A DNA stretch of 45,944 nucleotides from Octopus bimaculoides. Its lineage: Eukaryota. Under the pieces are notes generated by a model. It was not told the origin of the DNA and did no database searches. It was given only the letters and a program-made list of their open reading frames with translations. The stretch spans positions 4,648,985 to 4,694,928 of the forward strand of contig NC_068989.1 in the NCBI RefSeq assembly GCF_001194135.2, read 5' to 3'. Numbering within the stretch: position 1 is the first letter of the stretch; each line of letters starts with the position of its first letter. The translations under genes were made by a program, and so were the position numbers. Of the stretch, positions 1-45,944 are shown piece by piece.

Positions 1-40
<40 letters not shown>

Positions 41-81
41 ATACATATATATATACATACATATATATACATACGTATGTG

Positions 82-152
<71 letters not shown>

Positions 153-164
153 GTAATAATAATG
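1..164. repeat. Compound microsatellite (AT)n/(ATAC)n then (AAT)n
   Basis: Directly visible. Confidence 0.95.
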
Positions 165-225
165 GGTAAAATCATTGATGATTTTTACCAGGTGGTGTGC
201 ACGGAAATAAATATATCATTATAAA

Positions 226-226
<1 letters not shown>

Positions 227-308
<82 letters not shown>
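227..308. repeat. (TG)n microsatellite
   Basis: Directly visible. Confidence 0.97.
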
Positions 309-309
<1 letters not shown>

Positions 310-697
310 TATAGAATGCATGTGTATGTAGTATAAACATATACATTTTAATACACACAACACACACACACAGCGCGCACACCCACATATACGTAATATA
401 GATAATACATATGTATATATCATGCATGTTGACGTAAAGCAATCACAGTTATTTCCCTTACATTCGCTTTCTTCTTTGCTTTTTAATTATGACACGTTTC
501 CATAGAAATCGGTTTTCACCAGAACGTCTGATTTACTCTAAATAAACATACGTTCGCAACATTGAAAAATTAGAAATGAATTTATCAAAGAGAGATCATC
601 AGTTTGCAAACCATTTAATTGCTTTGAAAAATAATATACTGATAATCAAATGTCCTCAAATACCTCTCGCACCTTGTATAATGTATAGTATAGTATA

Positions 698-732
<35 letters not shown>

Positions 733-1021
733 NNNNNNNNNNNNNNNNNNNNNNNNNNNNNNNNNNNNNNNNNNNNNNNNNNNNNNNNNNNNNNNNNNNN
801 NNNNNNNNNNNNNNNNNNNNNNNNNNNNNNNNNNNNNNNNNNNNNNNNNNNNNNNNNNNNNNNNNNNNNNNNNNNNNNNNNNNNNNNNNNNNNNNNNNNN
901 NNNNNNNNNNNNNNNNNNNNNNNNNNNNNNNNNNNNNNNNNNNNNNNNNNNNNNNNNNNNNNNNNNNNNNNNNNNNNNNNNNNNNNNNNNNNNNNNNNNN
1001 NNNNNNNNNNNNNNNNNNNNN
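733..1021. other. Assembly gap (N run), first of 12
   Basis: Other gaps: 11662-11882, 14472-15004, 15592-16073, 17042-17954, 18494-18503, 23001-23478, 31100-31392, 33436-33981, 36657-36666, 36931-37045, 41856-41865. Nearly all abut simple repeats. Confidence 0.98.
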
Positions 1022-1042
1022 ATGGAAACTGAAAGAAGCTCT

Positions 1043-1089
<47 letters not shown>

Positions 1090-1257
1090 GTGTTTGTATG
1101 TCTGTGTTTGTCCCCCCACCAGCGCTTGACAACGGATGTTGGTTTGTCTACATCGCCGTGACTTAGTAGTTCTGCAAAACGGACCGACAGAATAAGTAGT
1201 AGGCTTACAAAGAGTAAGTCCTGGGGCCGATTTCTTCGATTAAAGGCAGTGTTCCAA
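1022..1257 (+). mobile_element. SINE family B, 5' part lost in gap, with internal (AT)n
   Basis: Aligns to the full copy at 44167-44550 (ggaaactgaaagaagc...(AT)n...cttgacaac...gaataagta.taggcttacaaag...ggggccgattt). Confidence 0.85.
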
Positions 1258-1374
1258 CTCTTTGTAAGCCTAGTACTTATTCTGTCGGCCTGTTTTGCCG
1301 AACCACTAAGTCACAGGGATGTAAACACACCAACATCGGTTGTCAAGCGTTTGTAGGGTGACAAACACAGAGAG

Positions 1375-1408
<34 letters not shown>
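1257..1408 (-). mobile_element. SINE family B partial copy, inverted relative to neighbour
   Basis: 1257-1370 is the reverse complement of 1102-1215 with some mismatches; followed by the internal AT array. Confidence 0.85.
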
Positions 1409-1409
<1 letters not shown>

Positions 1410-2071
1410 TCTCTCTCCTTCTTACCACTTAGTTACGTCTGCACCACAAACATCTTGATAGAATATGTATGGATTGTATCGATCTTAGCATATGACCATT
1501 ACTCACTTATTGTTGGCTCTGAATCATTAAGATTCGATTAGACTGGTAGTAAGTGTTGCTGCTACAGCAAAAATTATAGTGTTGAAGTAGACACTACTTG
1601 GCCCGCGAAAGCGCTCCCGGGCGACCATCTAAAATGCACAGCTACCCAAAATGCATTGACTATCGCTTGTATTTACATGACTGTGCCGCGTGGCTGAGTA
1701 TTTCTTATACGGATTTACGCGGTCTTACCTATTAATATAGGACCAGTGAGCAGAAAAAGTTCGAAGACGCCTGATTCTAACAAACGACACACAAGTGTAT
1801 ATTCGCTATGGGAAACGGGAGAGATGCTTAATAGGCTGCGAGTTCCTGTCAGTGAATTTACCATTTCTTCCATTTATAAAGTGCATATAGATGATTCATC
1901 TATCACTTTTGGGGGTATTTTAAAGCCCCGTGATAAATGAGTTAATGTACTTACTATGTCGAAAACGCCTCTTTAACGAGGGAGTTATGGTGCAAGGGAG
2001 ACAACTTCAGCTGACGAACCGAAAACATCGGTTATGAAATTCTTAAAATTAAAAGATGATGTTAACAGCTG

Positions 2072-2131
2072 TTCTTTTATTCCTTTACGTGTTTCAGTCA
2101 CAGGACTGCGGCCATGCTGGGGCACCGCCTT
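2072..2131 (-). mobile_element. SINE family B 3' end fragment
   Basis: Reverse complement of ggcggtgctccagcatggccgcagtc...tgactgaaac seen at 38309-38350. Confidence 0.7.
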
Positions 2132-2277
2132 GGAGGATTTGTCAATAGAGCGGAGAGGATCTGTGATGTGTTGTGCAAGTCTTGTTAGAAATAAAATTTT
2201 GTACAGGCATTGCTTTGTCAGCTAGACTTACTCGCCTACGTGTTGACAGCTATTATGTGTGTATATATGTGTATAGA

Positions 2278-2340
2278 TGTGGCATAGTGCTTAGGGAGTC
2301 ACACTCACAATCGCTAGATCGTGGGTTCGATTCTCAGATG
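2278..2340 (+). mobile_element. tRNA-derived SINE head fragment (C2-like)
   Basis: A-box-like tggcatagtgc, B-box gggttcgattct, and cactcacaatcg..agatcgtgg as in the heads at 21631 and 22876; no acceptor stem. Confidence 0.55.
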
Positions 2341-2416
2341 TAAACACGAGTTGATGCAGATTCCTTTTATATACGCCTACTCTTGACTCAGCAGAGCATT
2401 GAAGATATGAAAAGTG

Positions 2417-2418
<2 letters not shown>

Positions 2419-2508
<90 letters not shown>
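2419..2508. repeat. (GA)n microsatellite
   Basis: Directly visible. Confidence 0.97.
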
Positions 2509-2513
<5 letters not shown>

Positions 2514-2519
2514 TTACGC

Positions 2520-2625
2520 TAGAAATGGATTGGTACTTAATTTATCGACCTCGAAAGGACGAAAGGTAAAGAAGAGCTCGCCCGGATTTGAAATCAGAAT
2601 GCCGAGAGCCGAAACGTGTGGATGC
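2520..2625 (-). mobile_element. SINE family A, degenerate
   Basis: tggtacttaatttatcgacctcgaaaggacgaaaggtaaag...gatttgaaatcagaat matches the minus-strand copy at 23957-24172. Confidence 0.7.
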
Positions 2626-2676
2626 GCGTGCTATCGGACGTTTTAATGACACCATCAACCGATTGTAAGAGGCATG

Positions 2677-2742
2677 CACACACATACACACACACACACA
2701 CATACATACATACATACATACATACATACATACATACATACA

Positions 2743-2773
<31 letters not shown>
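2677..2773. repeat. (CA)n(CATA)n microsatellite
   Basis: Directly visible. Confidence 0.95.
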
Positions 2774-3231
2774 GGATATATATGTCCATATACCCATACA
2801 TTTACACGACCACACACGCCCATCCCTACCAGTTTCTTGTCTCTCTCCATCTCTGCTATCTTCCTCTTTCTTCTTTCCTCACTCTTCGTCTCACCCTCAC
2901 CTTCACCCTCCGTCTCACCTTCACCCTCTCTTCACACCCATATACTCCTCGAATACTGAGCTGCAGGACAATGGCTAAGCGACCAATCTAAGGGACGTAA
3001 CTCTGATGGGCTTAAGGGCGAGCTTGGATTTGTTTTATTTTGGCCGAGTCTCGTTCAGTTTTTTTGTTTTTTTTCCTTTTCCTTTTTCTTTTTTTTTTAT
3101 ACAATCTTTACGAGATTCATACACCGGATGTAATAGTTTCAGCAGGCCTTCAGAGATAAAGAGCCCAAGATATACACTTTCATTCAGCCATTGCTGATGG
3201 TTATTAACAAACGTTCGATAACATTTACTGG

Positions 3232-3345
3232 CAGTGGTGGTGGTGCTCGTAGCGAAATTAGTAATGGTGGTGGCGGCGGCGGCGCTGTTGGTGGTAGTGG
3301 TGGTGGTCGTCGTCGTCGTCATGATGGTGATGCTGGTGGCGTTTA
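3232..3345. repeat. Degenerate GGT/GGC/GTC trinucleotide tract
   Basis: Directly visible. Confidence 0.85.
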
Positions 3346-3379
3346 GCACCTCCCCCCCACCACCCAGCATGTTGGCATC

Positions 3380-4065
3380 TGTTCAATGAAGTCATCAGTT
3401 GTTCTGCATCCACATAGGTCGTGGTTGTCACTGTAAGACCATCCTTGAACTCCCGTGTTGAATATTGTTGACTGCTCGACTTCATTCTTGGTCCTTACAC
3501 CTCTAAATATTAAGGTACGAATTTCTTCTAAATCGGTGACAATCGAGAGTACAACATTGACAAACTTCAACAAAGGCAGAGTGTTTGTTATTCTCGCGAG
3601 TCTATGAATGAATTTAAAATCTCAGACTATTCCTCAGCATCATGCCTTCTAATAGTTCGAAGACATATAGGACGATACACGAATGGCGTTCCAATGGCCC
3701 ATTAACATTAAAGAGCAGTATGTTTCGAAGAAAACCTCCAGACACCTGAAGAAACCTGGTTGCTCCGTACCTGTCGTGGTGTAGACAGCAACTAGTCTGA
3801 CGGTAACCCTTTGCTGCTGCTTATATCTAGGACTGCCAACTTCGGTGTCCATGAAGATAAATAGCATCGTGAGATCAAACAACACAACTACTAGACCTCC
3901 CAATCCCATTCAATTTCAAGATATTTATACCTTGTATCCATCGAAAATGGGCGTGAAAGCTTGTGGCTCGGAGATTCTGGTGACCTGCGCTCGTTAAGCA
4001 GATGGCCTTGCTTTCATGTTGACCCCAGCCACGTGCGTTATATTACCTAAGTAAGGGAATTAAGG
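3380..4065 (-). mobile_element. Decayed LINE ORF2 N-terminus: APE-type endonuclease, Tx1/L1-like clade
   Basis: Minus-strand translation across frameshifts gives NARG (4039-4029; NVRGL-like), KQGHLLN (4013-3993), RLVAVYTTTGTEQPGFFRCLEVF..LMLMGHWNAI (VYAP and GDWN motifs, ORF 3649-3909) and YSDNH (SDH motif, about 3420-3435). Stops and frameshifts present. Confidence 0.8.
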
Positions 4066-4914
4066 TATTAGTCGGAAAGGTGAAGGTGAAAATGGACCAC
4101 TTGTTCTAATTCCGTGGAAAAAAGGTTGGTTGCGGATGTTTCCACAAATGGCTCTTTCGTTTATATTTCCCCTGATGTCAACTATTCCTTCGCGTATTTT
4201 TCAAGATGCTATACCTGAGTTGTTAATTAACATGATATTTATGTGTGCTAGAATGCTATCAGTTAAAGTGATGCAGTTAAACATGCGTGATGCTGGCACG
4301 TTCATGTATGTTCTTCATTAGTTCTTTATTGCTTGTGTTTATGACTGTAATGATTTCTTTAATTGTTCACGCTGCAAAGTGATCTGACTCTTGTGTATGC
4401 GAATTAAGTCACGCTTGTACTTATCATTATGGTGACTGTAATAGTGGTGGTGGTAGTGATATGAAGACATTGATAGTACTGGTGTAGCCACTGTTAGGGA
4501 TTCATGTTGATGCATTAGTGCTCAAAAGCATTTTACCCATTTGTTCAGATCTGCCAGTTTTTTTTTTTTTTGTGTGTGTTTTGTTTCTTTTCTCTTTGTA
4601 TTAGTGACTTTTTTTGTCATTTAGCTTCACCGTCCCATTCACACGACATGTCTAATCCCAAGCGAGGGGAGCATATTTGGGAGATCATTTTCTATTTGTT
4701 TCACTGTTGTTGATTAGGGGCTTTCAGTTGCTGTTCTTGGTAGTGTTGTGGTGGTGGTGGTTCTAGAGGGAAGTGTTTCTTTTGTTGTTTTTGTGTCCAG
4801 TCTTGATGATGCTGTTACTGTAGATGCTGTTTCCAGTCTTGTACTTTCCACTGTTGTTGTAGCTGCATGCTGTTGTGATTATTCGGTTGTGCTGTGGCTG
4901 CTGTTGTTGTTGTA

Positions 4915-5308
4915 GAGGCGCAATGGCCCAGTGGTTAGGGCAGCGGACTCTCGGTCATAGGATAGCGGTTTCGATTCCCAGACCGAGTGTTGTGAGTGTT
5001 TATTGAGCGAAAACACCTAAAGCTCCACGAGGCTCTGGCAGGGGATGGTGGCGAACCCTGCTGTACTCTTTCACCACAACTTTCTCTCACTCTTACTTCC
5101 TGTTTCTGTTGTGCCTGTAATTCAAAGGGCCAGCCTTGTTACACTGTGTCACACTGTGTCACGCTGAATATCCCCGAGAACTACGTTAAGGGCATAAGTG
5201 TCTGTGGAGTACTCAGCCACTTGCACGTTAATTTCACGAGCAGGCCGTTCCGTTGATCGGATCAACTGGAACCCTCGACGTCGTAAGCGACGGAGTGCCA
5301 ACAACAAC
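4915..5308 (+). mobile_element. Full-length tRNA-derived SINE family C with (CAA)n tail
   Basis: A box tggcccagtgg 4924-4934; B box ggtttcgattcc 4967-4978; near-identical to 45629-45944 (minus); possible TSD gctgttgttgtt 4900-4911/5310-5321 in low-complexity DNA; internal 10-bp duplication acactgtgtc at 5141-5160. Confidence 0.9.
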
Positions 5309-5920
5309 GGCTGTTGTTGTTACTGATGTTGAAGATGAGGCCTTTATTCATGTTATTTTCTATTGTTGTTGGAAGCAGAAATGTTTGAGGTAATTAGTAT
5401 TTACACAGTTGTTACACCGAGGCCTTCTCTACACCACTACCATCTGAAGTTTGCCTCTATTAAAATCTCCATCCCCGTCCTTACCCGATTTTCTTTTCGG
5501 AATCATTTATCTTCCAGTGACGGCTCTGCCAATTCGTATCAGACAGAAATTTTCAGTCTTCCGTAGGACTGGAATGCTTCTTGGCAAGGGTTTCCAAATG
5601 GAAAATGACTCGGATGTATCCGAATTTATGAGCATGACCCACAAAATTGATACCTTGCCACATGTTCCTTAAACATAGTTAAGCTTGGCCTGAAGATATA
5701 CACTCTAATTTGTGTCAATAGGAATCTATACAGAATTCTTTTCCTTTCTGTTCGGTCTAAAAGGTGTTGAGGTATATTGAGCGTAACTTTTGACTGTTCT
5801 CGTCTGTTGATGTGTTTCTTCAGCTCTTTTAAGAGTTCGTGCTTATTCTCTTGGAAGATGAAATCGAAAACGTTTGTGATCTTGGCAAAAAGAAATCACT
5901 CTAGCTGTATTTTCACTGCC

Positions 5921-6080
5921 GCTGCTGCTGCTGTCGTTAGTACAATTGTTGTTGTTGCTGTTATCTTACAAGGGGAGCGAGGATGGTTTAGTTTGTCCTG
6001 CTATAGTTGGCTTTGCACGACCTTTCGCTGCTGCTGCTGCTGCTTTTGCGACTGTTTTTGTATTATTATTATTATTAGTT

Positions 6081-6144
<64 letters not shown>

Positions 6145-6175
6145 TAGTTGCTGCTATTGTTGTTACCGTTGTTGT
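5921..6175. repeat. Compound trinucleotide tract (GCT/GTT/ATT/AGT)n
   Basis: Directly visible. Confidence 0.9.
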
Positions 6176-6332
6176 TTCCACTGACACTTCAGCTACTATC
6201 TTTAAATACAACTACGTCTGCAGTATCGTGTAGCAGGAGATGAGTGTAAGAGACAATTTGAACTTCAAAATCCATCACTTTCTTCTCCAGCAGGCAGATC
6301 GATAAAGACACTGACGAACAGGGTGGAGAACC

Positions 6333-7455
6333 TCAAAACTGGGCCGAGAGATAGCTAGCCGTTGGAAGGCCGGGTAGGTAGTGAACTCTTGCATCGCCTA
6401 CATCATATATTACCACCTGACTATCGTGCCTTGTCTCAGTTCACGTCTAACAAAATTGGAGCGTCTCTCTTCCGCTTTCTGTGGAACGGACGAGTTCCAC
6501 CGGTCAGGCGCTGAGTGGAAGACTGGATATGCTGTGGCTGTAGGAGGTTGCGATATCTCTAGCAATTCCTGCATTGAACTGGTGTGACCGCCATTTGTCA
6601 GATTGGTGCTTCCATAGAGCGTCCTTTTGACAGAACTACAGTCCTAGGCCAAGACAGCGCATTTGGCATCTGAAATGTTGCCAAGTGCTCACTGCTTTCT
6701 ACCATCTGGACAATGCTGCCGGTTGAAGTTTCACGTCGGCGTTCAGTTGAAGTCTTGTAGCAGGCAAGAGCGACAACACCTCGGAGAAACTCTAGACACC
6801 GATGAAAAATCAATTGGATGATCCGAAGAACTTTCGGACCGAAGCACATGGATAGTTTTCAGTTATCCCTGGCCTGGTAGTGCTACCGGTTGCATTGCCG
6901 GTCCGAAATAAACTCTACAGGAACGGGAAATGTCGTCAGTTTTGCTTTTCCAAAAAGCGAGCAGAGCAATGAAACTGTTCTGCATGCACTCATCGAGTGC
7001 CCAAGCACTGTTAACTTGTGGATTTATGTGGGGCCTCTGTTGTTACGTATAAGACAGATCCAGCTACGGGTGTGTCCATTGTGAAAGTCGGCCTACTGCC
7101 TCTTTGTCCGAGAAATATTGTCTTTATCGGTCTGGTGGCCTTAGCGAAAGAGGTTGTGTGCTGGACCTGATGGAAATGGCTGAAGACAGACATCTTTTTC
7201 GTTGGTCAAAACTCTCAGCTTTTTCAAGTTTTACTTGGAAAAGAAAGCTAAGATAGAGAAGGAAATACTGCCTTCATGCAAATTCGCTTTAATGATTGGA
7301 ATGATTGTGGGGTTTTTTTATGGCGTTTCCATGTGTGACCCTCGGAGATTTCTCCCTTTGGGGCAAATATTCCTTATTTAGAAATTATTGTTTCTTTGTT
7401 ACTTTTGTTCTCATTTTTACATACTCTTTCATGTAATACCACATTGTATCATCAC
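6333..7455 (+). mobile_element. Decayed LINE ORF2 C-terminus and 3' UTR, Tx1/L1-like clade
   Basis: IIYYHLTIVPC..RLTKLER; RFLWNGRVPPVRR (6473-6511); ETVLHALIECP (from 6971; zf-RVT-type C-terminal Cys/His motif); many frameshifts. Confidence 0.8.
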
Positions 7456-7469
7456 CATTTAGTATCCCC

Positions 7470-7613
7470 TAGCACGCCGGACGAAATGCTCCGCGGCATT
7501 TTGTTCGTCCATTTTGTTCGTCGATAAAATAAGTACCAGTTGAGTACTGGGGTCGAAGTAATCGACTAGTCCCCTCCCACAAAATTTCAGGCCTTGTGCC
7601 TATAGTAGAAAGG

Positions 7614-7655
<42 letters not shown>
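7470..7655 (+). mobile_element. SINE family A with internal deletion and (ATT)n tail
   Basis: tagcacgccggacgaaatgc...gataaaataagtaccagttg...ggccttgtgcctatagtagaaagg(att)n; B-box segment replaced by a 13-bp duplication (7498-7522). Confidence 0.85.
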
Positions 7656-7656
<1 letters not shown>

Positions 7657-7847
7657 GCTGCTCATTAGATTTTGAGTTCAAGCACCGTTAACACCAGCTT
7701 TGCTTTTCATCTTTCTGAGCTTAATCGAATCAAATACCAGTCATCTACTGAGATCGATATAATTCAGTTTCCTCTCAGCAACTTTCTATATACGCAAACA
7801 GTTTACTAAAAATCTATAGCTATTTTTATTCTGTAGCTCAATGTACC

Positions 7848-7951
7848 ATGCGTGTGTGTGTGTGTGTGTGTGTGTTTGTGTGTGTGCGTGTGCACGTATG
7901 TAGGTACATACATACATGCAGACAGAAAGACACTCAGACACATAGATACAG

Positions 7952-7991
<40 letters not shown>

Positions 7992-8072
7992 ACATATATA
8001 GATATATGTGTGTATATAGATATGCATATATATATGTATACATGTGTGTGTCTGTGGCGTACCTGTATATAC

Positions 8073-8157
<85 letters not shown>
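7848..8157. repeat. Compound (GT)n/(AT)n/(AGAT)n microsatellite
   Basis: Directly visible. Confidence 0.9.
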
Positions 8158-8444
8158 TGCCTATATATAAATAGATTATTCATGCACATGAATGTATACA
8201 TGTATGTATATGCGTGCACATGTGTGTGTAAGTGTTAGTGCACGTGTTTGTGTGTGCGCGCGCGTTTATGTGTCTGAGTATGTATGTGTGTGCGTACGTA
8301 TGTGTGTGTGTACGAGTGTTCATACGTTTGCATGTGTGTGTGCGTGTGTGTGTGTTTATCAGGCTAACTGTAAAACAGAAACACTCGCAAAAAGTGAAAT
8401 TTATTATTAGCATCCGATATCGCGAAGGACAGACTGCCCCCGCC

Positions 8445-8479
<35 letters not shown>

Positions 8480-8773
8480 GAAGGAGGGAGGAAAATCAAT
8501 AACAATCATGTGATACATAGCTGATGATGTAAGTTGTTATAAGTATTGATCTGTTTGGTAATGTGATTGATTCGACAGTGAATGTAGCCAATGTACGCTT
8601 TGATACGGCTGAAGGTGATTGGGAACTGTAAGAAAGAGAGAAAGGCGTCGGCATAAAAGAGCTTCCGGCTTCTTGCTCACTGGTTCTGCAGAGAGTTCTG
8701 AATGAGCAGACGAGCTTACAAAGAGAAGAGAATATTACATATGCGTTCAGCTTTATATGAAATCAGTATATTA

Positions 8774-9062
8774 GGCGCAGGAGTGGATGTGTGGTAAGTA
8801 GCTTATTTACCAACCACATTGTTCCGGGTTCAGTCCCACTGCGTGGTACCTTGGGAAAGTGTCTTCTACTATAGCCTCGGGCCGACCAAATCCTTGTCAG
8901 TGGATTTGGTATACAGAAAGTGAAAGAAGCCCGTCGTGTATATATATATATATATAATGTGTGTGTTTGTCCCCAACATCGCTTGACAACCGATGGTGGT
9001 GTGTTTACGTCCCCGTAACTTACCGGTTCGGCAAAAGAGGCCGATAGAATAAGTATTAGGCT
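8774..9062 (+). mobile_element. SINE family B, 3'-truncated, with internal (AT)n(GT)n
   Basis: Head ggcgcaggagtggatgtgtggtaag...gggttcagtccc; colinear with 44167-44550. Confidence 0.9.
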
Positions 9063-9078
9063 TTATTTTCTCCTATTC

Positions 9079-9114
9079 CTTTCTGATGAAGAGCGTAGGC
9101 TCGAAACGTAAAAG
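9079..9114 (+). ncRNA. Minimal type-I hammerhead ribozyme-like motif (Penelope-type) with 1-nt insertion after A9
   Basis: cttt-CTGATGA-a-GAGC-gtag-GCTC-GAA-ACGT-A-aaag: stem I cttt/aaag, stem II GAGC/GCTC, palindromic stem III ACGT, cleavage triplet GUA. Confidence 0.6.
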
Positions 9115-9153
9115 ACTTATTCTTTTTCCAGAGCGTCAAACTAATGCAGTTAC

Positions 9154-9428
9154 TGGATCTTTCTGATTTGGCGGGCGCCACTTTATATTTATGTTATATT
9201 TAGTGTGTTTTCTACCGAAACACTTTAAAACTTCGTATACTTGTATATTTTGTCTTATAGAACAGAGAAAAAAATTTATATTCGAAGTTATTTCATGTTA
9301 AAAAGATAAAATTTTCTCAATAACACTAAGAGTAAAAGATGTTTTATATGACACATTCTATCAGTGTCCCAAGTTTGAATGTGTTTCGTTAAGAAAACAA
9401 GTGGCGCCCACCAAATCAGAAAGATCCA
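9154..9428. mobile_element. MITE with 30-bp terminal inverted repeats and AT-rich interior
   Basis: 9154-9183 tggatctttctgatttggcgggcgccactt vs reverse complement of 9399-9428: 29/30 identical; TSD unresolved. Confidence 0.75.
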
Positions 9429-9604
9429 ATCTTATGGAATAATGATGTCAAAGTAACTCACGTGCAGTCCTAACCGAGCGAGGCTGTGTTATGTGTGTGT
9501 AAGAAAATAAAGCCTATGCATAAATACACACATACATACATACATACATACATACATACATACATACATACATACATACATGCATTCAAATGGTTTGAGT
9601 CAGT

Positions 9605-9690
9605 CTGGGACTATAGCTGAAGATACTTGCCCAAGGTACAGCGCAGTGGAACTGCGCTGGTTGGGAAGCAAATTTCTCAATGACAGAGCT
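9605..9690 (-). mobile_element. SINE family B head, degenerate
   Basis: ctatagctgaagatacttgcccaaggtacagcgcagtgg is the reverse complement of the family B head region. Confidence 0.6.
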
Positions 9691-9744
9691 AGTCTGCACT
9701 TATTATCCACGCCTGTGCCTAACCCTAACCCAAATCTATTTAAC

Positions 9745-10038
9745 TGACACTCCGTCGGTTACGACGACGAGGTTTGCAGTTGATCCAAGCAACAGAACGG
9801 CCTGCTCACGAAATTAACGGGCATGTGGCTGAGCACTCCACGAACAGATGTACCCTTAACGTAGTTCTCAAGGAGATTCAGCATGAGATAGAATGTGACA
9901 AGGCCAGCTCTTTGCAAGCTGAGTGGACTGGAGCAAAATGAAATAAAATGCTTGTTCAAGAACACAATGCGCCGCCGGAAATCGAACCCACGACATTACG
10001 ATCGTAAGCCGAATGCCCTAACCACTAAGTCACGCGCC

Positions 10039-10041
<3 letters not shown>
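9745..10041 (-). mobile_element. tRNA-derived SINE family C2 (different head and body, same 3' tail as family C)
   Basis: Minus strand: gaaggcgcgtgacttagtggttaggg...gggttcgatttcc head; tail gagaactacgttaagggtac...cgtcgtaaccgacggagtg shared with 4915-5308. Confidence 0.85.

Positions 10042-10113
<72 letters not shown>
10041..10113. repeat. (CA)n microsatellite
   Basis: Directly visible. Confidence 0.97.
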
Positions 10114-10116
<3 letters not shown>

Positions 10117-10494
10117 TGGACGCAGGAACAAACGCAGAAAGAGACAAACCTTTCGCTCTCCTGCTTGCACATGTATGCAGAATACAGAAAAGTCAAGTAG
10201 TCAAGTAGACAGTGTTTCGTTACTACAGATCCTGTCTAATTAAGCACGCAATGCTACCATATTAATTATCTAATCATCATATTGAGTCCAAATGGCACCG
10301 CATCTTAATAAGATAAAAACCAACGACACAAGGGCTGTTGAAAGACTTGTCTCAGTTAATGAGATAATTTTTAACGTATTTGTTCGTCTAGCATTGATCA
10401 CAGCTATTTATATTGATGTGTTGCATGACCAGCAATCACTAAACTGATACTATCTATTAATGTGTGTGCACGCACGCTTTTGTATTTGTGAGTT

Positions 10495-10551
<57 letters not shown>

Positions 10552-10627
10552 AGTGTGTATGGTGTGTGGATACGCACAGCCATGCATATATATATATATA
10601 TATATCACATATATAAAATATTTACAA

Positions 10628-10936
10628 ATAGGCGCGGTCGTGGCTGTATGTAATAGGCGCAGACGTGGTTGAGTGAGAAGAAGTATGCTTCCAATCACAT
10701 GGTTCTGGGTTCAGTCTCACTGAGTGGCACCTTGGGCAAGTTTCTTCTGCTACAACCCCGACCAAAGGCTTGTAAGTGGATTTGGCAAACGGAAATTGAA
10801 CGAAGCCTGTAGTGTGCATACATGTGTGCGTGCGTGTGTGTATCTTTGAGCTTATCCTTCACCATAGCTTGACACAAGGTGTTGGGTTGTTTACGTCCCT
10901 GTAACAGTCCGGCAAAACGAAACCGATCGAATAAGT
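10628..10936 (+). mobile_element. SINE family B, degenerate, first ~25 bp of head duplicated
   Basis: ataggcgc..cgtgg.tg at 10628 and 10653; body colinear with 8774-9062. Confidence 0.75.
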
Positions 10937-11094
10937 CGTCGTTATGTATCGTACGCTTGCAGCGCATCGATGACACAACCACGAAAGTTTTCACTGATTC
11001 AGTTCTCCAGCTGCCTTGGAACTCTCGTTCAACCAGCTCAGGATATTGTCCAGCCATTGCGTTCTTTGCTTGCCTCTTTGGAAAAGTAATGCAA

Positions 11095-11620
11095 ACGATT
11101 AGCATCGTTGGCAATGGTAAGATAAATTGACAATTGGGAAGATTGGCGTCGGGAATGGCAACGGTTAGTTTAGCAGATTAACAACAAGAATGGCAAAGAT
11201 AACGTTTAACGTCGGGAATGGGAACTGCAGTGGTAACGACTAGGATCATATAGGCAATAGCAAAAATTAGCGTCGGGAATACTACAGTAGAGATAAGCGT
11301 CGAGAAAACAATAATATTCATTAGTGTTGGGAATTGCATAGGTAACAATTAGCGTCAGCAATGGTAATGGCAACAATTAGCGTTGGGAATGGTAATAGTA
11401 GCTATTAGCGTCATAAATGACGATGGTATTGATTAGCGACGGAAGCGGCAATACTAATGATTGAGGTCAATAAAATCAATAGTAAAGATTATAAATGAGA
11501 TTAGCAATGATACAAATTAGTGTTGAGAAGGCGATGGTAAAGATTGGGGTCGGATATGGCAATGATAAAAATTAACGTCGGGTATGGCAATGGTAAAAAT
11601 TAGCGTCGAGCAAGGCAATA
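11095..11620. repeat. Degenerate 28-bp minisatellite, consensus about ATTAGCGTCGGGAATGGCAATGGTAAAA
   Basis: ATTAGCG at 11348, 11376, 11404, 11432; GTCG at 11549, 11577, 11605 (exact 28-bp spacing). Confidence 0.85.
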
Positions 11621-11627
11621 TACATGT

Positions 11628-11661
<34 letters not shown>

Positions 11662-12379
11662 NNNNNNNNNNNNNNNNNNNNNNNNNNNNNNNNNNNNNNN
11701 NNNNNNNNNNNNNNNNNNNNNNNNNNNNNNNNNNNNNNNNNNNNNNNNNNNNNNNNNNNNNNNNNNNNNNNNNNNNNNNNNNNNNNNNNNNNNNNNNNNN
11801 NNNNNNNNNNNNNNNNNNNNNNNNNNNNNNNNNNNNNNNNNNNNNNNNNNNNNNNNNNNNNNNNNNNNNNNNNNNNNNNNNNATATATATGCACACACGT
11901 ACGTACGTGTGTGTGTGTGTGTGTGTATGATGGCTGTCTTCTCGTTAGACGAGCGTGACCGTCGCTGATACATGTAAGAGTTTAAAGTTGAGTGCGGCTT
12001 ATACAACATCACAACAACTCTCACAAGGAATACCAAGGAACTCAGAGACAAGCAAAGTGATAAAATATCCGGCTCAGCAGAGCAGTAGGTTTTGCATACA
12101 AGTTAGTCTTCTCCTAGAAGGGTGCCTTAACAAAGACCAAGGGTCCTTCACTCTCAGTGCTTACTGCGCCCTCGGACACCAACTTAAATATAGTGAGAGA
12201 GGGAAAGAATGAGAAAGAGTGAAAAAGGGCGAAAGAGTTGGAAAGATTGAGAGAGGCATACATTTATGTCGTTGTGTGTCAGTGTTTGTGAGTAAATCTG
12301 TGAGCGTATATGTAGCTGGCTATTTCTCATCTTTTTAGTTGTTTTGTTTATAATTTAATTTTCTCAACTAACAAATTCT

Positions 12380-12479
12380 TATTGTATATACATACATGAG
12401 TATGTACATAGATACATATATACGCACATACATACATATGCATATACATACACTTATATACATGTATGCATACACACAA

Positions 12480-12568
<89 letters not shown>

Positions 12569-12752
12569 CATATACATATATGTATATATATGTATATATA
12601 TATATGTATACATGTGTGCGCATGTATATATTCATACACATACTTATGTATAAATATATAGTGAGAGAGAGTGTGTGAGAAGAAAAGAGAGAGAGAAAGA
12701 GAGAGTGAGAGTGAGAGAAAGAGAATGAGAGAGAGAGAGAGAGAGAGAGAGA
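12380..12752. repeat. Compound (AT)/(AC)/(GA) microsatellite block
   Basis: Directly visible. Confidence 0.9.
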
Positions 12753-13254
12753 ACTAAGTTGGCTTGTGCCATTTTCAATTTGGAATTTTTTCTCAAAACA
12801 ATTTTAATTCCAAAGTGCTCAAAATCTCTATAGAAAATGTTCGGTTCAATGAAACTAAAAGCAGACAAGATAATTAAATAAGATTTAACCCCTCGTCCAC
12901 CACCCCCACCCCCACGTCCCTTGTAGAAACAATGCAACTAGAACCCAGCCTCCCCAACTCGACCTTCCTATAACCACCACCACTACCACCGCTGCTGCCG
13001 CCACCACCATTACATTGTAGCCAAAGCTTACATCTTAACACTATTCTTCATCACTTTAGCATTAGCATCTCTCCATCTTCATCACCACCACAACACCATT
13101 CACCAAATTCACAATCAGCACCACCAAAAACAACCACAAACACTGCCATTTCCAATACTGGCTCATCTACTTCAATTCTAGTATTACAGCTACTACTACT
13201 GTTATCTCCATTGCCAGCCACCAACACTCTGAGCCTAAAAGGAAACTTCTAGGC

Positions 13255-13403
13255 CAGTGATGGATAAACACTGTGACCCATGGGACTTTCTGGTTGGCAC
13301 ATCTAAGGAAAAATTACTTTGAATTCTTTTTAGAAGTGCAGCCCTCTTTATGATGTGTTACACCTGATGCAGTCCACTTCTTGAAAAAGGTTGCCCCTAC
13401 CTG
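13255..13403. mobile_element. Putative hAT/Charlie-type MITE (149 bp), decayed
   Basis: Ends cagtgatggataaac / ggttgcccctacctg (9/15 inverted match); flanking 8-mers ttctaggc / atctagag resemble the Charlie NTCTAGAN target consensus. Confidence 0.4.
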
Positions 13404-13411
13404 ATCTAGAG

Positions 13412-13590
13412 AGTCGTTCGACCTGCCAGAAATAGCAGCTAATTCTTTCTTTCAAATCACATCCATAAAGTGATTTTTTTTTCTTTTGTAAGGACACATT
13501 TGATAATGTAGTCCAAGATATATTGTAATTGAGTAAAAGATGGAATAATCAAGGCCATACAAATGCCTGCTACAACAGGACCAACCTCAG
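13412..13590 (+). mobile_element. Dispersed repeat family D (retroposon-like 3' portion), degenerate
   Basis: ttcgacctgc.agaaatagcagc...ggacac.tt.gataatgt; related pieces at 13984, 24430, 24765, 29825, 30590(-), 31830, 33170-33255, 35745(-). Confidence 0.6.
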
Positions 13591-13607
13591 ACTAACAACA
13601 TCCCCAC

Positions 13608-13621
13608 CACTACTACTGCTG

Positions 13622-13714
<93 letters not shown>

Positions 13715-13728
13715 CCGCTGCTGCTGCT
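13608..13728. repeat. (CTA)n(CTG)n microsatellite
   Basis: Directly visible. Confidence 0.95.
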
Positions 13729-13775
13729 GTTTTCATTGCCACTATCACACTAAGCACAAAAGGAAGCTTCTAGAC

Positions 13776-13975
13776 CATCAGTTCTCAACAATGGCTCCTA
13801 GGGGCACATACGGCCCTCAAGCATCCTTCTGGTGACCCTCAACAGTCTTCCCTCTATAAATATGATAGATTTTTCTTTAATTGAGTTGTATTTCCGGTTT
13901 TTTTGTTGCAGCCTTCTAAAAAAAAACTGCAGGTTTGGGACCTGGTCCAGATATTAAAAAGGTCAAGAACTACTG
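13776..13975. mobile_element. hAT/Charlie-type MITE (200 bp), decayed
   Basis: Ends catcagttctcaac / gtcaagaactactg resemble the CAGTGGTTCTCAAC-type TIR; 8-bp TSD ttctagac/ttatggac (6/8). Confidence 0.55.
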
Positions 13976-14199
13976 TTATGGACAGTCATTCGACCTGCTA
14001 GAAATAGCAGCTAATTGATGATGCTAGCTAGTGTCCTAAAGTCTCTTCAAGGACACTAGCTAACAGCATCACCAACACCACCATCATAACAGCTGCCTCC
14101 ACCCTCATCGTAGCACATTGCCATTCAAACAACGTTGCATTACCACCATCAACATCACCATCTCCACCACTACAACCATTATCATCACAATAAGCATCA

Positions 14200-15115
14200 T
14201 TAATGCCACTCCACCACCACCACCACCACCACCACTACCACCACCACCACTACCACCACCACCACTATGTTACTAACAGAATTACCATGACTATCATTAC
14301 TACTAACACCATCACTACTCTCAGCATTGCCTCCGTTACCACTATTCCCACTACCACCACCACCGCTGCCGCACTCACCACCACTACCGCCACTCTCACC
14401 ATCACCACCACAACTGCTCTTTCCATCACCACCACCACCACCACCACCATCCTCACCACCACCACCACAACNNNNNNNNNNNNNNNNNNNNNNNNNNNNN
14501 NNNNNNNNNNNNNNNNNNNNNNNNNNNNNNNNNNNNNNNNNNNNNNNNNNNNNNNNNNNNNNNNNNNNNNNNNNNNNNNNNNNNNNNNNNNNNNNNNNNN
14601 NNNNNNNNNNNNNNNNNNNNNNNNNNNNNNNNNNNNNNNNNNNNNNNNNNNNNNNNNNNNNNNNNNNNNNNNNNNNNNNNNNNNNNNNNNNNNNNNNNNN
14701 NNNNNNNNNNNNNNNNNNNNNNNNNNNNNNNNNNNNNNNNNNNNNNNNNNNNNNNNNNNNNNNNNNNNNNNNNNNNNNNNNNNNNNNNNNNNNNNNNNNN
14801 NNNNNNNNNNNNNNNNNNNNNNNNNNNNNNNNNNNNNNNNNNNNNNNNNNNNNNNNNNNNNNNNNNNNNNNNNNNNNNNNNNNNNNNNNNNNNNNNNNNN
14901 NNNNNNNNNNNNNNNNNNNNNNNNNNNNNNNNNNNNNNNNNNNNNNNNNNNNNNNNNNNNNNNNNNNNNNNNNNNNNNNNNNNNNNNNNNNNNNNNNNNN
15001 NNNNCACCACCACTCTCACCAGCATCACCACCACCACCACTCTCACCAGCACCACCACCACCACCACTCTCACCAGCACCACCACCACTGCCACTCTCGC
15101 CACCACTAACAACTA
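14200..15115. repeat. (ACC)n-rich trinucleotide tract spanning a gap
   Basis: Directly visible. Confidence 0.9.
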
Positions 15116-16711
15116 CTAGCTTAACCGTAATACCACTGAGAAAATAGTTGATAAAACACCCACATCAGTCGTCCTGTCACTTATAATTGTTCTCTCTGAT
15201 CAATGAATCGTGTGAGGATGCATTTGACTCTGCACAAATGCACACAGATTAGTGTGCTTGTGTGTGTTTGTTTGGAAATGTGTGGAGCATATGTATGCAT
15301 GTGTCTCTGAGTGTGTATATAGATAGACGTAAGTATGCAAGTACATGTACACACATGCATACACACTTGCATACACACACATCCATTTCATATGTCTTCT
15401 ATCAATTTTTGCTCTCTGCAAATATAATTTATACGGATACAACTGCTTACAAAAATAGGGATTAATGTATAATTTCTTTCTATGTTCATAATTAAATCAA
15501 TGTTTTAATGATTAGACAGAGGTCCAATAGAATAGCTCTCAGAAACAGACTAAGTACAAATTCATTCTTCCCAACTCCTGAAGCTGTTTTCNNNNNNNNN
15601 NNNNNNNNNNNNNNNNNNNNNNNNNNNNNNNNNNNNNNNNNNNNNNNNNNNNNNNNNNNNNNNNNNNNNNNNNNNNNNNNNNNNNNNNNNNNNNNNNNNN
15701 NNNNNNNNNNNNNNNNNNNNNNNNNNNNNNNNNNNNNNNNNNNNNNNNNNNNNNNNNNNNNNNNNNNNNNNNNNNNNNNNNNNNNNNNNNNNNNNNNNNN
15801 NNNNNNNNNNNNNNNNNNNNNNNNNNNNNNNNNNNNNNNNNNNNNNNNNNNNNNNNNNNNNNNNNNNNNNNNNNNNNNNNNNNNNNNNNNNNNNNNNNNN
15901 NNNNNNNNNNNNNNNNNNNNNNNNNNNNNNNNNNNNNNNNNNNNNNNNNNNNNNNNNNNNNNNNNNNNNNNNNNNNNNNNNNNNNNNNNNNNNNNNNNNN
16001 NNNNNNNNNNNNNNNNNNNNNNNNNNNNNNNNNNNNNNNNNNNNNNNNNNNNNNNNNNNNNNNNNNNNNNNNNATATATATATATATATATATATACATA
16101 CATATATATGCACACAGATATATGTAGAAATATGTATATGTGTGTGTATGAGTGTGCCTGTGTTTGTTTGCATGTATACACACACACACACACATGCACA
16201 TAGATATATATCAGGTGAGTGAATATGGATGCACACATGTATGTACATATCTACATGTTTCCATACATGCATATGTACACATGTGCATCAATTTACTCTA
16301 TTATAGCTGTCCTACTGCACTTTGCAGAATATCTCCTTGTCGTCTTTAATTTTTCCCCACCCTACCCCCACCATTTTCCCATTTTCAATTCATTTTCCAA
16401 TAATTTTATTACTACTTAATGGGAACATTTGTATTCATATATTTACTTATTTTCTTCTTAAAGTGTCCCTTTAGAATTTACTAAATTTCTCCATTCTCTC
16501 TTCTGGTTACTTTTAAAAAGATTACCCATAATTCCTTTCAGCTAATCCATTATCAATATTATCACATTTCTTGATGTGAATTCATGTGTTGAAACCTATT
16601 TTCTTGTATCATGGGAGGACCATTATGCTAATAAACACACACACACACACACACACACAGGTTTTACTTCACTTCACTTCTTTATTATTTATTTATCAAT
16701 TGGTTTGATAT

Positions 16712-16912
16712 TTAACTCTTTAGCATTCAGTTTACTCTGTCAAATGTAATGCTTATTTATTCATATTACTTTGAATTAATCAGGCATTATCTCATGGCTT
16801 TTAGATTTCAATGATGAGGTTGTTTATTTTAAGAATGACACAGTAGGGTATGTAGTGACTATTTATTTTTCTGAATGACATTGTAAGGTAGGTGTGAGAG
16901 GCCAGATTTGGG
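16712..16912 (+). mobile_element. Possible piggyBac-type MITE, left part only
   Basis: TTAA (16712-16715) followed by ctctttagcattcag, resembling a CCCTTTAGCATT terminus recalled from Octopus repeats; internal duplication gaatgaca..gta.ggta; no right TIR seen. Confidence 0.4.
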
Positions 16913-16978
16913 CCTCGTGCCTGGAGTAGAAAGGAACAGTGGAGTCCACCAAACTATAAACATGTAGCAGACACACAT

Positions 16979-17041
<63 letters not shown>

Positions 17042-17954
17042 NNNNNNNNNNNNNNNNNNNNNNNNNNNNNNNNNNNNNNNNNNNNNNNNNNNNNNNNNNN
17101 NNNNNNNNNNNNNNNNNNNNNNNNNNNNNNNNNNNNNNNNNNNNNNNNNNNNNNNNNNNNNNNNNNNNNNNNNNNNNNNNNNNNNNNNNNNNNNNNNNNN
17201 NNNNNNNNNNNNNNNNNNNNNNNNNNNNNNNNNNNNNNNNNNNNNNNNNNNNNNNNNNNNNNNNNNNNNNNNNNNNNNNNNNNNNNNNNNNNNNNNNNNN
17301 NNNNNNNNNNNNNNNNNNNNNNNNNNNNNNNNNNNNNNNNNNNNNNNNNNNNNNNNNNNNNNNNNNNNNNNNNNNNNNNNNNNNNNNNNNNNNNNNNNNN
17401 NNNNNNNNNNNNNNNNNNNNNNNNNNNNNNNNNNNNNNNNNNNNNNNNNNNNNNNNNNNNNNNNNNNNNNNNNNNNNNNNNNNNNNNNNNNNNNNNNNNN
17501 NNNNNNNNNNNNNNNNNNNNNNNNNNNNNNNNNNNNNNNNNNNNNNNNNNNNNNNNNNNNNNNNNNNNNNNNNNNNNNNNNNNNNNNNNNNNNNNNNNNN
17601 NNNNNNNNNNNNNNNNNNNNNNNNNNNNNNNNNNNNNNNNNNNNNNNNNNNNNNNNNNNNNNNNNNNNNNNNNNNNNNNNNNNNNNNNNNNNNNNNNNNN
17701 NNNNNNNNNNNNNNNNNNNNNNNNNNNNNNNNNNNNNNNNNNNNNNNNNNNNNNNNNNNNNNNNNNNNNNNNNNNNNNNNNNNNNNNNNNNNNNNNNNNN
17801 NNNNNNNNNNNNNNNNNNNNNNNNNNNNNNNNNNNNNNNNNNNNNNNNNNNNNNNNNNNNNNNNNNNNNNNNNNNNNNNNNNNNNNNNNNNNNNNNNNNN
17901 NNNNNNNNNNNNNNNNNNNNNNNNNNNNNNNNNNNNNNNNNNNNNNNNNNNNNN

Positions 17955-17980
17955 ATATATATGTATATACATATACACAT

Positions 17981-18031
<51 letters not shown>

Positions 18032-18241
18032 CATACACATATATATACACACACATATATATACATACACAATAGGGGATAATGCACACGAGAAATTTGA
18101 AATATCAATGATATTGTTTCTTTTCTAGATAGATAGATACACAAACACACACACACATATACATATATATACACACACACATATATATATACACACACAC
18201 ATATATATATACACACACACATATACATATATATACACGTG

Positions 18242-18289
<48 letters not shown>

Positions 18290-18438
18290 TGTATATATAT
18301 ATATACACACACACACACATACATATATACATGCATGTATACACACATACATACACATATATATATATATATACATACATATATATATACACACACACAT
18401 ATACATATATATATATATATATACACGTGTACATACAT

Positions 18439-18491
<53 letters not shown>

Positions 18492-18503
18492 TGNNNNNNN
18501 NNN

Positions 18504-18541
<38 letters not shown>

Positions 18542-18585
18542 GCATATATATGTGTGTGTATATGTATGTGTGTGTATATGTGTAT
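17955..18585. repeat. Compound (AT)/(AC) microsatellite block
   Basis: Directly visible. Confidence 0.92.
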
Positions 18586-19024
18586 TAAAATCCTACCATT
18601 CAATTGTGAAACTATCCTCATTTTCTTGTCTGTTTTAGATTTTTCTCTTTATCTTTTTATATTACCCATAATTCCCTTTTATATTTAATAAGGAATTTCT
18701 ATTATTCTTTGATTATATTTTCTTATAAATTTTACTTTCTTTGTTAATGTTGTTGTTGTTGCTGCTGTTTATTCTTGTTCTAGTGTTTTCCTTTTTTTTT
18801 AATTCCATCTCCCCCCACCCCTATCACAAGTATTGTCATTATACTTTCTTTCTTTTTTCTTTTTTTCTTTCTTTTTTTCTTTCTTTCTTCTTTCCTTCTT
18901 TCCTTCTTTGTTTTTATCTATTTTTACTTACTGTTTTATATCTCTTTCATTGATTATTATTTTTTTTGCCTGCTCGCATATCATATGGAATACATTTTAA
19001 AAGTTATTTGGACAGTTTTGACAT

Positions 19025-19430
19025 GTAGAGTGTATAATCAGCAACTTCCTTTTCCTCCTCTTCCTCCTCCTCCTCCTCCTCCTCATCATCATCATCATCG
19101 TCATCATCATCATCATCATCATCATCACCACTAACATAATCATCTACGTCGTCATGGTCGGCATCATTATCATCATCATTGTCATTCATCATTGTGGTCA
19201 TCATCGTCTTCATCATTGTCATCATCCCTATCCTCATGACCATCACCACCACCACTACAACTACCACAACCATGATAACCACTACTACTACTACCCGCCA
19301 CCACCACCACCACCACCACCAGCTTTAATAGCAGTGGTAATAGCAATACCAGCAACACCAACACCAACATCACCACCATTACCACAACCACCAGTATTAT
19401 CATCATCATCATCCATCATCATAATCATTA
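19025..19430. repeat. Compound trinucleotide tract (CCT/CAT/CAC/CTA)n
   Basis: Directly visible. Confidence 0.88.
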
Positions 19431-19605
19431 TATCAGATGATGAGATTGATGAAGGAACATCAGAAATTCAGTTTAATTCATTTGAAGAGCAACCTGAGCA
19501 TTCACACCTTTTGTCAATGTTTAGTGAAAGATATAAACGTTTGAAGCTATAGGACAGTGGCTCCTTTTCACTACCAAGGACCCTTTTTAATACACTTATC
19601 CTTAG

Positions 19606-19656
<51 letters not shown>

Positions 19657-19825
19657 CCCACTACACTCTCGGAGTGGTTGGCGTTAGGAAGGGCATCCAG
19701 CTGTAGAAACTCTGCCAAATCAGATTGGAGCCTGGTGCAGCCATCTGGTTCGCCAGTCCTCAGTCAAAAAGTCCAACCCATGCTAGCATGGAAAGCGGAC
19801 GTTAAACGATGATAATGATGATGAT
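19657..19825 (+). mobile_element. 5'-truncated retroposon 3' end with (GAT)n tail (RTE-type tail)
   Basis: ggcgttaggaagggcatccagctgtagaaac...gcatggaaagcggacgttaaac(gat)n; a reverse-strand remnant of the same terminus at about 38208-38240; RTE assignment from memory. Confidence 0.65.
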
Positions 19826-19881
19826 TACAGTTGTTATTATTATTATTACTATTATTATTCAGGTCACTACCTGGAATTGAA

Positions 19882-19954
19882 TGTAAATAATGTACATAAT
19901 TCCTCATCTCTTAAATATAATTTAAGAGATGAGGAATTATGTGCATTATTTACA
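19882..19954. repeat. Near-perfect 35-bp inverted repeat with 3-nt loop
   Basis: 19882-19916 pairs with 19920-19954; single mismatch (G-U wobble on the plus strand); loop ATA. Confidence 0.92.
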
Positions 19955-20761
19955 ATGTCGATCGAATGATGTGCTTTCGACACACCGGCACAAAATTGTC
20001 TCTAAAATACCTACGAAGAAAAATGTGTTCCAAAGTCTACAAAATCTTCACACAAATACAACCAAGCCACACCATTTATGAATATTCCAAAAACTTACAT
20101 GACTTTACGGAAAATAAATAATAATAGTAACGAGAACCACAGAAATGATAAACGTTAAAAAAAATTGGTATCTCCATTTTCAACGTCACAGTTTTGCGCA
20201 AAATACATTTTAAAATATTTGCTTCATGCACAAAAATAAATTTTGTAAAATATAAAATGTTTTTTCTCAGTTCTTTAATGCAACATAAATAGCATTAAAC
20301 ATTTTTATAGAACTAAAAGATTTTATCATTACATACTACATTTAGGTAGCAATAATTCAGGAAATTGCTATCTGATCACAGACCATACACTATTCCATAT
20401 TACTCTCAGAACTGACTGCACGGACTCTTTGACAACGGGAATGGTTTTATAACGTACATAAAAATTTTCATTCAATATATAAAAATCAGAAATAGCATTC
20501 GTAAACTAATAAGAGACGATAACTAAACTAGGAATATAAGCTTTCAAAATACAAACAGTGAAAAATGATGCCATTTAAAATAAGCAGATATGTATGTATA
20601 AATTGCATCCATGGGGAGAGTTATATGCTTCAATACACGAATTCACATAAAGAATCTTGCAAACCAAATACAAAAACGAAATATATATATATAGCATATG
20701 GTATAAATATAAACAGGGCAAATTTTAGCCATTTCTCTTCAGACTGAAAAAAAATTACGAA

Positions 20762-20808
20762 AAACCTTAATCGATTTTCGAACCTTGTTGGGTTCTCATC
20801 AGAGACGT
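20762..20808 (-). ncRNA. Minimal type-I hammerhead ribozyme with palindromic stem III
   Basis: Minus strand: acgtct-CTGATGA-GAACC-caacaa-GGTTC-GAA-AATCGATT-A-aggttt. Canonical core, perfect 5-bp stem II, 8-bp palindrome stem III, cleavage triplet UUA, stem I U-A, C-G, U-G, G-U then mismatch. Confidence 0.75.
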
Positions 20809-20850
20809 CTACATCATTCTGACAGTCTCCAGAGAAACGTGCAGCCAAAC

Positions 20851-20860
20851 TATTTATATA
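20851..20860 (-). promoter_or_regulatory. TATA-like box (TATATAAATA) about 45 nt upstream of the hammerhead
   Basis: Motif match and position only; weak in AT-rich DNA. Confidence 0.2.
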
Positions 20861-21451
20861 GTCAACAAATGCAGCAGTTATTCTATGAAGGAATTCTTAA
20901 TTTGCATACCGAAAGTGTTTAACAGTCAATAAATGCTAGTCTCCTGTCAACGGGGATCTTAGTTCACACAGTATCAAGGTATGTTATAATAAATATGTAA
21001 CATATGGTATAATTATAAACAGGGCAAATTTTAGCCATTTCTTCGCATTTCTTCTAGCAGCCGAAGTTCCTTCACATCAAACTCTACCATCTTCAATGCA
21101 TATGGACAGATTAGATAATTAAGTCAGTCAAAAATAATCATCAAAAAGGGAAGAATGTCACGGTTGGATTGCATTTGATCATAAGTCATCTTATACAGGA
21201 TCCATCTAGAGTCTTAACAACATCACCAATAGCAACTGAAGGAGTCTTAACGAGATCGTCTGCTAGAAATAGCACTGTCTGAATAAAACATTGTACGGTC
21301 ACTGTTGGAACGTCTTTGAGTATAGCTGATCTCGGACTAAACCACAACAGCGACAACGGCATACTATGTACGACCACGACACGCCTAACCTCGTTTATCA
21401 CGGGAGTTTGTTTCCAAATAAGCACAGTGATAAATGAATCGTGTCCATGCA

Positions 21452-21590
21452 CTTTGTGAATGAAATGAATGGGAGATTCACTCACACCAAATTTGCGGCC
21501 CACAGCAGCGAAGCTTCCGCCATTACGTATTTTCTTGATCCTCTCTACATTTTCCAGTTGAGAAGTTCTCCATCGGCGTCGTGTAAAATT
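21452..21590 (-). mobile_element. Tigger/pogo-type transposase remnant (CENP-B-like N-terminal HTH)
   Basis: Minus frame RRRWRTSQLENVERIKKIRNGGSFAAVGRKFGVSESPIHFIHK fits the L..K..I......G.S...VGR.FGV.ESTI..I.K pattern; downstream not homologous. Confidence 0.55.
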
Positions 21591-21630
21591 AGGTTCCTCT
21601 GTATTTTTTCTATTCTTTGGTGTCGTGTTA

Positions 21631-21745
21631 AAGGCACACGGCTTAGGGTGTTCGACTCACGATCGTAAGGTCGTGAGCTCGACATCCAGCGGTACGTTGT
21701 GTACCTGAGCCAAGCACTTTATTTCACAGTGCTCCAATCCAGGCT
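21631..21745 (+). mobile_element. SINE C2-type head fragment
   Basis: aaggcacacggcttagggtgttcgactcacgatcgtaaggtcgtgag...gcactttatttcac..tgctcca, colinear with the minus-strand copy at 10041-9930. Confidence 0.7.
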
Positions 21746-22120
21746 GGGAACCACTGTACAAGCAGAATCTTAAACTGATCGCCAAGCCGTGTTATCTCAG
21801 ATCAGTTCATGATAAGCGTAACCTGGTTCACAACTAACACAGCTGTGTTACTCCGGATCAGTGATCAATGAATTCATGATAAACAAGGCTACGTGTAATA
21901 AAAATGACGTTAATATTATCACTAGAAAGTAATAAGGTCATTTTTGAAGAATATATCTGAAGTAGAGATCAATTATTGATCAGTTTGTCAGACAACAGTC
22001 AGAAACTACTGCTGCAGACAATGGTCAAACACTGACTTATAGAGGAAAGTTAAAGGTTAGATTAAACTGATCGGCTGTCAATTGTTAAAGATATTGTAGA
22101 AGATAGAACATATTAAATAA

Positions 22121-22352
<232 letters not shown>

Positions 22353-22444
22353 CGTAAGTACGTACATCTAAAAACATGAAATAGTTAATCACAGTCTAAA
22401 CGCTGTTGACCATAGGGTTGCTTGTTCAGAATAGTGACTGTATA

Positions 22445-22876
22445 GTTAAAAAGGTAAAGTAAATCCCCTAAAAACTACCGTCATAAGTCCCAAGGCGTTC
22501 CTTCGGTATTGGTTCAGATAGTGTTGGTGTGAGAAGACGACGTCATCTACCCTCTTTTTCAGCCTCGTCTCTTTATCTATGTCTTGAGGGAAGGTTTTGT
22601 AGGAGAATGACGTCATGTACCAATATCGAATGATCGCCAGTCCTGGTACTCTTAGGGCCTGTTTCCCAATTTCCATGGCTTATAAGTGACCGGGCTTACA
22701 ACATTAGCCATTGAATTGGGCGCCAGTCCATCGCAGAGTTACAGCTAAGGGGACTGGAACCATGTCAAAAGGGATGTTTCGCTCAAGAATACAACGTACT
22801 GCCCAGTCCCGGAATCGAAACCACGATCTTGCGATCATGAATGCAGTACCTTCGCCATTATGTCACGAACCTTCAC
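22445..22876 (-). mobile_element. tRNA-derived SINE (C2-like head, different tail ending ...ctttaccttt), degenerate or interrupted
   Basis: Head gtgaaggttcgtgacataatgg...ggtttcgattccggg at 22876-22805; gccagtccatcgcag body; aaaggtaaag terminus at 22449. 3' boundary tentative. Confidence 0.55.
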
Positions 22877-22949
22877 TAGTGACCGTTTGTTGCCATAATG
22901 GTGTTGCTTCCTTGCAATTTGCCATTAAATGCTGCTACTGCTGCTCCTG

Positions 22950-22985
<36 letters not shown>

Positions 22986-23915
22986 GGGGAGGAGGAGGAG
23001 NNNNNNNNNNNNNNNNNNNNNNNNNNNNNNNNNNNNNNNNNNNNNNNNNNNNNNNNNNNNNNNNNNNNNNNNNNNNNNNNNNNNNNNNNNNNNNNNNNNN
23101 NNNNNNNNNNNNNNNNNNNNNNNNNNNNNNNNNNNNNNNNNNNNNNNNNNNNNNNNNNNNNNNNNNNNNNNNNNNNNNNNNNNNNNNNNNNNNNNNNNNN
23201 NNNNNNNNNNNNNNNNNNNNNNNNNNNNNNNNNNNNNNNNNNNNNNNNNNNNNNNNNNNNNNNNNNNNNNNNNNNNNNNNNNNNNNNNNNNNNNNNNNNN
23301 NNNNNNNNNNNNNNNNNNNNNNNNNNNNNNNNNNNNNNNNNNNNNNNNNNNNNNNNNNNNNNNNNNNNNNNNNNNNNNNNNNNNNNNNNNNNNNNNNNNN
23401 NNNNNNNNNNNNNNNNNNNNNNNNNNNNNNNNNNNNNNNNNNNNNNNNNNNNNNNNNNNNNNNNNNNNNNNNNNNNNNGGTGGCGGCGGTGGCGGTGGTG
23501 GCAAAACTCATGATGTCGCTGCTGGAAGTGGTGATGGTGCACGGTGTTAAATATTGCTGGCAAGAGAAGGAAATGGTTGATGTCTGCCATTGACAACTGG
23601 TGATATTTATTAATTGGAGAAACGATCAGTGGACAGGAGTTGAAGACAGTAAACATAGGGTAATGCTTTGTTTTAGTAACTACCACCACTACGACGACGA
23701 TGATGACGTACGTCACGACGGCGACGACGGCGACGTATGTGATGACGGCGTCGACGCCGATGGCGTGGACGACGATGACGGAAGATGCCATCGACATTGT
23801 TTATAATGAAATTTGTTAGGAAAAAACACAATTACTGATATACAAACATATACACCACACAACTCTCTCTCTCTTTCACTTTATATATATATGTGTGTGT
23901 GTGTGTGTATGTGTT

Positions 23916-23919
<4 letters not shown>

Positions 23920-23958
<39 letters not shown>

Positions 23959-24172
23959 TCTTTTGTATTCTAGGCATAAGGCCCGAAATTTTAGGAGAGG
24001 GGGCCAGTCGATTAGATCGACCCCGGTACGCAACTGGTACTTAATATATCGACCCCGAAATAATGAAAGGCAAAGTCGACCCCGGCAGAATTTGAACTCA
24101 GAACGTAAAGACAGACGAAATACCGCGAAGCATTTCGTCCGGCGTGCTAACGTTTCTGCCAGCTCGCTGCCT
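23920..24172 (-). mobile_element. SINE family A, full length, with (ATT)n tail
   Basis: Reverse complement of the 32261-32484 type; tail 23920-23956. Confidence 0.9.
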
Positions 24173-24173
24173 T

Positions 24174-24180
24174 GATAATG

Positions 24181-24238
<58 letters not shown>

Positions 24239-24430
24239 CAACAACAACAACAACGACAACATTAATTCTTACTATTGGAAGCACAAGGCCTCAAATTTAG
24301 GGGAAGGGATTAAGTTGATTACATCGACCCCCAGTGCGTAACTGGTACTTATTTAATCGACGCCGAAAGGATAAAAGACAAAGTGACCTCGGCGGAATTT
24401 GAACTCAGAACGCAAAGACAGACGAATTCG
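24174..24430 (-). mobile_element. SINE family A, 5'-truncated, tail (ATT)n(GTT)n
   Basis: gcacaaggcctcaaattt...ggtacttatttaatcgac...gaatttgaactcagaacg. Confidence 0.85.
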
Positions 24431-24605
24431 CCCTAGATACATTGTATCCGAAAACAAAATGGATGGCCTCGTATGAAACGCCTTTAAAGTGCGCTGGATT
24501 TAGACTTGGTGAGACCTCAAGGAATATAAAGCTCTTCGGTCTCTCGTTAAAAACTACAACAGAAAAATCCCATAAAAATTGAAAACATATATTCCTTTTA
24601 ATTAT

Positions 24606-24725
24606 TTCGAGTTCAAATCCAGCCGATTTCATCTTTTCGGGATCGATAAAATAAAGCACCAGTTAAGAACTGGAGCCAATATAATCGACTTATCGCCTCT
24701 CCTCAAAATTATTGGCCATATGCCG
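24606..24725 (+). mobile_element. SINE family A fragment, degenerate
   Basis: gagttcaaatcc...tttcatcttttcgggatcgataaaataa.gcaccagtt. Confidence 0.6.
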
Positions 24726-24916
24726 CACGAAGATTGTTTATTTTTATGCCTGAATTTAGCTCTGTTTTTGACCATAGGTTTGCTCGATTGGGGTTGACTT
24801 GGAGCTACAACATTAGTCTACTCTTAACACCACTTACTCCGAAGCACTACACCACACTATGTTTGCCAAGAGCCCACGAAGGACTGAACAGCTGTAGCGA
24901 GGACCTTCGTTTCATG

Positions 24917-25135
24917 CAGTGGTTCTCGACCAGGGTCCATGTAAGATTTTGTAGCTAAAATTTATGCGCAATGAATTGGGTATATTTCTACAATATACAA
25001 AATATTTCAACAATTTTTTTATACAATCCTTAATAATATTTAATTATAGAAATATAATAGGGCTTTTTAAAACATTGAATGAGTATGAGGGGCCAGTAGA
25101 TTAATGTAGGAATCAAAGGGCTCCATAGGTAAAAA
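24917..25135 (+). mobile_element. hAT-type MITE left end (cagtggttctcgacc), right TIR missing
   Basis: TIR-like start and AT-rich body; ends at ggtaaaaaaaaaa. Confidence 0.4.
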
Positions 25136-25329
25136 AAAAATGCCCGAGGCGAATTGCAAGTGCATAAGAACCTGTGGGGACACGTCTGTACGAAGAAAAA
25201 TAAAGGAATTTTTATTTTACAGATTCATTGGTATGCACACGGCTATGCTGAACAACATTAATCAAAACGATATAACACATTAATTAACCAGATAGTTATG
25301 ATACCTTAAATAGCGAGAAGCACCAGAAG

Positions 25330-25955
25330 TGCCTCAAGTATGTTTTAATTTGAATGAAACGCGTTACCTTAAGATGTTTGATTCTATTTAACTTTGAAAA
25401 GCTCAGAAATTTTAGATATATCTGATAATGTAGCAGTTCTTAGTTGTTTGCAAAATCATTATCCTATTATCGTTAAATCTTGCATACAAGTGGTTAACGG
25501 TTAAATTTAACGATAAGAAAAACTGTTCACATCAGTGATTCCTCAAAACTGGGAATTTTTCAATATCTACATTGGATTTCTGAAATTTTAAAATAGGTAA
25601 TCTATTGAAGTTAGATATCAAAGTATTATCTGATTGCAAATGAATCAATGAATTGCAAGGAATCGGCAACTGAAGTTCTTACATCATCACATCAAAAGGA
25701 GCTTCGTGTATTCATAGGTCGTGCTAACGATTTTGTAATTCTCAGAATCTCTTTTGAAATTGATCCAAATTTATTGGAATTCTTCTGCATCATTTCTCCA
25801 CCATCGATTCTAGTTTTTATTCTTTTAGTGTTGTTCACAATGCTACTATAAATCACTATATTCTTCGATTTCTTTTTTAAAAAGTTCTTTACTGTTTCGT
25901 CAGGTATCTGAAAAGAAGTTAATGCATTTGTTACTACTTTCAGCATATCGTTCAT
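25330..25955 (-). mobile_element. Probable decayed hAT transposase fragment (ZMYM1-like C-terminal half)
   Basis: Minus-strand peptides NKFGSISKEILRITKSLA (about 25775-25722) and LNLTVNHLYARFNDNRIMILQ (about 25510-25447) resemble the ...EIL.IT..LS..LQ and LD..I..L..RF....IL blocks; many stops; recalled similarity only. Confidence 0.4.
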
Positions 25956-26629
25956 TCTTAAAGTATGAACACATACATTTTGTCGGTAAATAAGCTAATG
26001 AAGGCATTAGAAAGAACCCAACTAACAGTTTTCTAATTATCCTAATTCTTCTAATTCTTGACTAAAGCTAAATGTTTTTTTTTCTTTTTGAGATCTTATC
26101 ACAGAAGTGACACCGTCTCTTTAACTATATTAGTGTAAATCGAATTCACTTATTGCTGATTTGACCCCAGAAAACATCCCCCTTAACCCCCGCAATTGCA
26201 TTGTGTGTGTGTGAGGGAGAGAGAGAGGGAGAGAGAGAGAGAGAGCATGCTAATCATTTGCAAATCAGTTCTCGCAACCTCTTTCTGTTATGCAATAAAA
26301 ATAAAACATGCGTACTATGTCATATGAAATGTGGAGAATTCTGGAAACTTCCCTACTAACAAAAACAAGCTAACTCGCTTCCCATGTTTCAATTGCACAC
26401 GCACAGAACTGAGTATACTCAGTTCCCGAGCAGTAAGGGTTAATCTTTGGCAGTCTCTTGCACTGATTTTGAAGTAAAATAAATTTCTTGTAAAGTAAAA
26501 GTTTACTATAATCATATGTAAAGATATAGGTAACTGGGCTGTATTTACTATAGCGGTTATTTCATGTTTAATTGCTGAATAAAACGTACATTCTGATGAA
26601 GGAAAAGAAAAGATTAAAATAAGAAAGTA

Positions 26630-26843
26630 CGGCATGTTTTACAAAATCCTTTATATTTTAGGCGCAAAGGCCCATCCTCAGACGGAAACAGTCTGGGAAA
26701 TGTCCAGTTACAACGGGTTCTGTTACCCTACGCCAAGGAGTTTGAGTAGCGTAACAGAAACTGTGTGACTGGACATTTCCCAGACTATTTCCTTGAGGAT
26801 GGGCTTTGCACCTAAAATATAAAGGATTTTGTAAAACATACCG
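26630..26843. mobile_element. Fold-back MITE, 214 bp, about 95-bp inverted arms
   Basis: 26630-26726 pairs with 26751-26843 (about 90%); 24-nt loop; TA on left (26628-29), CA on right, suggesting Tc1/mariner. Confidence 0.85.
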
Positions 26844-27659
26844 CATTGTCAGAAGTGTTCTTACGCCCCCTTTCTTTCTCTTCTTCGGTACTACTATGCT
26901 TCAAGTGAACTACAACGCTCTTATGTACATTTTGATGATGATCGTTTCAAGGATTCTTGAATAATGGCCAGAAACTATCTTTCATGATAAACTAATATTC
27001 TCAAACAATTGAACCTTTTTTTCCCGTGCATGCAACAAGACTTTTTAACAAACTTAACTTCAATGTCTACGTTCTTTGCAATTAGATCAATTCACCTCAT
27101 AACTTGCATTATATGATTATTTTTACTGATATGTCTCATTTAAATATGATATATAGGTGCAATATCGATTTTCCGAAATTTCTGGTTCCAAAGTCATTCC
27201 GGATTAGCGATATTTCCGAACCAGGGGTTATCATCTTGATCAATACACTCTAAATTAGATATTAAATTTACGCAGATAATTAAATGAAATACACGTACCG
27301 AAACGTTAGTATAAAGGACATAACGTTTATTAATACTGTACTGTGCATGGAACGAGTAAACTCGTCTGGCGGCCGCGATAATTTGAAGTCCTGCTTGTAA
27401 ACTAGCGCCAATTATAAGATGTTCTGAGCGGTGATACCTGAGTTATTTGACTTCTACTATAGCGTCGAGTTGACTAATGACTTATGAGGGAATTTGATTG
27501 ACGAAAACACTACAGAAGAACCACCTCCCCACACGCCACACACACACCATCATCACACATATATATGTACACACATTATATTTGTCTGTGTGTGCATGTG
27601 CTTATGTATATGTGCGTGTGTATGTTTGCGTTTGTATGAATATATGTATATAATCAGTA

Positions 27660-27810
27660 GACGGTTGTTTACGTTTCCATAACTTAACGGTTCAGCAAAT
27701 CCAACAGATAGAATAAATACCAAACCTAAAATAAAATAGTAGAGTTGATTTAATCGAGCCTTCAAATCAGTGCTCCAGCATGGCCACAAACCAATGATGG
27801 AAAAATAAGT
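27660..27810 (+). mobile_element. SINE family B 3' half, degenerate
   Basis: gtttacgtttccataacttaacggttcagcaaa...gatagaataa...gtgctccagcatggcc. Confidence 0.65.
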
Positions 27811-28458
27811 ATATGAATAAAAGTGTTATAAAAGTGTATAAGAAAATAAATGAAAGAAATAGTAGAAAAAAATAACACCAACAACAAAAACCCCCGTCTA
27901 ATATAATAACTATAACGTTTATAGCACTTCGTTGCTTCCATAACTCGATTTACTACAAACTGCTATTCCATAGTGACGACCAACCGAAAGCTGCGGCGGC
28001 AATGTTTGTTGTGTACACTCGATTGACAATGTCGGCTTTACAAGCTTTCTCCTCCTTTCAACGCCTTTGTGCTTGATTTGTCTGGCTTTACTGGCCAAGG
28101 AAATGACTAACTATGCTAGGCCAGATTAGGCTAGGTCCATGCCTGGCCTTTTTGTGGACTTATATTTACTATATGACCGTTGGTGGAGCCTTGGGAAGAG
28201 GACCTGCTCCCTATAGTTTTTACGGTAAGTTCCGTTCATTTATTACAGCTGCCCCCCCCCTCTCTCCCTCTCTGTCACACTGACTCTTAATGTCTAAGAC
28301 CTGATGACACAAACCTTTAATTTACGTGTAAAAGGGGACATTTTTAATGTAACAATTTAATTGAAACTTATTTATTAGGGGTCGAATATTCGTAATAGAA
28401 TAAATAAAATAATAGTTGTGTTGTAATACTTAAGTTTCGACTCATAAAAAAAACCCAC

Positions 28459-28745
28459 CTAAAAAGATGCGAAGAGACTTTTTTTCACGCACTCGACACG
28501 TTTGACTGAACGATGCTTGTAATTTTGTTTATTATATCTTTTCTTAATTAAATTAAGTATATTTATATATTTTTTAAAAACTACTGATCAGAATTATTAG
28601 AATATTAGAAATAATTAGAAGAATAATTAGTAATATTAACTAAAAAGATGCGAAGAGAGACTTTTTTACGCTCACGTTTGATTGAAAGATGCTTATATTC
28701 TTATATTTTTGTTTATATATTTTCTTAATTAAACCGAATATTATT
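28459..28745. repeat. Diverged ~100-bp direct repeat, period 181 bp
   Basis: ctaaaaagatgcgaagaga...cacgtttga.tgaa.gatgctt...ttttcttaattaaa at 28459 and 28640. Confidence 0.8.
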
Positions 28746-28760
28746 TGAAACAAATATATA

Positions 28761-28806
<46 letters not shown>

Positions 28807-28984
28807 TGCTTCATTTGACAAACTGAACAATATAAAGTATGTTAGTTGTGTTCAGGTGTGGCAGCCAAAGTTAACAGATTAATCTTATCTATTTCTCTTT
28901 CTATTTATTCTAGCCATGTCGTCTGTATCTCTGTCTACCTTCATCTGTCTCTCTCTCTCTATATATATATACACTTTCTATACA

Positions 28985-29612
28985 CACTCTTCTCTAGTCT
29001 TTCATGGACACACAAATATATACACACACACACACAGATAGATACACACATACAAACATACATACATACATACATACACATACACATTCATACATACATA
29101 CACACGTACATATATACAGACTCGTAAACACACACGTAGACACATACACATTCGTACATACATACATACACACACGCACATATATACACACTCATAAACA
29201 ACCACACACTCATACACACGCACATACACTCACACATGCACATTTATACACGCACGCACACTCACAATTACACATACAGACATGCGCACGCATACATACA
29301 TACACACATACATACATACACACAGACACATACATACATACATACATGCATACATACACTTACCCACTCACATTTAAGTATTTATATATGCAAACACACA
29401 TACATACGCATATATACATGCACGCACACTTAAGGCAACTATATATTCACATAAACATACACACTCTCTCACTCACACATTTATACACACACTTATACAT
29501 ATCGGAAATGAAAATCACGGATTAACGATTTGTGAAGTTTTCAGCTTCTGCTAGAAATAATATCTCTGAAAATATACCGTCTCACAGAGATAAACACAAA
29601 ACACCTTTTATC

Positions 29613-29654
<42 letters not shown>

Positions 29655-29655
29655 C

Positions 29656-29714
<59 letters not shown>

Positions 29715-29770
29715 GTGTGTGTGTGTGTGTGTGCATGTATGTGTACGTATATGTATGTGTATATATGTGT
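28985..29770. repeat. Degenerate (CA)/(CATA)/(AT)/(GT) microsatellite block
   Basis: Directly visible. Confidence 0.88.
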
Positions 29771-29824
29771 CAATCGAGGTTTAACGAAGGGCTCAAACTA
29801 CGGGTCTCAAAGTGATGTACCCCC

Positions 29825-29985
29825 CCCCCTTAAAATGGGACACGTTAGATAATGTGACCTTAAATTTCCTTCACTTAGAAAAGAAAAAAAAATACAGGCT
29901 GGTCACGGTTAGCAATTCTATTGATCATAGGTCTGCTCTATCATGACTTTACCTGGGGCTAAACAATATGACCAACAACAATGAT
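29825..29985 (+). mobile_element. Family D 3' portion with CAA-type tail
   Basis: cttaaaatgggacacgttagataatgt...ggtcacgg...tgatcataggtctgctc...acctggggctaaacaa. Confidence 0.6.
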
Positions 29986-30383
29986 GAAGTGGCCAGGAAA
30001 TGAGGGTTTAGTTTATTAGATGGGATCGTTTATAAATCGACCCCTTATTGTGTGTCAGTAGCTGTATTGTTACTGCTCGTGTTTTATAAGTGTGAGTATG
30101 AATGAATTGTGTGCTTTTAAAGACAACTTGCCGGTTTCTATTTCAGCTTTTCCTCTTCCCTCTCTCTCTCCCCGCCATTGTTACACCCACATTCAATACA
30201 TATGTGTGTGTGTATAAATATATTTTACATATGTTTATACGTTTTTACATATTTTTCACACACACACACACACACATATATATTTACACACGCACGTTTA
30301 TATAGTCAGGCAATATAAACACATGTACACACATCCATTCATACGTATATGTGTGTGTGTATCTATGTATGTGTATGCATATA

Positions 30384-30419
<36 letters not shown>

Positions 30420-30589
30420 CACACATACATACACGTGCACATGTACACATGCATACATACGCATTTATACACACACGAACACATACACACATACATACAT
30501 ACATACACAAACAGTTTGTTCAAATTTTTTACCTTGTTTCGTCGTTTAGCCCCCTCAGGCCTTCCTCTTCCCCACCCCTCCAACCATCA

Positions 30590-30850
30590 GTCCCTGATCT
30601 AGTAGACCTTTGAAGAAAGGTATTCCACCCGTAACCCCCACACCGCTGTCTTTTTTTCTTTCTTTATAAGCACAATGCAGTTAGGACCACATTATCCAAT
30701 GCGTACTTCTATCCAGCTGTGACCACCCCAACCTATTTTTCGACGTAAGGGCACCTAGGACCAGGCTATTTGTCTACTTCCGTTTATTAAAACGACGACA
30801 ATGGTTTCGTTTTAATAGCGATTCGGCTGCTATTTCTTGTAGGTCAAGCA
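30590..30850 (-). mobile_element. Family D, degenerate or interrupted
   Basis: ggaccacattatccaatg and ggctgctatttcttgtaggtcaa are reverse complements of family D motifs. Confidence 0.5.
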
Positions 30851-31064
30851 GTTGTGTAGTGTAGGGACATCGTCTTCGAGTCGATTATTTTGGTGAGAGT
30901 GGTGTAAAATTATATTTAAAAAATTGTAATAGATAGTCCGTTAAGTTTCTGTTCCATCAAAATCGATTTTAATGTGAGTGTGTATATATATATATATATA
31001 TATATATGTGGAGTGGTGTATAAGTGTGTGTGTGTATGGATATATATATCTATCTATCTATCTA

Positions 31065-31099
<35 letters not shown>

Positions 31100-31392
31100 N
31101 NNNNNNNNNNNNNNNNNNNNNNNNNNNNNNNNNNNNNNNNNNNNNNNNNNNNNNNNNNNNNNNNNNNNNNNNNNNNNNNNNNNNNNNNNNNNNNNNNNNN
31201 NNNNNNNNNNNNNNNNNNNNNNNNNNNNNNNNNNNNNNNNNNNNNNNNNNNNNNNNNNNNNNNNNNNNNNNNNNNNNNNNNNNNNNNNNNNNNNNNNNNN
31301 NNNNNNNNNNNNNNNNNNNNNNNNNNNNNNNNNNNNNNNNNNNNNNNNNNNNNNNNNNNNNNNNNNNNNNNNNNNNNNNNNNNNNNNNNNNN

Positions 31393-31432
<40 letters not shown>

Positions 31433-31829
31433 GTATGTAATTCAAAATTCGAAACATGACGGGTAGTGAAGTTTTTAGTTTCCAGTGAATAATCATAAAA
31501 CTCTATTACGTATCGAGTACTCTTTGTTTCTTCTTATTCATTGTACAATTCTATCAACCACACGTACACATACATTCGAATTATAATTTTGTTGATAGTA
31601 GTTTTTGTACTTCAAGTATGTACCTTGTGCGATCAGTGTTCGTTGTATTTATAGTGAGCGACCCCTTATTTTTAACTCCGTACATGTGTGTGATACACAC
31701 ACACTGATGGTCGATAGAATATTACAAATCAGTTATGACTAACTAATATTTTGTTTCCTAGTAAGCCAAGATTTTAACACTAAAACCACCATTTAAATAA
31801 GTAAAAGGTATCGAACGAGTCTGTTGTGT

Positions 31830-31990
31830 CGAAATAGCAGCCATTCAAATAATATCCTGTCACCTTATAAAAAGAAAGAAAAAAAGAACTGACATATTGT
31901 ATGATACAGCCCTAGATTTACTTTACCGTGGAAAAAAAAAAAAAAAAAGAATAGGTGGTCATAGTTGAAGCGCCTTTGATGATCGATTTG
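31830..31990 (+). mobile_element. Family D, degenerate
   Basis: gaaatagcagcc...ccctagat...ggtggtcatagttgaagcgcctttgat. Confidence 0.5.
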
Positions 31991-32090
31991 CCTGACATCC
32001 GCGAAATTATAATTAACAATATTTTAATTTTCATTAACCCTTTTATTTCCTCGCAAAAAATGATATACAATAATGATTATTAATATTATT

Positions 32091-32179
32091 ATTCCGCCGA
32101 GGTCAACTTTGTCCTCTTTGGGGTCCGATAAAATATAATCACTTACCCCCTCCCCCGAAATTACTGGCCTTGTGCCAAA

Positions 32180-32249
<70 letters not shown>
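32091..32249 (+). mobile_element. SINE family A 3' fragment plus long (ATT)n
   Basis: attccgccgaggtcaacttt...gaaattactggccttgtgccaaaa(att)n. Confidence 0.75.
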
Positions 32250-32250
<1 letters not shown>

Positions 32251-32260
32251 GATGAAGATT

Positions 32261-32484
32261 AAGGCGGCAAACTGGCAGAAACGTTAGCACGCCGGGCGAA
32301 ATGCTTAGCGGAATTTCGTCTGCCGCTACGTTCTGAGTTCAAATTCCGCTGAGGTCGACTTTGCCTTTCATCCTTTCGGGGTCGATTAAATAAGTACCAG
32401 TTACGCACTGGGGTCGATGTAATCGACTTAATCCCTTCCCTTAAATTGCAGGCCTTGTGCCAACAGTAGAAAGTATTATTATTA
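32261..32484 (+). mobile_element. SINE family A, full length
   Basis: aaggcggcaaactggcagaaacgttagcac...B box gagttcaaattcc...gaggtcgactttgcctttcatcctttcggggtcgat...(att)n. Confidence 0.92.
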
Positions 32485-32486
32485 TG

Positions 32487-32712
32487 AAGGCAGCGAGCTT
32501 GGCAGAATCGTTAGCACGTCTGCCAAAATGCTTAGTGGCAGTTCGTCCGTCTTCACGTTCCGAGTTCAAATTCCGCCGAGGTTGATTTTAACCTTTCATC
32601 ATTTCCGGGTTGATGAAAACAAGCACCAGTTGACACTAAGATCGATGTAATTGACTTATCCCCTCCCCGAAATTGCTGGCCTTGTGCCAAAATTTGAAAC
32701 CATTATTATTAT
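32487..32712 (+). mobile_element. SINE family A, full length, older subtype
   Basis: Colinear with the previous copy, more diverged. Confidence 0.88.
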
Positions 32713-32771
32713 AATGATGGTAATACGTACGCATCAATTACATTGTTTCGTTAGGAAAAACGTTCAGTTTA

Positions 32772-32983
32772 AAGTTGTCGAGCTGGCAGAAACGTAAGCA
32801 CGCCGGGCGAAATGCTTAGCGGTATTTCGTCTGTCCTTGTGTTCTGAGTTCAAATTCCGCCGAGGTCGACTTTGCCTTTCATCCTTTCGGGGTCGATAAA
32901 TTAAGTACCAGTTGCGTACTGGCGTCGATCTAATCCACTGGCTCCCTCCCACAAGATTTCGGGCCTTGTGCCTTGGGTAGAAA
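32772..32983 (+). mobile_element. SINE family A, near full length
   Basis: Colinear; subtype resembles 23957-24172. Confidence 0.9.
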
Positions 32984-33981
32984 TGAAAAACGTTTCCTAA
33001 TCATTTTGAATGGACTTGGTTCGGGTTTCATTAGAGCGTATACGATTGTGTTCAACTTGCTGAAAATGGCAGCGAAATGTCACGTTGATCATATTTTCCC
33101 GTCTTAACGAATAGTACATTAAATAATGTACTCCTTGGAAGACTTTGAGAAGGAAAGAGATAGAATAATCACGGCTGAAATGCCTTTGATCTTGCTAGAT
33201 TTGATATAACGTAGCTAAGACTCGGCCATTCGATCTGCAAGAAATAGTAGCCAATAACTTAAAGGATATGATTATCACTTCTGAAAAAGGAAATCAGAAA
33301 GCTTGTATATGTATATACGAATTGTTCGTGCTCCAGCATGACCGCAGCTGCATGGCTGAAACGAATTAAAGAATATATGTGTGTGTGTGCATAGACATAT
33401 ATATATATATAGATATATATATATATATATATATANNNNNNNNNNNNNNNNNNNNNNNNNNNNNNNNNNNNNNNNNNNNNNNNNNNNNNNNNNNNNNNNN
33501 NNNNNNNNNNNNNNNNNNNNNNNNNNNNNNNNNNNNNNNNNNNNNNNNNNNNNNNNNNNNNNNNNNNNNNNNNNNNNNNNNNNNNNNNNNNNNNNNNNNN
33601 NNNNNNNNNNNNNNNNNNNNNNNNNNNNNNNNNNNNNNNNNNNNNNNNNNNNNNNNNNNNNNNNNNNNNNNNNNNNNNNNNNNNNNNNNNNNNNNNNNNN
33701 NNNNNNNNNNNNNNNNNNNNNNNNNNNNNNNNNNNNNNNNNNNNNNNNNNNNNNNNNNNNNNNNNNNNNNNNNNNNNNNNNNNNNNNNNNNNNNNNNNNN
33801 NNNNNNNNNNNNNNNNNNNNNNNNNNNNNNNNNNNNNNNNNNNNNNNNNNNNNNNNNNNNNNNNNNNNNNNNNNNNNNNNNNNNNNNNNNNNNNNNNNNN
33901 NNNNNNNNNNNNNNNNNNNNNNNNNNNNNNNNNNNNNNNNNNNNNNNNNNNNNNNNNNNNNNNNNNNNNNNNNNNNNNNNN

Positions 33982-33984
33982 AAC

Positions 33985-34023
<39 letters not shown>

Positions 34024-34225
34024 CATATATACATGTATATATACACATATATACATGTATATATATATATAAATATATATATGTATATAAATATACATAC
34101 ATACATATATACGTATATATATATAAATATATATACAGACATATATACACATATATATACATACATATATATATAAATATATATCCATACATACATACAT
34201 ACATACATGTAAGTACGCACACACA
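33982..34225. repeat. (AT)/(ATAC) microsatellite block
   Basis: Directly visible. Confidence 0.9.
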
Positions 34226-35496
34226 TTTATACGCAGACACGCAACACGGATGCTTCTGTTTTTTCGGAAAATTCCCCTTTGTATATTTTATAATATTGTA
34301 CGTAAACACAACGTAGTTGTTGTACAGTCTGACAGATGTGTGTGCGTGATATTTATATATATTTGGAGATATGTATATGCAGACATGAGACTGTATATGT
34401 ATATATGTATGTAATATATATCTATATGTATATACGCGTATATAAATGTACACATACATATGTAGTTGAAATATACAGATAAATATAGTTATGTGGGTAT
34501 GTATATATGTTTAGATAGATAGATAATATATACACGCAAATATATACATTTGTGTGCATGTGTATATACAGAAAGGCCTAATCTGTTTTATGTGCAGTAC
34601 TCCGCCAACAGGCATATTTCAGCCTGATTAGATCTTGTCTACTTCGACATCCCATGAGAATCAAAGACAATTTGGCAACTTCCTAATTACAAATCTAGAG
34701 TCACATTGGAATTCTAAGTTTTATTTAGAGCAACCCTAAATTTGAACAGTAATTATCTATAAAAAGAAACGTACGTGTCGGATATGTTATATATGGGTGT
34801 ATATATAAGACATATAGCGTATATATTATGTATATAGTGTATATGTACTGTATCTATGATCTCTGTGGAGTCTCATCGACTTGCATGTTTGTTTCACTAG
34901 CATACTGTTCTGTTGATGTGTGTATGTGTGTATTGCATGTCTGTGTATTTTTTTTTATATACGCGAGTGTACTGTGTATATATATGTGTACGCGTGTATG
35001 TGTTTGTGTAAAATTTAGTTTTCAAAGGTTATATCTGAATCTTGGATATTCAAACAAGCGCCAGAAAGCAGTTCCTGTAGCAATCGAAATTGCTGTACTT
35101 TCACAAATGAACATCAGTCTTACCAAGCTTTCTTTCATTCGTTATTAATTGATCATATACAGCAAACAAATTGAATTGCGTTATTACTGAGATGTCACAG
35201 AAAGTACATCGCTACGTGCAGGCACTTAAAAACAATATCGAGATGCACGTTCACGTGTGCAATCAGTTAAAACAAATAAACCGCCGAGCAACTTTCTAAA
35301 GTCTCTGACAAGTTTCTTCTAATTTCTAATTGGTCTTTTGCAAGACAAGTCTTTCATTTTCATTGCCTTGTCTGCTTGGTAATCTTTTCTTATTCTTATC
35401 TTTAACAGCACCTGTGTGTGTTGTGTGTGTGTGTGCGCCAAATAAATTGCATCACAAAATATTGCTGCACGACCAGGTTAAAAAGGGGGGGAAAAA

Positions 35497-35622
35497 AGCA
35501 CAGATATGGCTGTGTGGTTAAGAAATTCGCTTCGCAACCACGTGGTTTTGGATTTAGTCTCTCTGCGAGGTACTTTGGGGAAGTGCTACTCGCCTTGCGA
35601 GTGGATTTGGTAAACGGAAACT
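35497..35622 (+). mobile_element. SINE family B head, degenerate
   Basis: gcacagatatggctgtgtggttaag...caaccacgtgg...gagtggatttggtaaacggaaac. Confidence 0.65.
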
Positions 35623-36441
35623 CTGGATTATGCTTATATTATCAATCAGAGGCCTTCTAGCCATTACCATCCCGTTATTTTAGAAGTGTGTCAACGACAT
35701 TTTTCCATGTATCCTTTCATTTTCCGAGACGCTCAGGTATGATTCAAAGGAGGTTTGACTGCTATTTCTTGCTGGTTGAACATTAAAAACTCCCTCTTTT
35801 ATTCATCTTGTAGTGTACTTCATTTACTACTCTGTTGATGATACAGATAAAAAACGACCATAAAGCGCATCGAGTGGTAAAATCGGCAAAGTCGATCGTA
35901 GATCAAATCCCGTCACGGTCGATTTGCCTTTCATCTTCCGTGATTCATTAAAAAAATTAGTCCTTTAAGTATTAGGGACGTATGTGTGTAGATATATATA
36001 TATACACACACACACATACATACACAGGTTAATAGTAAAACCTAACTAAAATTTGTGGTCTTGATCTTATTTTAGAAATAATTAATATAATTGAGGTTAT
36101 ATTATTTTAGATTCGAACGTTTAATAAACGTACGTTAGGCTACCTATGCAAATATACCTTTACAGACACGCTGAAGGATAATTCTAGTAGTTTCGTTTCG
36201 ACTGGACATTACCGAGTTCAAGAATATTAATTTCACCTGCTCTGGAGAAGAAATAGAAAGAGAGATAGAGAGTGAGAACTACTAAAAAAATATGATGATC
36301 AACAGGCAGTGTTTATACATTTGTAGCTGCGGTGGCGCGCGTGTGTAATGTATGTATATTGTTTACAAACGAAAGAGGTGTAATTTATATTTTTATATTT
36401 ACTCTGAATCGGTTGCATTGGAATGAATCACTGAACTTACA

Positions 36442-36666
36442 TTGATGTGTGTGTGTGTGTATGTGTGTGTGTGTGAGATACACGTATGTATGTACATATG
36501 TATATGTATGTGTGTATATATATATGTATGTGTATATATATATATGTGTGTGTGTGTATATGTCTATGTATATATATCTATGTGTATATATATATATGCA
36601 TGTCTATGTAGATATATATATGTATATATATATATGTATATATATATATGTATATANNNNNNNNNN

Positions 36667-36701
<35 letters not shown>

Positions 36702-37280
36702 GTATATATATATATGTGTATATATATGTACGTATATATATATATATGTGTATATATATGTACGTATATATATGTATATATATGTACGTATATATATATA
36801 TATATGTACGTATATATATATATATATGTATATATGTATATATATATGTATATGTATATATATATATGTATATATATATATATGTATATGTATATATGTA
36901 TATGTATATATATATATATGTATATATATANNNNNNNNNNNNNNNNNNNNNNNNNNNNNNNNNNNNNNNNNNNNNNNNNNNNNNNNNNNNNNNNNNNNNN
37001 NNNNNNNNNNNNNNNNNNNNNNNNNNNNNNNNNNNNNNNNNNNNNTATGTATGTATATATATATGTGTGTATAGATATAGATATATATATTTATATATCT
37101 GTGATATATATGTATGTATGTATATATATATGTGTGTATAGATATAGATATATATATATTTATATATCTGTGATATATATATATGTATGTATGTATATAT
37201 ATATGTGCGTATAGATATAGATATATATATTTATATATCTGTGTATATATATCTGTATATATATATATATATGTATATAT
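36442..37280. repeat. (GT)/(AT) block with ~70-bp higher-order unit at 37046-37260
   Basis: ttatatatctgtg at 37091, 37160, 37231. Confidence 0.9.
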
Positions 37281-37584
37281 GTCTCAGTAGGCAGGTATAT
37301 ATTTGCTATTTCAATATACACTTGCATTCATACACACACACAAAAAAAGAAAAATCTCTTATAGAGATTTTCTCAAAAAAAAAAATTTGATTATTGTTGA
37401 ATTCTGCTCAACAAGTCATTGTTATCAACTTGCGGCTGATATCGATAGACTGCTAATAATGATTGTGCAGGAAGGAATGCTACAAGAAAATCATGTTAAC
37501 CTGAAAATTTCTTCGTGGTTGTTTGACCTGCTGCAAATAACACCCTACTATCAAATGACTTGTTGCACACTGTCATTTACTTAA

Positions 37585-37920
37585 TTCAGTCTCTGGATTG
37601 CGACAATACAGGGGCACTGCCTTGAAGTGTTTAGTTGAACAATTCACCGTAGTTATTTTTTAAAGTTTGGTACTTATTCTATCAATGTCTTTGGCTGTAC
37701 CGCTAAGCTATGGGGACGTGAACAAACCAACTCTGGTCGTCAGGCTTTGCTGGGAGCTTAAACACACTACAGGCTTCCACACGGTTTCCCTCTGCCAAGT
37801 TCATTTGTAAGGCATTGTTTTGCTTAGGGCTATAGTAGAAGACACTTAACCAAGATGCTGAGCAGTGGATCTGAAACCAAAACCACTTGGCAGCAAAACA
37901 AGCTTCTTGACCTTGCAACC
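37585..37920 (-). mobile_element. SINE family B, degenerate, near full length
   Basis: ggtacttattctatc...ccgctaag.tatggggacgt...gggctatagtagaagacactt..ccaag. Confidence 0.7.
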
Positions 37921-38250
37921 CTCTATATACTGTACTTGACCATATGTTTTTTGTGTATACCATTGTAAAGTCACCTAATTAGTGAATAGCCTTCATACAC
38001 TGTACATACATAAATATATCCTCACAGTGGTGCTACTATAGTGTGTGGCCTACTGCACTCTCCGTAGTCTATTCTGTGAAATGACTTGATCTCGCTAAAG
38101 TGACACCCTCACTGTTGTATGATCTAGTAAAATTGTGCCAAGGAGGTCTAGTAGTATATCCCTGGAACTATCACCACAGTTATCAAAGATCAGACTCACT
38201 CCCCATTGCATCATCATTTTAATGTCCACATTTTCATGCATGCATGCATT

Positions 38251-38368
38251 AGAGACCGATAGAATAACTACTAGGCTTACAACGAATTAGTCGATTTGCT
38301 CGACTAAAGGCGGTGCTCCAGCATGGCCGCAGTCAAATGACTGAAACAAGTAAAAGAGTAAAAAGAGT
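38251..38368 (+). mobile_element. SINE family B 3' end with (gtaaaaga)n-type tail
   Basis: gagaccgatagaataactactaggcttac...ggcggtgctccagcatggccgcagtcaaatgactgaaacaagtaaaagag. Confidence 0.85.
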
Positions 38369-38386
38369 ATATATATATATATGCAT

Positions 38387-38537
38387 CTCACCACCACTGC
38401 TTGACAAGTTAGCAATTCAGCAAGAGAGGCCAGTAGAATAAGTAGCACACTTAAAAATATGTATTGGGGTTGATTTGTTCAACTAAATTCTTCAAGGCGG
38501 TGTCTCGGCATGGCTGCAGTCCAATAACTGAAAAAAG
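38387..38537 (+). mobile_element. SINE family B 3' half, degenerate
   Basis: gcttgacaa...gtagaataagta...tggggttgatttgttc...caaggcggtg..cggcatggctgcagtc. Confidence 0.65.
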
Positions 38538-38907
38538 AAATACACATGCACACACACACACACACACTAGTGTGCGCACGCAGTGTAATTTCTAACAAAA
38601 GCATGAACCCACTAATTTTAGGCAAGGGTGTAGTCTGTCAAAATGGTGCTGCATAATACTTGACTAGTTCTTGTTTTATTGACTCCATAGTGGGAGTGTG
38701 TATTCATACATAAAGAACATAAACACATGTGATAAATTGAACGTGACGTACCTATTACTCTGAGATTCTTGCTGGGAACAGTCTTTGATGAAAGCATGTA
38801 TTAATTATATTACATTGAATCTGCCAGCTTGAGGTATACATCTGTATACACTGTTACCTTTTAGCATTGAGTATTTTTTTTTTTTTACTAACCCCATGCA
38901 GCTTCAT

Positions 38908-39059
38908 AATAATAATGGTTTCTGCTTTAGGTGCAAAGCCAGTTCTTTTTAAGGGAGGGTATCAGTCAGTTTCATCGATCCCAGGACTTGACTGGGTTTT
39001 CATTCTATTGACCCTGAAAGAATGAAGGGCAAAGTCAACCTTTGATTTGAACTCAGAAT
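38908..39059 (-). mobile_element. SINE family A, degenerate
   Basis: gaccctgaaagaatgaagggcaaagtcaacc...atttgaactcagaat. Confidence 0.65.
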
Positions 39060-39098
39060 ATATAGAATCACACACACACACAAACACATATATTTTTA

Positions 39099-39880
39099 TT
39101 GGCAGTGAATTGGTTGATGTAAAGAACGACAGAAGAATATAAACGAGGTATAGAATGGAACACAACTCAACTAGATGATTTAGATGACATTTGTTTGTTC
39201 TCATACACACCTCAAGAGTTACAAGATAAATCTGAAAGAATTAGTCAAATAGCCAACACATTAGGTTCCAAAGTCAACGAGAGGAAAACATACACTCTTT
39301 GTAAAAATATAACAGATGCTGACCGTGTGAATTTAACTACCTTGGCATCAAAATAATTGAATTTAACTATCTAGGTACCAAAATAACAATGGATGGAGGC
39401 TGCATTCATGAAATAAATACAAGAATCAGCATAGCTAACCAATCATTCGGGATGTTAAACTCAATATGGAAATCATCAATACTCAGTAATAGCACCAAAA
39501 TATGATTTTACAAAAGCAACATATGTAGCATATTCCTCTATGGATCCAAATATTGGAAAACAACCAAAAGTATTGAAAAGAAATTGGAGGTGTTTCAAAA
39601 TAAACATTTACGAAACATTTTGAAGAATTACTGGCCGAATATGATCTCGAATAACCAACTACACATTAAGGCTAATGTGAGACCAATAAGAGAAACTATC
39701 GAAGCAAGGAGATAGAAATGGCTGGGTTAAGTTTGTCACTATAAACCAAACTCAGTTGTCAGGATTGCTTTGCAATGGGTCCCACAAGGTAAAAGAAAAT
39801 GTGGTCAACTAAAGGAAGTGTAGCAGAGAACAATAACAAAAGATCTTAAAAGCAGAGGATTAACAATGGAACAAGGGATA
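39099..39880 (+). mobile_element. Decayed RTE-clade LINE reverse transcriptase, C-terminal half
   Basis: GIEW..TQLDDLD-DICL; FNYLGTKIT.DGG...EINTRISIANQSFGMLNSIWKS; FLYGSKYW..TK....KLEVFQNKHLRNIL..YWPN.ISN..L; KWLG; IALQW.PQGKRK.G; with stops and a frameshift. Confidence 0.9.
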
Positions 39881-40874
39881 TGTGGATGAGGTTTGAAATG
39901 GGAATAATAATTGATGCCAAAAATTCTGAAAGGTACTGTTAAATTGGATAACAGTACAGGATGTGAACTTAAGTGATTGAAGAACTGATATTATTAGATT
40001 TTGTTGTTTATGTGATTGCCTGCAGAAATGTTAATAAACTTAACGGATCAGTTTGGTCATAAACACTATTGTAATGACTTTAACACTTCATGCCTTGTTT
40101 GGCAATGCAGCAGAAATTAACTTGCACTTTGGAAACAGTGGAGAAGTGGTGAAAACAAAGGCTCATTAAACTTTGGTTGCTGTAAAGAGTGAAGCAGTAT
40201 AAAGTTTTAGACGAATGTGTTTTAGGTAATGAAAGGACATTAGAAATTGCAAACAAATGGGTAGGTTAAAAGGTGCAAACAAGAATTACATGAGCTGATT
40301 GCAGTGATTGAGAGATGTAAAGTATGAGGTGGGGAAGACCAAAAGGGAAATTGTTGGTGTAAGTGGTGGGCGTGGTGAGAAGAGCTGGCAGTGTTGTGAG
40401 TTAACCAATAGTTTCTGTTTAGTGTTGTGTGTTTGTGTACACACCTACATCTCTTTCACTAATTCATTCATCACTGATGCGCTAATTGTGAAATGCATTA
40501 TGCTTATCCCAAATTGATCTAGCATGACATGGGTTAACAATTAGTCGAAGATTCTACTTGGACTACAAAAAGCATGCCCCAGCAATTACCCACAGTGCTC
40601 AGAACAACTTGGGGCTTTGGAACAAAAACTATTTTTTCAATGTTCTATCATTTATTTATCATTAATTCATTTAACATAGCATGTCTTTGTTTTTTTTTAA
40701 CAAACCCTAAACCTGTGATAAACGAGGATATATAATTTCTAGTTAGATAGCTGGTCAGTGTGGTGTAGTATCTTGTTGGCAGAGAAATGGAAAGATAAGA
40801 GATTGAAATAATCACATTATGTGATAATAATTTAGTTTAGGCTGCTGTCACAGATCATGTGACAACAACAGCTA

Positions 40875-41340
40875 CACTGCATATTGCATCACAGGAGTAA
40901 ATGTTGAGCAAAACCACATTTTCTATGAGGTCTTCTTACAGATTACTTCTGTCATGGCTGGTCACTTCAATGGACATATGGTGGCTAATGTTATGTAAAT
41001 TACTCCAATATGCATGGAGGCTAAGAATATAGTACAAGAAGTGAATTGTGGTCAAGGTTCTTAGATTATTTGTAACACAGAAATCTATGTGCAATACCGA
41101 CTTCAGGAAACTTGACAGTCACCTGATCACACCGACAATTCAGGCAACCACATAAGGCAGGTAGATTTTATACTAACTAGGAAACAGGTTAGACAACTAG
41201 TGAATACTAAGAATTTGCCTAGTGAAGAATGTACCTCTCAATGTTAACTGGGGTTTAGTGACATCTGAATAAGAGTTAGATGGGAGAATCGAAGACACAA
41301 GACGATTCAGGGAAGGAAGGTACAGAGGGTAACAAACTTA
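40875..41340 (+). mobile_element. Decayed RTE-clade LINE APE endonuclease fragment
   Basis: MAGHFNGH (GDFNGH motif, 40954), CNTDFRKLDSHLIT, QVDFILTRK...NTKNLPSEECTSQ; frameshifts. Confidence 0.8.
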
Positions 41341-41628
41341 TGACATAGAAAACAACTGAGAATTTCTAATGAGGCAACCTACTGCAAGCCACAGACCAGA
41401 AATATTGATAGAGCAGGAATTTAGCCAGATGGAAGGTGAGATCGTGGTAGAGCTGTATAATAATAGAAAGAATTAAATAAGCTTGAAATATTGGTAGAAA
41501 TGGGAGTCTGCTATAAGAGGAATACATGAGATATACATAGCACAGCTGGAGTATGAAGATTAAACTAATAAAGACGCAGTAATAAAGTCACGATTTTGGC
41601 TAGGAAAAAAAGTCATAATTAATATATG

Positions 41629-41743
41629 GGATCCGGACAAAACCCCGCTAGGACAACCTCCCCTCTGACCCCCACCCCAGACAAAACCCCTGTGATTCTT
41701 TTCCTGTGACTTTTTCCGTGACTTTTTTTTTGTACCTGGATCC
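41629..41743. mobile_element. Unclassified small element with GGATCC at both ends and subterminal repeats
   Basis: GGATCC 41629-34 and 41738-43; (g/a)gacaaaacccc-like x3 on left, gtgacttttt-like x3 on right. Confidence 0.3.
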
Positions 41744-41754
41744 GTGTGTATATA

Positions 41755-41805
<51 letters not shown>

Positions 41806-41865
41806 GTGCACGTGTGTATATATACACGTGTGTGTTTATATGTATATATTCACACNNNNNNNNNN

Positions 41866-41907
<42 letters not shown>

Positions 41908-42341
41908 TGTGTGTGTATTACACATATACTTATTTCAAAACTTCCACTGGCTATATGTCTTAAACTCATTTCCCCCACACATATTGATTATTCAGCGCTC
42001 TGACTCAAAAACCTCAATTCATATTCCCAATGTCTTCTTTTTAAGCCTGGCAGTTCTCAGTTAGGGCTTGCTGTACCCATGGAAACACAAGCAACATCGC
42101 TTACTCACTCATGCTCAACATGCGTCTAAACGCAGTCCCGCATTCACGCGATTAGGAACGCACACATCCATAATACTTTATATCGTGTCTTTCGCTTGAA
42201 ATATACTTGGACACGCTACAGAGGATTCACCGTCTTATTTTATCTCTTAAAGGCTGCATGCTGGATCATACTAGCATGAGCTTGTTATTAACAATGTGTG
42301 TGTGCTGCAGTGATATATGTTAAATACATGTGTGTGAAAAT

Positions 42342-42385
<44 letters not shown>

Positions 42386-42699
42386 CATACAATTAAAAGG
42401 GTAAAGGTTTATCAATTTATCAATTTATTAATAAATCAACAATTAATAATTTTTACCAAGCCCTTCGGTATGTAAACACCATTATCGGTGGAGAACTTAT
42501 TTAAAAGTTCTTATACATTTATAAACATAATTAAGGGATCAGCAAACATTTGCTATTCTGTTGGAGTCTCAGCTTTTTTAGCTGCTATTTCTGAACTTCG
42601 GTATATGGTGAAGCAAATGTTTGCTGATCCCTTAATTATGTTTATATATATATATATATATATGCATACATACATACCCACATGCAAATTTATTCTGTG

Positions 42700-42865
42700 T
42701 TTGCACCCGTATCATGCTTTTAAACTTCGCCCCCGCAACTACACGATTTCTGGTTCGGTCTTACCACACAGCACTTCTGGTGTCTTCTATCAATCTATCA
42801 TAGGCTCGAGTCAGGCCAAAGCCTTATGGGTGAAATTTAGTAGATGGAAACTAGAGGAGCCCTGG
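42700..42865 (+). mobile_element. SINE family B head and body, highly degenerate
   Basis: tctggttcggtcttaccacacagcac...ggccaaagccttatgggtg.aattt.gtagatggaaact. Confidence 0.5.
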
Positions 42866-43946
42866 AAGCAGGAAATGTTCCCCATTTGCGATAGTAGACT
42901 GAATCAGTCACTCAGTTTACGAAGGTGGTAAACCGAGTGTCGTTGGGTACCCCTAGGAGAGTTCGCTCTTGTAAGCATCACCAGTCATAGGACACCCTAA
43001 AAAGGGCCGGGTTGCTTCCTGTTCTCCTCATTAATGCATTTTCGTTTTAGTAGTTTTTTAAGGCATTAGATAGCAGCTGCGTAAGGGATGTGAAATTATA
43101 TGAACCAGAGACGAAAAGTGTGGGATGGCTGGTGGTAGTGATTGGTAATAAATATTCCTTTTTATCTACATCTTCCCCCTCTCCTTTTTTCTTTTTGTCC
43201 CCTCGTTCCCTTCCCTCATTCAATATCGCCTCTTCCTGTACCCCATGAACTTCGTTTGTCAACGTTATTATTATTGTCTAATAACATGCTAAGGTTATAA
43301 ACGGGGTTGTCGGTTGACTTTCATTAGCTTAAAAGTTCAAAGGGAACTTCATCGCCTCATTATCTGTTGGTCTTTAATTTTCTATATCGTTGTGGTGACC
43401 TTGATGGGGGTTCGCATTTGACCTCGTATTTTTCCTTTTCGCTTTAACATTTCATTTTTACTCTTTCATTTTCGAATAGTTTCCCATTTTATGATGCATG
43501 ATTGGCTTTTAAAAGAAAGCGTGTTTTACTTGCGCATACACATACACACGTACGCAAACATCATTATGGCTTTAGCTGTGCTGGTTAAAGCGAAAGAACC
43601 GAAGCATTTGGTTTGTACAAACAAACATAAAATAAATTTATGTACTCGTTATACGCATGCATGCAATAAACACTGCATTTTCATTTACGGTAAATTTCAT
43701 AGGCTAACGTACAACCGGTCCACAAAATTTTGTAAAGTTTACATAAAAAAAGGCTCTTTTTAAAGTTAAAAATCCAGAAACAAAAATAGAACAACTTTTG
43801 CTTACTTTAACCTTGTTCAAGTTAACAATATGATGAATAACATTTTCTTTTCAAGACACCCAATTATTATCATGGATTTTCTAAAGCCTTAAACATTTTA
43901 TGAAAGAACTCTCGTGGTGAATCAGTGCACCGTGACGCACTGTTTA

Positions 43947-44100
43947 AAAGCTATTGCCTTATCGCGTTGGATAAAATGCTTTGCGGTACTTGTTCCGGTT
44001 CTCTGCTTTTCGAGTTCAAATCTCACTGAGGTCAACTTAGCCTTTCATCCTTTCGACTTCGGTAAAGAAAGTACCAATCAGAGCAATGGAGCGACTGAAT
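43947..44100 (+). mobile_element. SINE family A, degenerate
   Basis: aaatgctttgcggta...gagttcaaatc...gaggtcaacttagcctttcatcctttcg...aagtacc. Confidence 0.7.
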
Positions 44101-44166
44101 TGTTAGATCGTCGAACGAGGTATCTTGTGTCTGTTCTGGCTCTGTGTTATGAATGTATACATATAC

Positions 44167-44550
44167 AGGCGCAGGAGTGGCTGTGTTGTAAGTAGCTTGC
44201 TTACTAACCACATGGTCCCGGGTTCAGTCCCATTGATGGCGCTTTCGGCACCTCTAGCCTCGGGCCGGTCAAAGCCTTGTGAGTGGATTTGGTAGACGGA
44301 AACTGAAAGAAGCCTGTCGTATATATATATATGTATGTATGTATGTGTGTCTGTGTTTGTCCCCCTCCCACACACACACCATCGCTTGACAACCGATGTT
44401 GGTGTCTTTACGTCCACTTAATTTAGCGGTTCGGCAAAAGTGGCCGAGAGAATAAGTACTCGGCTTACAAAGAATAAGTCCTGGGGTCGATTTGTTCGAT
44501 TAAAGGCGGTACTCCAGCATGGCCGCAGTCAAATGACTGAAAAGAATAGG
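44167..44550 (+). mobile_element. SINE family B, full length, with internal microsatellite
   Basis: A-box-like tggctgtgttg, B-box-like gggttcagtccc; internal (AT)n(ATGT)n(GT)n about 44319-44350; 3' end gcatggccgcagtcaaatgactgaaaag. Confidence 0.92.
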
Positions 44551-45249
44551 TGTCTAGTTTCCATAAAATGTTCGTGTGTCTATGCTCATAGTATGGAGTC
44601 ATTTTTATTTTATTCAACATGGCAACATGCCCGCCACTTTTCAAGCTGCGACCCATCCCACCACGAGAACTACTGATTAAAGTGAGATAATAAAAAAAAT
44701 AATGATAATAAAAAGCTATACCTTTCAATAAATAGTCATAAGACTAGAACAAGGTACAATAAATGAAGATTTGGCAACACCGTAAAGAATGTGATACAGA
44801 GAAAACTGCTAAAAGAATAAGAAAGAATATGTAAAACAAGCGAGCAGGCTAACCAGATTAAATTAAATGTTTTCTGATCGTCCAGAAAATTGTAATTACC
44901 AGTGGGGCCAGATAAAGCGACAGTTGCGAGGTTTAGACTCTTTGACTGAGAACCTGAAGGAAGAATACGGAGTGAGGAGATGGTCTTTAGAGAAGAGATA
45001 TGAAGCAGAAGATTGATACACGAATCGTATGGAATGATGTGACGATTTCAATTTTCCGGAGCGATCGATTGAAATCTTTTGCGCAGGTGTTTTACAGTAA
45101 CAATGATGCATCCTGTCTGTGGAATGTTGTGGGGTGGAAGTTGTTTTGAAATTGCCTTGTGGCTGTATTGAATTATAAATTAGCAAGGAGCTATTTGGAA
45201 ATAAAATTACTTCTCGATCAATGATGCTTTCCACATGTTTCACACCATC

Positions 45250-45598
45250 TATCTTTTACTAGTTTCAGTCATCGGGCTGCGGCCTTCCTGGAGCATCGCT
45301 TTGAAGGATTTAGTCGAATTAATCGACCCCGGTACTTATTCTATCGGTCTATGTTGCCGAACCTCTAAGTTACGGCAATGTAATCAAACACAGGTTGTCA
45401 AGCGATGGTGGAGACCAAGACACAAACACACATATACGACAGAATGCCACACAGTTTCTGTCCATTAAAATCATGGTATTGTTCGACCCTAGGCTACAGT
45501 AGGTAGAAGGCACTCAAGATGCCGCTCAGTGGAGCTGAACCCGAAATCACGTTGTTGCAAAATGAGCTTCTTAACCATACAGCCATGCCTGCGCACAT
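45250..45598 (-). mobile_element. SINE family B, degenerate, near full length
   Basis: Reverse complement colinear with 44167-44550. Confidence 0.75.
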
Positions 45599-45628
45599 AA
45601 AATTATTTTCAACAAGTTGGTACCCATA

Positions 45629-45944
45629 TTGTTGTTGTTGTTGTTGGCACTCCGTCGCTTACGACGACGAGGGTTCCAGTTGATCCGATCAACGGAACAG
45701 CCTGCTCGTGAAATTAACGTGCAAGTGGCTGAGCACTCCACAGACACGTGTACCCTCAACGTAGTTCTCGGGGATATTCAGCGTGGCACAGTGCGACAAG
45801 GCTGACCCTTTGAATTACAGGTACAACAGAAACAAGAAGAAAGAAAGAGTGAGAGAAAGTTGTGGTGAAAGAGTACAGCAGGGTTCGCCACCATCCCCTG
45901 CCGGAGCCTCGTGGAGCTTTTAGGTGTTTTCGCTCAATAAACAC
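45629..45944 (-). mobile_element. SINE family C, young copy, head beyond window edge
   Basis: Near-identical reverse complement of 4990-5308; (TTG)n tail at 45629-45646. Confidence 0.92.

What the first reader, a model, noticed from the sequence alone, without database searches (positions are those of the whole stretch)
20695..21042. 306-bp hammerhead unit with 42-bp terminal redundancy: candidate non-LTR retrozyme or Penelope pseudo-LTR insertion
Seen: a 42-bp sequence (41/42 identical) occurs at 20695 and 21001 and brackets the hammerhead; period 306 bp. Known: metazoan non-LTR retrozymes are tandem units of a few hundred nt, each with one type-I hammerhead, that yield circular RNAs, and Penelope elements form partial tandem repeats. 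Inference: either one monomer plus a partial second (rolling or circular template) or a 264-bp insert with an unusually long target duplication. The near-identity of the repeats suggests a recent event. This is the best candidate for an undescribed system in the window.
Basis: partly seen in the sequence, partly recalled or inferred. Interest (0 to 1): 0.7.

Follow-up and report, generated by a model that had tools for sequence, protein, structure and literature searches.

The report
Solitary hammerhead-bearing retroelement copy
A single ~350-bp non-coding copy of a small mobile element carrying a Penelope-type hammerhead ribozyme motif, with the same 42 bp at both ends, sits in repeat-rich cephalopod DNA; it is an ordinary and probably inert relative of elements already described in many animals.

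Summary
A 42-nt direct repeat (41/42 identical) lies at 20695-20736 and 21001-21042, 306 bp apart. It brackets a complete hammerhead (HHR) core on the minus strand, with cleavage predicted between 20768 and 20767. Rfam does not call the motif, but Rfam also misses clear Penelope-type minimal HHRs found in metagenome loci. A literature-based descriptor finds this site and one other (9083+) in the window and none in 300 shuffled windows. The HHR is the small, dimer-dependent type with a palindromic helix III (AAUCGAUU), typical of Penelope-like elements (PLEs). The locus holds only 1.14 units and one HHR. No RT or GIY-YIG ORF was found in the 46-kb window, no second copy of the interior, and the unit RNA is not unusually structured. 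The host is a cephalopod, probably Octopus. My best reading (about 0.5) is a solitary non-autonomous PLE/retrozyme-type retrocopy of slightly more than one unit of a tandem or circular RNA, inserted at a (TA)n microsatellite. The main rival (about 0.3) is a 264-bp insert with a 42-bp target-site duplication. These cannot be separated without the rest of the genome. It is a new member of a known kind, not an undescribed system, and interest is low.

The parts
21001..21042 (-). Upstream (5', in element orientation) copy of the 42-nt terminal repeat
   Evidence: 41/42 identical to 20695-20736, spacing 306
20737..21000 (-). 264-nt interior of the unit, non-coding, 34% GC, single-copy in the window; carries the hammerhead near its 3' end
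   Evidence: No significant second copy. No Pfam hit and no protein homologue for its ORFs
20695..20736 (-). Downstream (3') copy of the 42-nt terminal repeat; spans +32 to +73 after the predicted HHR cleavage site
20757..20808 (-). Type-I hammerhead motif of the Penelope-like small/dimeric kind. Helix I 5' strand 20808-20803; CUGAUGA 20802-20796; helix II 20795-20780; GAAA 20779-20776; palindromic helix III/loop 3 AAUCGAUU 20776-20769; A17 at 20768; cleavage 20768|20767; helix I 3' strand 20767-20757
   Evidence: Sequence; pattern; descriptor against shuffles. Metagenome locus L014 has the same helix II and a 6-nt palindromic loop 3. The monomeric HHR fold is +0.4 to +2.3 kcal/mol against an MFE of -10.6
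20747..20754 (-). T8 run 13 nt after the cleavage site; would terminate a Pol III transcript
   Evidence: Read from the sequence; the functional reading is inference only
20681..20693 (.). (TA)6 microsatellite 1 nt (G 20694) from the 3' end of the 348-bp block; candidate target/priming site
   Evidence: About 4.9% of window positions lie this close to a TA run. (TA)n is the preferred target of Neptune and Naiad PLEs (PMC8557442)
21036..21054 (.). 10-nt tandem CATTTCTTCG x1.9 spanning the 5' junction (end of repeat copy B plus flank); possible junction microhomology or a host feature
   Evidence: TRF; not statistically compelling

Best explanation
The 348-bp block (21042 to 20695, minus strand) is one solitary, non-autonomous retroelement copy of the Penelope-like / non-LTR-retrozyme kind. 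I infer that a Penelope-type reverse transcriptase, supplied in trans, copied slightly more than one 306-nt unit (306 + 42 nt) of a head-to-tail multimeric or circular hammerhead-bearing RNA. The copy was then inserted by target-primed reverse transcription at a (TA)n microsatellite. On this reading the 42-nt terminal redundancy is a miniature pseudo-LTR, meaning the overlap of the second unit. Its length is close to the 30-40-nt 'tail' that PLE insertions carry because reverse transcription can start at two internal sites. The hammerhead is the small type with a palindromic helix III that needs a second copy to form an active dimer. With one HHR the locus cannot release a unit-length RNA and is most likely a dead-end copy. 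Shown: the repeat, the HHR motif and its type, the single copy number in the window, the absence of ORFs, and the (TA)n junction. Inferred: the tandem or circular template, PLE-mediated insertion, and inactivity.
For: The repeat and its period are established. The complete HHR core has the G10.1-C11.1 pair and an 8-nt palindrome at helix III. The descriptor gives 2 hits in the window against 0 in 300 shuffles and a mean of 0.03 per shuffle in relaxed form. The same HHR architecture recurs in eukaryote-like metagenome loci (L014; the L003/L012 family with a CGCG loop). PMC4209133 describes palindromic helix III/loop 3 and G10.1-C11.1 as hallmarks of PLE HHRs, which are mostly found as single motifs in truncated PLEs. 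PLE insertions are typically 5'-truncated partial tandems with an optional 30-40-bp tail (PMC8557442, PMC11167929, PMC8969392). Reported PLE TSDs are 8-10 bp (PMC3846280), so a 42-bp TSD would be atypical. The 3' end lies 1 nt from a (TA)6 run, and (TA)n is a preferred PLE target (PMC8557442). There is a 9/12 match between the (TA)n flank and the bases that follow the 42-mer in the unit. Unit size (306 bp) and GC (34%) fit invertebrate non-LTR retrozymes, and solo monomers are common (PMC7229834; bioRxiv 10.64898/2026.07.22.740005). The host is a cephalopod, a group in which PLEs and hammerhead hits are reported (PMC6962438, PMC8557442).
Against: No other copy of the interior or the 42-mer could be found, so the multicopy nature of the family is untested. 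Searches covered the window, viral contigs, prokaryotic genomes and protein space. No RT or GIY-YIG ORF was found in the window. One locus cannot show that the 42-mer belongs to the element rather than to the target. The 306-nt unit RNA is not unusually structured (z -1.1 to -2.0, 55-61% paired), unlike the 'highly self-paired' retrozyme circles. Helix I is weak, and a competing 7-bp hairpin sequesters GAAA. The (TA)n adjacency alone is only about p 0.05-0.1.
Confidence: 0.5

Rival explanations
1. A 264-bp hammerhead-bearing fragment (20737-21000) inserted into a staggered break. The fragment would be a 5'-truncated 3' end of a PLE or a SINE-like HHR element. The 42-mer would then be host DNA duplicated as an unusually long target-site duplication.
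For: The repeat boundary is sharp at 20736|20737 and 21042|21043, as expected for a TSD. The two copies are near-identical (41/42). Metazoan retrozyme TSDs are said to be 'larger than 4 bp' (PMC7229834). The interior alone is single-copy in the window, so nothing ties the 42-mer to it.
Against: 42 bp is far longer than documented PLE TSDs of 8-10 bp (PMC3846280) and than most LINE-type TSDs. There is no poly(A) or simple-repeat tail at either end of the 264-bp insert. The (TA)n run would then be 42 bp away from the priming nick, which loses the fit to PLE target preference. The 9/12 similarity continuing beyond the 42-mer would have to be chance (about p 0.07).
Confidence: 0.3
2. An active non-LTR retrozyme locus that is transcribed, self-cleaves and yields a ~306-nt circular RNA.
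For: The unit length, low GC and a type-I HHR match the retrozyme description (PMC7229834).
Against: The block has only one HHR in 1.14 units, and two cleavage sites are needed to release a monomer (searches find no second HHR nearby). The HHR is the dimer-dependent minimal type with an unfavourable monomer fold. The unit RNA is not strongly self-paired. Li et al. define an active retrozyme as one with an HHR in all tandem repeats (bioRxiv 10.64898/2026.07.22.740005).
Confidence: 0.05
3. A local non-transposon duplication (replication slippage or break repair), with a hammerhead-like motif that is incidental.
For: There is no detectable family, no ORF and no canonical retroelement termini. Rfam is silent.
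Against: A full HHR core plus a 5-bp helix II, a G10.1-C11.1 pair and an 8-nt palindrome did not arise in any of 300 shuffled windows. Slippage would duplicate a contiguous block, not just 42 bp flanking 264 bp of unrelated sequence.
Confidence: 0.1
4. An assembly artefact of a gapped short-read draft.
For: The window has 12 N runs and dense microsatellites.
Against: There is no gap within about 2 kb of the locus (nearest at 18494-18503 and 23001). The copies differ by one base and are 306 bp apart with unique sequence between them, which is not the usual unmerged-overlap pattern at a gap.
Confidence: 0.05

Closest known systems
Penelope-like element pseudo-LTR / truncated PLE copies carrying minimal hammerheads (Cervera & de la Pena 2014, PMC4209133; Craig et al. 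2021, PMC8557442; Frangieh et al. 2024, PMC11167929)
   Same: It has a type-I HHR with a conserved core, a G10.1-C11.1 pair, a small palindromic helix III/loop 3 that implies dimer-dependent cleavage, and a weak helix I. It occurs as a single dispersed motif. It shows a head-to-tail terminal redundancy similar in size to the 30-40-bp PLE tail, and its junction is at a (TA)n microsatellite.
   Different: There is no RT/GIY-YIG ORF within the 46-kb window. The repeat period is 306 bp rather than about 3 kb, so it would be a non-autonomous derivative. The redundancy is only 42 bp, whereas pLTRs are usually about 200 bp or more. There is no unpaired base between A9 and G10.1. No sequence similarity to any PLE could be tested.
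Metazoan non-LTR retrozymes (Cervera & de la Pena 2020, PMC7229834; Li et al. 2026, bioRxiv 10.64898/2026.07.22.740005)
   Same: It is a non-coding unit of about 300 bp with GC below 45% and one type-I HHR per unit. Solo 'monomer' derivatives of these elements are known to be dispersed through genomes, and the elements are proposed to derive from PLE pLTRs.
   Different: Only 1.14 units are present, not a tandem array. The HHR is the minimal PLE type rather than a canonical HHR with loop 1-loop 2 contacts. The unit RNA is not highly self-paired. Copy number and circular RNA are untested.
Schistosome Sm-alpha / Sj-alpha SINE-like hammerhead elements (reviewed in PMC6765202)
   Same: These are also short (about 335 bp) non-coding dispersed or tandem elements with a type-I HHR. 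The T8 run after the HHR here is compatible with Pol III termination.
   Different: ARAGORN found no tRNA-like head, and no A-box/B-box pair is evident. Schistosome HHRs have a stable helix III and are active as monomers (my own knowledge).

Membership tests
Hammerhead ribozyme (type I, PLE-type small variant) | Conserved core CUGANGA ... GAAA ... UH in the correct order | tested here: met
   CUGAUGA 20802-20796, GAAA 20779-20776, U16.1 20769, A17 20768
Hammerhead ribozyme (type I, PLE-type small variant) | Helix II closed by G10.1-C11.1; helix I formed by the flanks; more than chance | tested here: met
   Helix II is 5 bp (GAACC/GGUUC). Helix I is 4 bp, two of them G.U wobbles. The descriptor gives 0 hits in 300 shuffles
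Hammerhead ribozyme (type I, PLE-type small variant) | Palindromic 15.2-16.2 / loop 3 that allows a dimeric helix III | tested here: met
   AAUCGAUU is a perfect 8-nt palindrome. The feature is listed in PMC4209133
Hammerhead ribozyme (type I, PLE-type small variant) | Match to the curated Rfam hammerhead models | tested here: not met
   No hit at the gathering threshold or at E<=10. The models also miss the minimal HHRs in L003, L012 and L014, so the test has low power for this subtype
Hammerhead ribozyme (type I, PLE-type small variant) | Self-cleavage activity | not testable with these tools
   The predicted monomer fold is +0.4 to +2.3 kcal/mol against an MFE of -10.6, which suggests poor activity as a monomer
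Metazoan non-LTR retrozyme | Tandem repeats (at least a dimer) with an HHR in every unit | tested here: not met
   1.14 units and one HHR. TRF finds no array, and there is no second HHR within the locus
Metazoan non-LTR retrozyme | Unit of 150-450 bp, non-coding, GC below 45-50% | tested here: met
   306 bp and 34.3% GC. No protein or Pfam hits
Metazoan non-LTR retrozyme | Many copies in the genome | not testable with these tools
   The host genome is not searchable here. The element is single-copy in the 46-kb window
Metazoan non-LTR retrozyme | Expressed as a highly self-paired circular RNA | tested here: inconclusive
   Circular-fold z-scores are -1.3 (sense) and -2.0 (antisense), with 56-61% paired. 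Expression is not testable
Penelope-like element (autonomous) | ORF with PLE RT and GIY-YIG endonuclease between pLTRs | tested here: not met
   No RT or GIY-YIG Pfam hit in the minus frames of 19.6-22.7 kb, nor in all non-low-complexity ORFs of at least 55 aa in window positions 1-44743; the seven such ORFs at 44899-45944 were not scanned. The adjacent 156-aa ORF has no homologues
PLE-derived insertion (pLTR / non-autonomous) | Head-to-tail partial tandem (pLTR) and/or 30-40-bp tail | tested here: inconclusive
   A 42-bp terminal redundancy is present, but it cannot be told apart from a TSD without other copies
PLE-derived insertion (pLTR / non-autonomous) | Insertion bias for microsatellites such as (TA)n | tested here: met
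   A (TA)6 run at 20681-20693 lies 1 nt from the 3' end of the block. The background chance is about 5% per boundary
PLE-derived insertion (pLTR / non-autonomous) | Sequence similarity to the pLTR of a PLE in the same genome | not testable with these tools

The most novel reading that the evidence does not exclude
The 42-nt terminal redundancy could be the direct genomic footprint of reverse transcription running more than once around a ~306-nt circular hammerhead RNA. That would mark an as yet undescribed cephalopod family of PLE-dependent retrozymes that use the small dimeric HHR rather than the canonical one.
Probability: 0.12. Interest if true: 0.5.

Novelty: new member of a known kind. 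Interest (0 to 1): 0.2.

Why it matters
If the best reading is right, the locus adds a cephalopod example to the growing evidence that small hammerhead-bearing repeats are non-autonomous passengers of Penelope-like elements. It also shows that Rfam-based annotation misses this ribozyme subtype. A locus with just over one unit is a useful marker for how such elements are copied, whether by read-through of a tandem or circular template or by a long staggered break. On its own it changes nothing fundamental and probably has no function for the host.

Tried and rejected
I tried the following, and none changed the picture.

- **Rfam.** I searched the whole window at the gathering threshold, a 1.2-kb slice and a 101-nt slice at E<=10. 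There was no hammerhead hit. I rejected this as evidence against the motif because Rfam also misses obvious minimal HHRs in L003, L012 and L014.
- **Other copies in the window.** I used blastn with word size 7 and Smith-Waterman alignment. An apparent degenerate HHR-like stretch at about 32985-33090 (z about 4 locally) is not significant window-wide, because 11 of 60 shuffles reach the window-best score.
- **Other copies elsewhere.** An HHR pattern scan of metagenomes gave 19 loci that share only the ribozyme core. Viral contigs and prokaryotic genomes gave nothing. A translated ORF across the unit has no relatives among 5.8 billion proteins.
- **Linked Penelope ORFs.** Pfam on the six-frame or ORF translations was negative. 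The upstream 156-aa ORF has no homologues.
- **tRNA-derived SINE head.** ARAGORN found none.
- **Bacterial promoter/terminator scan.** This is irrelevant for a eukaryote.
- **An older, larger tandem array around the locus.** TRF and flank alignments found none.
- **A paralogous empty site for the flanks.** Only SINE-like pieces more than 300 bp away are repeated.
- **Energy of the double-hammerhead dimer.** It could not be evaluated because the fold is pseudoknotted in dot-bracket form.
- **Older papers on Penelope TSD lengths.** The papers I looked for (PMC19282, PMC522041, PMC5785218) are not held.

Full report
**Observation**

CATATGGTATAAATATAAACAGGGCAAATTTTAGCCATTTCT at 20695-20736 recurs at 21001-21042 with one mismatch, and the start-to-start spacing is 306. 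The match extends weakly into 12 more AT-rich bases on the low-coordinate side (9/12). It stops abruptly on the other side. blastn gives E about 1e-17 for the 54-nt extended match, so it is not chance. No N gap lies within about 2 kb.

**The hammerhead**

The hammerhead lies on the minus strand. Its parts read in order as follows.

- Helix I 5' strand: ...GACGUCU
- Core: CUGAUGA (20802-20796)
- Helix II: GAACC-CAACAA-GGUUC (20795-20780)
- GAAA (20779-20776)
- Palindrome: the last A of GAAA opens the perfect 8-nt palindrome AAUCGAUU (20776-20769)
- A17 (20768), with the cleavage site before AGGU...

Helix I is weak. It is either 4 bp with two wobbles, or 3 bp + U5 bulge + 3 bp.

**Is the motif more than chance?**

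Rfam release 15 reports no hammerhead. This held at the gathering threshold, at E<=10 on 1.2 kb, and on a 101-nt slice. I do not treat this as evidence against the motif. A scan of metagenome contigs for CTGATGAGAACC-N4-8-GGTTCGAAA returned 19 loci. Several of them are textbook Penelope-type minimal hammerheads:

- the L003/L005/L009/L012/L013/L015/L018 family: ...GCCAU CUGAUGA GAACC..GGUUC GAAA CGCG UC^AUGGC;
- L014: GGUGA CUGAUGA GAACC CAAAAA GGUUC GAAA UAGCUA UA^UCACC.

Rfam misses these as well.

I therefore wrote a descriptor from the features published for PLE hammerheads (PMC4209133). It requires the core, an optional base between A9 and G10.1, helix II of at least 4 bp closed by G-C, a palindromic loop 3, UH, and helix I of at least 4 bp. 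The window has two hits, at 20802(-) and 9083(+). Three hundred dinucleotide shuffles had none. A relaxed version finds the same two sites against 0.03 expected per shuffled window. The motif is therefore real. It is also of the small type with a palindromic helix III, which the literature associates with PLEs and with dimer-dependent cleavage. Consistent with that, the monomeric hammerhead fold is unfavourable (+0.4 to +2.3 kcal/mol). The MFE of -10.6 kcal/mol comes from a competing hairpin that sequesters GAAA.

**Surroundings and host**

- The interior 264 nt has no significant second copy in the window.
- There is no larger degenerate array.
- The immediate flanks are unique. SINE-like pieces begin about 350 bp away.
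- No RT or GIY-YIG domain is detectable in the minus frames of 19.6-22.7 kb. None is detectable in any non-low-complexity ORF of at least 55 aa in window positions 1-44743; the last batch of seven ORFs (44899-45944) was not scanned.
- The ORFs across and next to the unit have no homologues.
- An RTE-like LINE fragment at 39.1-39.7 kb is most similar to Octopus bimaculoides and O. sinensis proteins. The host is therefore a cephalopod. PLEs and hammerhead hits are already reported in this group (PMC6962438, PMC8557442).
- The window is a gapped draft, dense in (TA)n and (CA)n.

**What it is**

Two readings fit.

Reading A: the block is a retrocopy of 1.14 units of a tandem or circular 306-nt RNA, so the 42-mer is element sequence.

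Reading B: a 264-bp insert is flanked by a 42-bp target-site duplication.

The evidence favouring A is as follows.

- PLE insertions are characteristically 5'-truncated partial tandems (pLTRs) with an optional 30-40-bp tail. The tail arises because reverse transcription starts at either of two internal sites (PMC8557442, PMC11167929, PMC8969392).
- Documented PLE TSDs are 8-10 bp (PMC3846280).
- Under A, the 3' end of the element (20695) lies 1 nt from a (TA)6 run, and (TA)n is the preferred target of Neptune and Naiad PLEs (PMC8557442). About 5% of window positions lie this close to a TA run.
- The bases that follow the 42-mer in the unit resemble the (TA)n flank at 9 of 12 positions, which is compatible with priming by microhomology.
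- Non-LTR retrozymes of about 300 bp are known in invertebrates, and solo monomers are common (PMC7229834; bioRxiv 10.64898/2026.07.22.740005).

The evidence favouring B is the sharp repeat boundary and the fact that nothing ties the 42-mer to the interior at a second locus.

I put A at about 0.5 and B at about 0.3. The remainder is split among a non-transposon duplication, an assembly artefact, and an active retrozyme locus.

**Function**

With one dimer-type HHR in 1.14 units, the locus cannot excise a unit-length RNA. The 306-nt unit is not unusually self-paired (z -1.1 to -2.0). I conclude it is most likely an inert, fairly recent copy. The 1/42 divergence between the repeats supports 'recent', but the confidence interval on one mismatch is wide.

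**Comparison and novelty**

It works like, and is best filed next to, PLE-derived hammerhead elements (pLTR fragments and monomeric non-LTR retrozymes). It fails the defining test for an active retrozyme, which is a tandem array with an HHR in each unit. It also fails the test for an autonomous PLE, which is an RT/EN ORF. Family-level tests (copy number, pLTR homology, circular RNA) could not be run because no cephalopod genome is reachable with these tools. The novelty is a new member of a known kind, and interest is low (0.2). The most novel reading not excluded is that the redundancy records reverse transcription around a circular RNA from an undescribed cephalopod retrozyme family that uses the small dimeric HHR (p about 0.12).

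Noticed in passing
window 9079-9114 (+), context 9057-9516: A second hammerhead-like motif: CUUU-CUGAUGA-A-GAGC GUAG GCUC-GAAA-CG-UA^AAAG. It has the unpaired base after A9 and the G10.1-C11.1 pair typical of PLE minimal HHRs. It is significant against shuffles. It lies about 15 nt after a truncated SINE and inside a nested inverted-repeat structure (arms 9057-9071/9502-9516 at 100% and 9154-9183/9399-9428 at 97%). The other arm of that structure lacks the core. It shows no similarity to the 20.7-kb unit beyond the core.
   Followed up: partly
window 19882-19954: A 35-nt near-perfect hairpin palindrome (97%, 3-nt loop) lies 740 bp from the unit. PLE pLTRs often carry terminal palindromes, but no link to the unit could be shown.
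   Followed up: no
window 39123-39712 (+): A frameshifted RTE-like non-LTR reverse-transcriptase C-terminal fragment. It is 63-68% identical to Octopus bimaculoides and O. sinensis proteins, which identifies the host as a cephalopod.
   Followed up: partly
locus L014 (Ga0308020_1014241) 21-65 (+): A metagenome contig carries a hammerhead with the same helix II, an almost identical loop 2 and a 6-nt palindromic loop 3. It lies antisense just 3' of a 470-aa non-LTR RT ORF. Rfam does not detect it.
   Followed up: partly
window 20776-20784 (-): The helix II 3' strand plus GAAA reads GGTTCGAAA. This resembles a Pol III B-box (GGTTCGANNCC, recalled from my own knowledge), and a T8 run follows 22 nt downstream. 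No A-box or tRNA-like head was found.
   Followed up: partly
whole window: The window is a gapped draft assembly with 12 N runs of 10-913 nt. It has 79 (TA)n runs of at least 10 nt, several copies of tRNA-derived SINE-like repeats (for example 8770-9063, 9924-10021, 21643-21741, 44100-44740), and long low-complexity tracts.
   Followed up: no
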